Shown here: piece after piece, positions 1 to 64,000 of the stretch
Layout of the letters: the number at the start of each line of letters is the position of its first letter
Numbering within the stretch: position 1 is the first letter of the stretch
NCBI GenBank assembly: GCA_003971905.1
Contig: RSEE01000007.1
Location: 620,001 to 684,000 of the forward strand
Source of the DNA: Moniliella sp. 'wahieum'
Lineage: Eukaryota
Direction: 5' to 3'
DNA: 64,000 nucleotides
Program-made: the position numbers and the translations under genes
The notes under the pieces: generated by a model
Database searches by the model: none
Seen by the model: the letters and a program-made list of their open reading frames with translations, nothing else
What the model was told of the DNA's origin: nothing

Positions 1-30
1 GCCATCGGGGCAGGCAGCACATCCCCTACC

Positions 31-1223
31 TTAATCCAACGTTCTCCGATCTTCTCGGCGCCGGCGTCGTCCATGACCATGGGGGGACGGGATCGGCCCA
101 TTCCGCCGCGTGGCTGGTGCCCGCTTGGCCTTACTGGAAGGATCGGATTTGCGTGGCCGCTTGCGTTCGGGCCAGGGGACGTGAGGACGAGTATGGAGGA
201 CAGGGGGAGTGCTGTGGACCGAACTGCGCGCCGCATCCTCATACAACGTCTCATCCAGCTCATCCGAGTACTCATCCACCTCACTGGATGCAGCACTTGC
301 ACTTCGATCTTGTCTCCTCCGGAAAGAGGTGCCAGGCTTGGCCGCGTAGGCAGCAAAGCCCAGGCCAGTGGAGAGGGGCTGGGGAGAAGAGAGACGAGGC
401 GCGTCGGAAGGAAGCGAAAATCCAAACTCTAGGGTTGAAGGAGGCGGAGCCAGACTCGCTTTCAGCGACACGGGATCCGTCGACTCGGAAGAGGCACATG
501 GAGGCGAGGTAGGAGCCAGGATGGTAGGGACGCTCACTGGGGTACCCCCCTCCGGAATAGATGAGGGAGTGCCAGTGGATGGCGCTGGTCCAGGCAAACT
601 GGATGCGGCCCTGGTCCAAGCCGGGCGGGAGAGAATGGCTTGAACTCGTTGGGCGTCGAGAGAGGCAGCGCTGGAAGCAGGTGGGGCGCCTTGGGGGCCA
701 GGCACTGGATCCGACGCAGTAATGGAGATAGCAGGGGAGGCCGAGCAGGCAGTGGCAGCAGCCGCGGCAGCTCCGGCGCCAGTGCCCGTGGTGGTGCCGG
801 CGGCTATGCCTGGCGCACTAGCGAGGGCGGGAGATGAAGGTGGCGGCACCGAAGAAGCATGCTGGGGGGGCGGGGTGCCGATGGAACTGGGCGGCCGAGG
901 CGGCGGTGGGGCTGGGTCGTCGTCAGGGTCGTCGGGGCAGTGAGGGCATCGACACGGGCGGTGAGGTGGCAGTGGAGCCAGGCGAGAGTGTCGGCAGGGG
1001 CATCGTGCGGGGAGGAAGCGGAGCGGGCGGCAAGGCCGGCCTTGATGTCGGTGAGGGCGGCGAGGTAGCCGGCGCGGTGGGCGGAGGCGGCGGCGGTGTG
1101 GGCGGAGCGGAAGAGGGAGGTGAGGTGGCGGGCGGCGGCCTTGAACTCGGTGGAGAGCCGCTCGGTGTCGACGGCGGCCGAGGAGGGATCGAGGGTGTCG
1201 CCGAGGCGTCCCAGCGAGTCCAT
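31..1223 (-). CDS. Conserved fungal hypothetical protein (N-terminus resembles the HAPSTR1/DUF4588-like family), long disordered C-terminus
   Basis: ATG at 1223 gives MDSLGRLGDTLDPSSAAVDTERLSTEFKAAARHLTSLFRSAHTAAASAHRAGYLAALTDI (FKAAA..(I/L)T.L(Y/F)R motif). One frameshift near 940 joins the 31..1350 frame, which is Pro/Ser-rich with a basic end. Confidence 0.6.
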
Positions 1224-1474
1224 CGCAGCGAGCGAGCGAGGGGAACAGCAGGGGGGGCAACAGGCGTGGCGGCAAGCGAAGCGATGGCAGACGCAGGCCC
1301 TGGCGCAGCAAGGCGGCGGCCCGATTAATGAGTGGTCGGTGGGCCTGCATGCTCCTGCAGGCAGCGGGGCAGTGTGTGTGCTCTGCCCCCAGCTAGCCCG
1401 GGCTGACGTAACCAATGTGATCAAATTTCCGCCTTGCCCGGGCAGGTGTGCCCGGCGTCCGCATGGGCGTCCCC

Positions 1475-1526
1475 CAGGTGGAGGCAGGCAGGTGGAGGCA
1501 GGCAGTGGAGGCAGGCAGTGGAGGCA
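1475..1526. repeat. Short tandem repeat, 13-14 bp unit GTGGAGGCAGGCA(G), ~3.7 copies
   Basis: caggtggaggcaggcaggtggaggcaggcagtggaggcaggcagtggaggca read directly. Confidence 0.8.
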
Positions 1527-2636
1527 CGGCGGCGCGGGGGCGCTCTCGGCTGCTGCGGTGGCAGCCCCCCGTAGGGTTGCCCCGGCGCTAGGGTTTCGGC
1601 GTGGTACAAAACATCCTCCTGGCGCCGCCATCCGGTGACGGCTTGTTCCTTGACCACCAATCTCCACTGCAAGAGCACCAACCCCGCTATGTGTGATGCA
1701 TCTCTATGTGACCATGTGAACGCCTGCCTTCCCTGTCTCTCCATCCACCCCATCCCCGCTGTGGATGGGCCGGCACAGTTGTGCGCGTGTACCTCTAACC
1801 CGCCAGGAGCATCCTTTCGACCCTCTGCCCCGTCAGTCATGGTCTGGGATGTGCCTGCAGCCATTCTGCCCACCTTGCTCCATTTGAGGCCTGCGTGGTT
1901 CCTGAAGTGCTGCAAGATAAACCCTTTCGGGGGTGCCGCCGTGGCCAATGCCACTTCATGTGGATGCCAAGGTCTTGTCATTCATTCGCCTGCGGCGGTT
2001 TCTACGCCACGGACGTTATGCAGTGATGAGCGCGCCAACATTTCTTCTTTGCATAATGCATGCTCTGACCCACCCATCTCCTCTGCAAGGCGGGGATTTG
2101 CTGTGCATAGAGCTAGTTACTCCCCAGACCTTGACTTGGCCCCAGTGTTCTGAGGGTGCCCACAGGCCCATGTATGATCTGCATAGCGCCCTTTTCTCAT
2201 ATGGCCGAGCTGATCTCATCCGTCCAGCACACATCGGAAGTTTTATATCCACCGCAGGGATGTTGTATACCTGGGACGATTCGAATCCTTTGTGGCCAGG
2301 CATCCTTCGAGTCGCACTCTACATCGTTGCCTGCACCACGCTGACAAGGTCGAGGCATAGGACCACCGCTTGACATTGTCCTGCGTCCGTACGGCCTGGA
2401 GCAAGGGGGGATGGACGAAGTCAGGCCGCTTGGTCTTGTGGGGGAAAATAGACCAGGAACGTACGTAAGCCGCGATGGAACCCGGACACACATTTCAAAT
2501 TTCAGCCGCTATTTTTCGCGGCTGCCAAAAAAAAAAATACAAACGTGAGCCACACCCACAGGGAGGCAGTACCGCCCAGCCCACCCAACGGGTTGCCCCA
2601 CCCACCACCACCACCACCTTCTCCTGCCTTGCCCTC

Positions 2637-5238
2637 ATGGTTACGGCCGACGACAGCCGCAAGCGTCGGCGCGCTGCGCCAGCAAGCCGCTCCAAGTCCA
2701 GCCGCACCATCCGCCGCACTGCGTTTGACGATGAGCTGGCGCGCATCCGCTCCGACATCCAGCACCTCGATCCCGCCCACCCACCCACCACCTTTGCCGA
2801 CCTGCCTCTGTCGCGCGCCACGCGCACCGGCCTCACCCGCGCCGGTTTCCGCGAGCTGACCGACATCCAGCAACGCTCCCTCCCGCTTTCGCTAGCGGGA
2901 AAGGACGTTCTCGCCGCTGCGCCCACGGGCAGTGGCAAGACGCTTGCGTTTGTCATTCCTCTTCTCGAACGGCTGCATCAGCTGCGCTGGGGTGCCACCG
3001 ATGGCCTGGGCGCGCTCATTATCAGTCCCACCCGCGAGCTGGCCATCCAGATCTTCGATATGCTTCGCAAGGTCGGCGCGCAGCACACGGCGCTTTCGGC
3101 CGGGATCATCTTTGGTGGCAAGGACTTTAAGGCGGAAGCGATCCGTCTCCCGCGCCTCAACATTTTGGTTGCCACTCCAGGCCGGTTGCGCCAGCACCTG
3201 GAACAAACGCCTGGATTTGATCCTTCCAACTTACAAATGCTTGTGCTGGACGAGGCGGATCGGAATTTGGATATGGGGTTTGAGGACGACTTGAATGGCA
3301 TTTTGCAGCAGCAGTTGCCGCGCAAGCCGGCTGGTGGCATCCATTCGCCTGACCAGCCGGGGCGTCAGACGCTGCTCTTTTCCGCTACGCAAACCAACAA
3401 GGTCAGCGACTTGGCCCGCCTCTCGCTTGACCACCCCGAGTTTGTCGCGGTCAAGGCGGTGGTCGAGGCGGCGGCGGCGCGACGAGCGGGCGGGGCCGAG
3501 GAAGGATCGACGGCCAACTTGGTCTTGCCGGCGCAGTTGTCGCAGCATTACATGCTCGTCGATCTACCCCGCAAGCTCGACCTGCTCTTTTCGTTTTTGC
3601 GCACCCACGTCAAGACAAAGATTGTTGTCTTTTTCTCCGCGTGCCGAGAGGTTCAGTTTGTGTTTGAAACGTTTTGCAAGTTGCGCCCTGGGCTGCCGTT
3701 GCTGTGCTTGCACGGCAAGCAAAAGCAGGGCAAGCGACTGCAGATTTACACCGAGTTTGGGCGCATGAAGCACGCTTGCCTCTTTGCAACCGACATTGCC
3801 GCTCGTGGTCTCGATTTCCCCTCGGTGGATTGGGTGATCCAGGTGGACGCGCCCGAGGAAGGGGATACCTATGTCCATCGCGTTGGGCGTACCGCACGAT
3901 ACGACAAGGCGGGCAACAGTTTGCTTTTGTCATGCCAGCCGAGAAGGAGATGGTGCTGGAGAAACTTGCGTCGCGTGGGATTCGTACCGCCGACGATGGC
4001 GAAGAGGGCGGTGGGGGTGCGCTGCGGTTGATCAAGCCGAGGGAAGGCATGATCCAGTCCATTGCGTCGCCTCTGCAGAGCTTCTTGTTCCAAGACCCGC
4101 AGCTCAAGTACTTGGGGCAAAAGGCATTTGTCTCCTATGTCCGCAGCCTGTTCCTAATGAAGGACCGGGCCAAGTTTGACCTGCTCTCGCTCCCGTTCGA
4201 TGCGTATGCGGAATCGTTGGGTCTTGCCGGCGCACCCAAGCTCAAATTTATCACCCAAGCTCAAAAGGAGAAGACAAAACAGGCTCGGATTGCCCGCGCC
4301 GAGGCCAAGAAGAATGCCAATGTGGCGAAACGCAATGGGGAACCAGTGCCTGTGCCCAAGCCTGCTTCGGACCAGTCCGGGTCCGAGTCCGAATCCGAGT
4401 CTGAAGCGGCGCCACCCGAATCGGAAGCGCAAGCGACTGCTGGACCTGCCAAGGTGCGCACCAAGTACGATCGTATGTTTGAACGCAAGAACGACAGTGT
4501 CTTGACCCCCCATTACCGCACCCTCGTCACCAGTGATGACGAGAGACGACCAGCCCGGCGCAAGGGTTCCATTCACGAGGACGAGGCGGACGATGTGTTT
4601 GAGCTGGCGCGGGCGGACCATGCGCTGGAGGGTGACGAGCAAGAGGACGTGGATGAGCAGGAAGCACGGGAAGCCGCGATGAACAATATGAGCAAGCGGG
4701 CGCTGAAGCGGGGCATGTCCAAGAAGGCCATGGCAGAGGCCGGCAAGCGTGGGATGAGTACCAAACTTACATTTGATGACGAGGGAGAAGCGCACGAGCT
4801 GTACGAGCTGCAAGATGAGGCCGAGTTTAAGAAAGCGGGTGATGTGGCGGAGCAAGCGGCGGCGCATGCCCAAGCTGAACGCGCCCGGCTCAGCGAACAA
4901 GATGTGGCGGACCGCGAACGTGTGCGGGAACAGCGGCGCGAGAAGCGACGGTTGCGCAAAGAGAAGGAACGTGAAGCCCGCGGGGAAGGCCGAGAGGAGA
5001 CCGAAGTCCAGGCCGCCCTGCCTTCGGACGCTGAGGAGGACGAGTGGGAAGAACCGGATTGGATCTTGCCTGAGGACGACGACAGTCCCTCGGACCTCGC
5101 GCTGCGACGGACGAGGAGAGCGAAGCGGAGCCAGGCGACCGGCCTCGCAAGCGCGCCCGCCATTCCGCTTCCCCCAATCCCCAGGGCGCTTCTTTGGCCG
5201 ACGACGAAGCGCTGGCCCTACAATTGTTGGGAGCCTAA
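2637..5238 (+). CDS. DBP4: DEAD-box RNA helicase DBP4/HCA4 (DDX10)
   Basis: Motifs APTGSGKT, PTRELA, TPGRL, DEAD, SAT, ARGLD and HRVGRTAR. DBP4-typical KVRTKYDRMFERKN and C-terminal DDEALALQLLGA* (TAA 5236-5238). Frameshifts near 3925 and 5100. Confidence 0.92.
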
Positions 5239-5506
5239 CTTTCCTCTGTCTTTTGGCCCAAGGGTTGGACTACTACTACCTACTTCACTGTGCCGCTGCC
5301 CAGGTATACGAATCGCCTTTACAGATAGGTGGTAGCAATAACCCACGATGCTGGGGGGGGGAGGAGGAGAGGAGGGAGAAGCGAGGAAAAGAGAGGAAAC
5401 ATGGACAATGCAAAAGCAATTGGCAACACTATAAAACCGTGGGGGCACACGATGACGATTGCCGGGGCACACATGCGAGGCAAAAATGGGTTTAGGCCTG
5501 GGGGGA

Positions 5507-9492
<3,986 letters not shown>

Positions 9493-9686
9493 GCGGCCGC
9501 AACTGCCTTCCCGTGGCCGCCGGGCAGCACCCCAGCGCACGTGATCTGCGTTTTTTTTTTCAGCCCATGCGGCCGCCGTTACGTCATCCGCCGCCACCCC
9601 CTTCCGCCTCCGCCGCCAAGAACCATTCCGCTGCCTGCCCCGCCCTCCGCCGGCTGCCTTTCACATGTCACCGCCAGGCGCATCAC

Positions 9687-9694
9687 GTCACGTG
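9687..9694. promoter_or_regulatory. GTCACGTG E-box (Cbf1-like) in the divergent UBP12/seipin promoter
   Basis: Exact RTCACGTG. The same 8-mer lies in the divergent PAF1/RSM19 promoter (42742-42749). Function is inferred only. Confidence 0.35.
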
Positions 9695-9826
9695 CTGCTA
9701 ACCCTTGCCCCCCCCCCACAGGGGCACCGCCGCCTTCCCCACCCCCCCCATCTTTGCCATGTCGTTGGCCCCTGCACACCGTCCCTCCCCACGCCTGACC
9801 CCGACCCGCCCTTGCCTCGGCCCGGC

Positions 9827-11723
9827 ATGCCGCTCCGACCCCGCGCCACCAGGCCCAGGCGCCCGTAGACGCGCCGAGAAGCGCCCGCTGCAAGCGCTTC
9901 ATGCCGGCTTCAGTAAGGCGTTCGACTCGCTTCCCTCGTCAAGCCAATGGCCGGAGGCCGTGTACCGCTCCGTTGTGCTTGCCCCCGGACAGTTCGCCCT
10001 CGCCAAGGTGCATGCTATCATCCTCACCCCGCACCCACCGGTACTTGCTGCGCGTCTCCATCGCCACTGTGCTCTACTACCTGGCTCTCTTCTTGGCTCT
10101 TTTGGCCTACATTGGGTTCGTCAATGTGTGGGCGCCACATGCGGGCTTCACCAAGTCGGTCTGGTTGCAGTATGGGTAGGTTGACTAATTGCCTCTCTTC
10201 GCCAGTGTGGCTATGGTTTTCCCCATTGCTAACTCCCCTGTGCTGCCTCCCTCTAGCGAACCGGGGGCTCCGTATGCCCATTTGCACTTTACTCCCACTG
10301 CCGCCGACCGAAAGGCGTACTTGTTTGACAGCGACGAGCTTCCCTCCGAGTCCGATTCTACCTTTTGGACGATCAAGCGTACGACGTGACGCTTGAACTC
10401 CTCCTGCCTGTCACCTCGGCCAATGTGGATCTGGGCAATTTTATGACCACCCTGGAACTGTACAATGCCAACGGTTCCACTGTCTGGCGTGCGTCACGAC
10501 CGGTACGTTGAGCATGTCTAGATGGGGCGAGATCAAAGGTATTAACCAATACATCGGTCCGCCCCGCACCAGTCCATCTTACTCACTGAGCCCTCGCCTC
10601 TTCGGCTGCTCTCGAGCTTGGCCCGAGTAATGAAAGAGCCATCCTTGACAGGTCTGTTTGATTGGGCGTCGGGGAGCAGCCCGGGAGGGGTGAATCTGGC
10701 ACTCGCTCCGCTCACGTGGTCGGTGCCAACCCAAGTGATGTCCATTCCCCTTTTGCGGCGACGGGTGATGCAGCCGTCGCACTCGGCCCTCAGCTTCCTC
10801 GACCCGGCCACCGTGACGGGGCGAGACCAGGGTCGGGAACGGTCCGAGTGGGCGTCACCGGCATCGTTGCGGGTCACATCGGGCTTGTTAACCGTAGGCC
10901 GACGCGACAGCGATCGGTATTGGCCTTTGCGGGAAGGTGTGCAAGTGCAAGTCCAGCCGATCTCCTTGGGTCCGGGGGGGATACGTCGCGCTCGCGTGGC
11001 GAACTTCAGATCCTAATGGCCAACTTGCGATTTGATGCACAACTGACGGGGCTCCGGTACGATTTCTTCTCCTTTTTCGTTCCGATGGTGCTTTTGCTGG
11101 GAGTGGGACGCTGACCCAACATTCAGGTACATGCTTATTACCATCCATTTTTGTTTCCTTGCCTTTTCCATCTCTTTATCGCGCTGGAGCTGCTGATTGG
11201 CCTTGGTCTGTTGGTTGGGGTGGCCTTGTTCACGTCCACACCGTACAACACCTTTTGGGTATGGACCAGCTGCGACCCGAAATCCCCTTGGTCCACGCAC
11301 CCAGTCCGCCTTTGGGCCTAGCGCAGTCTGTGCGGCGACGAGGCCAGGCAGACAGGGACGAACGGGAGCATCTGTTGGGAGCCGGGTCGCCGCCCCGCGC
11401 CGCCTGCGAAAACGGAGGATACGGACAGCGATGGTGGGACGGTGACGGAATCGGGGTGGGGCATGACGGGCACGAGCGAAGGACCGCTGACGTCCGAGCT
11501 GGGCTACGACGGTACCTCTTCCACCGCCGATGACGAGGAGGATCTGGCGGAGATGTTCCCCCCGCTCCTCAGGACTGGGAGATGAACCTCGGTCCCGGCC
11601 ATGGCCGTGGCCAGAGTCTCGGACGACTTTCGGAGGCCACCGAGGAATCTACCAACCTCTTCAGTAACGGCAGCACCAGTGAGGGCTCCACCATTTCGGG
11701 CCGCGACTGAGATGAGGGGCTGA
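9827..11723 (+). CDS. SEI1: Seipin (lipid-droplet biogenesis protein)
   Basis: TM helix VSIATVLYYLALFLALLAYIGF followed by SVWLQYG; SANVDLGNFMTTLELYNANGSTVWRASRP; ANLRFDAQLTGLR; second hydrophobic stretch; three GT..AG introns (~10176, ~10503, ~11057). Confidence 0.8.
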
Positions 11724-12490
11724 CGTACCTCTCTCATCTTGCTTCTCCCTGTTCCTTGCTCTATCCTTCTTTCTCTTTTTACGATTACGACTTGTACGAC
11801 TTTTTGTACGACTGGGGATGGAGGCGGAGGGGGGGCTTCTCCTACCCTTTTCCTTTTCCTTCTTCTCTTTTTCTCCTTTGCCTCCACGGACGTGGCGAGG
11901 CGTACGACACTATTACGGATGTGGGTCGCGGCAGGGTACGTTGGATTGCCTTGCATGGCGCATGTCCACACCTCTGGCTCTCTCTCTCTCCCGCTGCCAC
12001 CCTTGTGTGACGATATACCCATTCTGATGAGGGGGAGCACCTCCCCTCTTTTTTGTCCTGTGCCCTCTGTCATCACCGGTCTGTGTACGGTGGAATGCCT
12101 GGCGGGCCGCATGAAAACGTATTATACAAAGAACGATCGTTTAGTCCTTGATCTGCATCACGGCTGCTGGCGGAGACTGCGGTAGGAGGGTGGAGGGTGG
12201 AGGGAACTATCTCTAGCAGGGAAGCATGACAGAGATAGGGAGGGGTGCTTTGCGGTCACTAGTATATTGCCAGAGGCTGCTGACATGTGACACTCGAAAA
12301 GGCCAGGTCTGTGTCTCTGAGATCTCCATGGGCCATAGCAACAAAGACACTGCTGTGATACGCTGTGGGCGGCGCTTAGCTATTGGGCGGCAGGGACAGG
12401 CGGCACCTTGCATGCATCCCGACCGGCGATGATGCGCGTGGGGCGCACGGCATACAACCATGATCTTATCATTCACCTTGTTGCTGCGAT

Positions 12491-12517
12491 GTCACTAGTC
12501 ACTAGTCACTAGTCACT
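12491..12517. repeat. Palindromic heptamer array (ACTAGT-C)x3+
   Basis: gtcactagtcactagtcactagtcact; a related ACCGGT-C array lies at 12949-12967. Confidence 0.9.
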
Positions 12518-13302
12518 GCCCCCGTCCCCGCCTCCCCAGGGGAACAGTGTGGAGTTCTACTGGGGTCTCTTCCCCCCAGATGGACCCATCTAGCAAAGCA
12601 GACCCAGTCTTCTGGGCGAATCCCGCCGCTCCTGCTCTCGCCGCACGAAGAGAATGGGGCCCACGCCTGCATGATTCCCGCGCCACCCAAAGTCAATTCT
12701 CTCATCGGCGCGGCAAAGACGCGCGGGGGAGTGTCCCTTGCATGCCAAGTGGGGTTGTGCTGTGGTTCAACTGCAAGGCGGCGACGCAAGGGGTAGCTTC
12801 TGCACAAGTGCGAAGGGCAGAGCCGAGGATGCCGGCAGTACGACGCATGAGGTTGATGCATGAGATCTGGGGCGCCGCAGACACCCGGAAGTCTATATAT
12901 GCACAACAGAGCTGGTGTAGAAGCAGGAGGGGTGGTTGGTGGTTGGTGGTCACCGGTCACCGATCACAGGTCGCAGGCGAGTCCTACTGCAGTGCTGCTC
13001 TGTTCTGCAATGCCTCCCCCTGGCGTGGCCGTGGTCGATGGTCGATGGACCCTCATTCCAAGTTGCTGGGGAGGGTCAATGCAACAGCATTGGAAGACGT
13101 ACCCATCTTTTGCATATATAGACTCCTCTCGTCTCCCCACCCAACTCTCTCCTTCTTCCCGTCCCCACCCCCTTCTTTCCTCGCTCCAGGCCCCTAGAAA
13201 CGCTCACTACGGCATTCGCACTCTCTCATCCTTTCTCCTTTGCCCCCTCTTCGCACCTTCTCTTGTGACACACCGAGAGGAAAGAGTACGGCGTATCGCA
13301 CC

Positions 13303-16103
13303 ATGCATTATTCCTCTATGTTCATCTCTCCGATCCAGGTTCTTGGCTTGCTCTCGGGTCTGGCATCCCTATCCACTGCATACGCAGTTGCCATTCCCAA
13401 CAATAACCCCCGTCCTGGTAAATCCCCGTCCCTAGCTGCCCCCGTATTGCTCTCGCGGGAGCGTGGCACCAAACAACAGCCACGTGCCTTTCGTGCCGTA
13501 GACCGCACTCTGTTCGGGCCTCGCTCCAACTCACAACAGGACAAGAACCCATGGCACACCGTCACCAAGAACGCCGACGGAAGCCACTCGCATGAGTACA
13601 ATCTCGTTCTCGAGCCCGCTGGCTCGCTCCCGACGGGTATTGGCGCAAGACGGACACGATCAATGGCAAGACCCCAGGTCCAACGATCGAAATTGACGAA
13701 GGGGACACGGTCACCATCCATGCCTACAATGACAACCCGTCCCAGATGACCCTCCACTTCCACGGAATCGAACTCAAGCCTTTCAATGACGGTGTGCCTG
13801 GTGTCACGCAGGTATGTTTCCTCCCCCTCCCTCTTTCCCCCTATCAATCATAGAAAAAAAGCACACACGTCAAGCTTCACAGGCTCGAGAAAGCTGACCT
13901 TTGACCGTTGTTTATGATGAAGTGGAACATTCTTCCCTACGGCACTACACTTATACGTGGCAAGCGCATCAGCATGGAGCATTCTGGTACCACTCGCATG
14001 CGCGTGGAACGTACGTATATGCATACATCTGACTTCATCTACTGGTATTCGTTGTTCTAGTCACATGTACTAACCAACTTTTTTTCCTGTTTTGTTGATC
14101 GTCATGGGTATTTTATTTTTGCTCTCTACGCATAAACAGCTATGCCGACGGTTCCCGTGGCTCGATTGTGATTCACCCCGCGCAAACGTCACTCGGCCAT
14201 GGAAGCTGATCAGCAGCAACAAAGCCGACCAAACGGCCATGGAGCAGGCGTATTCCAAAGCGGGTGTGCTTCAACTGCACGACTGGCGGCACGAGTCGCT
14301 CGACTCAGCGTTGGTTCGCTACCGCTACACAGGACAAGACCCGTACTGCATCGATTCGGTATTGATCAACTCGCAAGGTCGCATGCAATGCCCCGAGCGG
14401 GCTTCCTTGCAGCGCAGGGCAAAACCGGCATTGACGGCTACGATGGATCCAAGCTTGACCCTACCGGTTGCATTCCTCCCCGCGCCGGGTTTGTTGACAG
14501 TCTGTCCAATGTCAACCCGCGCGAATGCACCAACACCACCTCGGCCTACGGAGTATACCCTGCTTCCAAGTACGCTTCGGGCGATGGCAAGTGGGCTGCC
14601 TTCCACTTGGTCAACACGGCTTCGCAGCATGAGATCTGCTTTAGCATTGATGGGTATGTCCCGTTCCTCTCTGTTTTTTTTATATCTCTTGGCGCATACA
14701 TATGCATTCTATAGGGTGCGATGAGCAAAACTAACCGTCACTTTTCTTCTTTCAAGACACACCCAATACATTGTGGCATCCGACGGTCCTTTTGTCAAGC
14801 CCCAACAAGTGCAAGTGAGTGACCTGTCCATTGGGATGCGCCAAACTGTGCTGGTTCGACTGGATCAACCCAAGGGCCAATAACTATCCGGGCTGCGCTT
14901 TGCAATTCGCGGGAGCAGATCGCTTCGGGGTACGCCGTGTTGGACGTGGACGTCCCCAGTGACAAGCAGGGCTCGAGCAAGGCGCCGAAAGCGAGCCAAC
15001 AGGCACCGCAATCGCCTTCCAAACCAACCAGCAGCCTCGCCAGCAAGTCCGTGAATGCGGGCCCAGCCACCATCACACAATTTTCGGGCGAGGATGCGTC
15101 CCAGTTGAATTACCCTGCTGTGGCAGTATCCAACCCAGCCATGTCAGTACAGCCATACATGCCGGGCAGCGGTAGTGACGTCCACGGACTACCGCAAGCG
15201 CCTGCCAAGTGGTCCAATGGCTGGACTTCGGCCGATGGTCCCGTGACCAACTGGCTCCCCTCTTCCGACAAGACCAAGGTTTGGTTGGACTACAATGGCA
15301 AACTGCTCAATGGTGCCAAAGTACAAGATGACGTGACCCTTTCTCCCTTTCCGAGCCTATCTCCACCCCAAGGAAAGGCCGACTACACCTTCCGGGTAAC
15401 GATCAACGAAACCAATGCGGTCAGCTGGGCTTTGAACCAAGTGCCGTTCAACAGTCTCAACTACCAAGCCACCCCTCTTCTCTACCAGCCCCACGACCCC
15501 CGCCCAGGACCCCAAGCAAACGATCCTCAACGTCGAGGTGGGGAAGGTGGTGGACATTATCTTTGAGGACTTGGGCAACGGCGACTTTGCTGACGTCGCC
15601 CATCCCATCCACAAGCACCAAAACCCCGTGTGGGTGCTGGCGTTTGAACGAGGCAAGCGCTTTACTTGGTCAGACGTGTCGGCGGCCGCGGCGGCCAGGA
15701 ACCAGTCGGGCGTCAACCTAGTTGACCCGCCCAAGCGCGACTCGGGATGGTGCCAGTGGGAGGGTATGCGGTCACACGCCACTACGTTGTCAAGCCGGGC
15801 GCGACCATCCTGCACTGCCACCTGGTTGCGCACCACCAGAGGTACGTTTGTTGCCCCTCCCTTTTGCAACAGCACTGCGACCAGCACGCGCACATGCATA
15901 AGCTTGTCTTTTGGTGTTGTGGGTTGATATATTTACTGACGCGTTAACCCATCTCCTTGATTCCTTTTTCGTACAGCGGTATGGCCGTCGTATTCAAGGA
16001 GGGCGAGTTCGACGCGAGCACTGTGCCTGAGTGGGCGCGCACCTATCCCCATGCTATCCCTCCTTACGTGGACGAGGGTAAGATTGGGTTGGACGAACTG
16101 TGA
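13303..16103 (+). CDS. Secreted multicopper oxidase (laccase-like)
   Basis: Signal-peptide-like N-terminus. Cu motifs TLHFHGI (~13750), GAFWYHSH (~13980), HPIHKH (15601) and LHCHLVAHHQ/SGMAV across an intron. Several introns; stop TGA 16101-16103. Confidence 0.88.
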
Positions 16104-17319
16104 TGATGGATGCCCGAGAATTATCAATGCCAGCAGAGACCGGTCACCTTTTGCTTTCTGCTCCTGTGTTTTTTTTTTCGCTGGCACATCCACAACAACT
16201 TATCAAGGCAACCTCCCTTTTTGTTTCGATACTCTCATTGTGCTATAACTCTCTCCCTCTCCACACTGTGAAATGTGTGTATTATCCCTCAAATCCCCAC
16301 CTGATGACACTTCCTTTTTGCCATCCGTTTTTGTGATTATAAAATAGGCTCTACCCGCCTTATTCGTCTTTTATATCCCCTTGTCAGGCACTGTGTTTCT
16401 TCTTCAATCGTCTTGCGTGCTACCCTTTTCCAAAACAACACCCCCCCGCTATGCTGTTACCCTCCCCGCGCCCATACCTATATACTACTTTCCCAGCGCC
16501 ATACTCCGAGGCCTTTTTTCTTTTTTGAATCATTTTGGGCTTAACATGCCCACGTCAATAGACTAAGCAGGCATGGACAATTCTTCAAGAAACTGCCAAG
16601 GCAGGGTATATCTACTCGAGTAGAAGAGAGAGAGATATAGTGCAACAGCGAAAGAGATGAGATCGACAGGAAAGACCCCTCCGTGAAATTTGAAAGCTCA
16701 TCTCCATCAGTCTCTTTCGATAATAGTATGCAGTTGAAAGTGCGGGCTGTGGGCGTGGGCTTCGCATCAAATTGTTCGTGAAGTCCATGCTATACTAGCG
16801 ATAATCGATCATCTCGATAGTCGATCGTCGAGGTTCGACTGGCGATGATATCGATGTCAGGATGACAGGTATGTGACCGAAATGCAAGCGTCTGGGCAGT
16901 GTGCTCCGAGCCCAGCGCCGCCTGTTGGCCCCAGGAGACAGTCGCCTACTGCGCCTCACACTCGACGGCTGCCTGTAGCATGTATTTACGCCCCCGTTCA
17001 GCAGAGTGTGCACGGGGGCAGTGTGCGGGCAAGCATTTGTGAATGCAATGCAAATGTATATCGGACAGGCTGTTGCATGCTATGGCCATTCATTTTCATC
17101 CCACCATGGGGCTGACAGTGCCCCTCAGCCACATTCGTGCGGGGCAATGCACACCAATCCTACACTAATCTTTGGCGAGTAACTAGTCTGTGGGGCCTGC
17201 GTCAGATCTCAGGCATACAAGACACTTATACAGTTCCTGTGGGCCAAATGAATGCCACCCATCCCCACCACCCCCATTCCCATCCCCATCCCTACCACCC
17301 CCATTCCCAACATCCCAAT

Positions 17320-20300
17320 ATGGACAGCCTCGACTCCACACCAATTCATCCTCGGTGAGCTTGCCCTCACCCTGGCGGCCCAGGCCGCAGCAGGCCAGCC
17401 TCCGCCCGATGGTCCACGTGCTGTCCTTGCTCCGTCGCAGCAGCCCTCTCCTACCAAGACTTTTTCCCTGGCTTCCGTTCGCTCCGAGATCGGCCTGGGT
17501 GATCTCGCCACGCTCGCAGCTGCCAGTGGAGAGGCCAGCCTGGCGGAGATCCAGCAAGTCTGCTCGACCAGCGCAAGCTCTTGACACCCTCCTTGACATT
17601 GAGATTGAAGAGTCAATGGCGTGGCATGGCTGGGCCCCGGCTGACCAGTTGGCATACTCGCTTGTCACCACCCTCCTCCGCGTCGCACGCCACGTCGAAT
17701 CGGAACGGGTGGCGTCAGTGAAGGCAGTGACTGGGTTTGCGCGCGAGCTGGTGGCCCGCTTGGTTGCCCCGGCAGGGGATGCCCACATCATGGCTACTCG
17801 CCTTGTCCCTTACTTTCACGGCCTGTATCGCGCCATCTCCAGCCTCGCATTCAATTGGGCCGATCACGAGTTTTAGCCATGAGCAAGGCGATGGAGCCGA
17901 TTGGCGCGTCGCCTCAAGTCCTGCGTCGTCGCTGAACGATGCACTGATCGTCTTGCCTGAGCAAGAAGCTGCGATGGAGCAGGCCACCTCACCACCCGCC
18001 GGCAAGCCAAGGCAACAGCCAACCCAGACAGCACATCCTTTGATACCCTCTTGACCGACTCGGATCAAGAGTCGTTGACGCACAGCGAGGAAGGGAGCTG
18101 CAAGACCACGCAGACGACGAAGCCTTCGAGTTTCGCACCTCCTTGCTGGCGTTTATGTGCGCTCCCACCGCCCGTTTTCAGGCCAGTTTGTGCTATGTGC
18201 AGGATTGAGATGCTGACCAGCATTCTCTCTCAAGTTTTGGCTCGCTTTGCCTCTGTCGCCGGTGGGGCGGCATTAAGCCTGACATCAAACCCCTTCACAC
18301 CCACCAGCTCCACACAGAGCTCGAGCACAACGCGACGGCCACAGCGAGCCTGGAGCAGCTGTTATCGTACCCTGTCGCTGCTATCCCGAATGAGGAGCTG
18401 GCCAAAGGCCTCAACGCTACCCTGGCTCTCGCTTCGCATGCATACCACGACACGTACCGTTTTGTCCTGAGTGAGCAATCCAGGGGCAAAACGAGATCTC
18501 CGTGGAGCTGTACTCGCTTGAGATTCTGTCTGAGGCGCTCAAGCTGTCCGCACTCTGCACCGTAGGCCAAGTGCGCTCTGCACCGCTCAGTACGCGGATG
18601 TGGATGGGGATGTCTTTATGCGTGTGCGGTCGCTTCTGTCCTGTCCGAGCAAGCACATCTCTACCAGCCTGTCTCCAATGCTCTGCACTGCAATCAACAG
18701 GGATGCTGGTGATGAACTTTTCCAACCTGGTGATGTCAATGACCAGCCAACTGCGTCGGTTCGTTACTACCCCTCTTGCCATGTTCGAGCCCGAGCCTGG
18801 GCAAGAGGATGAGACGTCCCCACTTCTCATCACGGCCGCCAAAGCGCTAGGGCATGTGTGACCGCCCATGGCAAGGAGGACCTAGTCGTCTCAACAGTAT
18901 ACACTTTGCTCAACTACCTGGGTCGTGACGCGGGGATGGCAACCGCAAACGGAAGTGGCTCGCTTCGCTCTGGCTATTCGCGTACAACAAGCCGAGAAGA
19001 TCGCTTTTCGGGCCGCACCGAAGAGCAAAAGGCATCCATTGTTGCCAACACGGTCGCCGTGGTCAGCCGCCTGGCGCTGGAGGTGGGGAAGATGGACGTG
19101 ATTAGTTGACACTGAGTATGCTCCTCCAGCGCCTCCGTGCTGCTGATGGCTTCTCCGAGGGACTCATTATGGTCAACATCGTCCCCCTTGCCATCGCCGG
19201 GACGCCCACTCGTTTGGGGAAGTGGTTCGCGCATTTGCGCAGGTTCTCCGCAGTTCCATGGCCGGCGGGATTCAGCGGCGCGGCACTGAGCTTGCGCATG
19301 TAGCCGTTTAGCTGGCTCAGGGCCTGCAGAGACGCAACGATACCACCCGCTCTACCGCCACGCCCAACGACGGGGGTGGAGAGGACTTGGATGGCCCGCC
19401 CAAGGAGCAGGACCACTGCTGGCTGCAAGGAACATTATCTCACTGAGTGCTTCAGCTTTTTGCGAGAAGGGCAAGCAGCTCAGGCTGCCAGCAACCATCG
19501 CGCCACATCAGAGGAGCAGCGCGAGCTTCGTCTCGAGGTGGCTCGGCTTTGCCCACCATAGCAGAACTGCTGCGCACCGCGACCTCAATCCGCAGGTGGC
19601 ACTAACAATGAGTTATTTCCCTGTTCCGCAACATGTGGTTCCTGTTGGTCTCTTTACCTGGCCAACCCCACAGTCGCACGGCGCGCAGCAGCTGTAGCGG
19701 CCGAAAAGGGATCAGAGTTGCTCCTCCCTACTGATGCCGGTCGACCCGGACGGGTGCATGCCATTGCCCTGGCGCTTGTGGCCGCTCAAGACGCCCACCC
19801 TTGTCCCGAGACGGCCCACAACTCCGAGACGGAGATTGCAATTCAATTCGGTGCTCAAGCGCAATCTGAGCACTACGACTCTGGATGCGCAACGCCGCTT
19901 GCTCGCCCAACGATCCCATCGCAGAGCGCGGCACCATTCGGTCTTTCAAACTCCCCAGGTCATTCTCCTTGACCATCTACAACATTGAGATCATCCGCAG
20001 TAGCTTGGACGGACGCCGTCGATGCTGTTTGTGGTACTTGTCAACGAGGGCCTCAAACACCTGTCTGTGTGGCTCCATGGACACGATTGCCGACAAGGGA
20101 CACAAGAGTGGCAAATCTGCAACCGCAGATGGCGGACCATAACATTGATCCACGTACCACGGACGAGATACAAAATTTGTTCCTTGGCACGGTCCATCGT
20201 GTTGCCAGGTCCGTCACATGTCGGCCAACGTGTTGGACAAGTTATTTGGCACTTACCCCACCTTGTTGTGCGACGCGCGACTTGTGACGTTGGTACTGGA

Positions 20301-23300
20301 GGTATTGACCCTGTTGCGCCGTGGGTGCGAGGCACAGTACACGGATGAGTATGCGCCTACCTACCGCTTTGTCTCAATCCGCGCCAACGTTGCCTTTGAC
20401 CTGAGCGATGATTACCGCCGCCGGGAAGAGATCCTAGCCGACTTCCTCCACCGAACGCGGGGCTACCTGCAAGCTGTGTTCGGCTTGCCCCCCTTGAGCT
20501 CAAGAGCATTTTAGAGTCGTACCTTTCCGACCACAGGTACCCCTCTGGCGCATACACCGAGTTGGGCAAGAGCGTCGCCGCTGAGCTAGCTCGCTCGGCC
20601 AGCATAAATAACCGGCGAGAAACCATCCTTCCGTCTTTGGGAGGTTGGACCGCCGATTCAACCAGTGGGCTCTTTGCCGACATTATCGCCAAGTCCAACT
20701 ATATGGGCGAGATGACGGGAATCCATTTGGCGCTCACGCGCGACCTGGCTGAACTCAAGGAAACCCCCACCACCGAATTCTCCAATGCGACAATTACCCA
20801 TGTTAAGGCCCAGCTGGCCGTGTGGCCCACGGAAGTGGTTCTCCCTCCCCTCTGTCCGACGTGCGCCGCCTGCTGTACCGTACCGTGCTCTAACAGTCTC
20901 CTTGCCCTATGTACGTTCGTGGTTCTTACATGCGTTTTGGCGAATACTGACCGAAGCCTATACCCTTTTGCTCCCATGCCGCGCCTCTCGATATAGATTG
21001 ACTTTGACCTTCTTCACTATGTGGTTGCCATCCCGGTTCGGATCTTTGACCCTCAAATCCTCTTGACGGCAAGCCATGCTTGGTCCTGGATCATCTCTGC
21101 CCGTCCTGCCACCGAGAGCAAGATCATTACCGAACTCGCTGGCTTGGGGTCGGACCATCGAGCATCGTCAAGGCCTCTTTTCGTCCACGCTCACCTCCAA
21201 GCATCCCTTTATAGAAAAAACCGAGATGAGCGCGTTTGACCGAGCCCGCATCACGGCCGAACAAACGTCGGCGGGCCAATTGTTTGAACCGCATCTTATC
21301 CTCCTTCGTTGCTTACCAGTCGGTACACAAGCGTTCCAGGCGCGAGACCCAGCTCTGGCACGCACCATTGTGCGCTTGTTGGATCAGACGGCGCAGGCGA
21401 CGGAGCGGATGAGCACCCATCCGTTGGCGCGTGAACTGCGGTTCGGCTTGGTGGCGTTCGGCTTGCGTGTGCTGCAAAGCAGCAAGTTGGATTTGTTTCA
21501 AGAGCATCAACTGCGTCTGGGGGTGTATCGGATGGCTTGGGCTTGGTTTGCTGTGCCGGCCCAATGGAGCTTTGGCAGCAATCGGGTGCAAGTCAAGGCG
21601 GAGATGGAGTGTGTTGCAAGAAAGTGTTAAGCTTGATGGGCCGGGATCGTCCTGCGACGGCGGAATCGCTCACTTCCTTCCCGCCCGACCCTGGGTACAT
21701 TCGCTTGGGGGGACACGGCACGGTGGCGCAATCCATCCAGACGGTTGGCGAGCAACGACAGGGATTGGTGCTGTTGCTAGAGAACGAGTTGTACCGGTAC
21801 TCGGTCTGGGCCAACCGATGCACACGGCCGAACGAGGGGCGGACTTGTGGGAGCAGCGACGAGCAAGATGACCGACGGTGCCTGGGTCGCGACGGTCCGG
21901 GTGGCATGGAACGCGTGTCCGCGGTGGTGTGCAGATGGCGCATCGGATCCAGACGACGCCTCTGGTTGCGCAAGAGGCCGGGCGCTTGGTGCGCGCTGAG
22001 CCGTGGCGGGTGGTGGACGTTCCAGAGGCGCTAGCGCTGTTGACGGATAATTACTTGAGTAGTGCCCTGAACGAGGGGACGGACCTGCATTGGTTGTTGT
22101 ACTGGGCCCGTCACGCCTGTGGAGGCGATTGAATTGTTCCAAAGCAAGTATGGCGCCAACCCGTTCTCTTCAGTACGCCATGAACACCCTCAAACACCAC
22201 CCGGTCGACTTGACGTTCTTTTATGTGCCGCAGATTGTGCAAGCGCTCCGATCGGACCGTACGGTACGTGGAGCATTTTATCTTGGAGCAGTCCAAGATC
22301 TCCCAGCTGTTCTGTCACCAGATCATTTGGAACATGCGTGCCAACAGTTACAAAGACGACGAAGCGTCGTTGGTAGAAGATTCGTTGAAGCCAACGTTGG
22401 ACCGGATGGTAACCTCGATCGTAGCCCACTTGTCGGGCGAGGCCAAGCGTTTACGAACGCGAGTTTGCCTTCTTCAACGAAGTGACCTCCATCTCAGGCA
22501 AACTCAAGCCCTTACATCAAAAAGTCCAAAGCCGAAAAGAAGGCCAAGATTGACGAGGAGATGGCCAAGATCAAAGTCGATCGTGGCGTCTATCTTCCCT
22601 CGAATCCAGATGGCGTGGTGGTCGATTTGGCGCGCAAGTCCGGTCGGCCGCTTCAGTCGCACGCCAAGGCTCCCTTTATGGCCACCTTCCAAGTGCGCCG
22701 CGCTGTTCCTCAGCCTGGAGCGGCGTTGGATGCGCAAGGCCAGGTGCCTATGATGGAGGTGGATGTGTGGCAGTCAGCCATCTTTAAGGTAGGTGACGAT
22801 TGTCGGCAAGATGTGTTGGCGTTGCAGATGATTGCCATGTTTAAAAACATCTTTACCACCGCCGGGCTCGACTTGTACCTCAACCCCTACCGTGTCACTG
22901 CCACCGGCCCTGGCACGGGGGTGATTGATGTGGTACCCAATTCGACTTCGCGGGACGAAATGGGTCGGGCACAGGTCAACGATCTGTATGCTTGGTTCCT
23001 CTCGAAGTTTGGCAACCCAGACAGCATTGCGTTCCAAAAGGCGCGTATCAACTTTGTCCAGTCCATGGCTGGGTACAGCCTGGTTTCATATATTGCCCAA
23101 GTGCGTGATCGGCACAATGGCAACATCATGATTGATGGCGAAGGCCACCTGGTTCACATTGACTTTGGCTTCCTCTTTGATATTGGGTACGTTCATTCTT
23201 TTGCATTTCATTGGAGACTGTTGTTGAATTGCTTGCGTATCCGACGAGAGCGAGACAAACGTCGGAGGACTGACGGTGGAATGCGTATGTGTGTGGGCAG

Positions 23301-23660
23301 GCCGGGGGGGATGCGGTTTGAACCAGACAGCTTCAAGTTGACATCGGAGATGATTGATGTGATGGGTGGGGGGAAGAGTCAAGGTTCAAGCTGTACTGCG
23401 AGCTAGTCGTCAAGGGCTTCCTCGCCATTCGCGAGCACGCCGACGGAATGATTTCCCTGTGTCACCTGATGCCAACCGAGCTGCCTTCGTTCAAGGGCGA
23501 AGCAACCATCGCTCGACTGCGCGATCGGTTCAAGTTGGACCTGAGCCAACGGGACGCGGCCAAGTACGCCGAGAGCTTGATCCACAATGCGTACAAAAAA
23601 CAACCGTTCGCCTACGATGGCTTGCAATATGTCCAAAATGGCATTCCGAGCCGGGCCTGA
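17320..23660 (+). CDS. STT4: Phosphatidylinositol 4-kinase type III alpha (Stt4)
   Basis: VYLPSNPDG, SGRPLQSHAKAPFMATF, AIFKVGDDCRQDVLALQ, DRHNGNIM, HIDFGF, FFYVPQIVQALR and C-terminal QNGIP. The N-terminal half is heavily frameshifted. Confidence 0.9.
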
Positions 23661-24792
23661 GCCTCTTTTGGGGGTCATTGGCACAACTCTAGCCCTTTCC
23701 CAGTGCAGGCCACCACCCTTTGGTTTCGAACCATGTCCAGTTCTTCTCCTCCCTCAGACCCAATCCTGCCCCTGTCAAGATCCCCCACGCATACACCTTT
23801 TTTCGCTATGCACTTTTCTTCCACCAAGTCTTTTCTCAGTCTTTCTGTGTATCCTCACCCTCACTTCCCCCGGGGTGAGAGGGGATAGAACATCGGCAGT
23901 CATCCCACGCAGCGCCATTACATGATTTTCTCCCCCTCGCTTCTCGTCACAGGTCGCACGTCAATTAGACTGCCGCATGTAGGAAAGCAGATGCTATCAA
24001 TGGCCTCCTGCATGATGCATGTTTGAGTGGGATGGAGTATTAGAGCTGAACTTGGCAGACGGTGGCCCAAAGAATCAATGGAAGAGGAAATGAAGGATGA
24101 TGTCGATAATGACCCTGGCCTTTATAGCGCGCCACGAGCGTCCAAAAAGTCCCTCCACTACTGATCTTCTTCTCAGTCTGGGGCCAATCCAGCTCTGGTC
24201 ACTTCTTTCTCTACCACGGCGGAACTCCACGTAGCTTAATTACCGCGGGGTAACCGAACGAACCGCGGAAGCGTTGTTGACCCTCGCACACCTTGGTCAA
24301 TTGGCCGACTATTAGCGAGTTACGCCACAATCTACGGAATACTTCCTCTTGCGGACCAGGATTGCCTCCTCCTCTTATCCACCTCAGACGACCATAGCAT
24401 ACCAATTCAATTCGAACCATCAGCCTAGCCTAGGTCCTCCACCGCTCTGCGCCGAACGGACGGCGCACGGGGTAGTGGCAGAGGTGCAAGCGAGTGACAG
24501 AGTAGGACAAAGTTGTACAAAACGGGGGGGAGGTGCATGGGAGAGGAACAAGAAGCAAGGGGGAGGGGGGCGGAGTACGAGAGAGAGGGAGAGAGAACTG
24601 AGAGAGAGAAGTGTACAAGGTTCAGGTGGGCAGGCTGGGCAGCAGGAGAAGAGCAAGTGTGCGCTCTCGGTGTTGGCCCACCAGGAAAGAAAGGGACGAC
24701 AAGAGCAAAATAGATCGTGCGACAGAGAGCGAGCCTCCTTAAAGGGGGTTGCGAGAGTGGTGGTGGTGGGGGGGAGCGGGATCGCATAGATA

Positions 24793-26817
24793 TTAGATTT
24801 TTGATCCAAGCGGCCGGGCATGGACCAACTTGGTGCTCCGCCGCGATGGGGTCGAAGCACCCGATTCAATCGAAATCGAGGGGCTCTGCTACCCGTCGAG
24901 GCGTAATGGGCGTCGCGCATCGGACCACATGCGTTGGGCATGGTAGCAAGGTACGCCTTGGCACCCAAGGACGTGTTGAGTGGCGCAATGCCCATTGGGC
25001 AATCCATTCAACGAGTACTTGCATCTGGTTCAAGTCGCCACCCGCCTGGCGTCCTTGCCATTGCGGCACGGTCGAATTTTCCGTGCGCCAACTCCAAAGA
25101 ACCAGCCGGCTTGCCATCCGTAGGTAGCAGCTTGGTTGATAAAGTACGCTTTGCTCCACGTCATGTCGGTCAGCCGCTGGCCAAGGACCATTCCGTCTTG
25201 GCTGTGGGCACGGGGAAGCTAAGGTACGGGTCAATGTTGTTGCCACGCGGTTGTTGATCAAGGTCTGGTTGGTTTGGGCTGGAAGTTGCCCGGGTAGGGA
25301 TTGTCGTTGAGCACGAGCAACGACGCATTCTTGCCCGTGGCAAACGGCGCCCAAAATTGAGTCGGGTTGCTGACAAAGGCATGGTGGAAGTACATGGGCA
25401 GCTCGACCGCGGCAGCAGGGGTACACTTGCTCGTAAAATTGTTGTGTGATTTGCACCCGTTAGGCGTACCAAACTTGACCCCAATCGGTTCGTTGACCGG
25501 CGACACACCCGTCACGACCGACTTGTACTGGTTGGTGTGATCCACGAGATGAGGTTCTTGACGGTGGTCAGGCCACGCGCTTGGTTGGTCGAGTTGAACC
25601 AGTCGGGGGGACCGACATGTCCACTGCTCTGATCGCCCGACTGTAGAAGCGCGAGAGACGGACACGGGGCGCAGTCAGTACATCATGTGCCCTGGGAAAG
25701 GAGCGGTCCCGATCCAATCTACACCTGGAGGGAGAGAAGGCGGAGACAAAGGGCAAAGAAGAGAGGGGGGGGAGGGTACGTACCTGAGAGCCGGGCATCG
25801 CGTGCAGGTCAATCAAGGCGCGCATGCCGCGCTTGTAGAGCCAGCCAAGAATGTTGTTGAGGTGGATGAGCTGGGTCGAGTTGACGTACGGCTCATCGCC
25901 TTCGGTCGGGATCAAGGTCCAAAATCCAATGGGGATACGGAGGTGGTTGACGCCATGGGCCTGCATCAGGTCCAAGTCGCTCTCGACCAGCCAAGTGGAC
26001 CAATGCTGATCCAGCACCTCCTTGGCCTTGTCGGGGCCCAGCGCCTGGACAAATGTCCACTCGTCATGGGCGTTGGGCGCATAGGACACAAACCAATCCT
26101 CATTCATCCACCGTTCCAGGACAAAGTACCCACCCAACGACACGCCAACAATCTTGTTCTTGGGGTCGCTCGCATCCCAAAACGGAAGCGGCTCTACCGC
26201 CACTGGAAGATCGGGGGCGGCCTGGGGCTCCAGTTGCCAAAGCGAGCCTTGACGGCGGCCTGGTTGGGCAGGATCTCCCCCAGTGTAATGCCCAGGACCA
26301 TGGCGATGCAAAACAGAAAGAGGAGGACGAGGGAAGTGAGGCTTTTGGGATGACTTTTGAGATAGCCAATCGGGTCATTGTCAAACGTAACGGGGCCGGC
26401 GGCTCCAGACGGATCCTTTTCATTATAGTAGCCATAATCGTAGCCGCGGTCTACAAAGACGCCGTTGCCGTCTGAACAGCAACCTCGGGTTCGGGGGCGG
26501 GATGGTGCGCGGGCTGAAGTTCGGGCTCGGGGTCAAGAGCGACATCGTTGAGGGGAACAGTGTAGGAGGTGCTGGCGTACATCTGCTGCGGCCCGTAGAG
26601 GGAGGCGGCCGAGTAGGGGCCCTGGTCAAACTGGAGCGAAGAGGGTTAGCTATACTAGGCGGCAGGGCAGGCAACAGGGGATGGGCAGGCGGGGGACGCA
26701 CATCGTGGTAGGCAGTGGGAGGCGTGTCGGCAGCATACTGGCCGGGCAGGATCTGAGGCGGAGGGGGTAGCTGTCGGGGAGGGCAGCGCCAGCGTGCCAG
26801 ACGGGTTGCTGCTGCAT
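24793..26817 (-). CDS. GH5 exo-beta-1,3-glucanase-like protein with N-terminal cytoplasmic region and TM anchor
   Basis: GVSLGGYFVLERWM, NHLRIPIGFW, LIDLHAMPGSQ, acid/base VNEP, nucleophile TEWSLA and GWFFWSW; intron near 25645-25782; 3' end approximate. Confidence 0.82.
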
Positions 26818-27315
26818 GGCGAGGGGAGGGGGAGGGGGGGCGAGGAGGAGGAGGGAGAGGTGGTGGGAAGAGGAGGGGATGGGGCAGAAAAAGTATCTTG
26901 CCTGTCGAGTGGTAGCAGCTGTCGCTCGCTCGGCTGGGCCGGGCGGGACTGGGTGAGTGCGTGTGCACACGCCTGGTCCTGCTCTGCAATATACGCCCGA
27001 GGGAGCCAAACGACGCACCAACGCCATGGCCCGCACGGGGGCAGTGGGCCTGGCGGCGATTCCCCTGCCGCAGAGAGGCGGTGGGTGGGCAGGGTGCAGA
27101 GTGGCGCGGTGCGGTGCGGTGGGACGGGGCGGCAGCGGCAGCGAGTGCCGTGCCGTGCGCCCGGCTGCACCTTCCACCTGCGGCAGGCGGGGTGCAGCAG
27201 GGTGCAGTGCCTGTTTGTGCCGCCGGCTCTGCTGCCTGCCGCACGCGAGCGCACGCCTGGCACGCCGGCCGCTGCAGGGGGCGAGCTAGTGCGGGCACCC
27301 CGTGCATGCTCGGGC

Positions 27316-28646
27316 ATCGATCATGCATCCGATCATGCCGCTGGCTGCTGGCCCTCGTGTGGGATGGGTGCTTTCCCGATCCCTTTCAGATCTCAGTCGC
27401 TCAGCAGTCACTCTAGTCACTCCTAGTAGTCAGTACTCAGTACTCCCCGTAACCCAGTATCCAGCCGTGTCGAATGGGCATCGGTCACCGACATCTGCCC
27501 TCTGCCACCCCGTCTACGCGAGAGTGGCAGTGGTCCCATGTCACACGCGAGCGCATCGCAATGGCGCCCGCTGTGGCCGCTTGCCTCCCCAGGCGATCCC
27601 CCATTCGCAATCGGGGCTGAGGCACTGGGGCTCAGTCTGGCGCAGCGCTCAGCCGCTCAGCCGCTCACGTCCCGCTCCTCCTCCCCGAACGAGGGGGCCA
27701 GGAGCAGGGCCACAGTGTGATCCGCTGCTGCGCCATTGCAAACACATGTGGATGGCGGGGGGAATCCCCTCGTCGTCCTTCCCTCGGCCCGCCACCCCCC
27801 CCACACGGCTCATGTGGGTTTGAAAGCGCACCTGCGCCCTGGGGCCGGGCAGGCCTGGCTAAACGCTGAGCCAACGCTGAGCCTCAGCACTGACGTAGTA
27901 AGCACTACTGGTCTGCTGTGCTCCACCGACTCGTACGGACTCCGAGCGACCCCCTTCAAATTCTGACGCACACGCTTGCTATATTATCCGTCCCGGCGCT
28001 GTTGTGCCGACGGGGTCTGAGGCCCTGAGATCCTGAGATCTGAAATCAACGGGCCCTGGGCACTGTACACACCGAGTCCATCTGAGTACCTGAGTACACA
28101 CGCTACAACCGCCGCTCCCCTCTCCAACCGCGCTCTCTCTTGTGCTGCTCTCAGCTCGCTGTGGCTGGCTGAACGGGGGTATTACGCGTTACGCTGGAGA
28201 GGGCACTCACCATCACACACCCTTTTCATATCCATGCACCATGCATCACCCAAACGTCACGCATCTAAGTTTTTCCCTATCGTCTATCGTCCCTGTCACA
28301 TCCACATCACGCACATCACAGGTCCCAGCACCAAACTTTTTACACAGCCAAGCACCATCAGCGCACCAGTATACCCAGTGCATCAGCACCATCCCATCGG
28401 AGCAGGAAGGCGCATGAGCACGAGATCGGAGCAAGCGAAGCATGGCGATGGGCGATGACGTTGAACGTTGACGTTGACATGCATTGAAATTCAACCAGCC
28501 CCAGATCCCACAGGCGCCCCGGCTCCAGCATCCCATCGAGTCTGAGATCTGCCATTTCATCTGAAATCCGGCCAGAGTGTGAGATGCGGGTCGTGTAGAT
28601 CGAAGTCAATCCTAAAGCAATCAAGCTCAAGCTTCAAGCTTCAAGC
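27316..28646. repeat. Cluster of palindromic heptamer arrays in the GH5-NMT1 intergenic region
   Basis: ATCGAT-C-ATGCAT (27316), tcAGATCTcag (27386), (AGTACT-C)x2 (27432-27444), ttACGCGTtacg (28182), AACGTT-G (28464), (AAGCTT-C)x2 (28629-28641). Confidence 0.8.
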
Positions 28647-28710
28647 GCCCAGTCGTTGATCTTTCCCGTCACCGACATCGGCCATGCCTCCTTGGCCCAC
28701 GTGTCCGCGT

Positions 28711-31002
28711 TCACACCATTGTCACACCATTCCCACTCCCCCACTCGTCCGGGCGCGTGCGGGCCCGCAGCGCACGCCCGAGGCTGTCTCTCGTCACGCC
28801 CGCCGGCAGGGTCTGGCCGTCGGCCAAGGCCTTCATCGATGCCTTAATGTAGTCCACCATCGGGTCCGCTTCGGGCTCGCGCGGCCGGTTGCCCATCCCC
28901 CCCGCGACGGGACGCACGTTCCAGTTGAACAGGTAGAAGCGCAAGAAGCCACTGCCCGGACCAAACTTTTGCTCGGTCAGGAACATGGGGTTGTCCATCA
29001 CCGTCAAGCAGTTCATCACATCGAACCCGGCCTGCACAGCGCCGCAAAACACACCCACAAACACACACATAAAACCTGGTCAGCGAACCCTTCTTATCCA
29101 CGGCATCCTCCCTCCCCCGCTACCCCCACCTGAGCCAGACTTACATTCTTGGCTACAATCGATACGTCCTGCACCAACTCGTTCAGTCGCGCTCGAATCT
29201 TCTTCTTGGATTCGGGCGACTCAAAGTCCCACTTGAGCACCCCCTCTTCGTCCTCCGCTTCAGTGGCGGACAAGGTGGTGGTGTTGGACAGCTGGTACGG
29301 TTCGGCGTCCTCGGGCACGGGCTTTACCTCGGGTGCAGTGGCATACGCCCAGGACGGCGGCGCTGCTGCGTTCCTGCCGACGCGGAGGTGGAAGCCGAGG
29401 CGAGGCCGACGCACCGGCGGCGGCATGGTCGTCAAACGCCACGTCCGTTGCATAGTAGAACAGGTAGGCAGCGTTCACAGCATCGTACTTGTCATTGTCC
29501 AGGATGGAGGACGGCAAGGAATAGAAACTGATCACGTCGGTAATCTTGCCCTGTTGTTCCACCACATAGGTCCAGGTGACTTGCTGGTGGCGGTGTCCGT
29601 TCCCGGCACCGTTCTTGCCATCGTTCTCACCCTCCCGTCCACGGCCCGAGAAGAGTAGGTGAGCCACCTCCTCGTCCCCAAAGCGCGGGGCCATGTCAAA
29701 TTTGCGCAGGTACCGGCGCAGCAGCTTGGCCACCTGACCAATATCTTTTTCTTCCATCTCGCGCCAGCCCGGAGTCGAGGTGATGGTGGGCAGGTCATAC
29801 CGCTTCACATACTGGTCGCGCGCCATGCCCTCGGGCACAGCGGCAAACCCAATGTCCAACAGTTTTTCCACCTGCAACGAGCGGTGGTAGTACCGTGCAC
29901 ATGACATGGGCGTCGGGATCACAATTCCGCCCGTGTAGATGGCTTGGAACACGCCCGTCAAGTGACATTGGCGCGTCACTTCTTTGATCAGCACGGGCGC
30001 CAAGCGCTTGGCGCGCAACTTTTTGTGCACGCACAAAAGTTGATCTCGGTCGAGCGGTACGAGACGTTGCGCACCCGGATCTCATGCGGGATACCCGCAA
30101 TGAACCCGACCAACTTGCCCGTCGACTTGACCCGCACACCCACGTGCCACGACTTGTGATAACCAGGATGCTTGAGCGCCCTGGCATGCGGCGCGCGCCA
30201 AATAGTTTACTAGGTCAGTCACATTTCCTGTTTCCCAGGGTGCCTACTCCTCCTTTGTAACGGCCAGGAACAAGGGAGAACAACGTACCAATGGAGAAAC
30301 TCGGGACTGTAGCGGAAGCGCAAACTCTCTTCTTCGTCCTCGGCATAGTTGCCATACAAGAGTTCATGCAGTTCCGCCAAGTCTTGCGAGTCATCAATGT
30401 CGACCTGCACCCATTCAAAGTCCGGTGGGAGGGGCAAGGGGGGGTGGAGATCTCCGACGCTGGCTGAGCCGGCTGGATCGGACCTTCTTCCTGGACAGCC
30501 AACGACTTGGCCACCGGCTGGGTCTTCCAAAACTTGTGTTCTTCAATCGCCTTGATCAGTTCCTCTTGCGACGACCCGGACGCCTGCTTGGCATCCAGAC
30601 GCGCCAACAACCCAGCCGCATTCTCCCGCGTCACTTGGGATGCCATGGCCGGGCCAAACCGAGCTGCAATCTGCGCCCGCACCAAGTCCAACACCGCATC
30701 CGTCCTCGCGCCCCCGGCCGAAGGCGCAGCACCAGCACCCGAAGCAGCACACCCGAACCCGACCCGCCTGCTTCGACAACAGCAGACTCGACATTCGCAC
30801 CGGCACCATCGGCCGCGGCTGCCTCGCGTTTCTTGGCCTTGGCACGTTCGCGCTTCTTCTTGTTCTTCTTGCTGGCCGCCGACGGGGCCGCGTCACCGGC
30901 CGCATCGGCATCGACGCCGGCATCGGCCGCGGCGGAAGCAGGGCGCGTGTCCGGGTCCGAGGCGCTGGGGAGGTGGGTAGGGTCGACAGGGGGGGTGCTC
31001 AT
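28711..31002 (-). CDS. NMT1: Glycylpeptide N-myristoyltransferase
   Basis: [90 protein letters not shown]-terminus GSGNGVTMV*. Confidence 0.93.
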
Positions 31003-31176
31003 GGGGCGGAAGGATGGTGGGAGCCGAGTGCGGAGTAGCGCGCGCCGAGCCGCAAGCCGCTCTGTTCCCGGCCGAGCGGCCCCGGATCATCGATCATCTT
31101 CCGGCGCTTGCTGAGGTAAGCACGATGGGGCGGCTGTGCCACGTCATATGTTCCACTGCACTCACTCTGGAGCCGC

Positions 31177-31458
31177 CTAGTCACTAGTCACTAGTCACTC
31201 GATGATGGGGCGACTCTTCCCACGACATCCGGTGCACAGTGGGCATGAATTGGTGGGCGTCGGGCAAACGTTCCGACTATAGGGGGGCGGGGGGGAGGAG
31301 AGAAAAGAGGGGAGAGAAAAGGAAAGTCAAACGAGGAGAGAAGAGGCGAGGCCAAGTCGGGCAAAGGAAAAAAAAGAATGGTGACACGTGCGAGATGACG
31401 ATGATCGATGATCTGTCGATGATCGACCATAAAGCTATCGCTTTTGAAGCTTGAAGCT
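31177..31458. repeat. Palindromic heptamer arrays between NMT1 and KRE6
   Basis: ctagtcactagtcactagtcact (31177-31199), gatgatcgatgatc (31400), tgaagcttgaagct (31445). Confidence 0.85.
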
Positions 31459-31781
31459 GGGTTAACCAGGAGCCGGTCCACCCAACGACAACGAGCTAGC
31501 AAGCGCAGCGGGAAAAAAGCTAGATTGGTAGACACCGTGACAACGCATGCCAACAAAACCATAACAACCAAAACCATAACAGAGACAGGACGGCTCGTGG
31601 CGTGGTGGGCTGGAAGGTCCGGAGGGTTCCTGTGATTCCACAGACTCCCGCCCCTGCCTTCCACCACGGGGAGGGGCAGGGCAGGTATGGTGGACCACAG
31701 ATGGAAATGCGAGAGGAGGAAATGACGAGGAGAAGGAGAGAGAGAGAGAGCATCCGAAGAGACGATGCGAAACAGCAGTGA

Positions 31782-34193
31782 TTAGTTTTGCTCTTGACCT
31801 TTGTTCCAGCTGGAGATGTCGCATTGAGGCTGGTGGTTGCCAATCTGGGCCGAAGCGTAAGCGCGCGCTTTGGGCACCGCCCGCGTGGGGCTCCCAGGGT
31901 TTTTGGACAGAGTGGCACTGCATCCATCTGGGTTGAGTCGGTTGCGCGGCCAATCGGCACCATACCCGCCCTGGCCGCCACCCCAGAGGGTATAGTTGGG
32001 ATTGGTGTAGGCTTCGAGGTGGCGATTGATGTAGGCTGCGGTGGGGTAGTCGGGTGGGTCGCACCCAATGTTGGTCTTGCCTGCCGGCTGGTACACGCGA
32101 ACAAAATCAATCTCCATTGTCGAGGGCCACACCAAGTCTTTCCAAGACGGCGTGCCAAAGTTTTGCGAAATGCCCACGTTGGCGAGAATGTACATGGGTT
32201 CGGGTGGGACGGGCCGTGAGGAAATTTGAGACACTGGGTCGGGAGCCAGTTGTTCGGGAGTCAGGCGCCAAGCGGGCTTCCCACTGGCTTCCCACTGGAT
32301 GTACCCGCCGTGACCGGGTTGGTACTCGACCGCATACTCGGTAAAGATACCGGTCGAATTGTCGGGCAAGGCAAGAATTGGACGCCTTGCTGGTCTGTCG
32401 GCGTCACGCCCGACATGCTCTGCTGTGTGATTTCACCGTGTACGAGTTAGCGATCGCATGCGGGTTGAGTAGCATGGGCGGGGCCATAGGACGGTAATAG
32501 GCACTATTCACAAAAACAAAGCACACAGCAAATGTCCCACGTCAGTCGCACTGGCATGGCAAGGTGTACAGACAAGCAAGAACAAGCAAGCAAGAACGAA
32601 GAAAGAGACGTACTTGTACGGAGCAAATTGCCCCGACTGCGAGACGGTCATTCCCTCTTGCGAGTTGACCTGGGCCTCAAACAGATCAATCTCCGGTGCC
32701 ATTCGACCGGCATAGGAGCCGTTGGGGAACTGCGGCCCCGGATGGTCGTCGCCTGGACAGGTGCACGCCGACAGACGCTGGCCCGGGAGGAACGAAAGGG
32801 ACTTGGTCAAGTGCTTCTGGTTGAAGCCACAGTTGCCCAACTTGGTCGTGTCGGGCAACAAGGTGACGGGATCGGTCTGGTTGGGCAAGGTGCCAACGTC
32901 ACACGCGTCGTAACTGTATGGCCAGGTGCCTTCGAGCGTGGCGCCGTACCCGGCGCGTCCCAGGTTGCCCATCAGCCATACCGCAGGCCAGAGACCGGCT
33001 ACCTTGGCCTTGCCCGGTAGCCGGACACTGACGACCAGCACGCCGCCCGTAAAGCAAAACTTGTTCCACGATTGGATCATGCCGCCACGAAAGTTGAGGT
33101 TGTGTTCCGGGTGTTGGCTCAGGGTGAGCTGCAACGCGCCATTGGCGGTAGTGACCCCAGCAGGGTCGTACCACTCGTAGTTGTTGGTGGCCCAGTAGTG
33201 CAGGTCGACCGCTTCCCAAAATGCGTCATCGCCCGGGTAAAAGCTACGGCCCGGGGTATTGAACTCGTCGGAAAAGACGAGGTTCATCGTGCCTGAACCG
33301 ACGGCGGCAGGACGCGTGTAGGCGTCCTGAGGCGTGTCGGGATCGATCAAGGTGGTGCGCACGCCTGGAATGCTAGACACTTGGCCCGAGCCATTGGTAC
33401 CGCCGGGACCAAAGCCGCCGAGCGAGTCGTGCTTCGTAGAGAAGGCGGTAAAGATGGGGTAGCCAGCAAACAGCATCAGCAGCGCACCAATCAGGATGAG
33501 CATGGTGGCAATGTTGAGCGCGCCTCGGGCGCTAATGCCTTGGCCCTTGCCACCCTTCTTGTCGTCGTTAGGACCAATGCGGTGCAGTTCGTCATCCAGG
33601 TCACCCAGCTCATTGTAGTACATCGCGTTGAGCTGCATGTTGGATCTACCAAGCCGTACCGCGACGCCGATTCCGGTGCGACTGTGCCTTCCTGTGAAGA
33701 AGTGGAGACAACAGTTGTGTGGGAAGGGGTGGCCGACTGCGACGATGCGCCGGCGAGGCGCGTGTGTGGATGCCCAGCCCATGTGCGGCTGAGTCGGGAG
33801 AGAGGAAAGAGGCGCCTGCAGAGAACTGAGAGAGGGAGGTAGGCATCTCGGGGGTCAGGCCCTTCCGACTCGAGTCGGCCTGCGACGGGAAGGTGGCCAG
33901 ACCGGCCCAGCTATCAGAAGGGGAAGCATAGCCGTCCGTTGTCCATCAGAGAGTCTTGCCCGACACTCTGATGGGGAGGCAATGTCGGCGTCGACAGCCC
34001 AGGCAGAGCGCTTGCGGGTGTGCTGCTGTTGCTGCTGGGTGCCCTCGGGACCGGCGGTGGAGGTGGAGAAGGAGGTGGCATGCCGCGGGGCGGGGGTGCT
34101 GGTGTGCTGGGGGGATTGCTGCTGGTAGAGAGCGTGAACATAGGGCTCGTAGGAGCCCTCGTCGTACGCCTGGGGATCTGGCGGCGGGTTCAT
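31782..34193 (-). CDS. KRE6: Beta-1,6-glucan synthesis-associated GH16 protein, KRE6/SKN1 family
   Basis: TM LLMLFAGYPI, LIDPDTP, LVFSDEF, GMIQSWNKFCFTGG, GLWPAVWLMGNLGRAGYGAT, catalytic APEIDLFEA, EPMYILAN, IDFVRVYQ, GCDPPDYPT. Confidence 0.9.
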
Positions 34194-35081
34194 GGCGGCG
34201 GGAGAAGGCTGGACGAGGCGACCCGGAAACGCTGACGTTCAGAAGAGAGGTGGGGGGAACGGAAGGAGGCAGGAGGCTGGAAGGGCCAGTCCGATCTCAG
34301 AAGCCCAGCGGTCAACCACCGAGCTGTGCTGTGCAGGCTGTTCGCACGCGCTATCGCTGTCCACTGCTGCGTCCTGCTGCGTCCCCAACGCCTGCCACCC
34401 GCGGCTCGTTGAGGGCACACTCGGTACGTCCTCTGACTAGCACCATGCACGCCCAGCGCCACGTACTTACTGCTGGACCGAGCTGAGGTACTGAGCAACA
34501 TCTCTGAGTGCCTCCGACCCCCCGCCGCACCACTCCAGCGGCGCCAGCGCCCAGCCCGTCTGCGGACGCAAACCGAACACCATGCCTGAAACAGCCACGC
34601 AGGCGGCGGGTGTGGACAAAAGCACACTTGCTCTGTCCGGCCCGTCCCTCGCGTCGCAGAGCTCAGGCGCCCAAGTTTCAAGCCTTGAACAGCTCCAAGA
34701 CCTTGCTGGTGTGGGCGGGCGGCGGGGGAGACAGGCCCAGTGCCCGCGTGAGCCAGCGAACACCCTGGCTGCCGGGGCGTTTGCCAGGCTCAGCGCGCTC
34801 AGCTGGGCCTGAGGCTCGCCTCAGCCTCAGAGCGCCCAGGCGCTCAGACCGGCACTTGCCACCGACAACTGGCGGGGAGCCAGGTCTCACATCTCACCTG
34901 CTCACTGGTCGGCGCATTGGCTAGTGGCGGGTGCAACAGGGAGCGACTTGGCGTGGAGAGCAAGGGGCGGTACACGGGTTGCACCGTGCTTCTCCCCGCC
35001 CTGGCCAATTGTCGGTGGTCGATCCTCCTGGGCACCGCCAACACCCCTCCACACTTCGATTGACCACCCACAGCATCGATC

Positions 35082-36060
35082 TTGAGCTTGAAGCTTGAAG
35101 CTTTTGACCTACTAGCTAGCTTTACTTGTGGGTTGAAGCTGTTGAAGCGCTGGCGCGATGGCCAAGTGGTCTGGCTTTTGGGTGGCTGTGTGGGGGGACA
35201 ATGCTGGCACAATGCCGGTAACAATGCTGGCAAAACTGGGCGAATGGGACCGCGTCCTGAGTGATCGATCTAGTGATCGGAGTTGTTGACGAGTTGGGCT
35301 TCTTTTCGTAGCACTGATGATCGATGATCGATGAACACGGATGTTGATCGATGATCAAGGATGCATGATGCGTGACGCCCACACCAGCCTCTGTTCGTCT
35401 CCTGCGTCCTCTTCCTGTGCCTGCAGGCTGGGCGGAGCACTAGCGGAGCTGCTCCATGCTTGGAGTTCACCCGGGTACACTGCCGCCATGCACATCTGCC
35501 TGCGCCCCCCTGGTGTGCGCCGGCGTGGCCGGCTGTTCTCTTGCACCGACAGCAGGCGGCCAGCAGAGCAGTCCAGACGGCGCGCCTGGTGCTCGCGCTC
35601 GCACGCTTCGCTCCCGCGTTCTGAATCTGAGAAGGCTAAGATCTGCCTCTCAGATCTAACGCGTAACGTTCAACCATCCAAATATTCTGGTTCCAGGATC
35701 GTTCGAATGCCGACAACGCCGATGAACTTGACCGGCGAACATGCTGTACGGACTGGTTGTTTACGCCGTTTACGCGGTTACGCTGCATGTGAGAAGCTTG
35801 AAGACTTTTGGAATTCTGGACGCTGCAACTGAGAGTTGGACACGTGTATTGTCCAGCCCTGTACCTGACTAAATCGATTCCATGACCGGATCGGCGCATG
35901 ATGCGCACCATGCGCCCAAGGACTGGGAGGACTTGGAGGTCAGATATACGAGCACGTGACCAGGCGTAGCCTTATTAGGCCTTAGGTGGTCCTGGCGTCT
36001 ATCGTCATGCATGACACCATCCGTCAGCGCGTCAGCTGCGATACTAGTTATCGATTATCG
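35082..36060. repeat. Cluster of palindromic heptamer arrays upstream of KRE6
   Basis: (AAGCTT-G)x2 at ~35091, (ATCGAT-G)x2 at 35320-35332, AGATCT-A-ACGCGT at ~35652, ACTAGT-T-ATCGAT-T at 36043. Confidence 0.8.
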
Positions 36061-36209
36061 CCGATAGCTACCCTATACGACCCCTCTACCATCTCCTCGT
36101 CGCACACATCCATTCTACTAACCACATTGCTCGTTACCAGTGAGGTGTTACCACCGACGTTTAACACGTTTAACGCCGCTTGGACCACTCAACTGTGAAC
36201 TAATTTAGT

Positions 36210-37635
36210 TCACAGGTGAGGCTTGACGCCGGCCTTGGCGAGGAGAGCGCGGGTGCGCGCGGCCAACGCTTCTGCTCTGCCACCAGCGCTGGCGCACGGC
36301 GTAATTCGATCCGGCCCAGTTGGTGCAGATGCACCTCGTCCGGCCCGTCCGCGTAGCGCAGGGTACGCAACCCAGCCCAGAGCGTGCTGAGGGGCGTGTC
36401 CTGGCTGATGCCCTCGGCGCCATACGCCTGCATCGCACGGTCACAACCGCCAGCGCGGTCCGCACGACGGCGACTTTGCTCATACCAATGTCACGCAGCG
36501 CTTTGGCATCGCCCGTATCAATGCGGTGAGCCGCCATGAGGACCAACAAGCGTGCCTGCTCATTTCCATCCGGCTCTGGGCTATGAGCGAGATGATGGTG
36601 CCATGATCCGCACAGTCGCTTGCCAAACGCTCGCTTCTTCTCGTCCGTCGCGCGCAACAGCATCAGGTCCAGCGCCCCTCGGCCGCGCCAATTGACCGCA
36701 TGCAGGGGGATCCGGCCCGGGTCCCAGACGACCTTGCACCACCTCAAATCCCCGGCCCCAACCAAGGACAATGTTCTCCTTGGGCACACGCACCCGGTCA
36801 TACACCACTTCCTGTGACCTTCCGGTGCATCATCGTACCCAGCACTTTCATCGCCCGCACCACCTTGACGCCCTGCGTCGGCAGGAACCAATACGAGCGA
36901 CTGCTGCCGGTGCCGGTTGGGGTTGTTGGCATCCGACTTGCCCATGACCAAGTGAATCGCACAGCGCGGGTCCCCGCGCCTGAAATGTACCACTTGCGAC
37001 CGCTCACCACCACCTCGTCACCTCGACTGTCAGCGAAGTTCAATGTTGGTCGCATCCGACGAAGCGACACCAGGCTCGGTCATGGAAAAGGCACTGCGAA
37101 TCTTGCCCCCAACAGGGGCTGAAGCCAACGCTCTTGCTGTGCCGGCGTACCATATTTCGCCAGCACCTCTGTCACACCAATTCCCAAGTCAGCAAATCGT
37201 GAGAAAAAGACAAACAACAAGGGGGAGAGGGTAAATAATACGCACCCATGTTGCTGTGTCACAGGGCAGAGCAGTTGAACACCTCGGAAGCCAGATGGCC
37301 TCCGCGGCCCATCAGTTCGGCCATGACGGCATACTCTAGAATGGAGAGGTTGGTGCCGTGGAGTGGGTACTTGGACTTCGCAGGAACAGGTTCCATAGGC
37401 CCTCGGCCTTGGCTTTGGCCTTGAGTTCTTCTGTAATGGCAGGGTAGCTGCTAAAGCGCTTGGCTGGGTCCAGGGGCATCTGCGCTTGGAACACAGCCTC
37501 TGCGGGGTAGACGTGCTCCTCTAGGAAGGCAATCAGCTTGCGCAGCACCTCTTTCCCGTGTGGGGTGAACCGGTCGGCGATGAGAGCCCAGGCAGAGGGA
37601 TTGATGTACCGTTCAATGGGATGGGGGGTCGACAT
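36210..37635 (-). CDS. Acyl-CoA dehydrogenase (ACAD10/11, IBR3-like)
   Basis: [79 protein letters not shown]; probable C-terminus KAGVKPHL* (PTS1-like). Many indels. Confidence 0.87.
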
Positions 37636-38538
37636 GGTTGGCCGTGCGCAACAGGGGAGGATAGAAGCAAGAGGTGATGGGAGAAAAGGGGGAAGGGGAG
37701 GGGGGTGGGGTTGGGGAGCAAGGTAGGGTAAATGAAAGCGGGGTTAGGGGCTTCGTTGCGGCCGGTGGCGGGGAAAGGGTGTAGCGGTTGGAGTGGGCCA
37801 CTGCGCTGAGCTGGAGCGCTCAAGCCAAGACGGTGTCTTCGAAAGGGCAGTTGCGTCCATTTGGTTGGGCCGAGCGGGTCACCGGGCGCCGGTCAACCGG
37901 CTCGGCTGCAGCCGGCCAATGTTTCAAGGTTGTATTCTATGTGCTGCCAGTTGCCCATTGCCCCTGTTTGGCCCCAGTCGAATCAACCGGCATCTGCAAC
38001 CTCCACCTAAGCGGCGGACCCAACACTCAACCGTATGTAATAGGTCCCCATCCCTGCTTAACAACACTCCCCCCCCCAGCCCGTTTTGTACACTCATTGT
38101 CGTCTCGCCAAACCGCAAAACGATTGTCACATAAAAGTAAGCCCACCCCAATAGACCATCTCTTTTACCCTCTTCGCACATCCAAGAGCTGTAGGTGACG
38201 CCAATAATACGCCGCTTTTCTCGCATTTCCCCCCTTTGCCGGAAAAAGAATGAGCCACAGGGAGAAGACACAGACAAAAGATCGACCGCCACTGAGATCC
38301 GGCCAGTCTCCGGCCAGTCTCCCAATTAATCCTTCCTATTAGGAAGGGAGGTTTATTAGCCTTTTATTGCTGGCACTGGGACACCCGCATTACCGATACT
38401 CAATAATGCGAGAGAAGAGTAGAACGAAAGAAGACTAACGATAGAAACGGGACAGCCCTATCTCCTTCCTCCATTGCTGTCCAAGGCCGAGGACTAAAGA
38501 GACAATATGCCTCATCTGTGCGTCCACATAGAAATGCG

Positions 38539-40151
38539 TTACGTACCACTCCCATGAAAAGCAGAAGGAAAGTATCGTTGAGGGGTAAGAAGATCCCGTG
38601 ATTTTGTGGCTTCGTCGGCCTGTTGGTTCATCAAGTTCTCCTCGTGGTATAGTGACGCGATCTGCTCGGGACCCTTCTCTTCCTCCGAGCGACGCGAGCA
38701 AGAGAATAAGGTAACGGCATGGCCAGCATCTGATGGTGATCCGACGTGGCTACCCTCACGTGACTTTTTCAGGATTGAGGGCAAACGAGACGAGTCCCTC
38801 CCTCTGGAGACCAGAATGGGAGATACAAAGCTGTCAATGGGGGGTTGAAAAGAATGGGTCGGTGCGCGCAACTGAGGTGGGGTATCGATGGGTGGCAAGG
38901 ACACCACGGGTGAAATGGGAGTTGGGTTGTACGGATCCCCCCGTTCATCAGAGATCGGGGAAGGGGGGAGGGGTGGCACGATCCTCTGCCTTCTCTCTTG
39001 GGTGGAAGAAATGATTTCGCCCTTCCTTTCCACTTGCGGCGTTCTTCCAAGGCGACAGAAGAAGAATCTGATTGATTTTCTGCGCTTTTCTTGCGCTGCG
39101 CAAGGCATGGAGAAGCCAGGCTTGATTGGTGCCAGCTCGGAGGTGGCACGTTTCCGAAGGGGCCTTCCGCGAAGCCGGGATCAGATGAGGACGGTGGTTG
39201 GAGGGTGTGAGAACGAGAAATAGTATACTGATCTGATCCGTCCGCGGTGGGGCTCAGCGTCGGTGGGAATAACGTTGACCTATCCGATCCTCAACGAGTG
39301 CCTGTGATGGGAGTAAAAGCCCCCGTTGCTGCTCTGAGAAGAAAGGGGGAGGGATGACCCAACATGCGGGGGTGACAGAAGGGACGCGACATAAGAGAAG
39401 ACATGGGCGCAGAAACACGAGTTTGGGCAAAGTGTGCCATCGCGGCATCAATGTTAAACGCTAGGGCCCCTTTGCGAGCTGTGTCAGCAATGCCAATGAG
39501 CTGTTGGCCCAAATTGATCCCATCGGTGTGGAACTTGGTCATCACATTCTTCAACACCAACAGACGCTCCGCATCCGCCGTTTGAGCTACGGAAAATGCC
39601 GCACTTGCTTCTCGCCTCCATTGGGACACTACCTTGTCGCGATCGTGCTGCAACAGAGCGACTCGTCGAGAGGACAGGCGGCGTACCTGGAAGGACGCAG
39701 CACCCAAATTCTTAGTCTCTCGAACGAGGCTGGCTTCGATCAGATTCAAAGCCCGTGCTGTATCGTGCAATCGGTCTTCATGAGGCGCAAGCTGCGCCCA
39801 CGCCCCCTCGTCGGGGGCTTTGCAGAGAGAACGTTGACATGCCTCACTCTCGAGCGACCGTGCGGTATAAAGTTGTGACACGGTGATCAGCTCTGAGGCC
39901 AACATGTCGAGCACAGGCTGCAACCCGCGCGGGACCGAGCTCTGATCAGAGAAGAACGGTTGCTCGCCAAGCTCGGCCAGGGCGGTAGCATGGGCTCGGT
40001 CGAGAGCGGCTCGCTTCAAAAAGTACTCGCCCAGCTCATCCCCTAGTGCAATGGCGTCGCGGAAGCGTTGCTGTAGCAGTTGCGTCGCCATTCTGGGGTC
40101 GCCGTTGCTGAGCGATTCAGCATAAAGCAGCGGTGCTGATTTGGTCGTCAT
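38539..40151 (-). CDS. Syp1/FCHo-like F-BAR domain protein, apparently lacking the mu-homology domain
   Basis: ~250 aa helical region (LLQQRFRDAIALGDELGEYFLKRAALDRAH ... QTADAERLLVLKNVMTKFHT) patterned like the fungal Syp1 F-BAR, then a Pro/Ser-rich tail in shifted frames. Confidence 0.55.
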
Positions 40152-40605
40152 GGCAAGCAACCGTGTGGTGGGATGGCGAAAGAAGTGGCGCACAGGCACC
40201 ACCGGAGCTGGGTGGTTGCCTTGTATATACTTACTCATGTGTGTGGGGCAAAGCAGGGCGGGACACTTCTCTCCGAGAAAGCGGCCAATGACCAATCTGA
40301 GATTATTCATCGGTGACGCTTGAAGCTAACTTGGAAGCCGAAAGGGGCATCCCCTTCGCCCGCCCCTTCCCATCTACAGCCCTACTACCAGTTGTCGTTC
40401 CAATCCATCTGTTCATAATTGGATGGCAGGAGGAATGACCGATTTTGTGCATAAGCGTAGAACATGTCTCTCTCTTTCTCTCTCTAATGAACGTGAACAA
40501 TTTGAGGCCTATACACGTGCCCCCGCATTGCCATATTATCATAGTAGTTCGTACCACATGTTTTTTGAGGGATGGATAGAAGTACACCAACGACAGCAGG
40601 GCGCC

Positions 40606-42628
40606 TCACTCGTCCTCGTCCTCATCCGCATCCCCCTCGCCTGCATTGGAAGCAGAAGCGCCAGAAGCCGCTTGGCGGCGCTGACGCTTTCCTTCGGGCA
40701 CCGCGTCGTCCTGGCCCTCAGCCTCAGCCTGTAGCGCCGCCAATTCGTCGTCCATCTCTTCTGGATCGGCGTCGGAACCAGCGTCAGAACCCGAGTCAGA
40801 GCCCGAGTCAGAGCCCGAGTCAGAGCCCGAATCAGGTGCCTGGCGCTTGGGCGAGGGTGATCGGGAGGACGCAGAACGATGCAACGAAGCATCACGGGCG
40901 CGGGAGAGGAGCGCCCCTCCTCCTCTTCCGCCTCGGCCATGGACACATCCTCATTGCCGTCCACCTTTGTGTGCGGGGGCGAGGGGCGCCTGGAAATGGG
41001 CGTCGAGGCGGCGGAAGATGCAGCTTCTTCTGGCTCAGAATCGGACAGCTCGGGTACCAGGGTAGGGTCCAACTGGTCCACCTCGCGACGCGAGCGCCAT
41101 GCCTTACGGAGCTCGTATTGGGACAGAGCTCGGTCCGTCGCTTGCACACCGGCCCACATATCCGGGTAACGAGCCGAGTCGGTGCGTTTCAGGCGCTTTT
41201 GGCGCAATGTGTACTGCATCGCCACAGGATGGTAGTAGGCCACCGGACGTTTCTTTCCACTTCCCACAAGGGGCGGGGCGTGACCCTTCTTTTCCAATTG
41301 CTCGGCCTGCCAGTCGGATTGAGCCTTGCTCGCCACCGGGGCATCCCCTTCTTCTGTCAATACAATCACATACTGACTTGCCTGGGCTTGACCCGCATTC
41401 TCCCCGGCTTGATAGTCGCGATGGAACTTGAACTGGGTCATTGCCGATTCCGGCGCTTGGCCATCCTCAATTTCGTCCAGCGCGACCAACTCGCCCTTGA
41501 TTCGACGCTCCTTGAGTTTGGCGACCGCAATGTCATCGAGTTGTTCTTGGCTGAGCTGCTCAGACTCAGCTTCTGGCTGGGGCGAAGGAGACCTGGGTTT
41601 GCTTTCATTGTCCGATTCCGAGTCGCCAAAGAGCCCCTCGTCGTCTATCTCCCTCATTAGCAGGTTTGGACTTGGATTTGTTGTGCTTGGTCCGGGGCTT
41701 GCCATTTCCATTCGCAGGAGGCGGGGCATCCTTCTCATCCCCCGTTACGAGATAGAGGCTGATCCGCTGATCACCACCATGGTTGACGGGGCGCAGGATG
41801 GCCTCAGCGACGCGGGGATCAGCAACAGGTTGACCTGCACGTGTTCGTCCGGGCCAATCCTGGAACCGGACCAGCTGATAGTCGGTCGCCCACGTATCCA
41901 CATCGGGCAAGAACTCGTAGGAAGCAACAGGCTGGAGATGGGGCTTGGTCGGGTGCCGCAAACTGGCCAAAGAACTGTCCTGGACAGCAGCAAATGTCTC
42001 GTTGATTCTGGCCACTGCTGCATCACGCGACGTGTCAACGTCCATAATATCCTCTTGGTCCACACCGGCCTTGCGTCTGGCCGCCTTTTCGGGGGTGGCA
42101 CCGTGTTCGTTCCTTCGCAGCCACGCAGCATCCGCACCCGATTTGCGCGAGATCATGACGGATGACATTTTCGATGCAACCGCCGACGAGGACGCAGGCA
42201 GTGCTGCAGACAAGGGAGTGAGCAAGAACCGATCCTCTTCATCGATCTCGAGGGTGTCGACATCAGGCAAGGTGCGCGGGGCAAAGTGGTTGATGTCGCC
42301 AGTCCAGACGCCCGGAAAAGGGGTGAGGTCCATGGGGATACCGCCCTCTGCATTGACGAGGACGGGGAGCTGGTTGGCGCGAGCCAGACGGTCGGTGAAG
42401 GTGATGGCCAGATCGCCGCCGACGCGACTTTGGGTCTCGGGGCCATCGGCGTAGCGTGCAGCAGAGACGCTGACGCGCTGGAGCTTGGGCGGGAAAGGCG
42501 GGAGAGGGAGCGGGTTGGGATACCGCACGCGGTCGATGAGCTCGGTCCTAACGCAGCGCGTTAGCAATGAGCGGTGGAGCGGTCAAAGAGGGGGGAAGAG
42601 ACACGTACTGCTTGCGCTCGCTACTCAT
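40606..42628 (-). CDS. PAF1: RNA polymerase II-associated factor Paf1
   Basis: Spliced start MSSERKQ/TELIDRVRYPNPLPLPPFPPKL, EGGIPMDL, AAWLRRNEH, INETF, LRHPTKPHLQPVASYEFLPD, AYYHPV; acidic SDSG-repeat tail. Confidence 0.88.
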
Positions 42629-42834
42629 GGTGGCCTGGCAGAGACAGGAATGGACGAACGATGGGGCCAGCCGTGGCTACCGTGCTGGCGGGAGGCGGAA
42701 TTCTTGGCTGATAATCCGCTCCGAGGCATGCCCTCCGGGGCGTCACGTGGGATTACGTACTGCCTCCCCACCGGCTGCGCTTGGCGTCCACAGCGTTTTA
42801 AAACACGGCGGCAACCACATACACTGGCTCCCAC

Positions 42835-43303
42835 ATGCTGCCCTCGGCTGTGGCATGGCGGTCGGCCTGGAAAGGTACGTTGGGTTGTTCCCTGCGTGGG
42901 ATGTGCTGTGCTCCGGACGGCTCCTTTTCATACAGACCCCTACTTTGTGGCCTTCCTCAACCTAGCGGATGCGCTGTTCAACAACCGCGCCATCCGCACC
43001 AACGCCCACTCCTGAACAGTTCTTCCCAACTTTGTAGGGTACGTCGCCGCGTGTTTGCATCACGCTCTCTCACCTCCTGCCCTCGCACAGCCTCAAGTTC
43101 ATGGTTCGCAACAGCCGCGTTCACTTGCCCGTGGTGGTCACGGAAGAAATGATTGGCCACAAGTTGGGTGAATTTGCCCCGACGCGGAAACGCTTCTCAG
43201 CTATGGCATCTCGCTTATTTCCTGACCCCCCGCCCCCCTTGTTGTTCTCTGGTCGCTTTGCACTATTAACCCCTGAGTCCTCAGGAAAACCAACGCGAAG
43301 TAA
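42835..43303 (+). pseudogene. RSM19: Mitochondrial ribosomal protein uS19m (RSM19) copy with an in-frame stop
   Basis: Spliced: [61 protein letters not shown] at 43013-43015 sits where Cys is usual; WKGP reads WKDP and VHNG reads VRNS. Confidence 0.7.
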
Positions 43304-44599
43304 GTGCGTATTTGCATCCATATGTATCTCTCCATATCTACCCCTTCCTGGGGGTGCAGCATCCCCTGGGTCGACGACAACGACGTTTCTCCCATCCGTA
43401 ATATAGTTTTTTCTAATCGTCTTGACCAAACGGCGTCACGCGCATCGCGCACGAAAATGCCGTACAGGGGCATATGGCTCAACGAGGAAGTGCTATCGGA
43501 TGATTCTTAAGTCCCTTCGCAGCCTCAGGGTAGTGCTGGGGTTCCCTTGCACGGCCCTCGGTGGATCGCGAAAGAGTTCCGATCGCAGGCGCGCGCGCCC
43601 TGCTCGCTTCATCTCCCTTCTCTCTCCTATCTCCTTCCCTTCAACTCAGATGTTGCCTGAAGACTTGTGGCTCACCCCTTTGCCTTCACGCCTGTCTGAA
43701 GGCTGCTTTGCAACTCATCCATAGGATCGCGAGTGCTCCCAAGTCGCACTCTATCTTTCCATCTGCCCAGTCGCGCGAGCCTTCCATCAGCCGCGTCGGT
43801 TCTCCGTACCACAGCATGTCGCGTGGGTTCCGTTCACAGCCACTGCCATGCCTCAGCCCTGGACGTGTCTGTCCGCTCCACTGCATCTACCCGTCGCTCA
43901 GCCCCGGAGGCTTCAGACACGTTACTACCCTCCAGCCGGCGTATACGCAGCCTTGCCACGCGTGCAGCCGCCTCGGCTTCACGCCCAAAGGCTTCTCCTC
44001 GCTCGGATCCACCAAGTAGCCCAAGCCCGAAACTACCGTAAGTCGTCTTTCATCTAAGGGATTGTCCCCCCTCTCTTCTTGTCCTCCCCCCTCTTCTTGG
44101 CCTCCCCCCCCCACCCTATTTTTGTCGCAAAGACCCTTGCTTTCCACATCTCCTCCTTGCTCCACCACTTCTCCTCCTTGCTCCACCACTCCGCGGCAGC
44201 CTTGTGGCCAGGGCGACGGCAGACCGTGGGCGTGGATTGAAGGGGTACCGTGTGCGAGTGTGGGCGTCGGTGTCGCAATGGGGGCACCGGCGGGGAGTAC
44301 GGGTAGGGGGCATTAAGGGGGTGGAGGGACGCGTCGACGCGACTCTGTCATATGCCCGATGATTGGCGTGGCCCGCCCCGGCCAGTCACGTGTAGGTCGG
44401 GGCAATAGGGTTGTTGGCACTTTCTTTCCACCCTCCGATATGGAACTAAGAGATGAGCCAAAGAGCCTGAGTTGAACTACCACAAGCGCCTGCAATCTGG
44501 AGGGACCGTCATCGCGACGGTATCCTTTTGTCGGAAGTAGAACCAAGACAACAGTGACACGCGAAGCTAGCAGGACCTATTTCCTGTCATGAGGGCGTG

Positions 44600-47560
44600 A
44601 TCACTGAGCTACTTATATAATCCTAGACAAACTGACGAGGAACGACGGGACCAATGGGCAGGGGTTGCATAGTAAGGCAATCGCTGAAATCGAACGTATT
44701 TCACCACTCCATGGTGCCTCTAGTTGTCGGGGCGAAGCCGTGGCGGCAGCGGCCCAAGCAATGGCCTACCACCAGAATGTGGCATCTCATGTGGCTGGTG
44801 AAGAGACCGATAACTGGTGTTGCCGCCACCAATCGAGCTGTTTCTTCCATATTTTCTCCGTCCATCAGCACCGCCCTCACCTCCACTCATTCCAGGCGCG
44901 CCCGGCATGGTCCTAGGACCTGAACTCAGTGCGCAGCCCATATATGCCTCGATTGTGCTTCCTGGCTGGATCGATGTATTAACGACTTTTCATCAGATCA
45001 CCTGCGACGGCCTGCCGCTGGACAAGACGGTTAACATTTCCGGGTATACAATGTCCGTTATAATATGGGGGCTTCATCCCAGCGATGGGGGCGCACACCG
45101 ACAATGACATGCCCCTCGAATGGGCTGGCATATCTTCTTCCAGAGGCGACTTCGAAGCCGAGCACCTGGCCCGCGAGTACATCCCCAATAATAGACGTGT
45201 GGTCTGTATCTTGGATCGTCTTCTGGCCCCCACAATTTGCCTTCCCCAATTATCATAGCTCAGCGTAACTGTGTCCCCATATGTCTTCGGCTCCAGCTTC
45301 TCAGCATGCCGCCCACGATGCATCAGCCATCGCGCAGCCCAGGATGGGCCCACGTATACCATCAACAAGCCCTCTTCAGTCTGATACTCACTCTTCTGGC
45401 CATGCAGCTTGCCTGGCCGCCCTCACCTCGGTCAACCTCTGATGTACCAAGAGGTGGTCAAGCACAATATGGTGGAAGTATGTAATGGTATATCTTCCTA
45501 TTAAGTATTCGTTGAACGATAACTTTTTTCCCAATTCTGCATATGGAAGTCTTTTTGTCTCTGGCAAAAAGCTACTAAGCTTGACCGTTATCGCTATACC
45601 GAATTGCCCCCTGTGTCGGTGGCAATGAACCAGTTGCATGTTCAGAAAAGAGTCTTTGGTTGGCATGCATGACCTTACATCGATCCACACCCTCTCTGGG
45701 GTGGAAACTGTGGCCTCAACCATCTACCTCCTCTTCCTGGGTCTGTTGATGGAACTGTTACGGGTCACTGTGGGCTGGCTCGCCCACACAACCCATCTCC
45801 TCCGTTGCCCGGAGCATGCTTCCTTCGACCTGTGCGACCAAAATCGAGTCCCTTCCGTACGGTTGGGGAGATCTGTGCGTGAGCTTGGAGTCCTTATACT
45901 CATCTTATTCAACTTCAAATATTTGTGGTCTTTGGTTGAGCGCAAGTGAGCTCTAAGGTGAGCTGCCGGATCTGGACGTCGACAGTCATCAGTCCTGACC
46001 CGCGGGCGTCTCTTCGTCGTTGTGAGATTCTACCCTCTTCATGCCTTTTGCGTTTTGGTGTGAGGGCGGAGACCTGCCCATTACTTTCCGCATTATTCCT
46101 TGTTTTGCTATTTCTGTTCTCAACTGAGTGCTGGAACCTTTTGCTCCTTTTGAGAGTCATTCGCCTTTATCCCTTCCTCTTTCTATGTTGCATCCATATC
46201 ATTGATGACGGAGCTTAAGGCTGGGACGGGGGGAAAGCTACGTCTAAACCGAGAACCGTTCTTCTTGCGGGAGTTACTTGGAAGCGCCCCAAGCTTAAGG
46301 ACTCGCCCCCCGATTCCGTACCCTAGGAAGCGCGTGTGGACACGGATGAACGTGGTTGGCAAGGAACCATTTCTGTAAGATGTTGATTCCGTCAAAAAAA
46401 TTCCCGTCGGTATGTGTACCCTTTTGTTCTACGTTATTTTCTGCTAGCGGTGGGCTATTTTGTATAGCAACATATCTCCTTGCAAATCCATTCTTGAGAC
46501 CCACTAGGCAACGCCCGTGCTACTCCCTAGTAGTTCACCGGCAGTCCCACCGATCTGCTTTAGCAACCACATCTTGGCTTTTCCGAATTCTTTCGTCCAG
46601 GGTTTCCTTTGCCGTCGATCTCCATCCAGCTTTCAATCTCCTCTCTGTGCGGATGCCGCGCGCTATCCTACAAGAATTGAGTGGCTCTGTGACAGACTTG
46701 TCCGACCTTTTTTGGCTACGTCAACCTTCCGCAACCTTTCAAGGTCTGCATCTAAGGCACGGTGGTCCGACTCGTTCCAGAAGGTGCATATACAGCCTTG
46801 CCACGCGAGCCGATGCCCAATATTTGAAAGGCCTCACCTCGTTCTTGCCGCTCGGATCCGCCAATAATAGCGTTCACGTTTTTGGTAACCGTGAGTGGAC
46901 CCTCCTCCTTGATGGGAAAGAACCCATAAACCGTGGGCTGGGCTCTAGTTCTGGGCCGATGGATATCCATATTTTTCAAGCCCTATCGTGTCCAACTTGC
47001 CGGCTAACGTGATGGAGATAACCAGGCGCCAAAACTTGAACTATCTCTCACGTATTAGCCATCCTGATCTGTGTATTCACGTGTACTGCCCCCCTGCCGT
47101 TCAGAAACGGAGCCTCTCTTTCACCGTCTTTCTCCACCAACTTCAATATGCAGCCTGTTGTCGGCTTCTTTGCCTGCGCTGAGGCTCGACAACCACATTC
47201 CGCAAAAAAAAGACAGAAGGAGCTTACCTCTCGTCCGTATTATCGAGCGCTTCTGTCTGCTCTGTTGGCGTTGACCAAGTTGACGGGTGCGGGGAACCCA
47301 GTCAGTGAAAAGCACCCTACTATTACATTCCCAGCATCCCACGCACTGTCCGTTTGGAGCCACTGTCCTTTCTTTGGGCACTCCGTTTTTTCCTGTGCTT
47401 TGTGGGGTCTCGTGAATATGAGCGAACTTGACGTTCTGATATCCAAGCATAAAACACTTCGGAGGAGACCAAACTTGCCCTTACCGTGGAGGGGCCCGCG
47501 TTGCTCCAGAGGGGCGCAACCTCTGAGTGTCAACATGCCACCCACGCCTTGCTGAAGCTT
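44600..47560 (-). other. Lower-GC region of broken ORF fragments; possible degenerate gene or element
   Basis: Abutting minus-strand ORFs (e.g. 45945-45724 and 45723-45388 in one frame, split by a stop) and one homeodomain-like peptide. No confident identity. Confidence 0.25.
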
Positions 47561-47854
47561 CACTGATGAGCTTGATGCATGATGAATGGTGGCGGATATA
47601 TATGGGTATAACTAGAATCCAGCTGTGGTATAGGGAGACAAGTGGGCATGCTGGCAGTGGGTGCAACATGCACATCAATCAACACATATGGGTGGTGGCA
47701 ACCGGTGCTGCACCAATGCTGGAGACGCACTTCAACGTCTAACAACTGTACGCGCCACCCAGAAGAACAGAAAGGTGCAGCGCATGCCCTGCAGTCGAGT
47801 CGGACCGATCGGACTGTGGCGTTGGGCCGATGTGGCAGCTGTGGCAGGCGAATG

Positions 47855-50800
47855 TGATGCATGATTGCATCAGTACTCACTAGTCACTAGTCACTTAGGG
47901 GAAGCATGGCTGTGAGAGCTGCTACCCCGCCGTAGCCGCAGTCTCTCGCCAAAGCTGCTGCGCATCGCCAGCTATCGTCTTCTATTCCGACTGCTTCCAG
48001 AGTGGTACAGTGTCAATTGCATGCCAATATTCAATCGATTTTGACTCTTTTTGTGCATATACCATTGCTTAAGGCGCTTATAAGGCCTAATTACTAACTG
48101 CTGCTATTATTATGGTCTGCGCCTGCTTATACAACCCGTGTGCGTCAGGGGCCTATAGCTAGTAATAGCTGTTGCTCGAGCGATAGGAAATGGTGTGTTG
48201 GGGGGAGCAATTGATGGTGTGGCTTGGGCTTTTCTGTGCCTGACTTTCTGAGGCCGGGGGGAGATCGGACAAAAAGGAAGACAGATTGTGTCACACGCGC
48301 CACTGGACAAGAAGAGTGCTCTCGTTGGGCCAATTGTGTGGCGTAGTAGAAAAGTCTGATGGGCTCTGGACCAATGGTGGCCAGCTTAATGTTGTTTGAG
48401 CTGTGTATCGCAGGCCGTGGCCCGCCGTGGCCGGGGGGCGCACGTCCCAGTTTTAGATATACTTTCTGAAGCGTTCCTACAGTTCATGCATTTTTGGTCC
48501 ATTAGTAACCATAATGCCGCCAAAAGCTCACAGTGAACTGAGAGATCGATTTGAGAGTTGCCGCCAGGGAGGGCCAAGAAAGTTTGGCAACGCGTGATCT
48601 AGCCCGAAACGAACCCGGTGGGGGGGCAGCCAGGGCAAGGCGGTGTATAGGATAGAAATAGCGCAGTCTTTACTGCCTCTCCGCCAGTCATTTACCGCCT
48701 AAGGGTATGGTCCTGCGGCGCTTAATCGTCCCAGACAAGAGGCGTCCGTTCCCTGGTACATACATAGTCATCGATGCGATCATATATATTGAGTGCTGAT
48801 GCGCTGATGCACTGATGCACTGATGCATGATACTGAGAGTACGAGTTCCTGATTACATTGAGAACTGTACTCAGTTGAGTACTCAGGTACTCAGTACTCA
48901 AATCTCAGACTGAGTACCGAAGGCTTGACGCTAGCTTGAGATCTTGAGAAGAAGCTTGAAGCTCTTGAAGCTAGCTAGCTTGAAGCTCTTCGAGGGGTTG
49001 AACGTGAACAACGTTGAACGTTGAGACGTTGGAGGAACGATGCATGATGCATGATGCATGATACTCGTGTAATGCATGATGCGTGATGTATGCATGATGC
49101 CGCATGCCAGCACATGTCAGTGTCAGCGCAATCCCGCATGTACCTGAATCACACGCGCCGCACAGGGATACTAGTCACTAATCGAGCGCTCAGCCATCAC
49201 GCGTCACGCCGCCGCTGTCTTCTACCTAACTTTTCTCCCCATATTCTGTCTTTTAGTACGGGCCTCCTCTGAGGATGCCCGAGGCCTGAGGCTGAGGCTC
49301 TTCGGCCTCAGGCCGGCCTCAGACTCTGAGGCATGATGGACTTGATGGGCTTGATGTAATCCCCCCTAAATTTGGACCGTCGTCATCGAGCGTCATCGCG
49401 TCATCGACGTCATCTCTCTTTTTTAGTAGCTTGAGAAATCAACGAAGCTTTTGAAGCTTGAAGCTCAAACTACGCGTTTGGCGCTTGTAATGAAGCTTTA
49501 TGTGCGTGATGAAGCAGATCGTTGATGGCATGATGTCCAACTGGCGAGCCCTGACGTTGCGAGGTCAGAGCTGAGAGGAGAGGTCCTCGGGCCTTGGGCG
49601 TTATCTGTGGGCTCAGAGTGTGGCAAAGTTCCGTGCAACGCTGGAGTCCACTACATTTGTCGTGTGTTGTTATATCAATATCGCCGGTCGCGGTCGCCGG
49701 TCGCGTGTTGCGAAAGCTGTTGTGTGGTGTCGGGTTTTTGTCGGTTACGCGTTCCCTTACCACATGCCAGTGACATTTATACCGGCTAAGTGGACGACGT
49801 GGGATTTGCTCTCTATTACCACCATCGAAGTTAGGTCTTACTGCGGCGAGCGCGCATCCGGTCCTATACTTGTGGTATTCTGTGACATCACAGGTATCAT
49901 CGGTACCACACGCGCCCAGCCACGCATTATCAGCGATTGTGGTTTTCACTATTCTTCATTTCGCTCTATTTGCCATGCCGAAGAGAAGCAATCGGTTGTT
50001 GGGGCTGTGTGGGTCACATTGGAGGAGATTTACTAGTAACTCTGGGAGCGCGGGGGGCCTACTCGTTCACAGGTGCATTCTCCTTCCTAAAAATATATTA
50101 TTGTGGAGGACTGGCCTTAGGCCTTAGGCCTTTTCACTCTTTCGCCCGACCTTTAGTTTCCGAGGCCTACTCATATATAACTACTGAAGGCTGTTCGAAC
50201 CCCTACATTTTCCAAGTAAGAAATGAGGCCTGACGCCTGAAGGGCAGGAGGATCTGAGGCACAAGGCACAGGTCTGAGGGCGAGAGGCCTATAATAGACC
50301 TCCACCCATTATTCTAAAAAGTTCAACCACGAGAATATCGACCTGGCATTTGTTGCATCGTAACCAACTGTGGATGCCATCAGATGGCCTCTAAAAGAGC
50401 TAGGGAGCTGTTCACGAACACGGAGAGTGAACGAAGTATCCAGTGGTGGAAGCGGTATCGGTTGTGGAGAGAGAAGACAGGAGGAGACGCGAACATAGGA
50501 GCACAAAAGGAAAGCGCAGGTGCGCCGCCAAAAACACTGAGACCTACTGCCAGCGTCGCATAGAGCCTGCCTAGGTCAAGCTAAGCGCTGACATCAACAC
50601 ATCACCACAGACTATATTGCTTTGCTTCTCTTGAGGGTTTTCATGAATCCTTTTGGGGTCCTCTGGTCCGCCGCATCACATATGAGTCACATCGTGATAT
50701 CGGTGTGTCAACGTTCAGTACGTTCAAAACGTTCAACGTTCAACTCGCCTTTTCTCTTCAAGCTTCAAGAGCTTCAAGCGAGCTTCAGGCAAGCTTCAAG

Positions 50801-53800
50801 CTTCAAGAGCTTCAAGCTTCATAAATCATCGATCAAGTCGATCAAGCCTCAAGCTCTCAAGCTCTCAAGCTTCAAGCTTCAAGAGCTTCAAGGCGCACCC
50901 TCTGAGGACGAGTACTGAAGTTCGAACCTTCGGCTTGAAGAGCTTAAAGCTTGAAGCTTGCAGAGCGTGAAGAGCTTGATCGTTAGCTTGAACCTTACCG
51001 AGCGTCGCTTCTCCGTCTGTCGCTTCCGTCCAAGTGGCTGACTGTTTTGCAAGGAAGGGCTTCCACGTGCGCCCCCTCCTCTGTTCGAGCCATTGGGGCT
51101 AAGCCTTAGCGCCCTTAGCGCTATGCTAAGGACAGGGACAGTGCGGGGCTTGATGCGTGGGGCTGGTGGGGCGTGGGAGGGCGTGGCCTAGCGTGGAATT
51201 GGCGGCGAATTGGCGTGGCGCGTTGGAGCAGCAGGTTGGAACTGTTGGAGCCGGTACATGGTGACCGGTGACCGGTGACCGGTGAAGCTTGGCTGAGGCG
51301 CTGAGGTTACCGGTTACGCGTTACGCGTTACGCGTTACGGGTGATTCGATTAATGATCTTTGACGTGTGACATGTGACATGTGACAATAGTGACACGTGG
51401 CGTGACGCCATGCGTCATGCATGCCACCGGTGACCGAGAACCCAGAACCGGGAACCGGGAACCGAGGACCGAGGACCGAACGGCAGGGGTCTGCGGCGCG
51501 CATTCCACAGTTCCGGCACACCCTTCTCTTTGCACGCACGTACACGAGAAGAGACACATTAGTACTTTTACGTACCGGCTGTACCCGTGATTCTTGCACC
51601 GGCGACCGGTGACAGATCACCCACATCTGTTGCCGGCATCATGCATCACACATACATCCAGTCTCAGATCTGATTTCCCACGTGTCACGCTCACGCCCCT
51701 ATCACCTAGTGTCACATGTCACATGTCACATGTCACCTGTCCCGTGTCCCATGTCACAGTCACATGTCACATGCAATACACACCAGTACCCAGTACTGAA
51801 CTCAGTTGAGTTACTCAGACTGAGTGTACTAAGCGTTGAGTGTTGAGTTAACACTCAGTTACTCAGTACGCGAAGGGCTCTGCACTTGGTACACTTCTGC
51901 TTGGCATGACGCTTCACCATCAACATGCAATCGGCATGTGCATGATAGTTGCCTCTGCGTCTAGAAAAGACAGTCATTTGCTTTTGGGCGGGGCAGGCCG
52001 ATGCCTAAAAGTTGTGGCAAAGACCAACATGTGCATGTTGTGATTCCGGGCGCGATCATCGATCCATGGAAGACTGGCTGAAGACGATGAACAGAACGAC
52101 AAGAGAGGATGATATGCGGAGTATCCCAACAGAGAAGAGGCAAGATATAAAGGAGGAATTATAGCCGTTTGTAAGGAGATGCATGATCCACTTGAAGAAC
52201 GTAATGCTATTGACATGATGTCTGTGTAGTTGCAATGACGCGCCAACCCAGCGAGAACCTCTGTAAGCTGTGGCCCTGTAACATGTAATGCATGGAACCT
52301 GTATATATATCCCCTTTTTCAAGCTTCAAGCTTCTCGGTGTCCAAAGTATACTGTACTCATCCCTACTCTCAGTACTCCGTACTCAGTTTGAGGATCTGA
52401 GTACTCAACAGATGCAACGTTCAAACCCCTTCCAGATCTTATTCTCAGCTGGTTATCTTGTTGGTGATACCTGATGGTGGCAACACACACACTTCAGAGC
52501 AAAGCAATTTAAAGCGCGTCTCTCCACCAACGTGTCTCGTCTCGATTTCCTTGCTCATCGGGTATATCTCGCCAGTAGCCATCATGCATCACGAGTCACT
52601 AGCTTCTTTTAACCTTCGTTCTATATCCAGCGGCCCGCCTTCCTTCTTCCCGTCCGGCCTTGCAATGGAGCGCGCCTGCATGAGAGCCTATTAGGCATGG
52701 TACATACGACAATTTTTGGCCACGGATCTTCGCCGAGACAAACTGTGGTGTCCTCTCCCTGAAATCCCATTCCGGCGTCCGGCCTCATATTCAATGCACG
52801 CTAAGAATAGAGTCTGTGGTTCCGTAGGCGTGCAAGGCCACACCTTTGTATAATCAGCCCCAGCTGCCCCAGCATGTTCAGCCAGGCTCAGCCTGCCTAT
52901 GCAATAAGCGCCCACACCGCTCACATGTCACAAGCATCACATCCCAACTACCCCACAGCCACAAAGATACGTGCAACATGTGAGACTAGTGACTAGTGAC
53001 TAGCTAGTGACTAGGACTCCGCTCCGCGGGCCTATTAGATCTTAGAAGAGACTTTATCGAATGCACCCCCAGAGAAAGGGACCCACCAGAGCCACACTAG
53101 AGCCACCCTGGGCCCTACTATCACCACTGGCCGTTCCTGTTCCCAGTACGCAGTACACTCAGGCCTTAGGCTACTCACGCGTCACGTACTCAGTACTGAG
53201 ACTCAGTACGCACCGTTATTGAACGATGATCGATGATCGATGAAGCTAGCGATCGATGAAGTTCACTAGAGTGAAGCTTGAAGTCACTAGCTAGTCACTA
53301 GTCACTAGTCACTAGTCACTGGTCACGGTCATCGATCATCGATCATCGAACACTGGTACACATCTGTAGGTGACCGGTGACTCCTGCGACGAGCGACAAT
53401 CGATCTAATCCATGGATGGAATGCAATCCGAAGTAGCACATCCTGTACCGTGTGTGAAATGTGGCGCGTCACAGCCTGACGGGCCTGACGAGTGCCGAAC
53501 AGGGCCGTGTCTTCCCTTCTCACATTCAGAATCTTCATACCTGTCGTTCCAAGGGGGGGGAAAGGGGCTACTAGGATGGCTGCAGTCTCTATCTGCTCTC
53601 AGGCATCAGGGAGGCCTCGGGCGCTCAAGCCGGTCAGGCCTCGGGCTCTGTCCTGCCATTTTGCCTTTATAGACTCTTCCCCCCGTCGTTCGCGTTCACG
53701 GATCACGCCCATGATGGCATGTCACATGTCACATGTCACGAGGATATCAAGTGATTGGGACTTCAAGTGTCCGGCCGCACCTCGGTCCAGAAATCCCCCA

Positions 53801-54460
53801 AAACACACTCCCGAAGAGCTGGGCAGGCAAGTGTCGTGACCAAGAGTTAATTCGTTCAGCATTGAATATTGAATATTGAGATCTGAGATTGATCGATCGT
53901 CTTGGTGGCTGCTGGCGGAGGTTGGGGCGGGGGCCTGTAAGACTCTGGGTGTTCACATGTCACACAGTGGGACTGAGTAACTGAGTACTGAGTCTTTGTA
54001 CTGTGACGCCAGAGGCGCCTGATGCTCTTAGGCCCACCAAACAGTGGCGGTGCGGCCAGCAGCGCTTGCATAATGCTCTGTAAACACGTAACGAGAGTGT
54101 GGCGCCCGCCTTGTCTCTCCTTTGAGGCTGAGCGCGCTGTGAGCGCTGTGAGCGTTGGACACCGCTAGAGTGCACCGAGCCCAGAGAGGCACCCTCGGTC
54201 CTCAGTCTGAGAATACTGAGCCCTGGCCTGGGGAGTACGCCGTAACAGCATCCCATCCCATACTCCGCCTCTTCGATCGCCACTTCTCAGATCTCAGGGT
54301 CTGTGTCGGTTGGTGTGGGCCATGCTGGGCCATGCTAGGCCACGCGTCGCACATGCATCGGCCGCCTATTGTCACCATGCCACATGTCATGCCACCGTTC
54401 AAGACAGGCACTTCCCCAGCCCAAGAGCATGGGCGCCTTGCCCATGTCACCGGTCACCAC
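47855..54460. repeat. Gene-free region densely packed with palindromic heptamer arrays and long-range inverted repeats
   Basis: Dozens of (ANNNNT palindrome + 1 nt) arrays, with main blocks at 47857-47895, 48790-49100, 50708-50992, 51264-51400, 51678-51870, 52320-52420, 52984-53380 and 53718-53982. Confidence 0.9.
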
Positions 54461-54957
54461 ACGCCCCGCCCAGCGCAGCGCTGGCTATATGCCGCTCGGC
54501 TGGTTCGCTGCCCTAGACCGCACAGTCCGTGCTTCCCCACAGCCTCCACCCTCCCATCGACGCTGGCGCCCGCTTCCCTCTGTCCGTCCTCGGTGGCCAG
54601 CTTCTCCGCCGTCTCTCCCTTAGAGTGTAAACACTCGAGGCCAAGTCGGGCCCGGAAGAGCAACCAGGCCTCATTGGGAGCAGGGTCCAACCGCCAACCA
54701 ACATTGAGAGTCTCTCGCCGTCGGAGTTTTCAAAGGGCCTACGCGCTCGTGGTTTGCGAAGCCGCCGCCAAGTTTTCCGCCCTCTGCTCTCTTGGACACC
54801 GATTTGGGGCACTTTCTTTGTTTCCGGCCTCTTCCGCGCCAGTTGAGCACGTCAACCAACTGGTGAGGCCGCCCGCTTCTTCACCTCGCCCATCTCCTCC
54901 TCCTTCTCGTTCTCCTCAGTCGCCTCGCACGTAACGCGGCCATCCACCAACGCCTCC

Positions 54958-57524
54958 ATGGCCCCGCCTCCCCATCCTCCTCACGTCCTCCGCGCGCTCC
55001 CAACGAGACACTCGCGACACAGCATGACCTTGAGCGTCCGACCAGAGCCGACACGCAAAACCCACCAGCAGTTCATGGCCCCTCAATCGGTTAGGCCTTC
55101 TTCCGGGACCTGTGGGACCTTCTTCCGAGCCTACCGCCAACCTGCCTCTACGTTTGCCGCCGCCTCTGTCCCAAACCTCTCCAGGCCGCTGCACCCCAGC
55201 TCAGCCTTGCCACAGACGACACCGCTGCAGCACCTTATGTATCCCCACCTCCTGGCCCCCCTGCCTCGCACCGCCTCCTACCACCCTCGCTCCTCTCCGG
55301 TCTCGCCCGCCCCTGGGGCGCCCACTGTCTCGACCGCCTCTTGCCCCTCCTCCCTTGAGCCGAACCGAGGTCGATCAGCCATCTAGATTCGACTTCTCTC
55401 CCTCCATCACCCACGCCCACCTCGACACGACCTCGAAACCGATCCTAGACTCCCTCCTTCATCCTCCTCCACTCACCATCTGAGCACTGGCTCCGAGTGG
55501 ACACGCCCAGGCCCGATTAGCTCGGCTCCTGGACAGCACATGTCGGGACAGGAGGCTGAAGAAACAAGATTCCTCCAACCCCGTTCCTCGGATCGCGCGT
55601 GGCCTGCATCAGGCACCTCTTTCCACTCCACCTCAGCGCTCCTTCTCTCTGGCACCCCAATGGCCGAGCACGACCGATAGGATCTTCCCCATATTCGCGG
55701 GAAGAGTATCTCTTTCGTACCGAGCACGGTGGATCCAGTGTTGGATCGGAAGTGGCCACCTCGATTCGTGAAGCAGAACCGCGGGGGTTGACCAAGGTTC
55801 TTCATTAGCACGGATCCTCAACCCTTCCCGTCGCCCTCCGGGCTCACCTGATGATCCCGAAGCCACAATGTCCGTATCGGCCAGCGGTGTGCACCGCGAC
55901 TCTGGTTCTTCTGCTGTTGCTCTTTCCATCCCCAAAGTACTACCACCTCATCGGCCTCCGGGGGGAAAAACGCCGAGCAGGCCGTCGACGCCAATTTAAG
56001 TACTTGACAGACCAACCCCTTTCTTCCCAAGGTAAGGAAGCAGCCAAGTCGAAAGATGTCGAGGTGCGCAAGAAGGTTAAGCGAGCCTGCGTGTACTGCA
56101 AACGAAGCCATATGCCCTGCTCTTCATTGCGCCCGTGCGTGCGTGTGTCAAACGAGGGATTGCTCACCTCTGCAAGGACGAACCTTTGTCAAACGAGCCC
56201 GCTCGTCTTCCCCCACCGAAAAGCGGATTTGAGCCCAACAGTTTTCCGCCTCAACCCTCGGCGACGGATGAACGTAGGGTCGCCCAACCAGATCCCGGCA
56301 TACGAGTCAAGCCGGAATCAGAAGAAATGCCAACATCCGCTTCGCAATCATTCTTGCCGTCGTCTCTGGTGGAGACAACTGGTATTACACCTCCGCCTAG
56401 ACGGTCTCTAACAGCCAATAAGAGCCCGATGCGCGCATTGGCAATTCCCATTTCGTTGATTACCCGTGTGGGCGCGACCGATCTTGACTTTTTGCCTCAG
56501 GATGATGGCGGACAAAGCGAACGGATCTTGAATCGGGCCATTTCGGATGCCCTGCATGTCTGCGAACTCTTGTCAGGTCAAGAGACTGCTCTAGTAGAAG
56601 CGATGCTTGACAGATCCCTCACTCCTTGTCACGAGTAAGTGCCCATCCTCCTTTACCCGTCTTTCCTTCTATCCCCTCCATCCACTCTCGCTTCTGAAGG
56701 ACTAATCATATGCATCTACAGACAAGACGACAGCATGCCTATGCAAAAAATGTTGCAGCATCACTCTCCTTTGCGTCGCCTACTTCGATATCCTCAAAGT
56801 GTTCTGGGAGAGGAAGCACTGACGTTGGTGGCTTTGCATGTGGACTGGGGCGATGACTTAGGCCCATGGGGGTACGGTCAGTTGGCCATTTGGCTCAAGC
56901 ATGAGCTTGAGGACAAGATGCGCCAAGCATTCGACCGTGCCTTGGGAACCATCCGTCTTCGATACTTGCGCCTGAGTCTGTCTCTGACGGAGGAACAATT
57001 GGAATCAGCGCAGCGCTCCTTCCATACCAGCCTGTCCCATTATCGTCTCAATCTCTTTGACTCGGTACCGCACGCTATGATTCTCGTTTCTCGCACCGGT
57101 GTCGTCTTGGCTGGCAATCGACGGATGTGCGATTGTCTTCATTTGGCGCCTCAGGCGATTCATTCGGGTCAGTTGCTCTACTTTGATCTGGTCGCTCGTC
57201 CGGACGTGATGCGCGTGGTGGAGGCATACGCTTCCTCTGTCTTGTCTCTCCTCCTGGATCAGCTCCGGTCCAGGCGACCATGGACTTGGCCTCAGGTGGT
57301 TCCTTTACCTTAACTCACGACTTTATGTGGACCGACTGGCTTACCTCCATGGCACCCAAGCCTGGAACCACAAAACCATGGACTATCACCGCGGTGCCAA
57401 CCACGAACTTGAAGATGGTTCTCCTACCGTTGTGCACTTCCGCGGCCTGGTCACCCTCCAACTCGTCGGTGACTGCTCGGGCATTCCCCCCTTTGTTGCT
57501 GTTTATGTCGTTGTGCTATCTTGA
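54958..57524 (+). CDS. Zn(II)2Cys6 transcription factor with C-terminal PAS-like domain, AcuM/RDS2-like (divergent)
   Basis: RKKVKRACVYCKRSHMPCSSLRPCV/.CVKRGIAHLCKDE matches the AcuM/Rds2 cluster pattern. C-terminal LTEEQL..., FDSVPHAMILVSRTGVVLAGNRRM..GQL. Intron 56635-56721; start uncertain. Confidence 0.75.
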
Positions 57525-59038
57525 GGCCATCCCCCTTATACCACTCGCACTTTGGTATACCGCGCTCCACCCCCAATTTCTTGCCCCTTGAGTATTGAGT
57601 GCCTGGGCTATTCTATGTGTATACCACTCCTTCATATGCGTGGCGGCTTTTTGCCACCTGATATTAGGCGAGATACGTAAGAAAAATGGAGATATACTAC
57701 GTTGGACGCATGAATTAATGAATGACCTTCAGCGCATCATATTGGCTGCGACCCAGGCGTGACGCGTGAGCGATATATGATAGGAGAAAACTGGTGCCTG
57801 CCCTACCCGCCCCTTTAACGACGGCAGTTGCTCCGTTTTCACATTAGCACGCGCGTGCGTGCGCCCACCATCGTCCGTAGCGAACCGTTCAATCGGCGAT
57901 CAAAGCCGGATAAATTATTTGGGTTCCATTGTTTCTCCCTGCTGGGAGGAGGGACCATATTTTTTCAACTATACTGAGAAAGAGCTGGGTCATCGCGTCA
58001 TCGACCGTCGGAGCCTGGAGAGGCGAGGGAGTGGCGGCCAGTCCGTGGGAAGATACGCGTCCTTTTCCCTTGCCAACTGCTTCGCCATCTGAGCTTGTCG
58101 GCCTCGTATTGGGTCTGTTGGACCTGGGCCACAACTGTCGCTTGGTCTCGGTGGCAATCAGCGCATCAACACAACCTTTGGTCCGAGACGGGCTTACTTG
58201 TACCCCACTGGAGTGCCGGGCAAAAGTGACATGCAGTTGCCGATTTTTGGCTGTTGACTCATTTGTATGTGAGTGTCAAGGGGCGATGGAGGTGAGTCAC
58301 ACACTGATCAGACGCATCATCGATCATCTCCAGTCGACTTCTATATCCCGATAACCCCTACTATATATGAGGGGACGGTGGCAACCAGGGGTGCCACATA
58401 TGTGTATGCGCACAGATTCCCGCTAGAGCACTCACTAAAAACAGTCCCGCGTGAATTAATCCATCGAAAGTCCAGAGCGTTGCATTTCGGGCCTGCTGTA
58501 ACCTGCTGCACCTCTGGCGTGTTGAGCGTGTGCCCCGTAAATCATGGGTTCCCTGCGGCCGTTCGAGAGGAAGCGGGAGAAGGGATTTTTGGTCCGTGGC
58601 GAGCCCAAACTCTTTCAAGCATTCTGGGATCTTCGGATTCACATTCCAGCTCTGGCTCTGATTATTAGATCCAGATAGGAAGCTTCTCCATCATATATTG
58701 ATGTGTGCCTCTCCTCCGTCCCCCCCGGAAGCACCTCTTTTGCAAGGGCTGTATTTCTTTGCTAAAACCATGGATGCCTTCGGGAGCTGTCGCGTCGTGG
58801 ACTTGACAATAACACTCTCGCCTAGTGTCGTGAGCAAGACGATATGAGCGGTAAGGGATTATTGAGTGGAGCGAAATGGATTGGAGGGGGGGTGGCTACG
58901 TCACAGGAGGGAACGGAGGTCAGGAGAAGCGGAGGCCGCGCGCACGCGCGGGCTACCCTCTGCCCCAGTGCCCTGGGGCGCACCCCGGCAGCCTCGGCAA
59001 GCTGTATATTTACGTCAGTACGTTAAAGCGTTAACGCG

Positions 59039-59093
59039 TTAGGGTTAGGCAAAGGGTAAAGTTTCCGTGCCCGGAAAAAAGTTTAAGGGCACG
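59039..59093 (+). promoter_or_regulatory. Telobox-like TTAGGGTTAGG plus RRPE-like GAAAAAAGTTT upstream of the NOP2 copy
   Basis: TTAGGGTTAGG at 59039-59049; GAAAAAAGTTT inside a CGTGCCC/GGGCACG inverted repeat (59066-59093). Function is inferred from ribosome-biogenesis promoters. Confidence 0.3.
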
Positions 59094-59106
59094 AAGGCTA
59101 AAAAGG

Positions 59107-60812
59107 ATGCCCTTCGTCAAGTGGAAGAGGGTGCAGATGACGAGTCACTCACTTCGGAGCAGATAGCTTTCTTGGACGGGCGATGATGCTGATGAATTGG
59201 AGGGGTCGTCGGACGAGGAAGGGGAGGGGGAAGACGAGTTTGACAGGGAGACGGAAGACGAAGAGGAGGCCGTATAGGGGCCAATTCGACCAACGGTGAT
59301 GAAGACGACGACGACGATATGATGCCCCCCACCCTGCAAGATGCCGAAGAAAACATTGCCGCACTCCAGGGTACAGACCTGAAGATTGTCCAGCAGCGTA
59401 AGCAGGAGACTGTGACGGTCCTGACCAACTGGAAGAACTTTGACAAGTCGGACATGAGCGGTGCTCGGAGTCGGGCAGAGTATGTGGAGATGCTGCTCGA
59501 AGATATCTGTTCCTACTCTGGCTACAATCGGTTCTTGGCCGAGAAGTTTTTTGTCCTTTTCGCTCCCGCCGAGGTACGTGATGTGCTTAGTGGCGTGAAT
59601 TCAATTTCCGCACCGTGCTGACGTTTGTTGGAATCTCTCTTCGGCACTGGAGTTTTTGAGGCGAACGAGGTGCCTCGCCCTGTCACAATCCGCACCAACA
59701 CCCTAGGCACCCGCAGGAGGGACTTGGCCCAAGCGTTGATCAACCGCCGTGTGTCGCTGGAGAGCCGTTGGGGGAGTGGTCAAAGGTGGGGCTGCAAGCC
59801 TTTGAGTCGTCGCTATCTGTGGGTGCGACGCCAGAGTATTTGGCCGGGCAGTACATGTCTTCATCCTTCCTTCCTTCCTTCCTTCCTTCCTTCTTTTTCC
59901 TTCCTTCCTTCCTTCCTTCCTTCCTTCCTTCCTTCCTTGCATGCATTGGCACCGCAGCCGGGGGACCGGGTGTTGGATATGGCATCTGCACCCGGCGGCA
60001 AGTCAACGTACCTGTCGGCGCTGATGCAGAACACGGGGGTGGTGTTTGCCAACGGCGCCAACAAAGCGCGCACCAAGTCGTTGACGGAAAATGTGCACTG
60101 GTTGGGATGCAAAAATGGTGGTGTGCAGCTACGATGGTCGTATGTTCCCCAAGGTGACGGGCGGGTTTGACCGCGTTCTGCTCAACTCGCCTTGCTCTGG
60201 CACTGGGGTGATCAGCAAAGATGCCAGTGTCAAGACCCACAAGGGTGAGCGCGATATGCAGTTGCTCACCCACTTGCAAAAACATCTGATCTTTTGCGCC
60301 ATTGACTCCATCAATATCCGCTCGCCGACGGCGGGGTACGTCGTTTACTCGACCTGTTCGGTCTTGGTTGAGGAAGACGAGGAAGTGGTGGAATATGCAC
60401 TGCGCAAGCGGCCCAATGCCAAGCTCGTGCCCACGAGCGTCAACTTTGGACAGGTTGGTTTCCCCTCCTTCCGGGGCAAGAAGTTTGACGCGAAGATGCC
60501 GCTTACCAAGCGGAGATTTTGACCCACGTGTGCACAATCTCGATGGCTTTTGTCGCCAAGCTCAAAGTCAGCCCCCGCGACAAGACCCACCATTCCCCCA
60601 AATATCAGGAGGAGGAGGATCCGCAAATGACCTACTTTGGCTCCCGTTCAGGCGCAGCCAACCCCGCCTCCACAGGCAAAAACAAGAAGGTTGCCGCCGC
60701 GAAGGCGGGCGAGTCGCTGTTCAACGATGAGGATGAGGATGCCTCCTTGATCCAAAAGTCGCTGGAACAGGCCAGCAAGAAAAGGAGCAAGGGCAAGTCT
60801 TCATCTAGGTGA
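59107..60812 (+). pseudogene. NOP2: NOP2 25S rRNA m5C methyltransferase, probable pseudogene
   Basis: FEANEVPRPVTIRTNTL, GATPEYLAG, VLDMASAPGGK, FDRVLLNSPCSGTGV, VVYSTCS, HNLDGF. Microsatellite expansion, substitutions at conserved residues (DAPC>NSPC, ANDAN>ANGAN), stops in the 5' part and no normal N-terminus. Confidence 0.78.
59864..59938. repeat. (CCTT)n microsatellite, ~75 bp, inside the NOP2 copy
   Basis: tccttccttccttcc... read directly, with one interruption (ctttttcc). Confidence 0.95.
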
Positions 60813-61530
60813 GCTCAAGCCTTGGCTGGCCAATAATGTGTGGGTATACGTGACTAGCATAATATATGGGGGGAGTATAGGTGGACACATTGCGCAATGA
60901 TAGGGGGGATGGAGCATTAAGGGTAGACCGTAAAGGTGCCCACACTGCTACTGTTCTTAATCTTTTCAGCCCTATAGTTCCCATCCAGCCGCTGAATAGG
61001 TGAGTCGACGGAAGTGCCCGGGCTGAGGCGACCACAGAGGAGTAGCAAAGGTCGCAGATGGTGTCTGGTGGTAGATGTTTGCACCGAATGCGGCGCAGGC
61101 AGGCGGAGTTTTGCGCTGCGGAATCTACGCAATGACATCATGGCCCAACGTCCAACGTCCAACACCGCCACCGGCTCCCGCCTGCCCAGTTCGGCCGGCT
61201 TGTCCGGTTGCGGTTGTGGCCGGTGTGGCACAGGGCCTGCCCTTTAAGGCCCGACGGCAGTGAGTGTCTCGCTTGAAGCCTGCGGCTTGAGGCTCTAGCC
61301 GAGCCTGCTTGCCGGGAGATTGGAGAGGCCGTGGCCGCAGACACGGGCACTGGCCCGTGTCCGGCCCCCGTGGCGGCGCGGGGGTGAGCTCGCCCGCCCC
61401 AGGGTGCAGGTGGCCAGGGCTGCCCCCGTGCCCCAACTGCGCGCCGCAACCGAGTGCTCCCTACTACTCCGCATGCCTGCCTGCCCTGCCTGCCCTGCCT
61501 CCGCCCCGCGCTTGTTGATCTCCGTAGAGA

Positions 61531-61573
61531 GTCACTGGTCACTGGTCACCGGTCACCGCGTAGTGCACTAGTC
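61531..61573. repeat. Heptamer array upstream of the SCH9-like gene (ACTGGT-C x2, ACCGGT-C, ACTAGT-C)
   Basis: gtcactggtcactggtcaccggtcacc...gcactagtca. Confidence 0.75.
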
Positions 61574-61706
61574 AGCCACTCGGGCATCAGGCCTCGGGCT
61601 GCTCCATCCCAGTCGTGTCAGTCGCCTCCTTTTCTCCTTTCCTCCTTTCCTCCCACCCACCATCTCACCCTCATCATCGCCCCCGCCTGCACCATCCCTC
61701 CGCTGC

Positions 61707-63681
61707 TTGGCCCCCGCCCCTACTGCCCCTTCTTGCTCTGCACTGTGCTCTGGCGCCCCGAGTCCACATTGTCCGTCTTACGATCGCCAGCCTCATCAGA
61801 AACACCTGCCCAGCACTCGGTTTCCGTCGCGCCCGCCCCGCTTGCCCCCCGCCACGCCGTTACTGTTGGCTCTCCTCTCACCTCGCGGCGACCTTCTTCA
61901 TGATGCCCCCTCTCCCACGAGCCAAGAAGCCCCGCCCCCAAATACCGTCTCTGCCGCTGTCCCCCAAGGCCAACTCTGCGTCACCGTGCACGGCGCGCGC
62001 AACCTGCCAGCTGCGCCCCGTCGACCTTACATTGTGGTGAGCTACGACAAGAATGAGTATGTCGGCCATGAAGAGTTGTGTCCCACACACACTGGACCAG
62101 GCTCCGATTTGGCCTCTGCCTCGGCCGTTGCCCAGTCCAACCCAATGTGGAACGATGAGGTGGTGTTTGATGTGACGTCCGCCGGCCCCAAAGTTCTTGT
62201 TTCGGTTTACGACCGCTCTGCCGACGATGATGGCTTTCTGGGCATGCGCGACATTACCCCACTGTTGCAGGACCAGCATACCAGCGAGCAGTGGTATCCT
62301 CTGATCGGCCGAAAGTATGCGTCCGAGGGCGGGCCGTGCCCAGTGGAAATGCTTTGGAAGAGCGGGGCGAGATCCTGGTCAAGCTTCGATACGACCGCCG
62401 TCCGCGCCGCAAACTCACCGTGCGCGATTTTGAGATGATCAAATGGATCGGAAAGGGCACGTTTGGGCGTGTCTTTCAAGTTCGCAAAAAGGACACACGG
62501 CGCATCTACGCAATGAAGGTGCTGAGCAAGCGGGACATTGTAATGAGGAAGGAAGTTGTGCACACCATGGGTGAACGCAAGATCCTGGAACAATCCCTGT
62601 CATGCCCTTTCTTAGTCGGCCTTAAATTCTCCTTTCAGTCTTCCACGGAGTTGTTTCTGGTAACGGACTACAAGTCAGGGGGCGAGCTGTTCTGGCATCT
62701 TCAGCGTGAGGGTCGCTTTACAGAGGAACGCGCCAAGTTCTACATTGCCGAGCTCGTCCTTGCTTTGGAGCATCTACACAAATACGACATTGTCTATCGT
62801 GACCTCAAGCCCGAAAACATTCTCCTCGATGCAACAGGTCATGTTGCGCTCTGTGATTTTGGTCTATCCAAACCCGACCTGGGCAACGGACAGCGCACCA
62901 ACACGTTTTGTGGCACCCCCGAATTTCTTGCACCCGAGGTACTGCTCGACGAGGCAGGGTATTCCAAGATGATCGACTGGAGCTTGGGCGTGTACGTGGT
63001 TTTTGTCCCTTCCGCTGACATGCTTGGGCACGCGGTCTGACTTGGATTTCTTGGATAGTTTGCTTTTTGAGATGTGCTGCGGCTGGTCTCCCTTTTTTGC
63101 CGAAGACACCCAGCAAATGTACCGAAACATCTGCTTTGCTAAGATCAAGTTCCCACGGGGGCGATCGGGGATGATGGCAAGCAGTTTGTCAAGGAGCTTC
63201 TCAACCGCAACCCCAAACATCGTCTCGGATACTTGAACGATGCTCTCGACCTCAAGCGACACCCCTTCTTTTCCAACCTGGACTGGGACTTGCTCGCAAC
63301 CAAAAAGATCCCGCCGCCCTTCAAGCCGCTTGTCGAATCGGAGGAGTCGGTGGTCAACTTTGATCCTGAGTTTACCGCCACCGATTTGCGCTCGGTGGTG
63401 CACGACATGGAGGGGATCGATTTGGCAGAGGATGCTCAAGTCGGCCATGACCATGGAAATGAGGAGGATGACGATGCTTCTCTTCGGCACTGCAGCGTCG
63501 GTTTTCAGGCTTCTCCTATTCAGGTAAGGACGATGGTACACCCGTCGGTGGCAGGTCCCGCCGTGGATCGGCTTTCACTTCATCCCTTGCCTTTGGGGGG
63601 GGCATGTTGTTTATGACTCCTCTCCCAGCCGAGGAACCGGCGCCTTCATTACAAGATCCTGTGGTTGGACCACAAGCCTGA
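61707..63681 (+). CDS. SCH9: AGC Ser/Thr kinase with C2 domain, Sch9-like
   Basis: C2 domain (GQLCVTVHGARNL, NPMWNDEVVFDV). Kinase IGKGTFGRVFQVRKKDTRRIYAMKVLSK, SGGELFWHLQREGRF, YRDLKPEN, LCDFGLSK, EMCCGWSPF, NFDPEFT. Hydrophobic motif FSGFSY at 63502-63519 in a shifted frame; start uncertain. Confidence 0.85.
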
Positions 63682-64000
63682 GTTCCTTCCCCGCAGCGTG
63701 ATCAACCTCATCATGCCTTCATACTACTCTATACCGACAATATGTAAGCGCATTTCGTTCTCCGTTATTCTCAGGGGCCACCCATATGCTATTGTTTCTA
63801 TACTCTTGCCCCTGCATTGCTTTCCTCCCCTTGGTTTCCTTACATGGGTTTCCTGTACTGAAGCCCACTCTCCATTGAGAGTGTAAAAGGGCAAATCAGA
63901 CAACCTCACTCTTCTTATTATGACCAATACACACACTGAATAACTCTTCTTCCCATGGGATCGGTTGACATATACATTCGTCACATGAAGAATGCGATGT

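Follow-up and report, generated by a model that had tools for sequence, protein, structure and literature searches.

T-S-A-anchored palindromic heptamers in the non-coding DNA of a smut-related fungus: a repeat grammar and its possible origin by half-templated insertion

The window, meaning the whole stretch of 64 kb that was analysed, is nuclear DNA of an Ustilaginomycotina-like (smut-related) fungus. Its non-coding DNA was found to follow a grammar in which a T-N-A triplet is joined to any 4-bp palindrome, the core, with a period of 7 bp; TCA or TGA make up 87% of these triplets, the spacer base being G or C (T-S-A). Modules occur at a density of ~1.5 per kb over the whole window (95 in 64 kb), mostly in non-coding DNA. 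They are densest in an island at 47573-54456, where GC is 51-53% vs ~58% for the window and no ORF of at least 110 aa has a Pfam match; between 47800 and 54300, modules account for 8.4% of bases. The ORFs of the window that were scanned (sets of 20, 103 and 73) gave no match to a transposase, reverse transcriptase or nuclease domain, and neither dispersed repeats nor elements with terminal inverted repeats flanked by TNA were found in the 64 kb. Searches for tRNA and Rfam families found nothing, and the literature searched offered no description of a grammar of T-N-A plus palindrome heptamers. The features referred to below, to which no strand is assigned, are as follows.

12281-13879: intergenic module cluster, including (TCA-CTAG)x3 at 12492-12515.
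27314-27330: ATCGATc-ATGCATc, two hexamer palindromes with one TCA in common and both outer scaffolds incomplete.
27386-28643: intergenic cluster between the GH5-like and N-myristoyltransferase genes, also carrying the period-8 variants TGA-GATC-C and TGA-GTAC-C.
31087-31454: intergenic cluster between the N-myristoyltransferase and KRE6/SKN1 genes.
35089-36057: intergenic cluster upstream of the KRE6/SKN1 gene.
36041-36060: ACTAGTt-ATCGATt, of which only the part TTA-TCGA-TTA-TCG is a scaffolded module.
47573-54456: island of highest module density, with 62 of the 95 perfect 10-mers.
47870-47895: TCA-GTAC, (TCA-CTAG)x2, TCACT, a heterotypic switch whose right-hand tract has boundary type (0,2).
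51260-51285: array GG-(TGA-CCGG)x3-TGA, that is ACCGGTg x3, a 26-bp tract of perfect period 7 whose boundary type is (2,0).
51283-51292: heterotypic unit TGA-AGCT-TGg (AAGCTT), sharing the last TGA of the CCGG array, with the right-hand scaffold incomplete.
51307-51343: array TTA-CCGG, (TTA-CGCG)x3, TTA-CGGG-TGA, an in-register palindrome switch.
51349-51354: isolated ATTAAT hexamer.
51361-51386: ACATGTg array, TGA-CGTG (a chimeric unit), (TGA-CATG)x2, TGACA.
51710-51773: decayed (TCA-CATG) array of ~9 units, in which the unsymmetrised variants CCTG and CGTG are kept.
53861-53886: AT-(TGA-ATAT)x2-TGA-GATC-TGA-GA, with one TGA common to both cores.

The arrays at 51260-51386 were first pointed out by an initial annotation, which described a change of palindrome within a constant 7-bp register. 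Its readings are present at this locus: ACCGGT-g stands at 51264, 51271 and 51278 with AAGCTT-g next in register at 51285, ACCGGT-t at 51309 gives way without loss of register to ACGCGT-t at 51316, 51323 and 51330, and ATTAAT-g at 51349 and ACATGT-g at 51370 and 51377 complete five ANNNNT palindrome types within 51264-51383. The further switches it listed read as given at 47872 (AGTACTc-ACTAGTc-ACTAGTc), 53865 (AATATTg-AATATTg-AGATCTg), 36043 (ACTAGTt-ATCGATt) and 27316 (ATCGATc-ATGCATc); at ~54443 c-ACCGGT-c is there, but the element before it reads CCATGT and is not a palindrome. ATTAAT at 51349-51354 is not a full module, since T-N-A does not flank it on both sides. The terminal unit of 51307-51343 is chimeric: it combines a left half from the new core with a right half from the old. 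The decayed array at 51710-51773 is the inverted partner of 51361-51405, and asymmetric variants persist in it at 51729-51757.

The departure of this grammar from chance is large. TxA-palindrome-TxA 10-mers with equal spacers number 95 in the window, as against a mean of 2.2 and a maximum of 7 in 100 first-order Markov simulations. Two T-N-A triplets separated by 4 nt enclose a palindrome in 113 of 212 cases (53%), compared with 1-9% for each of the other 15 triplet scaffolds, and direct repeats of the same TNA with a 4-nt gap do so in 95 of 132 (72%), compared with 2/18 at gap 2 and 1/76 at gap 6; no palindrome enrichment was found in the window at other triplet scaffolds or gap lengths. In 319 kb from 52 loci of other eukaryotes, a palindrome is enclosed in only 17 of 295 TNA direct repeats (5.8%); these loci come from a metagenome scan with the KRE6 exon, in which the closest reach at most 59% identity over >180 aa, and they serve only as negative controls. 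Both spacers are equal in 95 of the 113 palindrome-bearing cases (C 49, G 34, T 9, A 3), and complementary G/C spacers are seen in only 6. Thirteen of the 16 possible 4-bp palindromes are used as cores. Furthermore, Tandem Repeats Finder returned period 7 in 43 of 145 rows, and the consensus in 34 of these 43 is a rotation of TNA plus a 4-bp palindrome, a class that comprises 2.7% of heptamers by chance.

Pairs of the same palindrome 7 bp apart belong to the ANNNNT class in 31 of 31 cases, with none for C-, G- or T-outer palindromes. Different ANNNNT palindromes show start distances of 7 (9 pairs) and 14 (9 pairs), with 2 pairs each at 6, 8 and 9, so that heterotypic neighbours with a 1-nt gap number 9 vs 2 each at 0, 2 and 3 nt (binomial P = 0.004 for 9/15 at start distance 7). 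The initial annotation had held that its idea would fall if heterotypic pairs were no commoner at 1 nt than at 0, 2 or 3 nt, which is not what these counts give. The spacer base is unchanged across 8 of 9 heterotypic junctions, and the neighbouring cores differ at 2 positions in four of the nine pairs and at all 4 in the other five, where random pairing would give 40:60; adjacent cores that differ resemble each other no more than cores paired at random. This bears out the initial proposal of interchangeable modules on a fixed T-N-A scaffold, given the specificity for T-N-A, the kept spacer and the unrelated cores.

Order does not extend far beyond the single array. Most runs hold a single core (55 of 71), and among isolated modules TNA-core-TNA (~41) outnumbers core-TNA-core (10). 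Modules 21-84 bp apart are not spaced by multiples of 7 and show no phase coherence past single arrays, and successive runs take either polarity at random (CC 15, GC 14, CG 10, GG 7). Local clustering of same-core runs is marginal and consists mostly of broken arrays (9 observed vs 4.9 expected, P = 0.056). Non-palindromic TNA-N4-TNA repeats (37) hardly exceed chance (~34). Among one-off variants, those with a broken central hexamer scarcely exceed chance (A/T positions 9 and 7 vs 8; inner pair 9 vs 6.9), whereas spacer differences are in excess (18 vs 4.8), the excess being split 13 vs 11 where 1:3 is expected (P = 0.002). The chance level of non-palindromic repeats and the near absence of any excess of broken cores suggest that the modules are young or short-lived.

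The lengths and ends of the arrays give a clue to how they are made. Among 74 module-bearing perfect period-7 tracts, lengths are quantised at 7m+5 or 7m+6, with peaks at 12-13, 19-20 and 26-27 bp; residues of length modulo 7 from 0 to 6 were found in 8, 8, 3, 9, 8, 19 and 19 tracts, respectively (chi-square P = 0.0019), and 38 of the 74 are shorter than 14 bp. The commonest boundary type is (0,2), with 13 tracts; (2,0) occurs in 5, while (1,1), though equally probable, does not occur (P = 0.0007), and 6 tracts are (0,0) and 4 are (2,2). The ratio of (0,2) to (2,0) is 13:5 on the + strand and 11:7 when oriented by spacer. Since the ends are half-palindromes, the arrays read W(PW)m, in which W is TSA+N1N2 and P is the reverse complement of N1N2. 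In the (0,2) and (2,0) types, 18 of the 74 tracts, the 5-nt seed TSA+N1N2 is directly duplicated, and in every module the 2 nt between seeds complete the palindrome, a pattern that resembles a 5-nt target duplication with two templated "P" nucleotides. Of 25 neighbour units with one mismatch, 21 carry it in the half away from the array and 4 in the half adjoining it (P = 0.0009), a count that is not independent of the boundary-type result. Because arrays end in half-cores and the half adjoining the array is conserved, the symmetry is seemingly made at the birth of the unit.

A model is proposed, with a probability of about 40%, in which a half-templated insertion of 7 nt, anchored on T-S-A, gives birth to units that slippage then amplifies, and switches stem from separate or mutated seeds. 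The elementary product would be the 12-mer W-P-W, in which W is the 5-nt seed T-S-A-N1-N2 or its mirror image N2'N1'-T-S-A and P reverse-complements the two variable positions of that seed. With every birth, 7 nt would be added beside T-S-A, namely a direct copy of the seed and 2 nt templated from the seed's own end, and any sequence beside the triplet would become a 4-bp palindrome while the spacer base stays constant. From two copies on, replication slippage would gain or lose whole 7-bp units and leave the ends unchanged. A switch in register could arise if different cores are seeded from the two sides of one T-S-A, if the seed dinucleotide mutates at one position and further units, symmetrical automatically, are then born from it, or possibly through deletions between T-S-A microhomologies. 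The nearest known chemistry would be a staggered break with an end passing through a hairpin or snap-back intermediate; we infer this step, the insertion event, the role of slippage and a T-S-A-directed breaking activity from the array patterns. With the same degree of belief, the arrays would be a lineage-specific, fast-turnover class of 7-bp micro-repeats, the product of a mutational process, and they are probably not conserved signals.

Half-templated insertion is favoured by the grammar, the equal spacers, the boundary types and the variant neighbours, and by tract length, as a 7-bp tandem duplication predicts at least 14 bp and a 3-bp duplication with 4 nt predicts 10-11. Two switches also read as predicted: at 51307-51343 the succession TTACC-GG, (TTACG-CG)x3, TTACG-GG fits one C-to-G change in the seed followed by seed-templated units, and at 53861-53886 the ATAT array is right-anchored and the GATC module left-anchored. 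Spacing varies by 1, 2 or 4 extra bases, as repair scars vary (a 4-bp palindrome beside TNA in 24/51 at gap 5, 26/76 at gap 6 and 15/38 at gap 8), the grammar is absent from the 52 other eukaryotic loci, and heterotypic cores are related as random pairs. The model is drawn from 64 kb of one genome, and its key class, (0,2) or (2,0), is a small one of 18 tracts. Several features weaken it: 7m+6 is as common as 7m+5, tracts of types (0,0) and (2,2) exist, and the + strand excess of (0,2) over (2,0) is unaccounted for. End-joining scars are normally far more variable than a product dominated by 7 bp. The P nucleotides are seen at the variable end of the seed alone, its T-S end being always free of them, which calls for a polar process, and the model does not account for the strict requirement for T-N-A or the preference for G/C at N. 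That no transposase, reverse transcriptase or nuclease domain was found in the scanned ORFs, and no dispersed repeat or TNA-flanked element in the window, also counts against it.

A reading as ordinary microsatellites, in which expansion favours palindromic units through slipped-out minihairpins that escape repair, is unlikely, though less so than the other rivals. The minihairpin would be a 5-bp stem of two cores with a T-S-A triloop, and palindromy and scaffold would reflect the best-expanding heptamers, not the birth of units. The arrays do run head to tail with a 7-bp period, and predicted single-strand folds place T-S-A in a triloop closed by cores (5-bp stems, -6 to -10 kcal/mol, z from +0.2 to -4). 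GC-rich arrays outfold shuffles (z = -4.0 at 51258-51295 and -2.4 at 53288-53350), yet the predicted hairpins are weak, and the AT-richer cores fold no better than shuffles (z = -0.9 and +0.2). Plain slippage occurs, as the non-palindromic unit TCA-CTGG is found duplicated at 61531-61549, but it cannot create the single-core runs, and instead of microsatellite tracts of at least two units (14 bp or more) in random phase, peaks at 7m+5/6 were observed. Nor does the slippage structure give a reason why the triplet is T-N-A only and never A-N-T, C-N-G or G-N-C, or why 6-bp cores are absent (1/76), and neighbouring different cores are unrelated.

Selection for dyad symmetry would instead make the modules functional cis-elements, either dimeric or tandem protein sites or promoter, insulator or small-centromere DNA in the 47.8-54.3 kb island. 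The confinement of modules to non-coding DNA, their peak in a 6.5-kb GC-poor stretch without detectable genes, and the near-chance number of hexamer-breaking variants beside the excess of spacer differences (P = 0.002) speak for it. However, a protein site that tolerates 13 cores and still demands perfect self-complementarity is hard to imagine, phase coherence ends with the single array, run polarity is random, and rapid turnover would also account for the scarcity of decayed copies, which leaves this explanation improbable.

Elements of the IS5 and PIF/Harbinger type make a 3-bp T-N-A target duplication, with a target preference in this superfamily for A/T at N. The modules might thus be footprints of DNA transposons whose excision leaves two bases of each inverted terminus and so a 4-bp palindrome. 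A 3-bp direct repeat around a 4-bp palindrome is the formally expected product, spacers are equal as in a duplication (95/113), and isolated TNA-core-TNA exceeds core-TNA-core. Such footprints are nevertheless very unlikely: they predict tracts of 7m+3 where 7m+5/6 is observed, they need at least 13 element families with differing terminal dinucleotides, the spacer is G/C in 87% against the A/T preference of the superfamily, and no such element was found in the window and no transposase in its scanned ORFs.

The initial annotation had also suggested that existing units are re-symmetrised by hairpin-templated correction, a view that finds no support as it was put, as asymmetric variants persist and the hairpins are weak. 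In the wider form considered here, units would be symmetrised afterwards, either through template switching in hairpins (quasi-palindrome correction) or through gene conversion among units. In 4 of 9 heterotypic neighbours the cores differ by a single symmetric pair of changes, and broken-core variants are scarce among modules with intact scaffolds, as such correction would have it. But correction is expected on both halves, whereas 21 of the 25 asymmetric variants beside perfect units are distal-half; 5 of 9 switches alter all four core positions, and 6-bp palindromes are unable to fold alone. Judging from the predicted folds, in which the right half-core pairs with the left half of the next core, correction would yield chimeric rather than palindromic units. 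It is the least probable of these rivals.

Other candidates were rejected as well. Positions 51363 and 51392 show CpG decay linking cores, from ACGCGT through ACGTGT/ACACGT to ACATGT, but this can be no more than a side route in view of a CpG observed/expected ratio of 0.89 and of the five switches that change all four positions. Large palindromes or MITE-like elements formed by inverted array pairs (I1, 51361-51405/51691-51735; I2, 52984-53012/53282-53310; I17) are rejected, as the pairs have no internal sequence in common, a single inversion would not give the partner order observed, and runs follow one another in random polarity. If the seed were duplicated by fold-back, spacers should be complementary, as they are in only 6/113; if T-S-A were a mismatch-resolved remnant of a transposon end between 4-bp target duplications, an array should combine G and C, and no such mixing was observed; a 7-bp target duplication, predicting tracts of at least 14 bp, is contradicted by the tract lengths; and stop codons in all frames or bZIP or homeodomain sites leave arbitrary palindromic cores unexplained.

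Known systems offer partial parallels to half-templated insertion. For hAT, Transib, RAG and MULE elements, both hairpins on flanking DNA and the footprints of end joining are on record (PMC5499845). As in such hairpin-type DDE footprints (hAT, Mutator-like, Transib/RAG), the fungal modules have a direct duplication of short, fixed length enclosing an insert that is the reverse complement of the end of the adjoining flank, and palindromes of arbitrary sequence with length variants. They differ in that the duplication is 5 nt on T-S-A with exactly 2 templated nucleotides on one side only, in that the products are tandemly reiterated and reach 8% of the DNA in one island, and in that no element or transposase was found in the window. 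Snap-back synthesis in alternative end joining has been described (PMC5728401, PMC9303309). Synthesis-dependent microhomology-mediated end joining likewise makes short insertions copied inverted and direct from sequence adjoining the break, although it is not known to depend on a 3-nt motif or to yield one dominant 7-nt product. Hairpin-prone microsatellites share short tandem units, self-complementary single strands and probable gain or loss of whole units, but the fungal repeats comprise dozens of unit sequences under one grammar, mostly as single modules and with quantised ends.

Bacterial heptamer repeats are a further comparison, such as GGGNATC in Xanthomonas and Nostoc (PMC4692102). A scan of prokaryotic genomes for (TCACATG)3-TCA found (TCACATG)n arrays in 42 bacterial stretches, which like the fungal arrays are intergenic with a 7-nt period and occasional in-register switches of unit (L055, L063, L081). 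They keep a constant word GTSAC with a variable dinucleotide, whereas 13 cores occur in the fungal arrays; type (1,1), the most frequent boundary in the bacterial arrays (7/42), is never found in fungal tracts; and loci neighbouring the bacterial arrays do not follow the many-core grammar. These differences in grammar and boundaries led us to drop the idea of a single mechanism across domains. REP, BIME and REPIN sequences occur in bacteria as hairpin palindromes of at least ~20 nt, flanked by a conserved tetranucleotide and accompanied by a RAYT transposase; the fungal palindromes, in contrast, measure 6 bp and lie in nuclear DNA of a eukaryote, and the scanned ORFs of the window gave no HUH/RAYT domain.

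If units are indeed born by half-templated insertion, the fungus keeps a clean, countable record of one specific DNA transaction (~1.5 events per kb), sequence-specific break and repair creates microsatellites from nothing and forms part of the intergenic DNA, and palindromes of any sequence can arise without selection. Even under hairpin-favoured slippage, heptamers as the leading repeat class, with 34 of 43 under one palindromic grammar, would be unusual for a eukaryote. A bolder extension, which we regard as doubtful, is that an undescribed activity of a basidiomycete lineage, which breaks and rejoins DNA, would have left the grammar across the whole genome as its signature; it would recognise T-S-A, break 2 nt away and reseal in a hairpin-like manner, and in each event it would write a new 7-bp unit from a 5-nt duplication and 2 self-templated bases. 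If true, intergenic DNA, perhaps including a centromere-like island, would be built by a new mutational process directed by sequence or by a minimal mobile unit.

From 51260 to 51400, palindromes change type while keeping a 7-bp register: three copies of ACCGGTg are followed in register by AAGCTTg, ACCGGTt by three copies of ACGCGTt and then a chimeric ACGGGTg, and further on ATTAATg precedes two copies of ACATGTg, themselves preceded by a chimeric ACGTGTg. Every element that the initial annotation had listed here was found in place. The other loci it quoted were confirmed too, with one exception: near 54443 the leading element, CCATGT, is no palindrome. The test that the annotation itself had set gives 9 heterotypic ANNNNT pairs separated by 1 nt, compared with 2 for each of the separations 0, 2 and 3 nt (P = 0.004). 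The proposal that the palindromes act as modules on a T-N-A scaffold is likewise supported, as two T-N-A triplets 4 nt apart enclose a palindrome in 113/212 cases, versus 1-9% for each of 15 other triplet scaffolds. The observation is confirmed and strengthened.

Palindromic hexamers are not over-represented overall (1064 versus about 1000 expected); it is their arrangement, not their number, that is extreme. All 31 cases in which a palindrome recurs at a distance of 7 bp involve ANNNNT palindromes. Where one T-N-A triplet is directly repeated, the two copies enclose a palindrome in 95/132 cases at a gap of 4 nt, 2/18 at 2 nt and 1/76 at 6 nt. The window thus holds 95 modules, 10-mers in which a 4-bp palindromic core lies between identical T-N-A triplets, against a mean of 2.2 and a maximum of 7 in first-order Markov simulations; across 52 loci of other eukaryotes (319 kb in total), the enclosed fraction was 17/295 (5.8%), i.e. 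the chance value. Furthermore, period 7 is the most frequent repeat period of the window (43/145 rows from Tandem Repeats Finder), and for 34 of these 43 the consensus is TNA plus a 4-bp palindrome in some rotation, versus 2.7% expected. The spacer, the N of T-N-A, matches between the two sides in 95 of 113 palindrome-bearing cases; among the modules it is mostly C (49) or G (34), less often T (9) or A (3). Of the 16 possible cores, 13 are used, GCGC, TATA and TTAA not being seen as cores, and the modules form 71 runs with one core (55), two (9), three (6) or four (1).

The sequence is nuclear and eukaryotic, and its genes are split by introns. For the KRE6 exon the greatest similarity is to Tilletiaria anomala (69% identity), ahead of other Ustilaginomycotina (58-67%), and no database protein is identical to it; judging from sequence the source organism is treated as an Ustilaginomycotina-like basidiomycete. 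The genes are as follows.

2.5-5.3 kb, DEAD-box helicase
5.5-8.5 kb, ubiquitin hydrolase
near 15.5 kb, multicopper oxidase fragment
about 21-23.4 kb, PI4-kinase
25.6-26.4 kb, GH5-like gene
28.7-30.1 kb, N-myristoyltransferase
31.8-33.8 kb, KRE6/SKN1
39.3-42.6 kb, F-BAR and Paf1 genes
near 43.1 kb, ribosomal protein S15/S19
59.6-60.5 kb, NOP2-type methyltransferase
61.6-63 kb, C2 + kinase gene

No tRNA or Rfam match, no transposable element and no dispersed repeats other than the arrays were found in the window, nor any transposon-type domain among its scanned ORFs. A (TCCT)19 microsatellite (59864-59938) lies within an open frame immediately upstream of the NOP2-type methyltransferase domain and probably represents intronic sequence or a linker of low complexity. 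A degenerate G-rich repeat of GGCGGA and CGGGG units (9178-9248) is surrounded by about 3.5 kb (8.6-12.1 kb) of long ORFs on both strands without a Pfam match.

Modules are mostly intergenic, and 62 of the 95 fall within 47.6-54.5 kb. This stretch, about 6.5 kb in length, is GC-poor, and its ORFs of at least 110 aa gave no Pfam match. GC is about 58% window-wide and lowest here, at 51-53% (46-54 kb); in a compact basidiomycete genome, a trough like this one (47600-54300) might mark a small centromere or an extended regulatory desert. The modules show no phase coherence past single arrays. Several further arrangements were observed.

51361-51405 / 51691-51735, 52984-53012 / 53282-53310 and 53224-53243 / 53329-53348, same-core arrays paired in inverted orientation and separated by 85-285 bp, the G-spacer copy preceding the C-spacer copy, one pair 29/29 complementary
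48951-48994, 52997-53010, 53284-53297 and 49308-49321, period-4 duplication of cores alone (AGCTAGCTAGCT, CTAGCTAG, GGCCGGCC), with 11-bp units of the form TNA-core-core-TNA as the result
28018-28097, 48797-48831 and 50756-50892, period-8/period-9 module relatives (TGA-GATC-C, TGA-GTAC-C, TGA-TGCA-C, TCA-AG-AGCT, TCA-AG-TCGA), with 1-2 additional bases adjoining the palindrome
49260-49330, TGAGGCC / GGCCTCA words (CTGAGG/CCTCAG) crowded in both orientations into a local inverted repeat
61531-61555, an asymmetric TCA-CTGG duplicated, then TCA-CCGG-TCA-CC

The inverted pairs may be due to chance, since no internal sequence common to them was found and the polarity of consecutive runs is random. 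The duplicated TCA-CTGG shows that units lacking symmetry also multiply by simple slippage.

The ends of the arrays were analyzed in 74 tracts, each the maximal perfect period-7 stretch around a module. Tract lengths peak at 12-13, 19-20 and 26-27 bp, with a remainder modulo 7 of 5 or 6 in 38/74 (chi-square P = 0.0019). In the most frequent boundary configuration, or its mirror image, the tract begins exactly with the T of a T-N-A triplet and runs on for two bases beyond the final T-N-A (13 + 5 of the 74), while the equally probable (1,1) boundary occurs in none of the 74 (P = 0.0007). Based on this configuration, arrays read W(PW)m, where the seed W is T-S-A-N1-N2 (S being G or C) and P is the reverse complement of N1N2. 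Among neighbour units that are one base away from a perfect unit, the difference lies in the half distal to the array 21 times and in the proximal half 4 times, a result that depends on the boundary result and is not separate evidence. Three other origins fit poorly: a 7-bp tandem duplication would give at least 14 bp, whereas tracts peak from 12-13 bp; a 4-bp insert flanked by a 3-bp duplication would yield 10-11 bp, unlike the tract lengths; and a fold-back copy of the seed predicts complementary spacers, which were seen in only 6/113.

Adjacent unlike cores differ at one symmetric pair in 4/9 and at all four positions in 5/9; with a random expectation of 40:60, they are not more alike than random, so that point mutation with later compensation is not the main switch route. 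A mutational origin, to which we assign a probability of roughly 40%, is the best current model, on the basis of one 64-kb window with small classes. A unit would be born as a 7-nt insertion adjoining a T-S-A triplet, five bases copying the seed and two being templated from the seed's own end, and copy number would be altered afterwards by slippage. The model offers no reason for the strict T-N-A requirement, for spacers being mostly G or C, for templating on one side only or for the predominance of exactly 7 nt. Under this model, 53861-53886 (AT-TGA-ATAT-TGA-ATAT-TGA-GATC-TGA-GA) would be a right-anchored array (seed AT) and a left-anchored module (seed GA) with one TGA in common. In 51307-51343 (TTACC-GG, three TTACG-CG, TTACG-GG-tga), the second member of an older pair of CCGG seeds would have acquired a C-to-G substitution, and the altered seed would then have templated three units. 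Deletions between T-S-A microhomologies, we infer, could also put unrelated modules in register. Palindromes beside TNA are kept with one (24/51), two (26/76) or four (15/38) extra bases, and these variants look like the usual scatter of repair products. The nearest documented chemistry concerns hAT, Transib, RAG and Mutator-like elements (PMC5499845): the flank of a break goes through a hairpin stage and is end-joined, which leaves a target duplication and P nucleotides. A second precedent is snap-back synthesis during alternative end joining (PMC5728401 and PMC9303309).

Hairpin-favoured slippage alone is an unlikely source: it accounts for array growth and for hairpin folds with T-S-A triloops but leaves single modules, quantised ends and scaffold specificity unaccounted for. 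Selection for function is slightly more doubtful, as it needs a reader of "any palindrome", although module location fits and its best argument is the small number of broken cores. Non-palindromic TNA-N4-TNA repeats number 37 versus about 34 by chance, and one-off variants with a broken hexamer barely exceed simulation; variants with unequal spacers (18 versus 4.8 simulated) or without the outer T or A (28 and 25 versus about 8) are in excess. This scarcity of broken hexamers implies either fast module turnover or preservation of the hexamer by something. Footprints of T-N-A-duplicating transposons leaving 2+2 terminal bases are improbable, since neither tract lengths nor core spectrum fit and no such elements were found in the window. 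Least probable is the after-the-fact hairpin correction of existing units suggested in the initial annotation, because asymmetric variants persist and the pairing geometry does not fit.

Among the full-text papers searched, none was found to describe this T-N-A plus palindrome grammar. Heptamer repeats of bacteria are distinct from it. Those of Xanthomonas and Nostoc (PMC4692102) are constant G-rich words, whereas the fungal arrays place 13 cores on one scaffold. The 24-mer (TCACATG)3-TCA also occurs in prokaryotic DNA, in 42 stretches that span many bacterial phyla, and some of these arrays switch in register to TCACGCG (L055, L063 and L081); however, they keep a constant GTSAC word and their boundary statistics are unlike those of the fungal tracts. 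In conclusion, the fungal grammar is akin to templated-insertion scars or microsatellites, and the possibility that it records a DNA transaction not yet described is a real one.

Follow-up and report, generated by a model that had tools for sequence, protein, structure and literature searches.

The window, by which we mean the whole stretch of 64,000 nt analysed here, is nuclear DNA of an Ustilaginomycotina-like fungus, and its genes KRE6, PI4K, Paf1 and NMT identify the host as a fungus. It contains a gene-free island (Table 1) in which the GC content per kilobase is about 0.49-0.56, against 0.58-0.62 across most genic kilobases. We rejected a coding reading of the island, as the stop-to-stop ORFs at 47-54.2 kb that reach 100 aa or more, 17 in all, resemble random translation and those tested had no Pfam match. 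More widely, Pfam gave no match for the tested ORFs (at least 90-140 aa) within 43.5-58.5 kb, and no transposase-like ORF was found there. Rfam covariance models at gathering score returned 0 matches over the whole 64-kb window, and a tRNA scan of the window was empty.

Table 1. Positions of the heptamer-array features within the window
Feature	Position	Strand	Description
Gene-free lower-GC island	47500..54200 (trough ~47-54.5 kb)	none	Dense in heptamer arrays (4-bp palindrome + T-S-A)
Third, compound inverted pair	48921-49030 (AAGCTT-G, AACGTT-G); 50728-50849 (AACGTT-C, AAGCTT-C)	none	Arms ~1.7 kb apart
Second inverted pair, ACATGT-G / ACATGT-C	51361-51405; 51691-51735	none	Similarity runs ~20 nt past the arrays on the inner side
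Arm A, ACTAGT-G heptamer array	52981..53018	+	Exact arm 52984-53012; doubled CTAG core 53000-53007
Spacer A to A′, 269 nt	53013..53281	none	First ~170 nt unique sequence
TGA-phased superarray	53217..53281	+	Cores ACGA, TCGA, TCGA, AGCT ... AGCT; contains B (ATCGAT-G, exact arm 53224-53243)
TCA-phased continuous superarray	53282..53349	+	CTAGCTAG, CTAG x3, CTGG, CGG, TCGA x3; holds A′ (exact arm 53282-53310, doubled core 53287-53294), then directly B′ (ATCGAT-C array, exact arm 53329-53348)
TRF period-7 rows	52984-53018; 53220-53243; 53291-53326; 53329-53349		Perfect period-7 runs of 20, 20, 30 and 21 nt

The spacers of the window, and the island most of all, abound in 7-base arrays that follow a common grammar. 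Their unit is a 4-bp palindrome joined to a linker T-S-A or, equivalently, a hexamer palindrome A-XY-Y'X'-T followed by a spacer base S, which is C or G. In a census of perfect period-7 arrays of at least 14 nt across the 64-kb window, 37 of 53 consisted of a hexamer palindrome plus one base; the hexamer began with A and ended with T in all 37, 11 of the 16 possible cores were seen, and the spacer base was most often C (20 arrays), then G (15) and in two arrays T. Likewise, both palindromes began with A in 31/31 of the 13-mers in which two 6-nt palindromes are separated by one base. The 10-mer TNA-pal4-TNA occurs 113 times in the window, whereas 50 shuffles gave 7.7 occurrences on average and 17 at most, and 72 of the 113 fall inside the island at 47500-54200. 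The spacing of TSA pairs of the same type peaks at 7 (TCA, 40 pairs; TGA, 31 pairs), and 54 of these 71 pairs enclose a palindromic 4-mer, for which the chance rate is 1/16. Adjacent linkers are identical in 83/89 C/G pairs, C-S-G or G-S-C linkers were never found in this window, and 15/37 arrays end at the dyad of a core.

The core itself can shift along a single linker phase, running through CTAG, CTGG, CGG and TCGA at 53284-53345, from CCGG to AGCT at 51262-51304 and from CTGG to CCGG at 61532-61555. The same array types are also present in ordinary spacers beside housekeeping genes, at 12.5, 27-28.7, 31.1-31.5, 35.1-35.4 and 61.1-61.6 kb. It is the base S that gives every array its polarity, the unit being otherwise its own reverse complement, and a G-spaced array is therefore automatically the reverse complement of a C-spaced array with the same core. 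Around the two inverted pairs considered below, A/A′ and B/B′, the arrays are heptanucleotide microsatellites, with short units set head to tail at a perfect or near-perfect period.

The sequence-only reading of this DNA had drawn attention to a perfect 29-bp inverted repeat between two such arrays, and a repeat search, a script and local alignment all recovered it: A is the exact reverse complement of A′ over 29/29 nt, with 269 nt between them. The longest inverted repeat with a spacer of up to 500 nt was only 10-13 nt in 30 first-order shuffles of 47001-54500. For arrays of such units, however, the pair is unexpected only because a doubled core is shared. Read in linker phase, arm A is TGA-gaCTAG-TGA-CTAG-TGA-CTAGCTAG-TGA-CTAG, and in each arm a single unit separates the doubled CTAG from the inner end. 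That this irregularity is common to the two arms, as first proposed, was borne out, with ACTAGCTAGT occurring in the 64 kb only at 52999 and 53286, i.e., only in A and A′. Towards its right end, the spacer between the arms holds degenerate units of AGTACT type (53186-53209) and also the TGA-phased superarray to which B belongs; at about 53281 the linker changes polarity, TGA giving way to TCA.

Far from being common in ACTAGT arrays, the doubled CTAG was confined in the 64-kb window to arms A and A′, two of the five ACTAGT arrays present. A doubled core within 15 nt was found in 2/37 arrays of any core and in 0/35 of the other perfect arrays, and the latter count puts the per-array rate below about 0.09. 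By our own calculation, a mirrored doubling in both members of one of nine neighbour pairs would arise by chance with a probability of about 0.01-0.03 or less. A metagenome scan with the query ACTAGTSACTAGTSACTAGT yielded at least 124 loci holding (ACTAGT-S)3; among the matches listed, the doubled CTAG was present in 0/124, although these loci are largely bacterial, say little about the fungal mutation spectrum and are therefore a weak control for this fungus. Bacterial genes are present in three of them (L008, L032 and L063), and none of the matches listed was recognisable as a close relative of the window.

As A and A′ share the same rare CTAG doubling, one unit from their inner ends, they most likely derive from one array. 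With confidence slightly better than even, we favour the explanation that A/A′ arose by inverted copying or conversion within lineage-specific, quasi-palindromic heptanucleotide microsatellites of a fungal nuclear genome, and that it has no function of its own. The event may have been a local inverted copying, with a template switch within one molecule or a fold-back while DNA was being replicated or a break repaired, or else conversion over a short tract between two oppositely polarised arrays; slippage would afterwards have altered the unit numbers at the outer ends of A and A′. Template switching or conversion, as well as a role of hairpins in slippage, are what we infer from these patterns. 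It is known that fold-back or template-switch repair gives rise to spaced inverted duplications and that gene conversion takes place from arm to arm in genomic palindromes. A/A′ resembles such cases in its inverted arms with identical derived changes, its single-copy spacer and its identity despite mutable sequence, and it joins reverse-complementary arms to a rare, shared derived irregularity. In contrast to them, its arms are just 29 nt of microsatellite, with no junction microhomology that can be read confidently.

The earlier suggestion that one array arose as an inverted copy of the other, or was converted by it in that orientation, gains support from the shared rare doubling, its mirrored position and the polarity of neighbouring arrays, but the copied flank that might accompany such an event is not visible. 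In local alignment the identity of A and A′ stops at the array edges and the flanks are unrelated, so that no larger duplicated segment can be seen. Moreover, 29 nt is short for homologous conversion, and inverted copying leaves the constant T-S-A linker unaccounted for.

Doubled cores also recur in array-like sequence elsewhere, flanked by TSA (AGCT x3 at 48969, GGCC x2 at 49311), which makes recurrent slippage a real alternative to inverted copying. A and A′ would then be independent ACTAGT arrays, each of which gained a CTAG duplication by chance, for instance through a slip favoured near array ends. AG/CT dinucleotide insertions in AAGCTT units are found in both orientations relative to polarity (48951-48988, 50758-50890, 50933-50979), so at least the AG/CT variant recurs, and the prior for opposite polarity alone is 0.5. 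However, recurrent slippage does not sit easily with the restriction of the doubled core, among the perfect arrays, to the adjacent and mirrored A and A′, with its absence from the external loci among the matches listed, or with its equal distance from the inner end in both arms. We regard this explanation as unlikely, if still to be reckoned with.

The second pair reported earlier, B/B′, is likewise exact, with 20 nt in reverse complement and 85 nt between the arms (repeat search and script). B and B′ are merely two 3-unit ATCGAT arrays of opposite polarity. Complementarity of this type is expected half the time for two 3-unit ATCGAT arrays lying side by side, and the pair calls for no explanation, as G- and C-spaced arrays that share a core are bound to be reverse complements of each other. 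The interleaved order A-B-A′-B′ was also described correctly. We rejected one inverted duplication as the source of both pairs, given that the reverse complement of A..B is B′..A′ and not the observed A′..B′; this interleaving, which a single inverted duplication of A..B cannot produce, counts against copying in one event.

Several arrays in the window have a neighbour of the same core and opposite polarity. This holds for 5/5 same-core neighbours within 500 nt and 8/9 within 2.5 kb, and a fairer count, from which two pairs below the 100-nt merging distance were dropped, gives 6/7 (one-sided binomial p ~0.06, our own arithmetic). By these two counts, 8/9 and 6/7, neighbour polarity in the 64 kb is not random; with imperfect arrays added by hand, 9/12 are opposite, and the excess of opposite-polarity neighbours is weak. 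Among the metagenome matches listed, polarity is random, with 14 opposite, 18 same and 17 with non-complementary spacers. The arms of the compound pair have an AAGCT-CT-T 9-mer variant in common, and local alignment found similarity into non-repeat flanks for the second inverted pair of Table 1 and none for A/A′. The island as a whole appears to have grown alike: arrays would have been lengthened by slippage, their cores would have drifted and then regained palindromy (e.g., CTAG, CTGG, CCGG), and they would have been copied repeatedly in inverted orientation round spacers of 0.06-1.7 kb.

These pairs also bring to mind foldback (FB-type) transposable elements, which have long inverted arms of tandem subrepeats. 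On this reading the arms would be the terminal inverted repeats, themselves made up of tandem subrepeats, of a small mobile element of foldback or MITE-like type, and the island would consist of such elements nested together, their left arms with TGA linkers and their right arms with TCA. The likeness lies in inverted short-tandem-repeat arms of variable length on either side of a unique middle segment. Unique segments of 0.06-1.7 kb lie within several inverted pairs of the order G then C, 6/8 opposite pairs run from G to C, the ACATGT pair is nested inside an AAGCTT pair (50947-52334), and the TGACTAG unit forms an inverted pair in the spacer of a bacterial paa-like operon (metagenome locus L063), all of which would suit such an element. 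Unlike FB-type elements, however, the pairs within the window show no target-site duplication, repeated interior, common terminal sequence or transposase. For A/A′, whose outer edges are not sharply defined, the sequence beyond the two arm boundaries shows no direct repeat that could be a target-site duplication, and neither the 269-nt interior nor those of the other pairs had a second copy in the 64-kb window (blastn, word 11, E<=1e-3). Since the arm cores vary from pair to pair, there is no family-wide terminal sequence beyond T-S-A, and the Pfam search of 43.5-58.5 kb found no transposase-like ORF. The position of B′, outside A/A′ yet contiguous with A′, is not predicted by nested insertion. 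A literature search found no fungal example of an FB-type foldback element, and we consider this origin distinctly improbable.

The sequence-only reading had further proposed that the arrays pair physically over hundreds of bp and had called their order pseudoknot-like. The former is true only trivially, in an in-silico fold of the 411-nt stretch as single-stranded DNA, in which A pairs with A′ (MFE -69.2 kcal/mol, z -4.78 versus shuffles); this score follows directly from the built-in 29-nt repeat. The interleaved order is no sign of function, and B and B′ are unpaired in the predicted fold. Pairing might nevertheless keep the arms identical if it served a long transcript hairpin or a pseudoknot (e.g., as a source of double-stranded RNA) or a DNA structure belonging to an origin, a centromere or a site of recombination, with which the gene-free GC trough would be in line. 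Against such a role, besides the unpaired B and B′, stand the lack of any Rfam match in the window and the presence of the same array types in ordinary spacers beside housekeeping genes. Spacers of 269 and 85 nt far exceed those known to permit cruciform extrusion from duplex DNA. Judged by the predicted fold, long-range pairing or pseudoknot function is not supported, and we hold functional pairing to be highly improbable. We think that the A/A′ pair is a by-product of hairpin-prone, recombination-prone repeat DNA, without a function of its own.

There is also the question of what writes the grammar. Conceivably, an active sequence-specific process in this fungal lineage, and not slippage alone, both lays down the palindromic heptamers in T-S-A phase and duplicates them as inverted pairs, though we find this quite unlikely. 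Its signature would be an invariant T-S-A, in which the central C/G is the sole asymmetric base, a core that varies freely but is always palindromic, and a tendency for arrays to end on the core dyad. If the process is real, these features together would point to an enzyme that makes or resolves hairpins, or else to a mobile element, and it would be a eukaryotic counterpart of the unexplained heptamer-array hairpins of bacteria. T-S-A is reminiscent of the footprints of cut-and-paste transposons, in which two identical 3-nt overhangs anneal with a central mismatch. Two ways of building the unit by transposition were rejected. With a 3-bp TSA target duplication plus 2+2 terminal bases, each of the 11 cores would require an element end of its own. 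A palindromic 4-bp target with a 3-nt overhang footprint predicts that C and G are mixed within an array, in disagreement with the uniformity of adjacent linkers. Hairpin stability was likewise discarded as the cause of T-S-A: local hairpins are weak, at -3.2 to -8.4 kcal/mol in 5/6 folded stretches, and C-S-G or G-S-C would pair equally well, yet they are absent here.

Taken alone, the 29-nt repeat is a minor trace, probably of inverted copying, within unstable repeat DNA. Its context is more notable than the pair itself, with fungal nuclear spacers written in a strict grammar, whose unit joins any 4-bp palindrome to T-S-A with a period of 7 and whose arrays often form inverted pairs. Were this grammar genome-wide, it would offer a natural system for studying how self-complementary microsatellites originate, keep their palindromy and seed inverted duplications, and it would provide hypervariable markers as well as a eukaryotic system to set beside bacterial heptamer repeats, for which an explanation has long been wanting. 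If only slippage is at work, the arrays would be a curiosity confined to one lineage.

The tandem heptamers of the STRR type in bacteria are heptanucleotide microsatellites, with which the work of Mazel and colleagues from 1990 is reportedly associated. The fungal arrays are similar to them in their period of 7, their ~3-5 units, their confinement to spacers and a unit that differs by locus while the architecture stays the same; in both, inverted pairs round a short unique segment are frequent. In contrast to the bacterial arrays, those described here are in a fungal nuclear host, their quasi-palindromic unit combines a T-S-A linker that does not vary with a palindromic 4-bp core that does, and the spacers reach 1.7 kb. 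We also rejected a bacterial heptad-array hairpin or IVS-like cassette, in which ~4-5 heptamers stand inverted on either side of a short loop or a small four-helix-bundle gene; the array architecture is similar, but the host is fungal, as its genes attest, and the arms enclose neither a four-helix-bundle (S23p-like) gene nor one for a nuclease (Pfam, 43.5-58.5 kb).

No description of such fungal nuclear palindromic heptamer arrays, or of the T-S-A grammar, was found in a literature search. The available excerpt of a report on Fusarium mitochondrial genomes describes intergenic, palindromic, microsatellite-like repeats that are associated with indels and that its authors suspect to be mobile (PMC7218506). 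Going by this excerpt, the two sets of repeats are alike in being fungal, palindromic in organisation and intergenic; unlike the arrays here, which are nuclear, those of Fusarium are mitochondrial, and the excerpt points to neither a heptamer period nor the T-S-A grammar in them. Among the metagenome matches listed, many bacterial or cyanobacterium-like heptamer loci have recurrent units such as ACCAGTC and AATCCCT, and the contigs L004/L005, L018 and L041, which have no Pfam match, are rich in palindromic heptamers with other first letters.

The exact 29-nt inverted repeat is a minor footprint, and the array grammar of the island in which it lies (47.5-54.2 kb) is the more unusual feature. 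Period-7 arrays occur by the dozen in the window (Tandem Repeats Finder). Perfect period-7 runs of 14 nt or more number 53, and 37 of them have as their unit a 6-bp palindrome with one additional base. The palindrome is A-XY-Y'X'-T in every one of the 37, and 11 of the 16 possible cores are represented (ACTAGT, ATCGAT, AAGCTT, AACGTT, AGTACT, ATGCAT, ACCGGT, ACATGT, ACGCGT, AGGCCT, and AATATT); the spacer base is C 20 times, G 15 times, and T twice. Among random heptamers, a palindrome plus one base is expected at about 10%, and the A..T subclass, by our arithmetic, at about 2.7%.

Restated, each unit consists of a 4-bp palindrome of any sequence and, after it, the linker T-S-A, where S is C or G. 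The corresponding 10-mer TNA-pal4-TNA, with a palindromic 4-mer between two linkers, occurs 113 times, whereas 50 shuffles gave 7.7 on average and at most 17, and the linker letters are identical in 83 of the 89 cases with C or G at both positions. All 31 of the 13-mers of the form pal6-N-pal6 begin with A. Within 47001-54500, TCA-TCA (40) and TGA-TGA (31) pairs form a sharp peak at spacing 7, other spacings giving 0-16 and mixed TCA/TGA pairs at spacing 7 numbering 6 and 6; a palindromic 4-mer is enclosed by 54 of the 71 same-type pairs, against 1/16 by chance. When the 37 arrays are oriented to TCA, they start mainly at phases 0, 2, and 4, and 15 end at the dyad axis, two bases into the core.

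Superarrays, in which the T-S-A phase continues while the core changes, are frequent. Such core changes within a single linker phase (at 53312-53328 and in the two other superarrays tabulated) suggest that point mutations make cores drift, after which palindromy is regained. Hairpin pairing was rejected as the cause of the T-S-A linker, as C-S-G and G-S-C would be equally suitable, yet no such hexamers are present in the window. Also rejected were a 3-bp target duplication with terminal dinucleotides, which would require as many element ends as there are cores, and the footprint of a 4-bp palindromic target with a 3-nt overhang and a central mismatch, which predicts C and G mixed within arrays, contrary to the data. 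Heptamers in which CCA or TGG replaces T-S-A beside a palindromic 4-bp core look like a variant class of linker, and kin of the grammar with periods of 8 and 9 are seen as well (TGA + 4-bp palindrome + C; TGA-GCGC-TG; AAGCTT units with an extra AG).

Repeat features and their window positions
Feature	Position	Description
A	52984-53012	ACTAGT array, 29 nt; exact reverse complement of A', 269 nt between
A'	53282-53310	ACTAGT array, 29 nt
B	53224-53243	ATCGAT array, 20 nt; exact reverse complement of B', 85 nt between
B'	53329-53348	ATCGAT array, 20 nt
TCA superarray	53284-53345	cores CTAGCTAG, CTAG, CTAG, CTAG, CTGG, CGG, TCGA, TCGA
Superarray	51262-51304	CCGG -> AGCT
Superarray	61532-61555 (61531-61558)	CTGG -> CCGG, adjoining cores
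Variant-linker arrays	28232-28245, 51783-51796, 61145-61163, 13032-13048	CCA+TGCA, CCA+GTAC, CCA+ACGT, TGG+TCGA
Period-8/period-9 kin	48796-48831, 28024-28040, 28082-28097, 54123-54154, 50761-50816	
Inverted pair ACATGT	51361-51405 vs 51691-51735	similarity ~20 nt past array, inner side
Compound inverted arms	48921-49030 vs 50728-50849	AAGCTT + AACGTT arrays, mirrored order

The two inverted pairs pointed out in the sequence-only reading, A/A' between ACTAGT arrays and B/B' between ATCGAT arrays, exist exactly as described according to direct reading, a repeat finder, and a script check, and their interleaving in the order A-B-A'-B' is likewise confirmed. Reverse complementation leaves the unit unchanged but for S, and so turns (core+G)n into (core+C)n. 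Because of this, B/B' amounts to no more than a pair of ATCGAT arrays, three units each, with opposite polarity (C- versus G-spaced); two adjacent 3-unit ATCGAT arrays have an even chance of forming a perfect 20-nt inverted repeat. A/A' would be no less trivial without its doubled core, CTAG twice in succession, which lies one unit away from the inner end in both arms. The irregular string ACTAGCTAGT occurs only at positions 52999 and 53286 across the 64 kb. Local alignment of both neighbourhoods showed that the similarity of A and A' ends exactly at 29 nt and that the flanks are unrelated, and when 47001-54500 was shuffled 30 times (first-order), the longest inverted repeat with a spacer of up to 500 nt measured 10-13 nt, compared with the 29 observed.

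A doubled core no more than 15 nt away is found in two of the 37 perfect arrays, exactly A and A', and in none of the remaining 35, which places the per-array rate below about 0.09. The possibility that the defect is simply common in ACTAGT arrays finds no footing in the window, where only the arrays at 52984 and 53291 carry it among five (the others being at 12491, 31177, and 47877). It is also absent from at least 124 metagenome loci with (ACTAGT-S)3, which are mostly bacterial and thus a weak control. By our arithmetic, a doubled core in mirrored position in both arrays of one among nine neighbour pairs would have a probability of about 0.01-0.03 or less. The rarity of the doubled core and its mirrored placement favour a shared origin of A and A', which appears the better reading, though not overwhelmingly so. 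In looser array stretches, T-S-A-flanked cores are multiplied as well (AGCT three times at 48969-48980 and GGCC twice at 49311-49318), a defect of the same kind.

Descent of A and A' from one array, the best reading of the sequence, may have followed either of two routes. One is inverted copying, through a template switch or fold-back while DNA was replicated or a break repaired; the other is conversion, over a short tract, between two arrays of opposite polarity. Later slippage would have changed the outer ends, A' being about two units longer and CTGG-terminated. No junction microhomology is safely readable at A/A'. A single inverted duplication of A..B was rejected, as it would yield B'..A', contrary to the observed order; B' is a mere continuation of the TCA-phased superarray that holds A'. 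The earlier proposal of inverted copying or conversion is supported for A/A' by the shared rare defect; B/B' is trivial by construction.

Physical pairing of the arrays, as had also been proposed, and a pseudoknot reading of their order gained no support. In silico folding of a 411-nt single strand paired A with A' (MFE -69.2 kcal/mol, z -4.78) and left B and B' unpaired; the predicted A-A' fold restates the repeat and is no evidence of function. The arms folded alone are weak (-8.2, -4.6, -4.4, and -3.2 kcal/mol), and the spacers, at 269 and 85 nt, would be long for a cruciform to extrude from duplex DNA.

With same-polarity arrays of one core merged when no more than 100 nt apart, same-core neighbours are opposite in polarity in five of five cases at up to 500 nt and in eight of nine at up to 2.5 kb. 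The fair figure, without two opposite pairs nearer than the merging distance, is six of seven, and inclusion of imperfect arrays by hand gives 9 of 12; across the 64 kb, neighbour polarity appears non-random, with a weak excess of opposite pairs. Among the metagenome loci listed, the same script counted 14 pairs of opposite and 18 of like polarity, plus 17 whose spacers are not complementary. Two further inverted pairs of the island (tabulated) have more in common than a bare array. The two compound arms have an AAGCT-CT-T variant in common, and at 50933-50979 an AAGCTT-G cluster has this dinucleotide insertion the other way round with respect to its polarity, so this variant, at least, arises repeatedly.

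The window has a GC content of 57.8% and no tRNA or Rfam match. Its six-frame ORFs, several of them intron-split, encode housekeeping eukaryotic domains (DEAD-box/SPB4-like helicase, UCH ubiquitin hydrolase, PI4-kinase, GH5 cellulase, N-myristoyltransferase, SKN1/KRE6, F-BAR protein, Paf1, NOP2/RsmB-type methyltransferase, and C2-domain protein kinase). The nearest match of the KRE6 ORF is from Tilletiaria anomala (69% identity), followed among named matches by other Ustilaginomycotina and Agaricomycetes. The window is thus nuclear DNA of a Ustilaginomycotina-like basidiomycete. A (TCCT)19 microsatellite at 59864-59938 overlaps ORFs with the RsmB/NOP2-type methyltransferase domain.

The island is the densest stretch, with 72 of the 113 signature 10-mers, and forms a gene-free GC trough of about 7 kb (0.49-0.56 per kb). 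Its ORF translations look random, and the ORFs tested across 43.5-58.5 kb (about 15 kb) gave no Pfam match. It may be a special region, centromere-like or of another kind, or just a large spacer. Smaller clusters lie in ordinary spacers beside housekeeping genes (12.5-13.0, 27.3-28.7, 31.1-31.5, 35.1-35.4, and 61.1-61.6 kb). Two minus-strand genes, KRE6 (with its 3' end) and N-myristoyltransferase, flank four arrays at 31085-31458 (ATCGAT-C, ACTAGT-C, ATCGAT-G, and AAGCTT-G); the polarity switches from C to G midway, so the cluster is alike on both strands.

The nearest described class is the bacterial heptanucleotide repeat of the STRR type. The bacterial heptamer elements and the fungal arrays have in common the period of 7, the arm size, and the same architecture with a locus-specific unit; however, the fungal arrays differ in host, in their quasi-palindromic unit and invariant linker, and in enclosing no small gene. 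On one metagenome contig (L063), ferredoxin-reductase-like, enoyl-CoA hydratase, and aldehyde-dehydrogenase/MaoC ORFs stand back to back in a bacterial paa-like operon, and inverted TGACTAG-type arrays around about 80 nt (2690-2815) occupy the 150-nt spacer between the latter two ORFs. Foldback transposons also have arms built of subrepeats, as does the A/A' region, where no target duplication was found, the ORFs tested yielded no transposase, and the interior is unrepeated within the 64-kb window. The Fusarium mitochondrial 'palindromic microsatellite repeats', as far as excerpts of the source describe them (PMC7218506), are a looser analogue. Literature searches returned no description of nuclear arrays of the T-S-A grammar in fungi.

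Other metagenome contigs matched by the ACTAGT array search (L041, L004/L005, and L018) are crowded with period-7 arrays whose hexamers begin with any letter (TCTAGA-C, CCTAGG-C, GATATC-A, GCTAGC-T), and their long ORFs gave no Pfam match; L041 (8.2 kb) has 56 period-7 arrays in 8 kb, 29 of them palindrome plus one. On L015, a G-spaced ACTAGT array abuts a C-spaced one at 969-1030, forming a long near-perfect palindrome.
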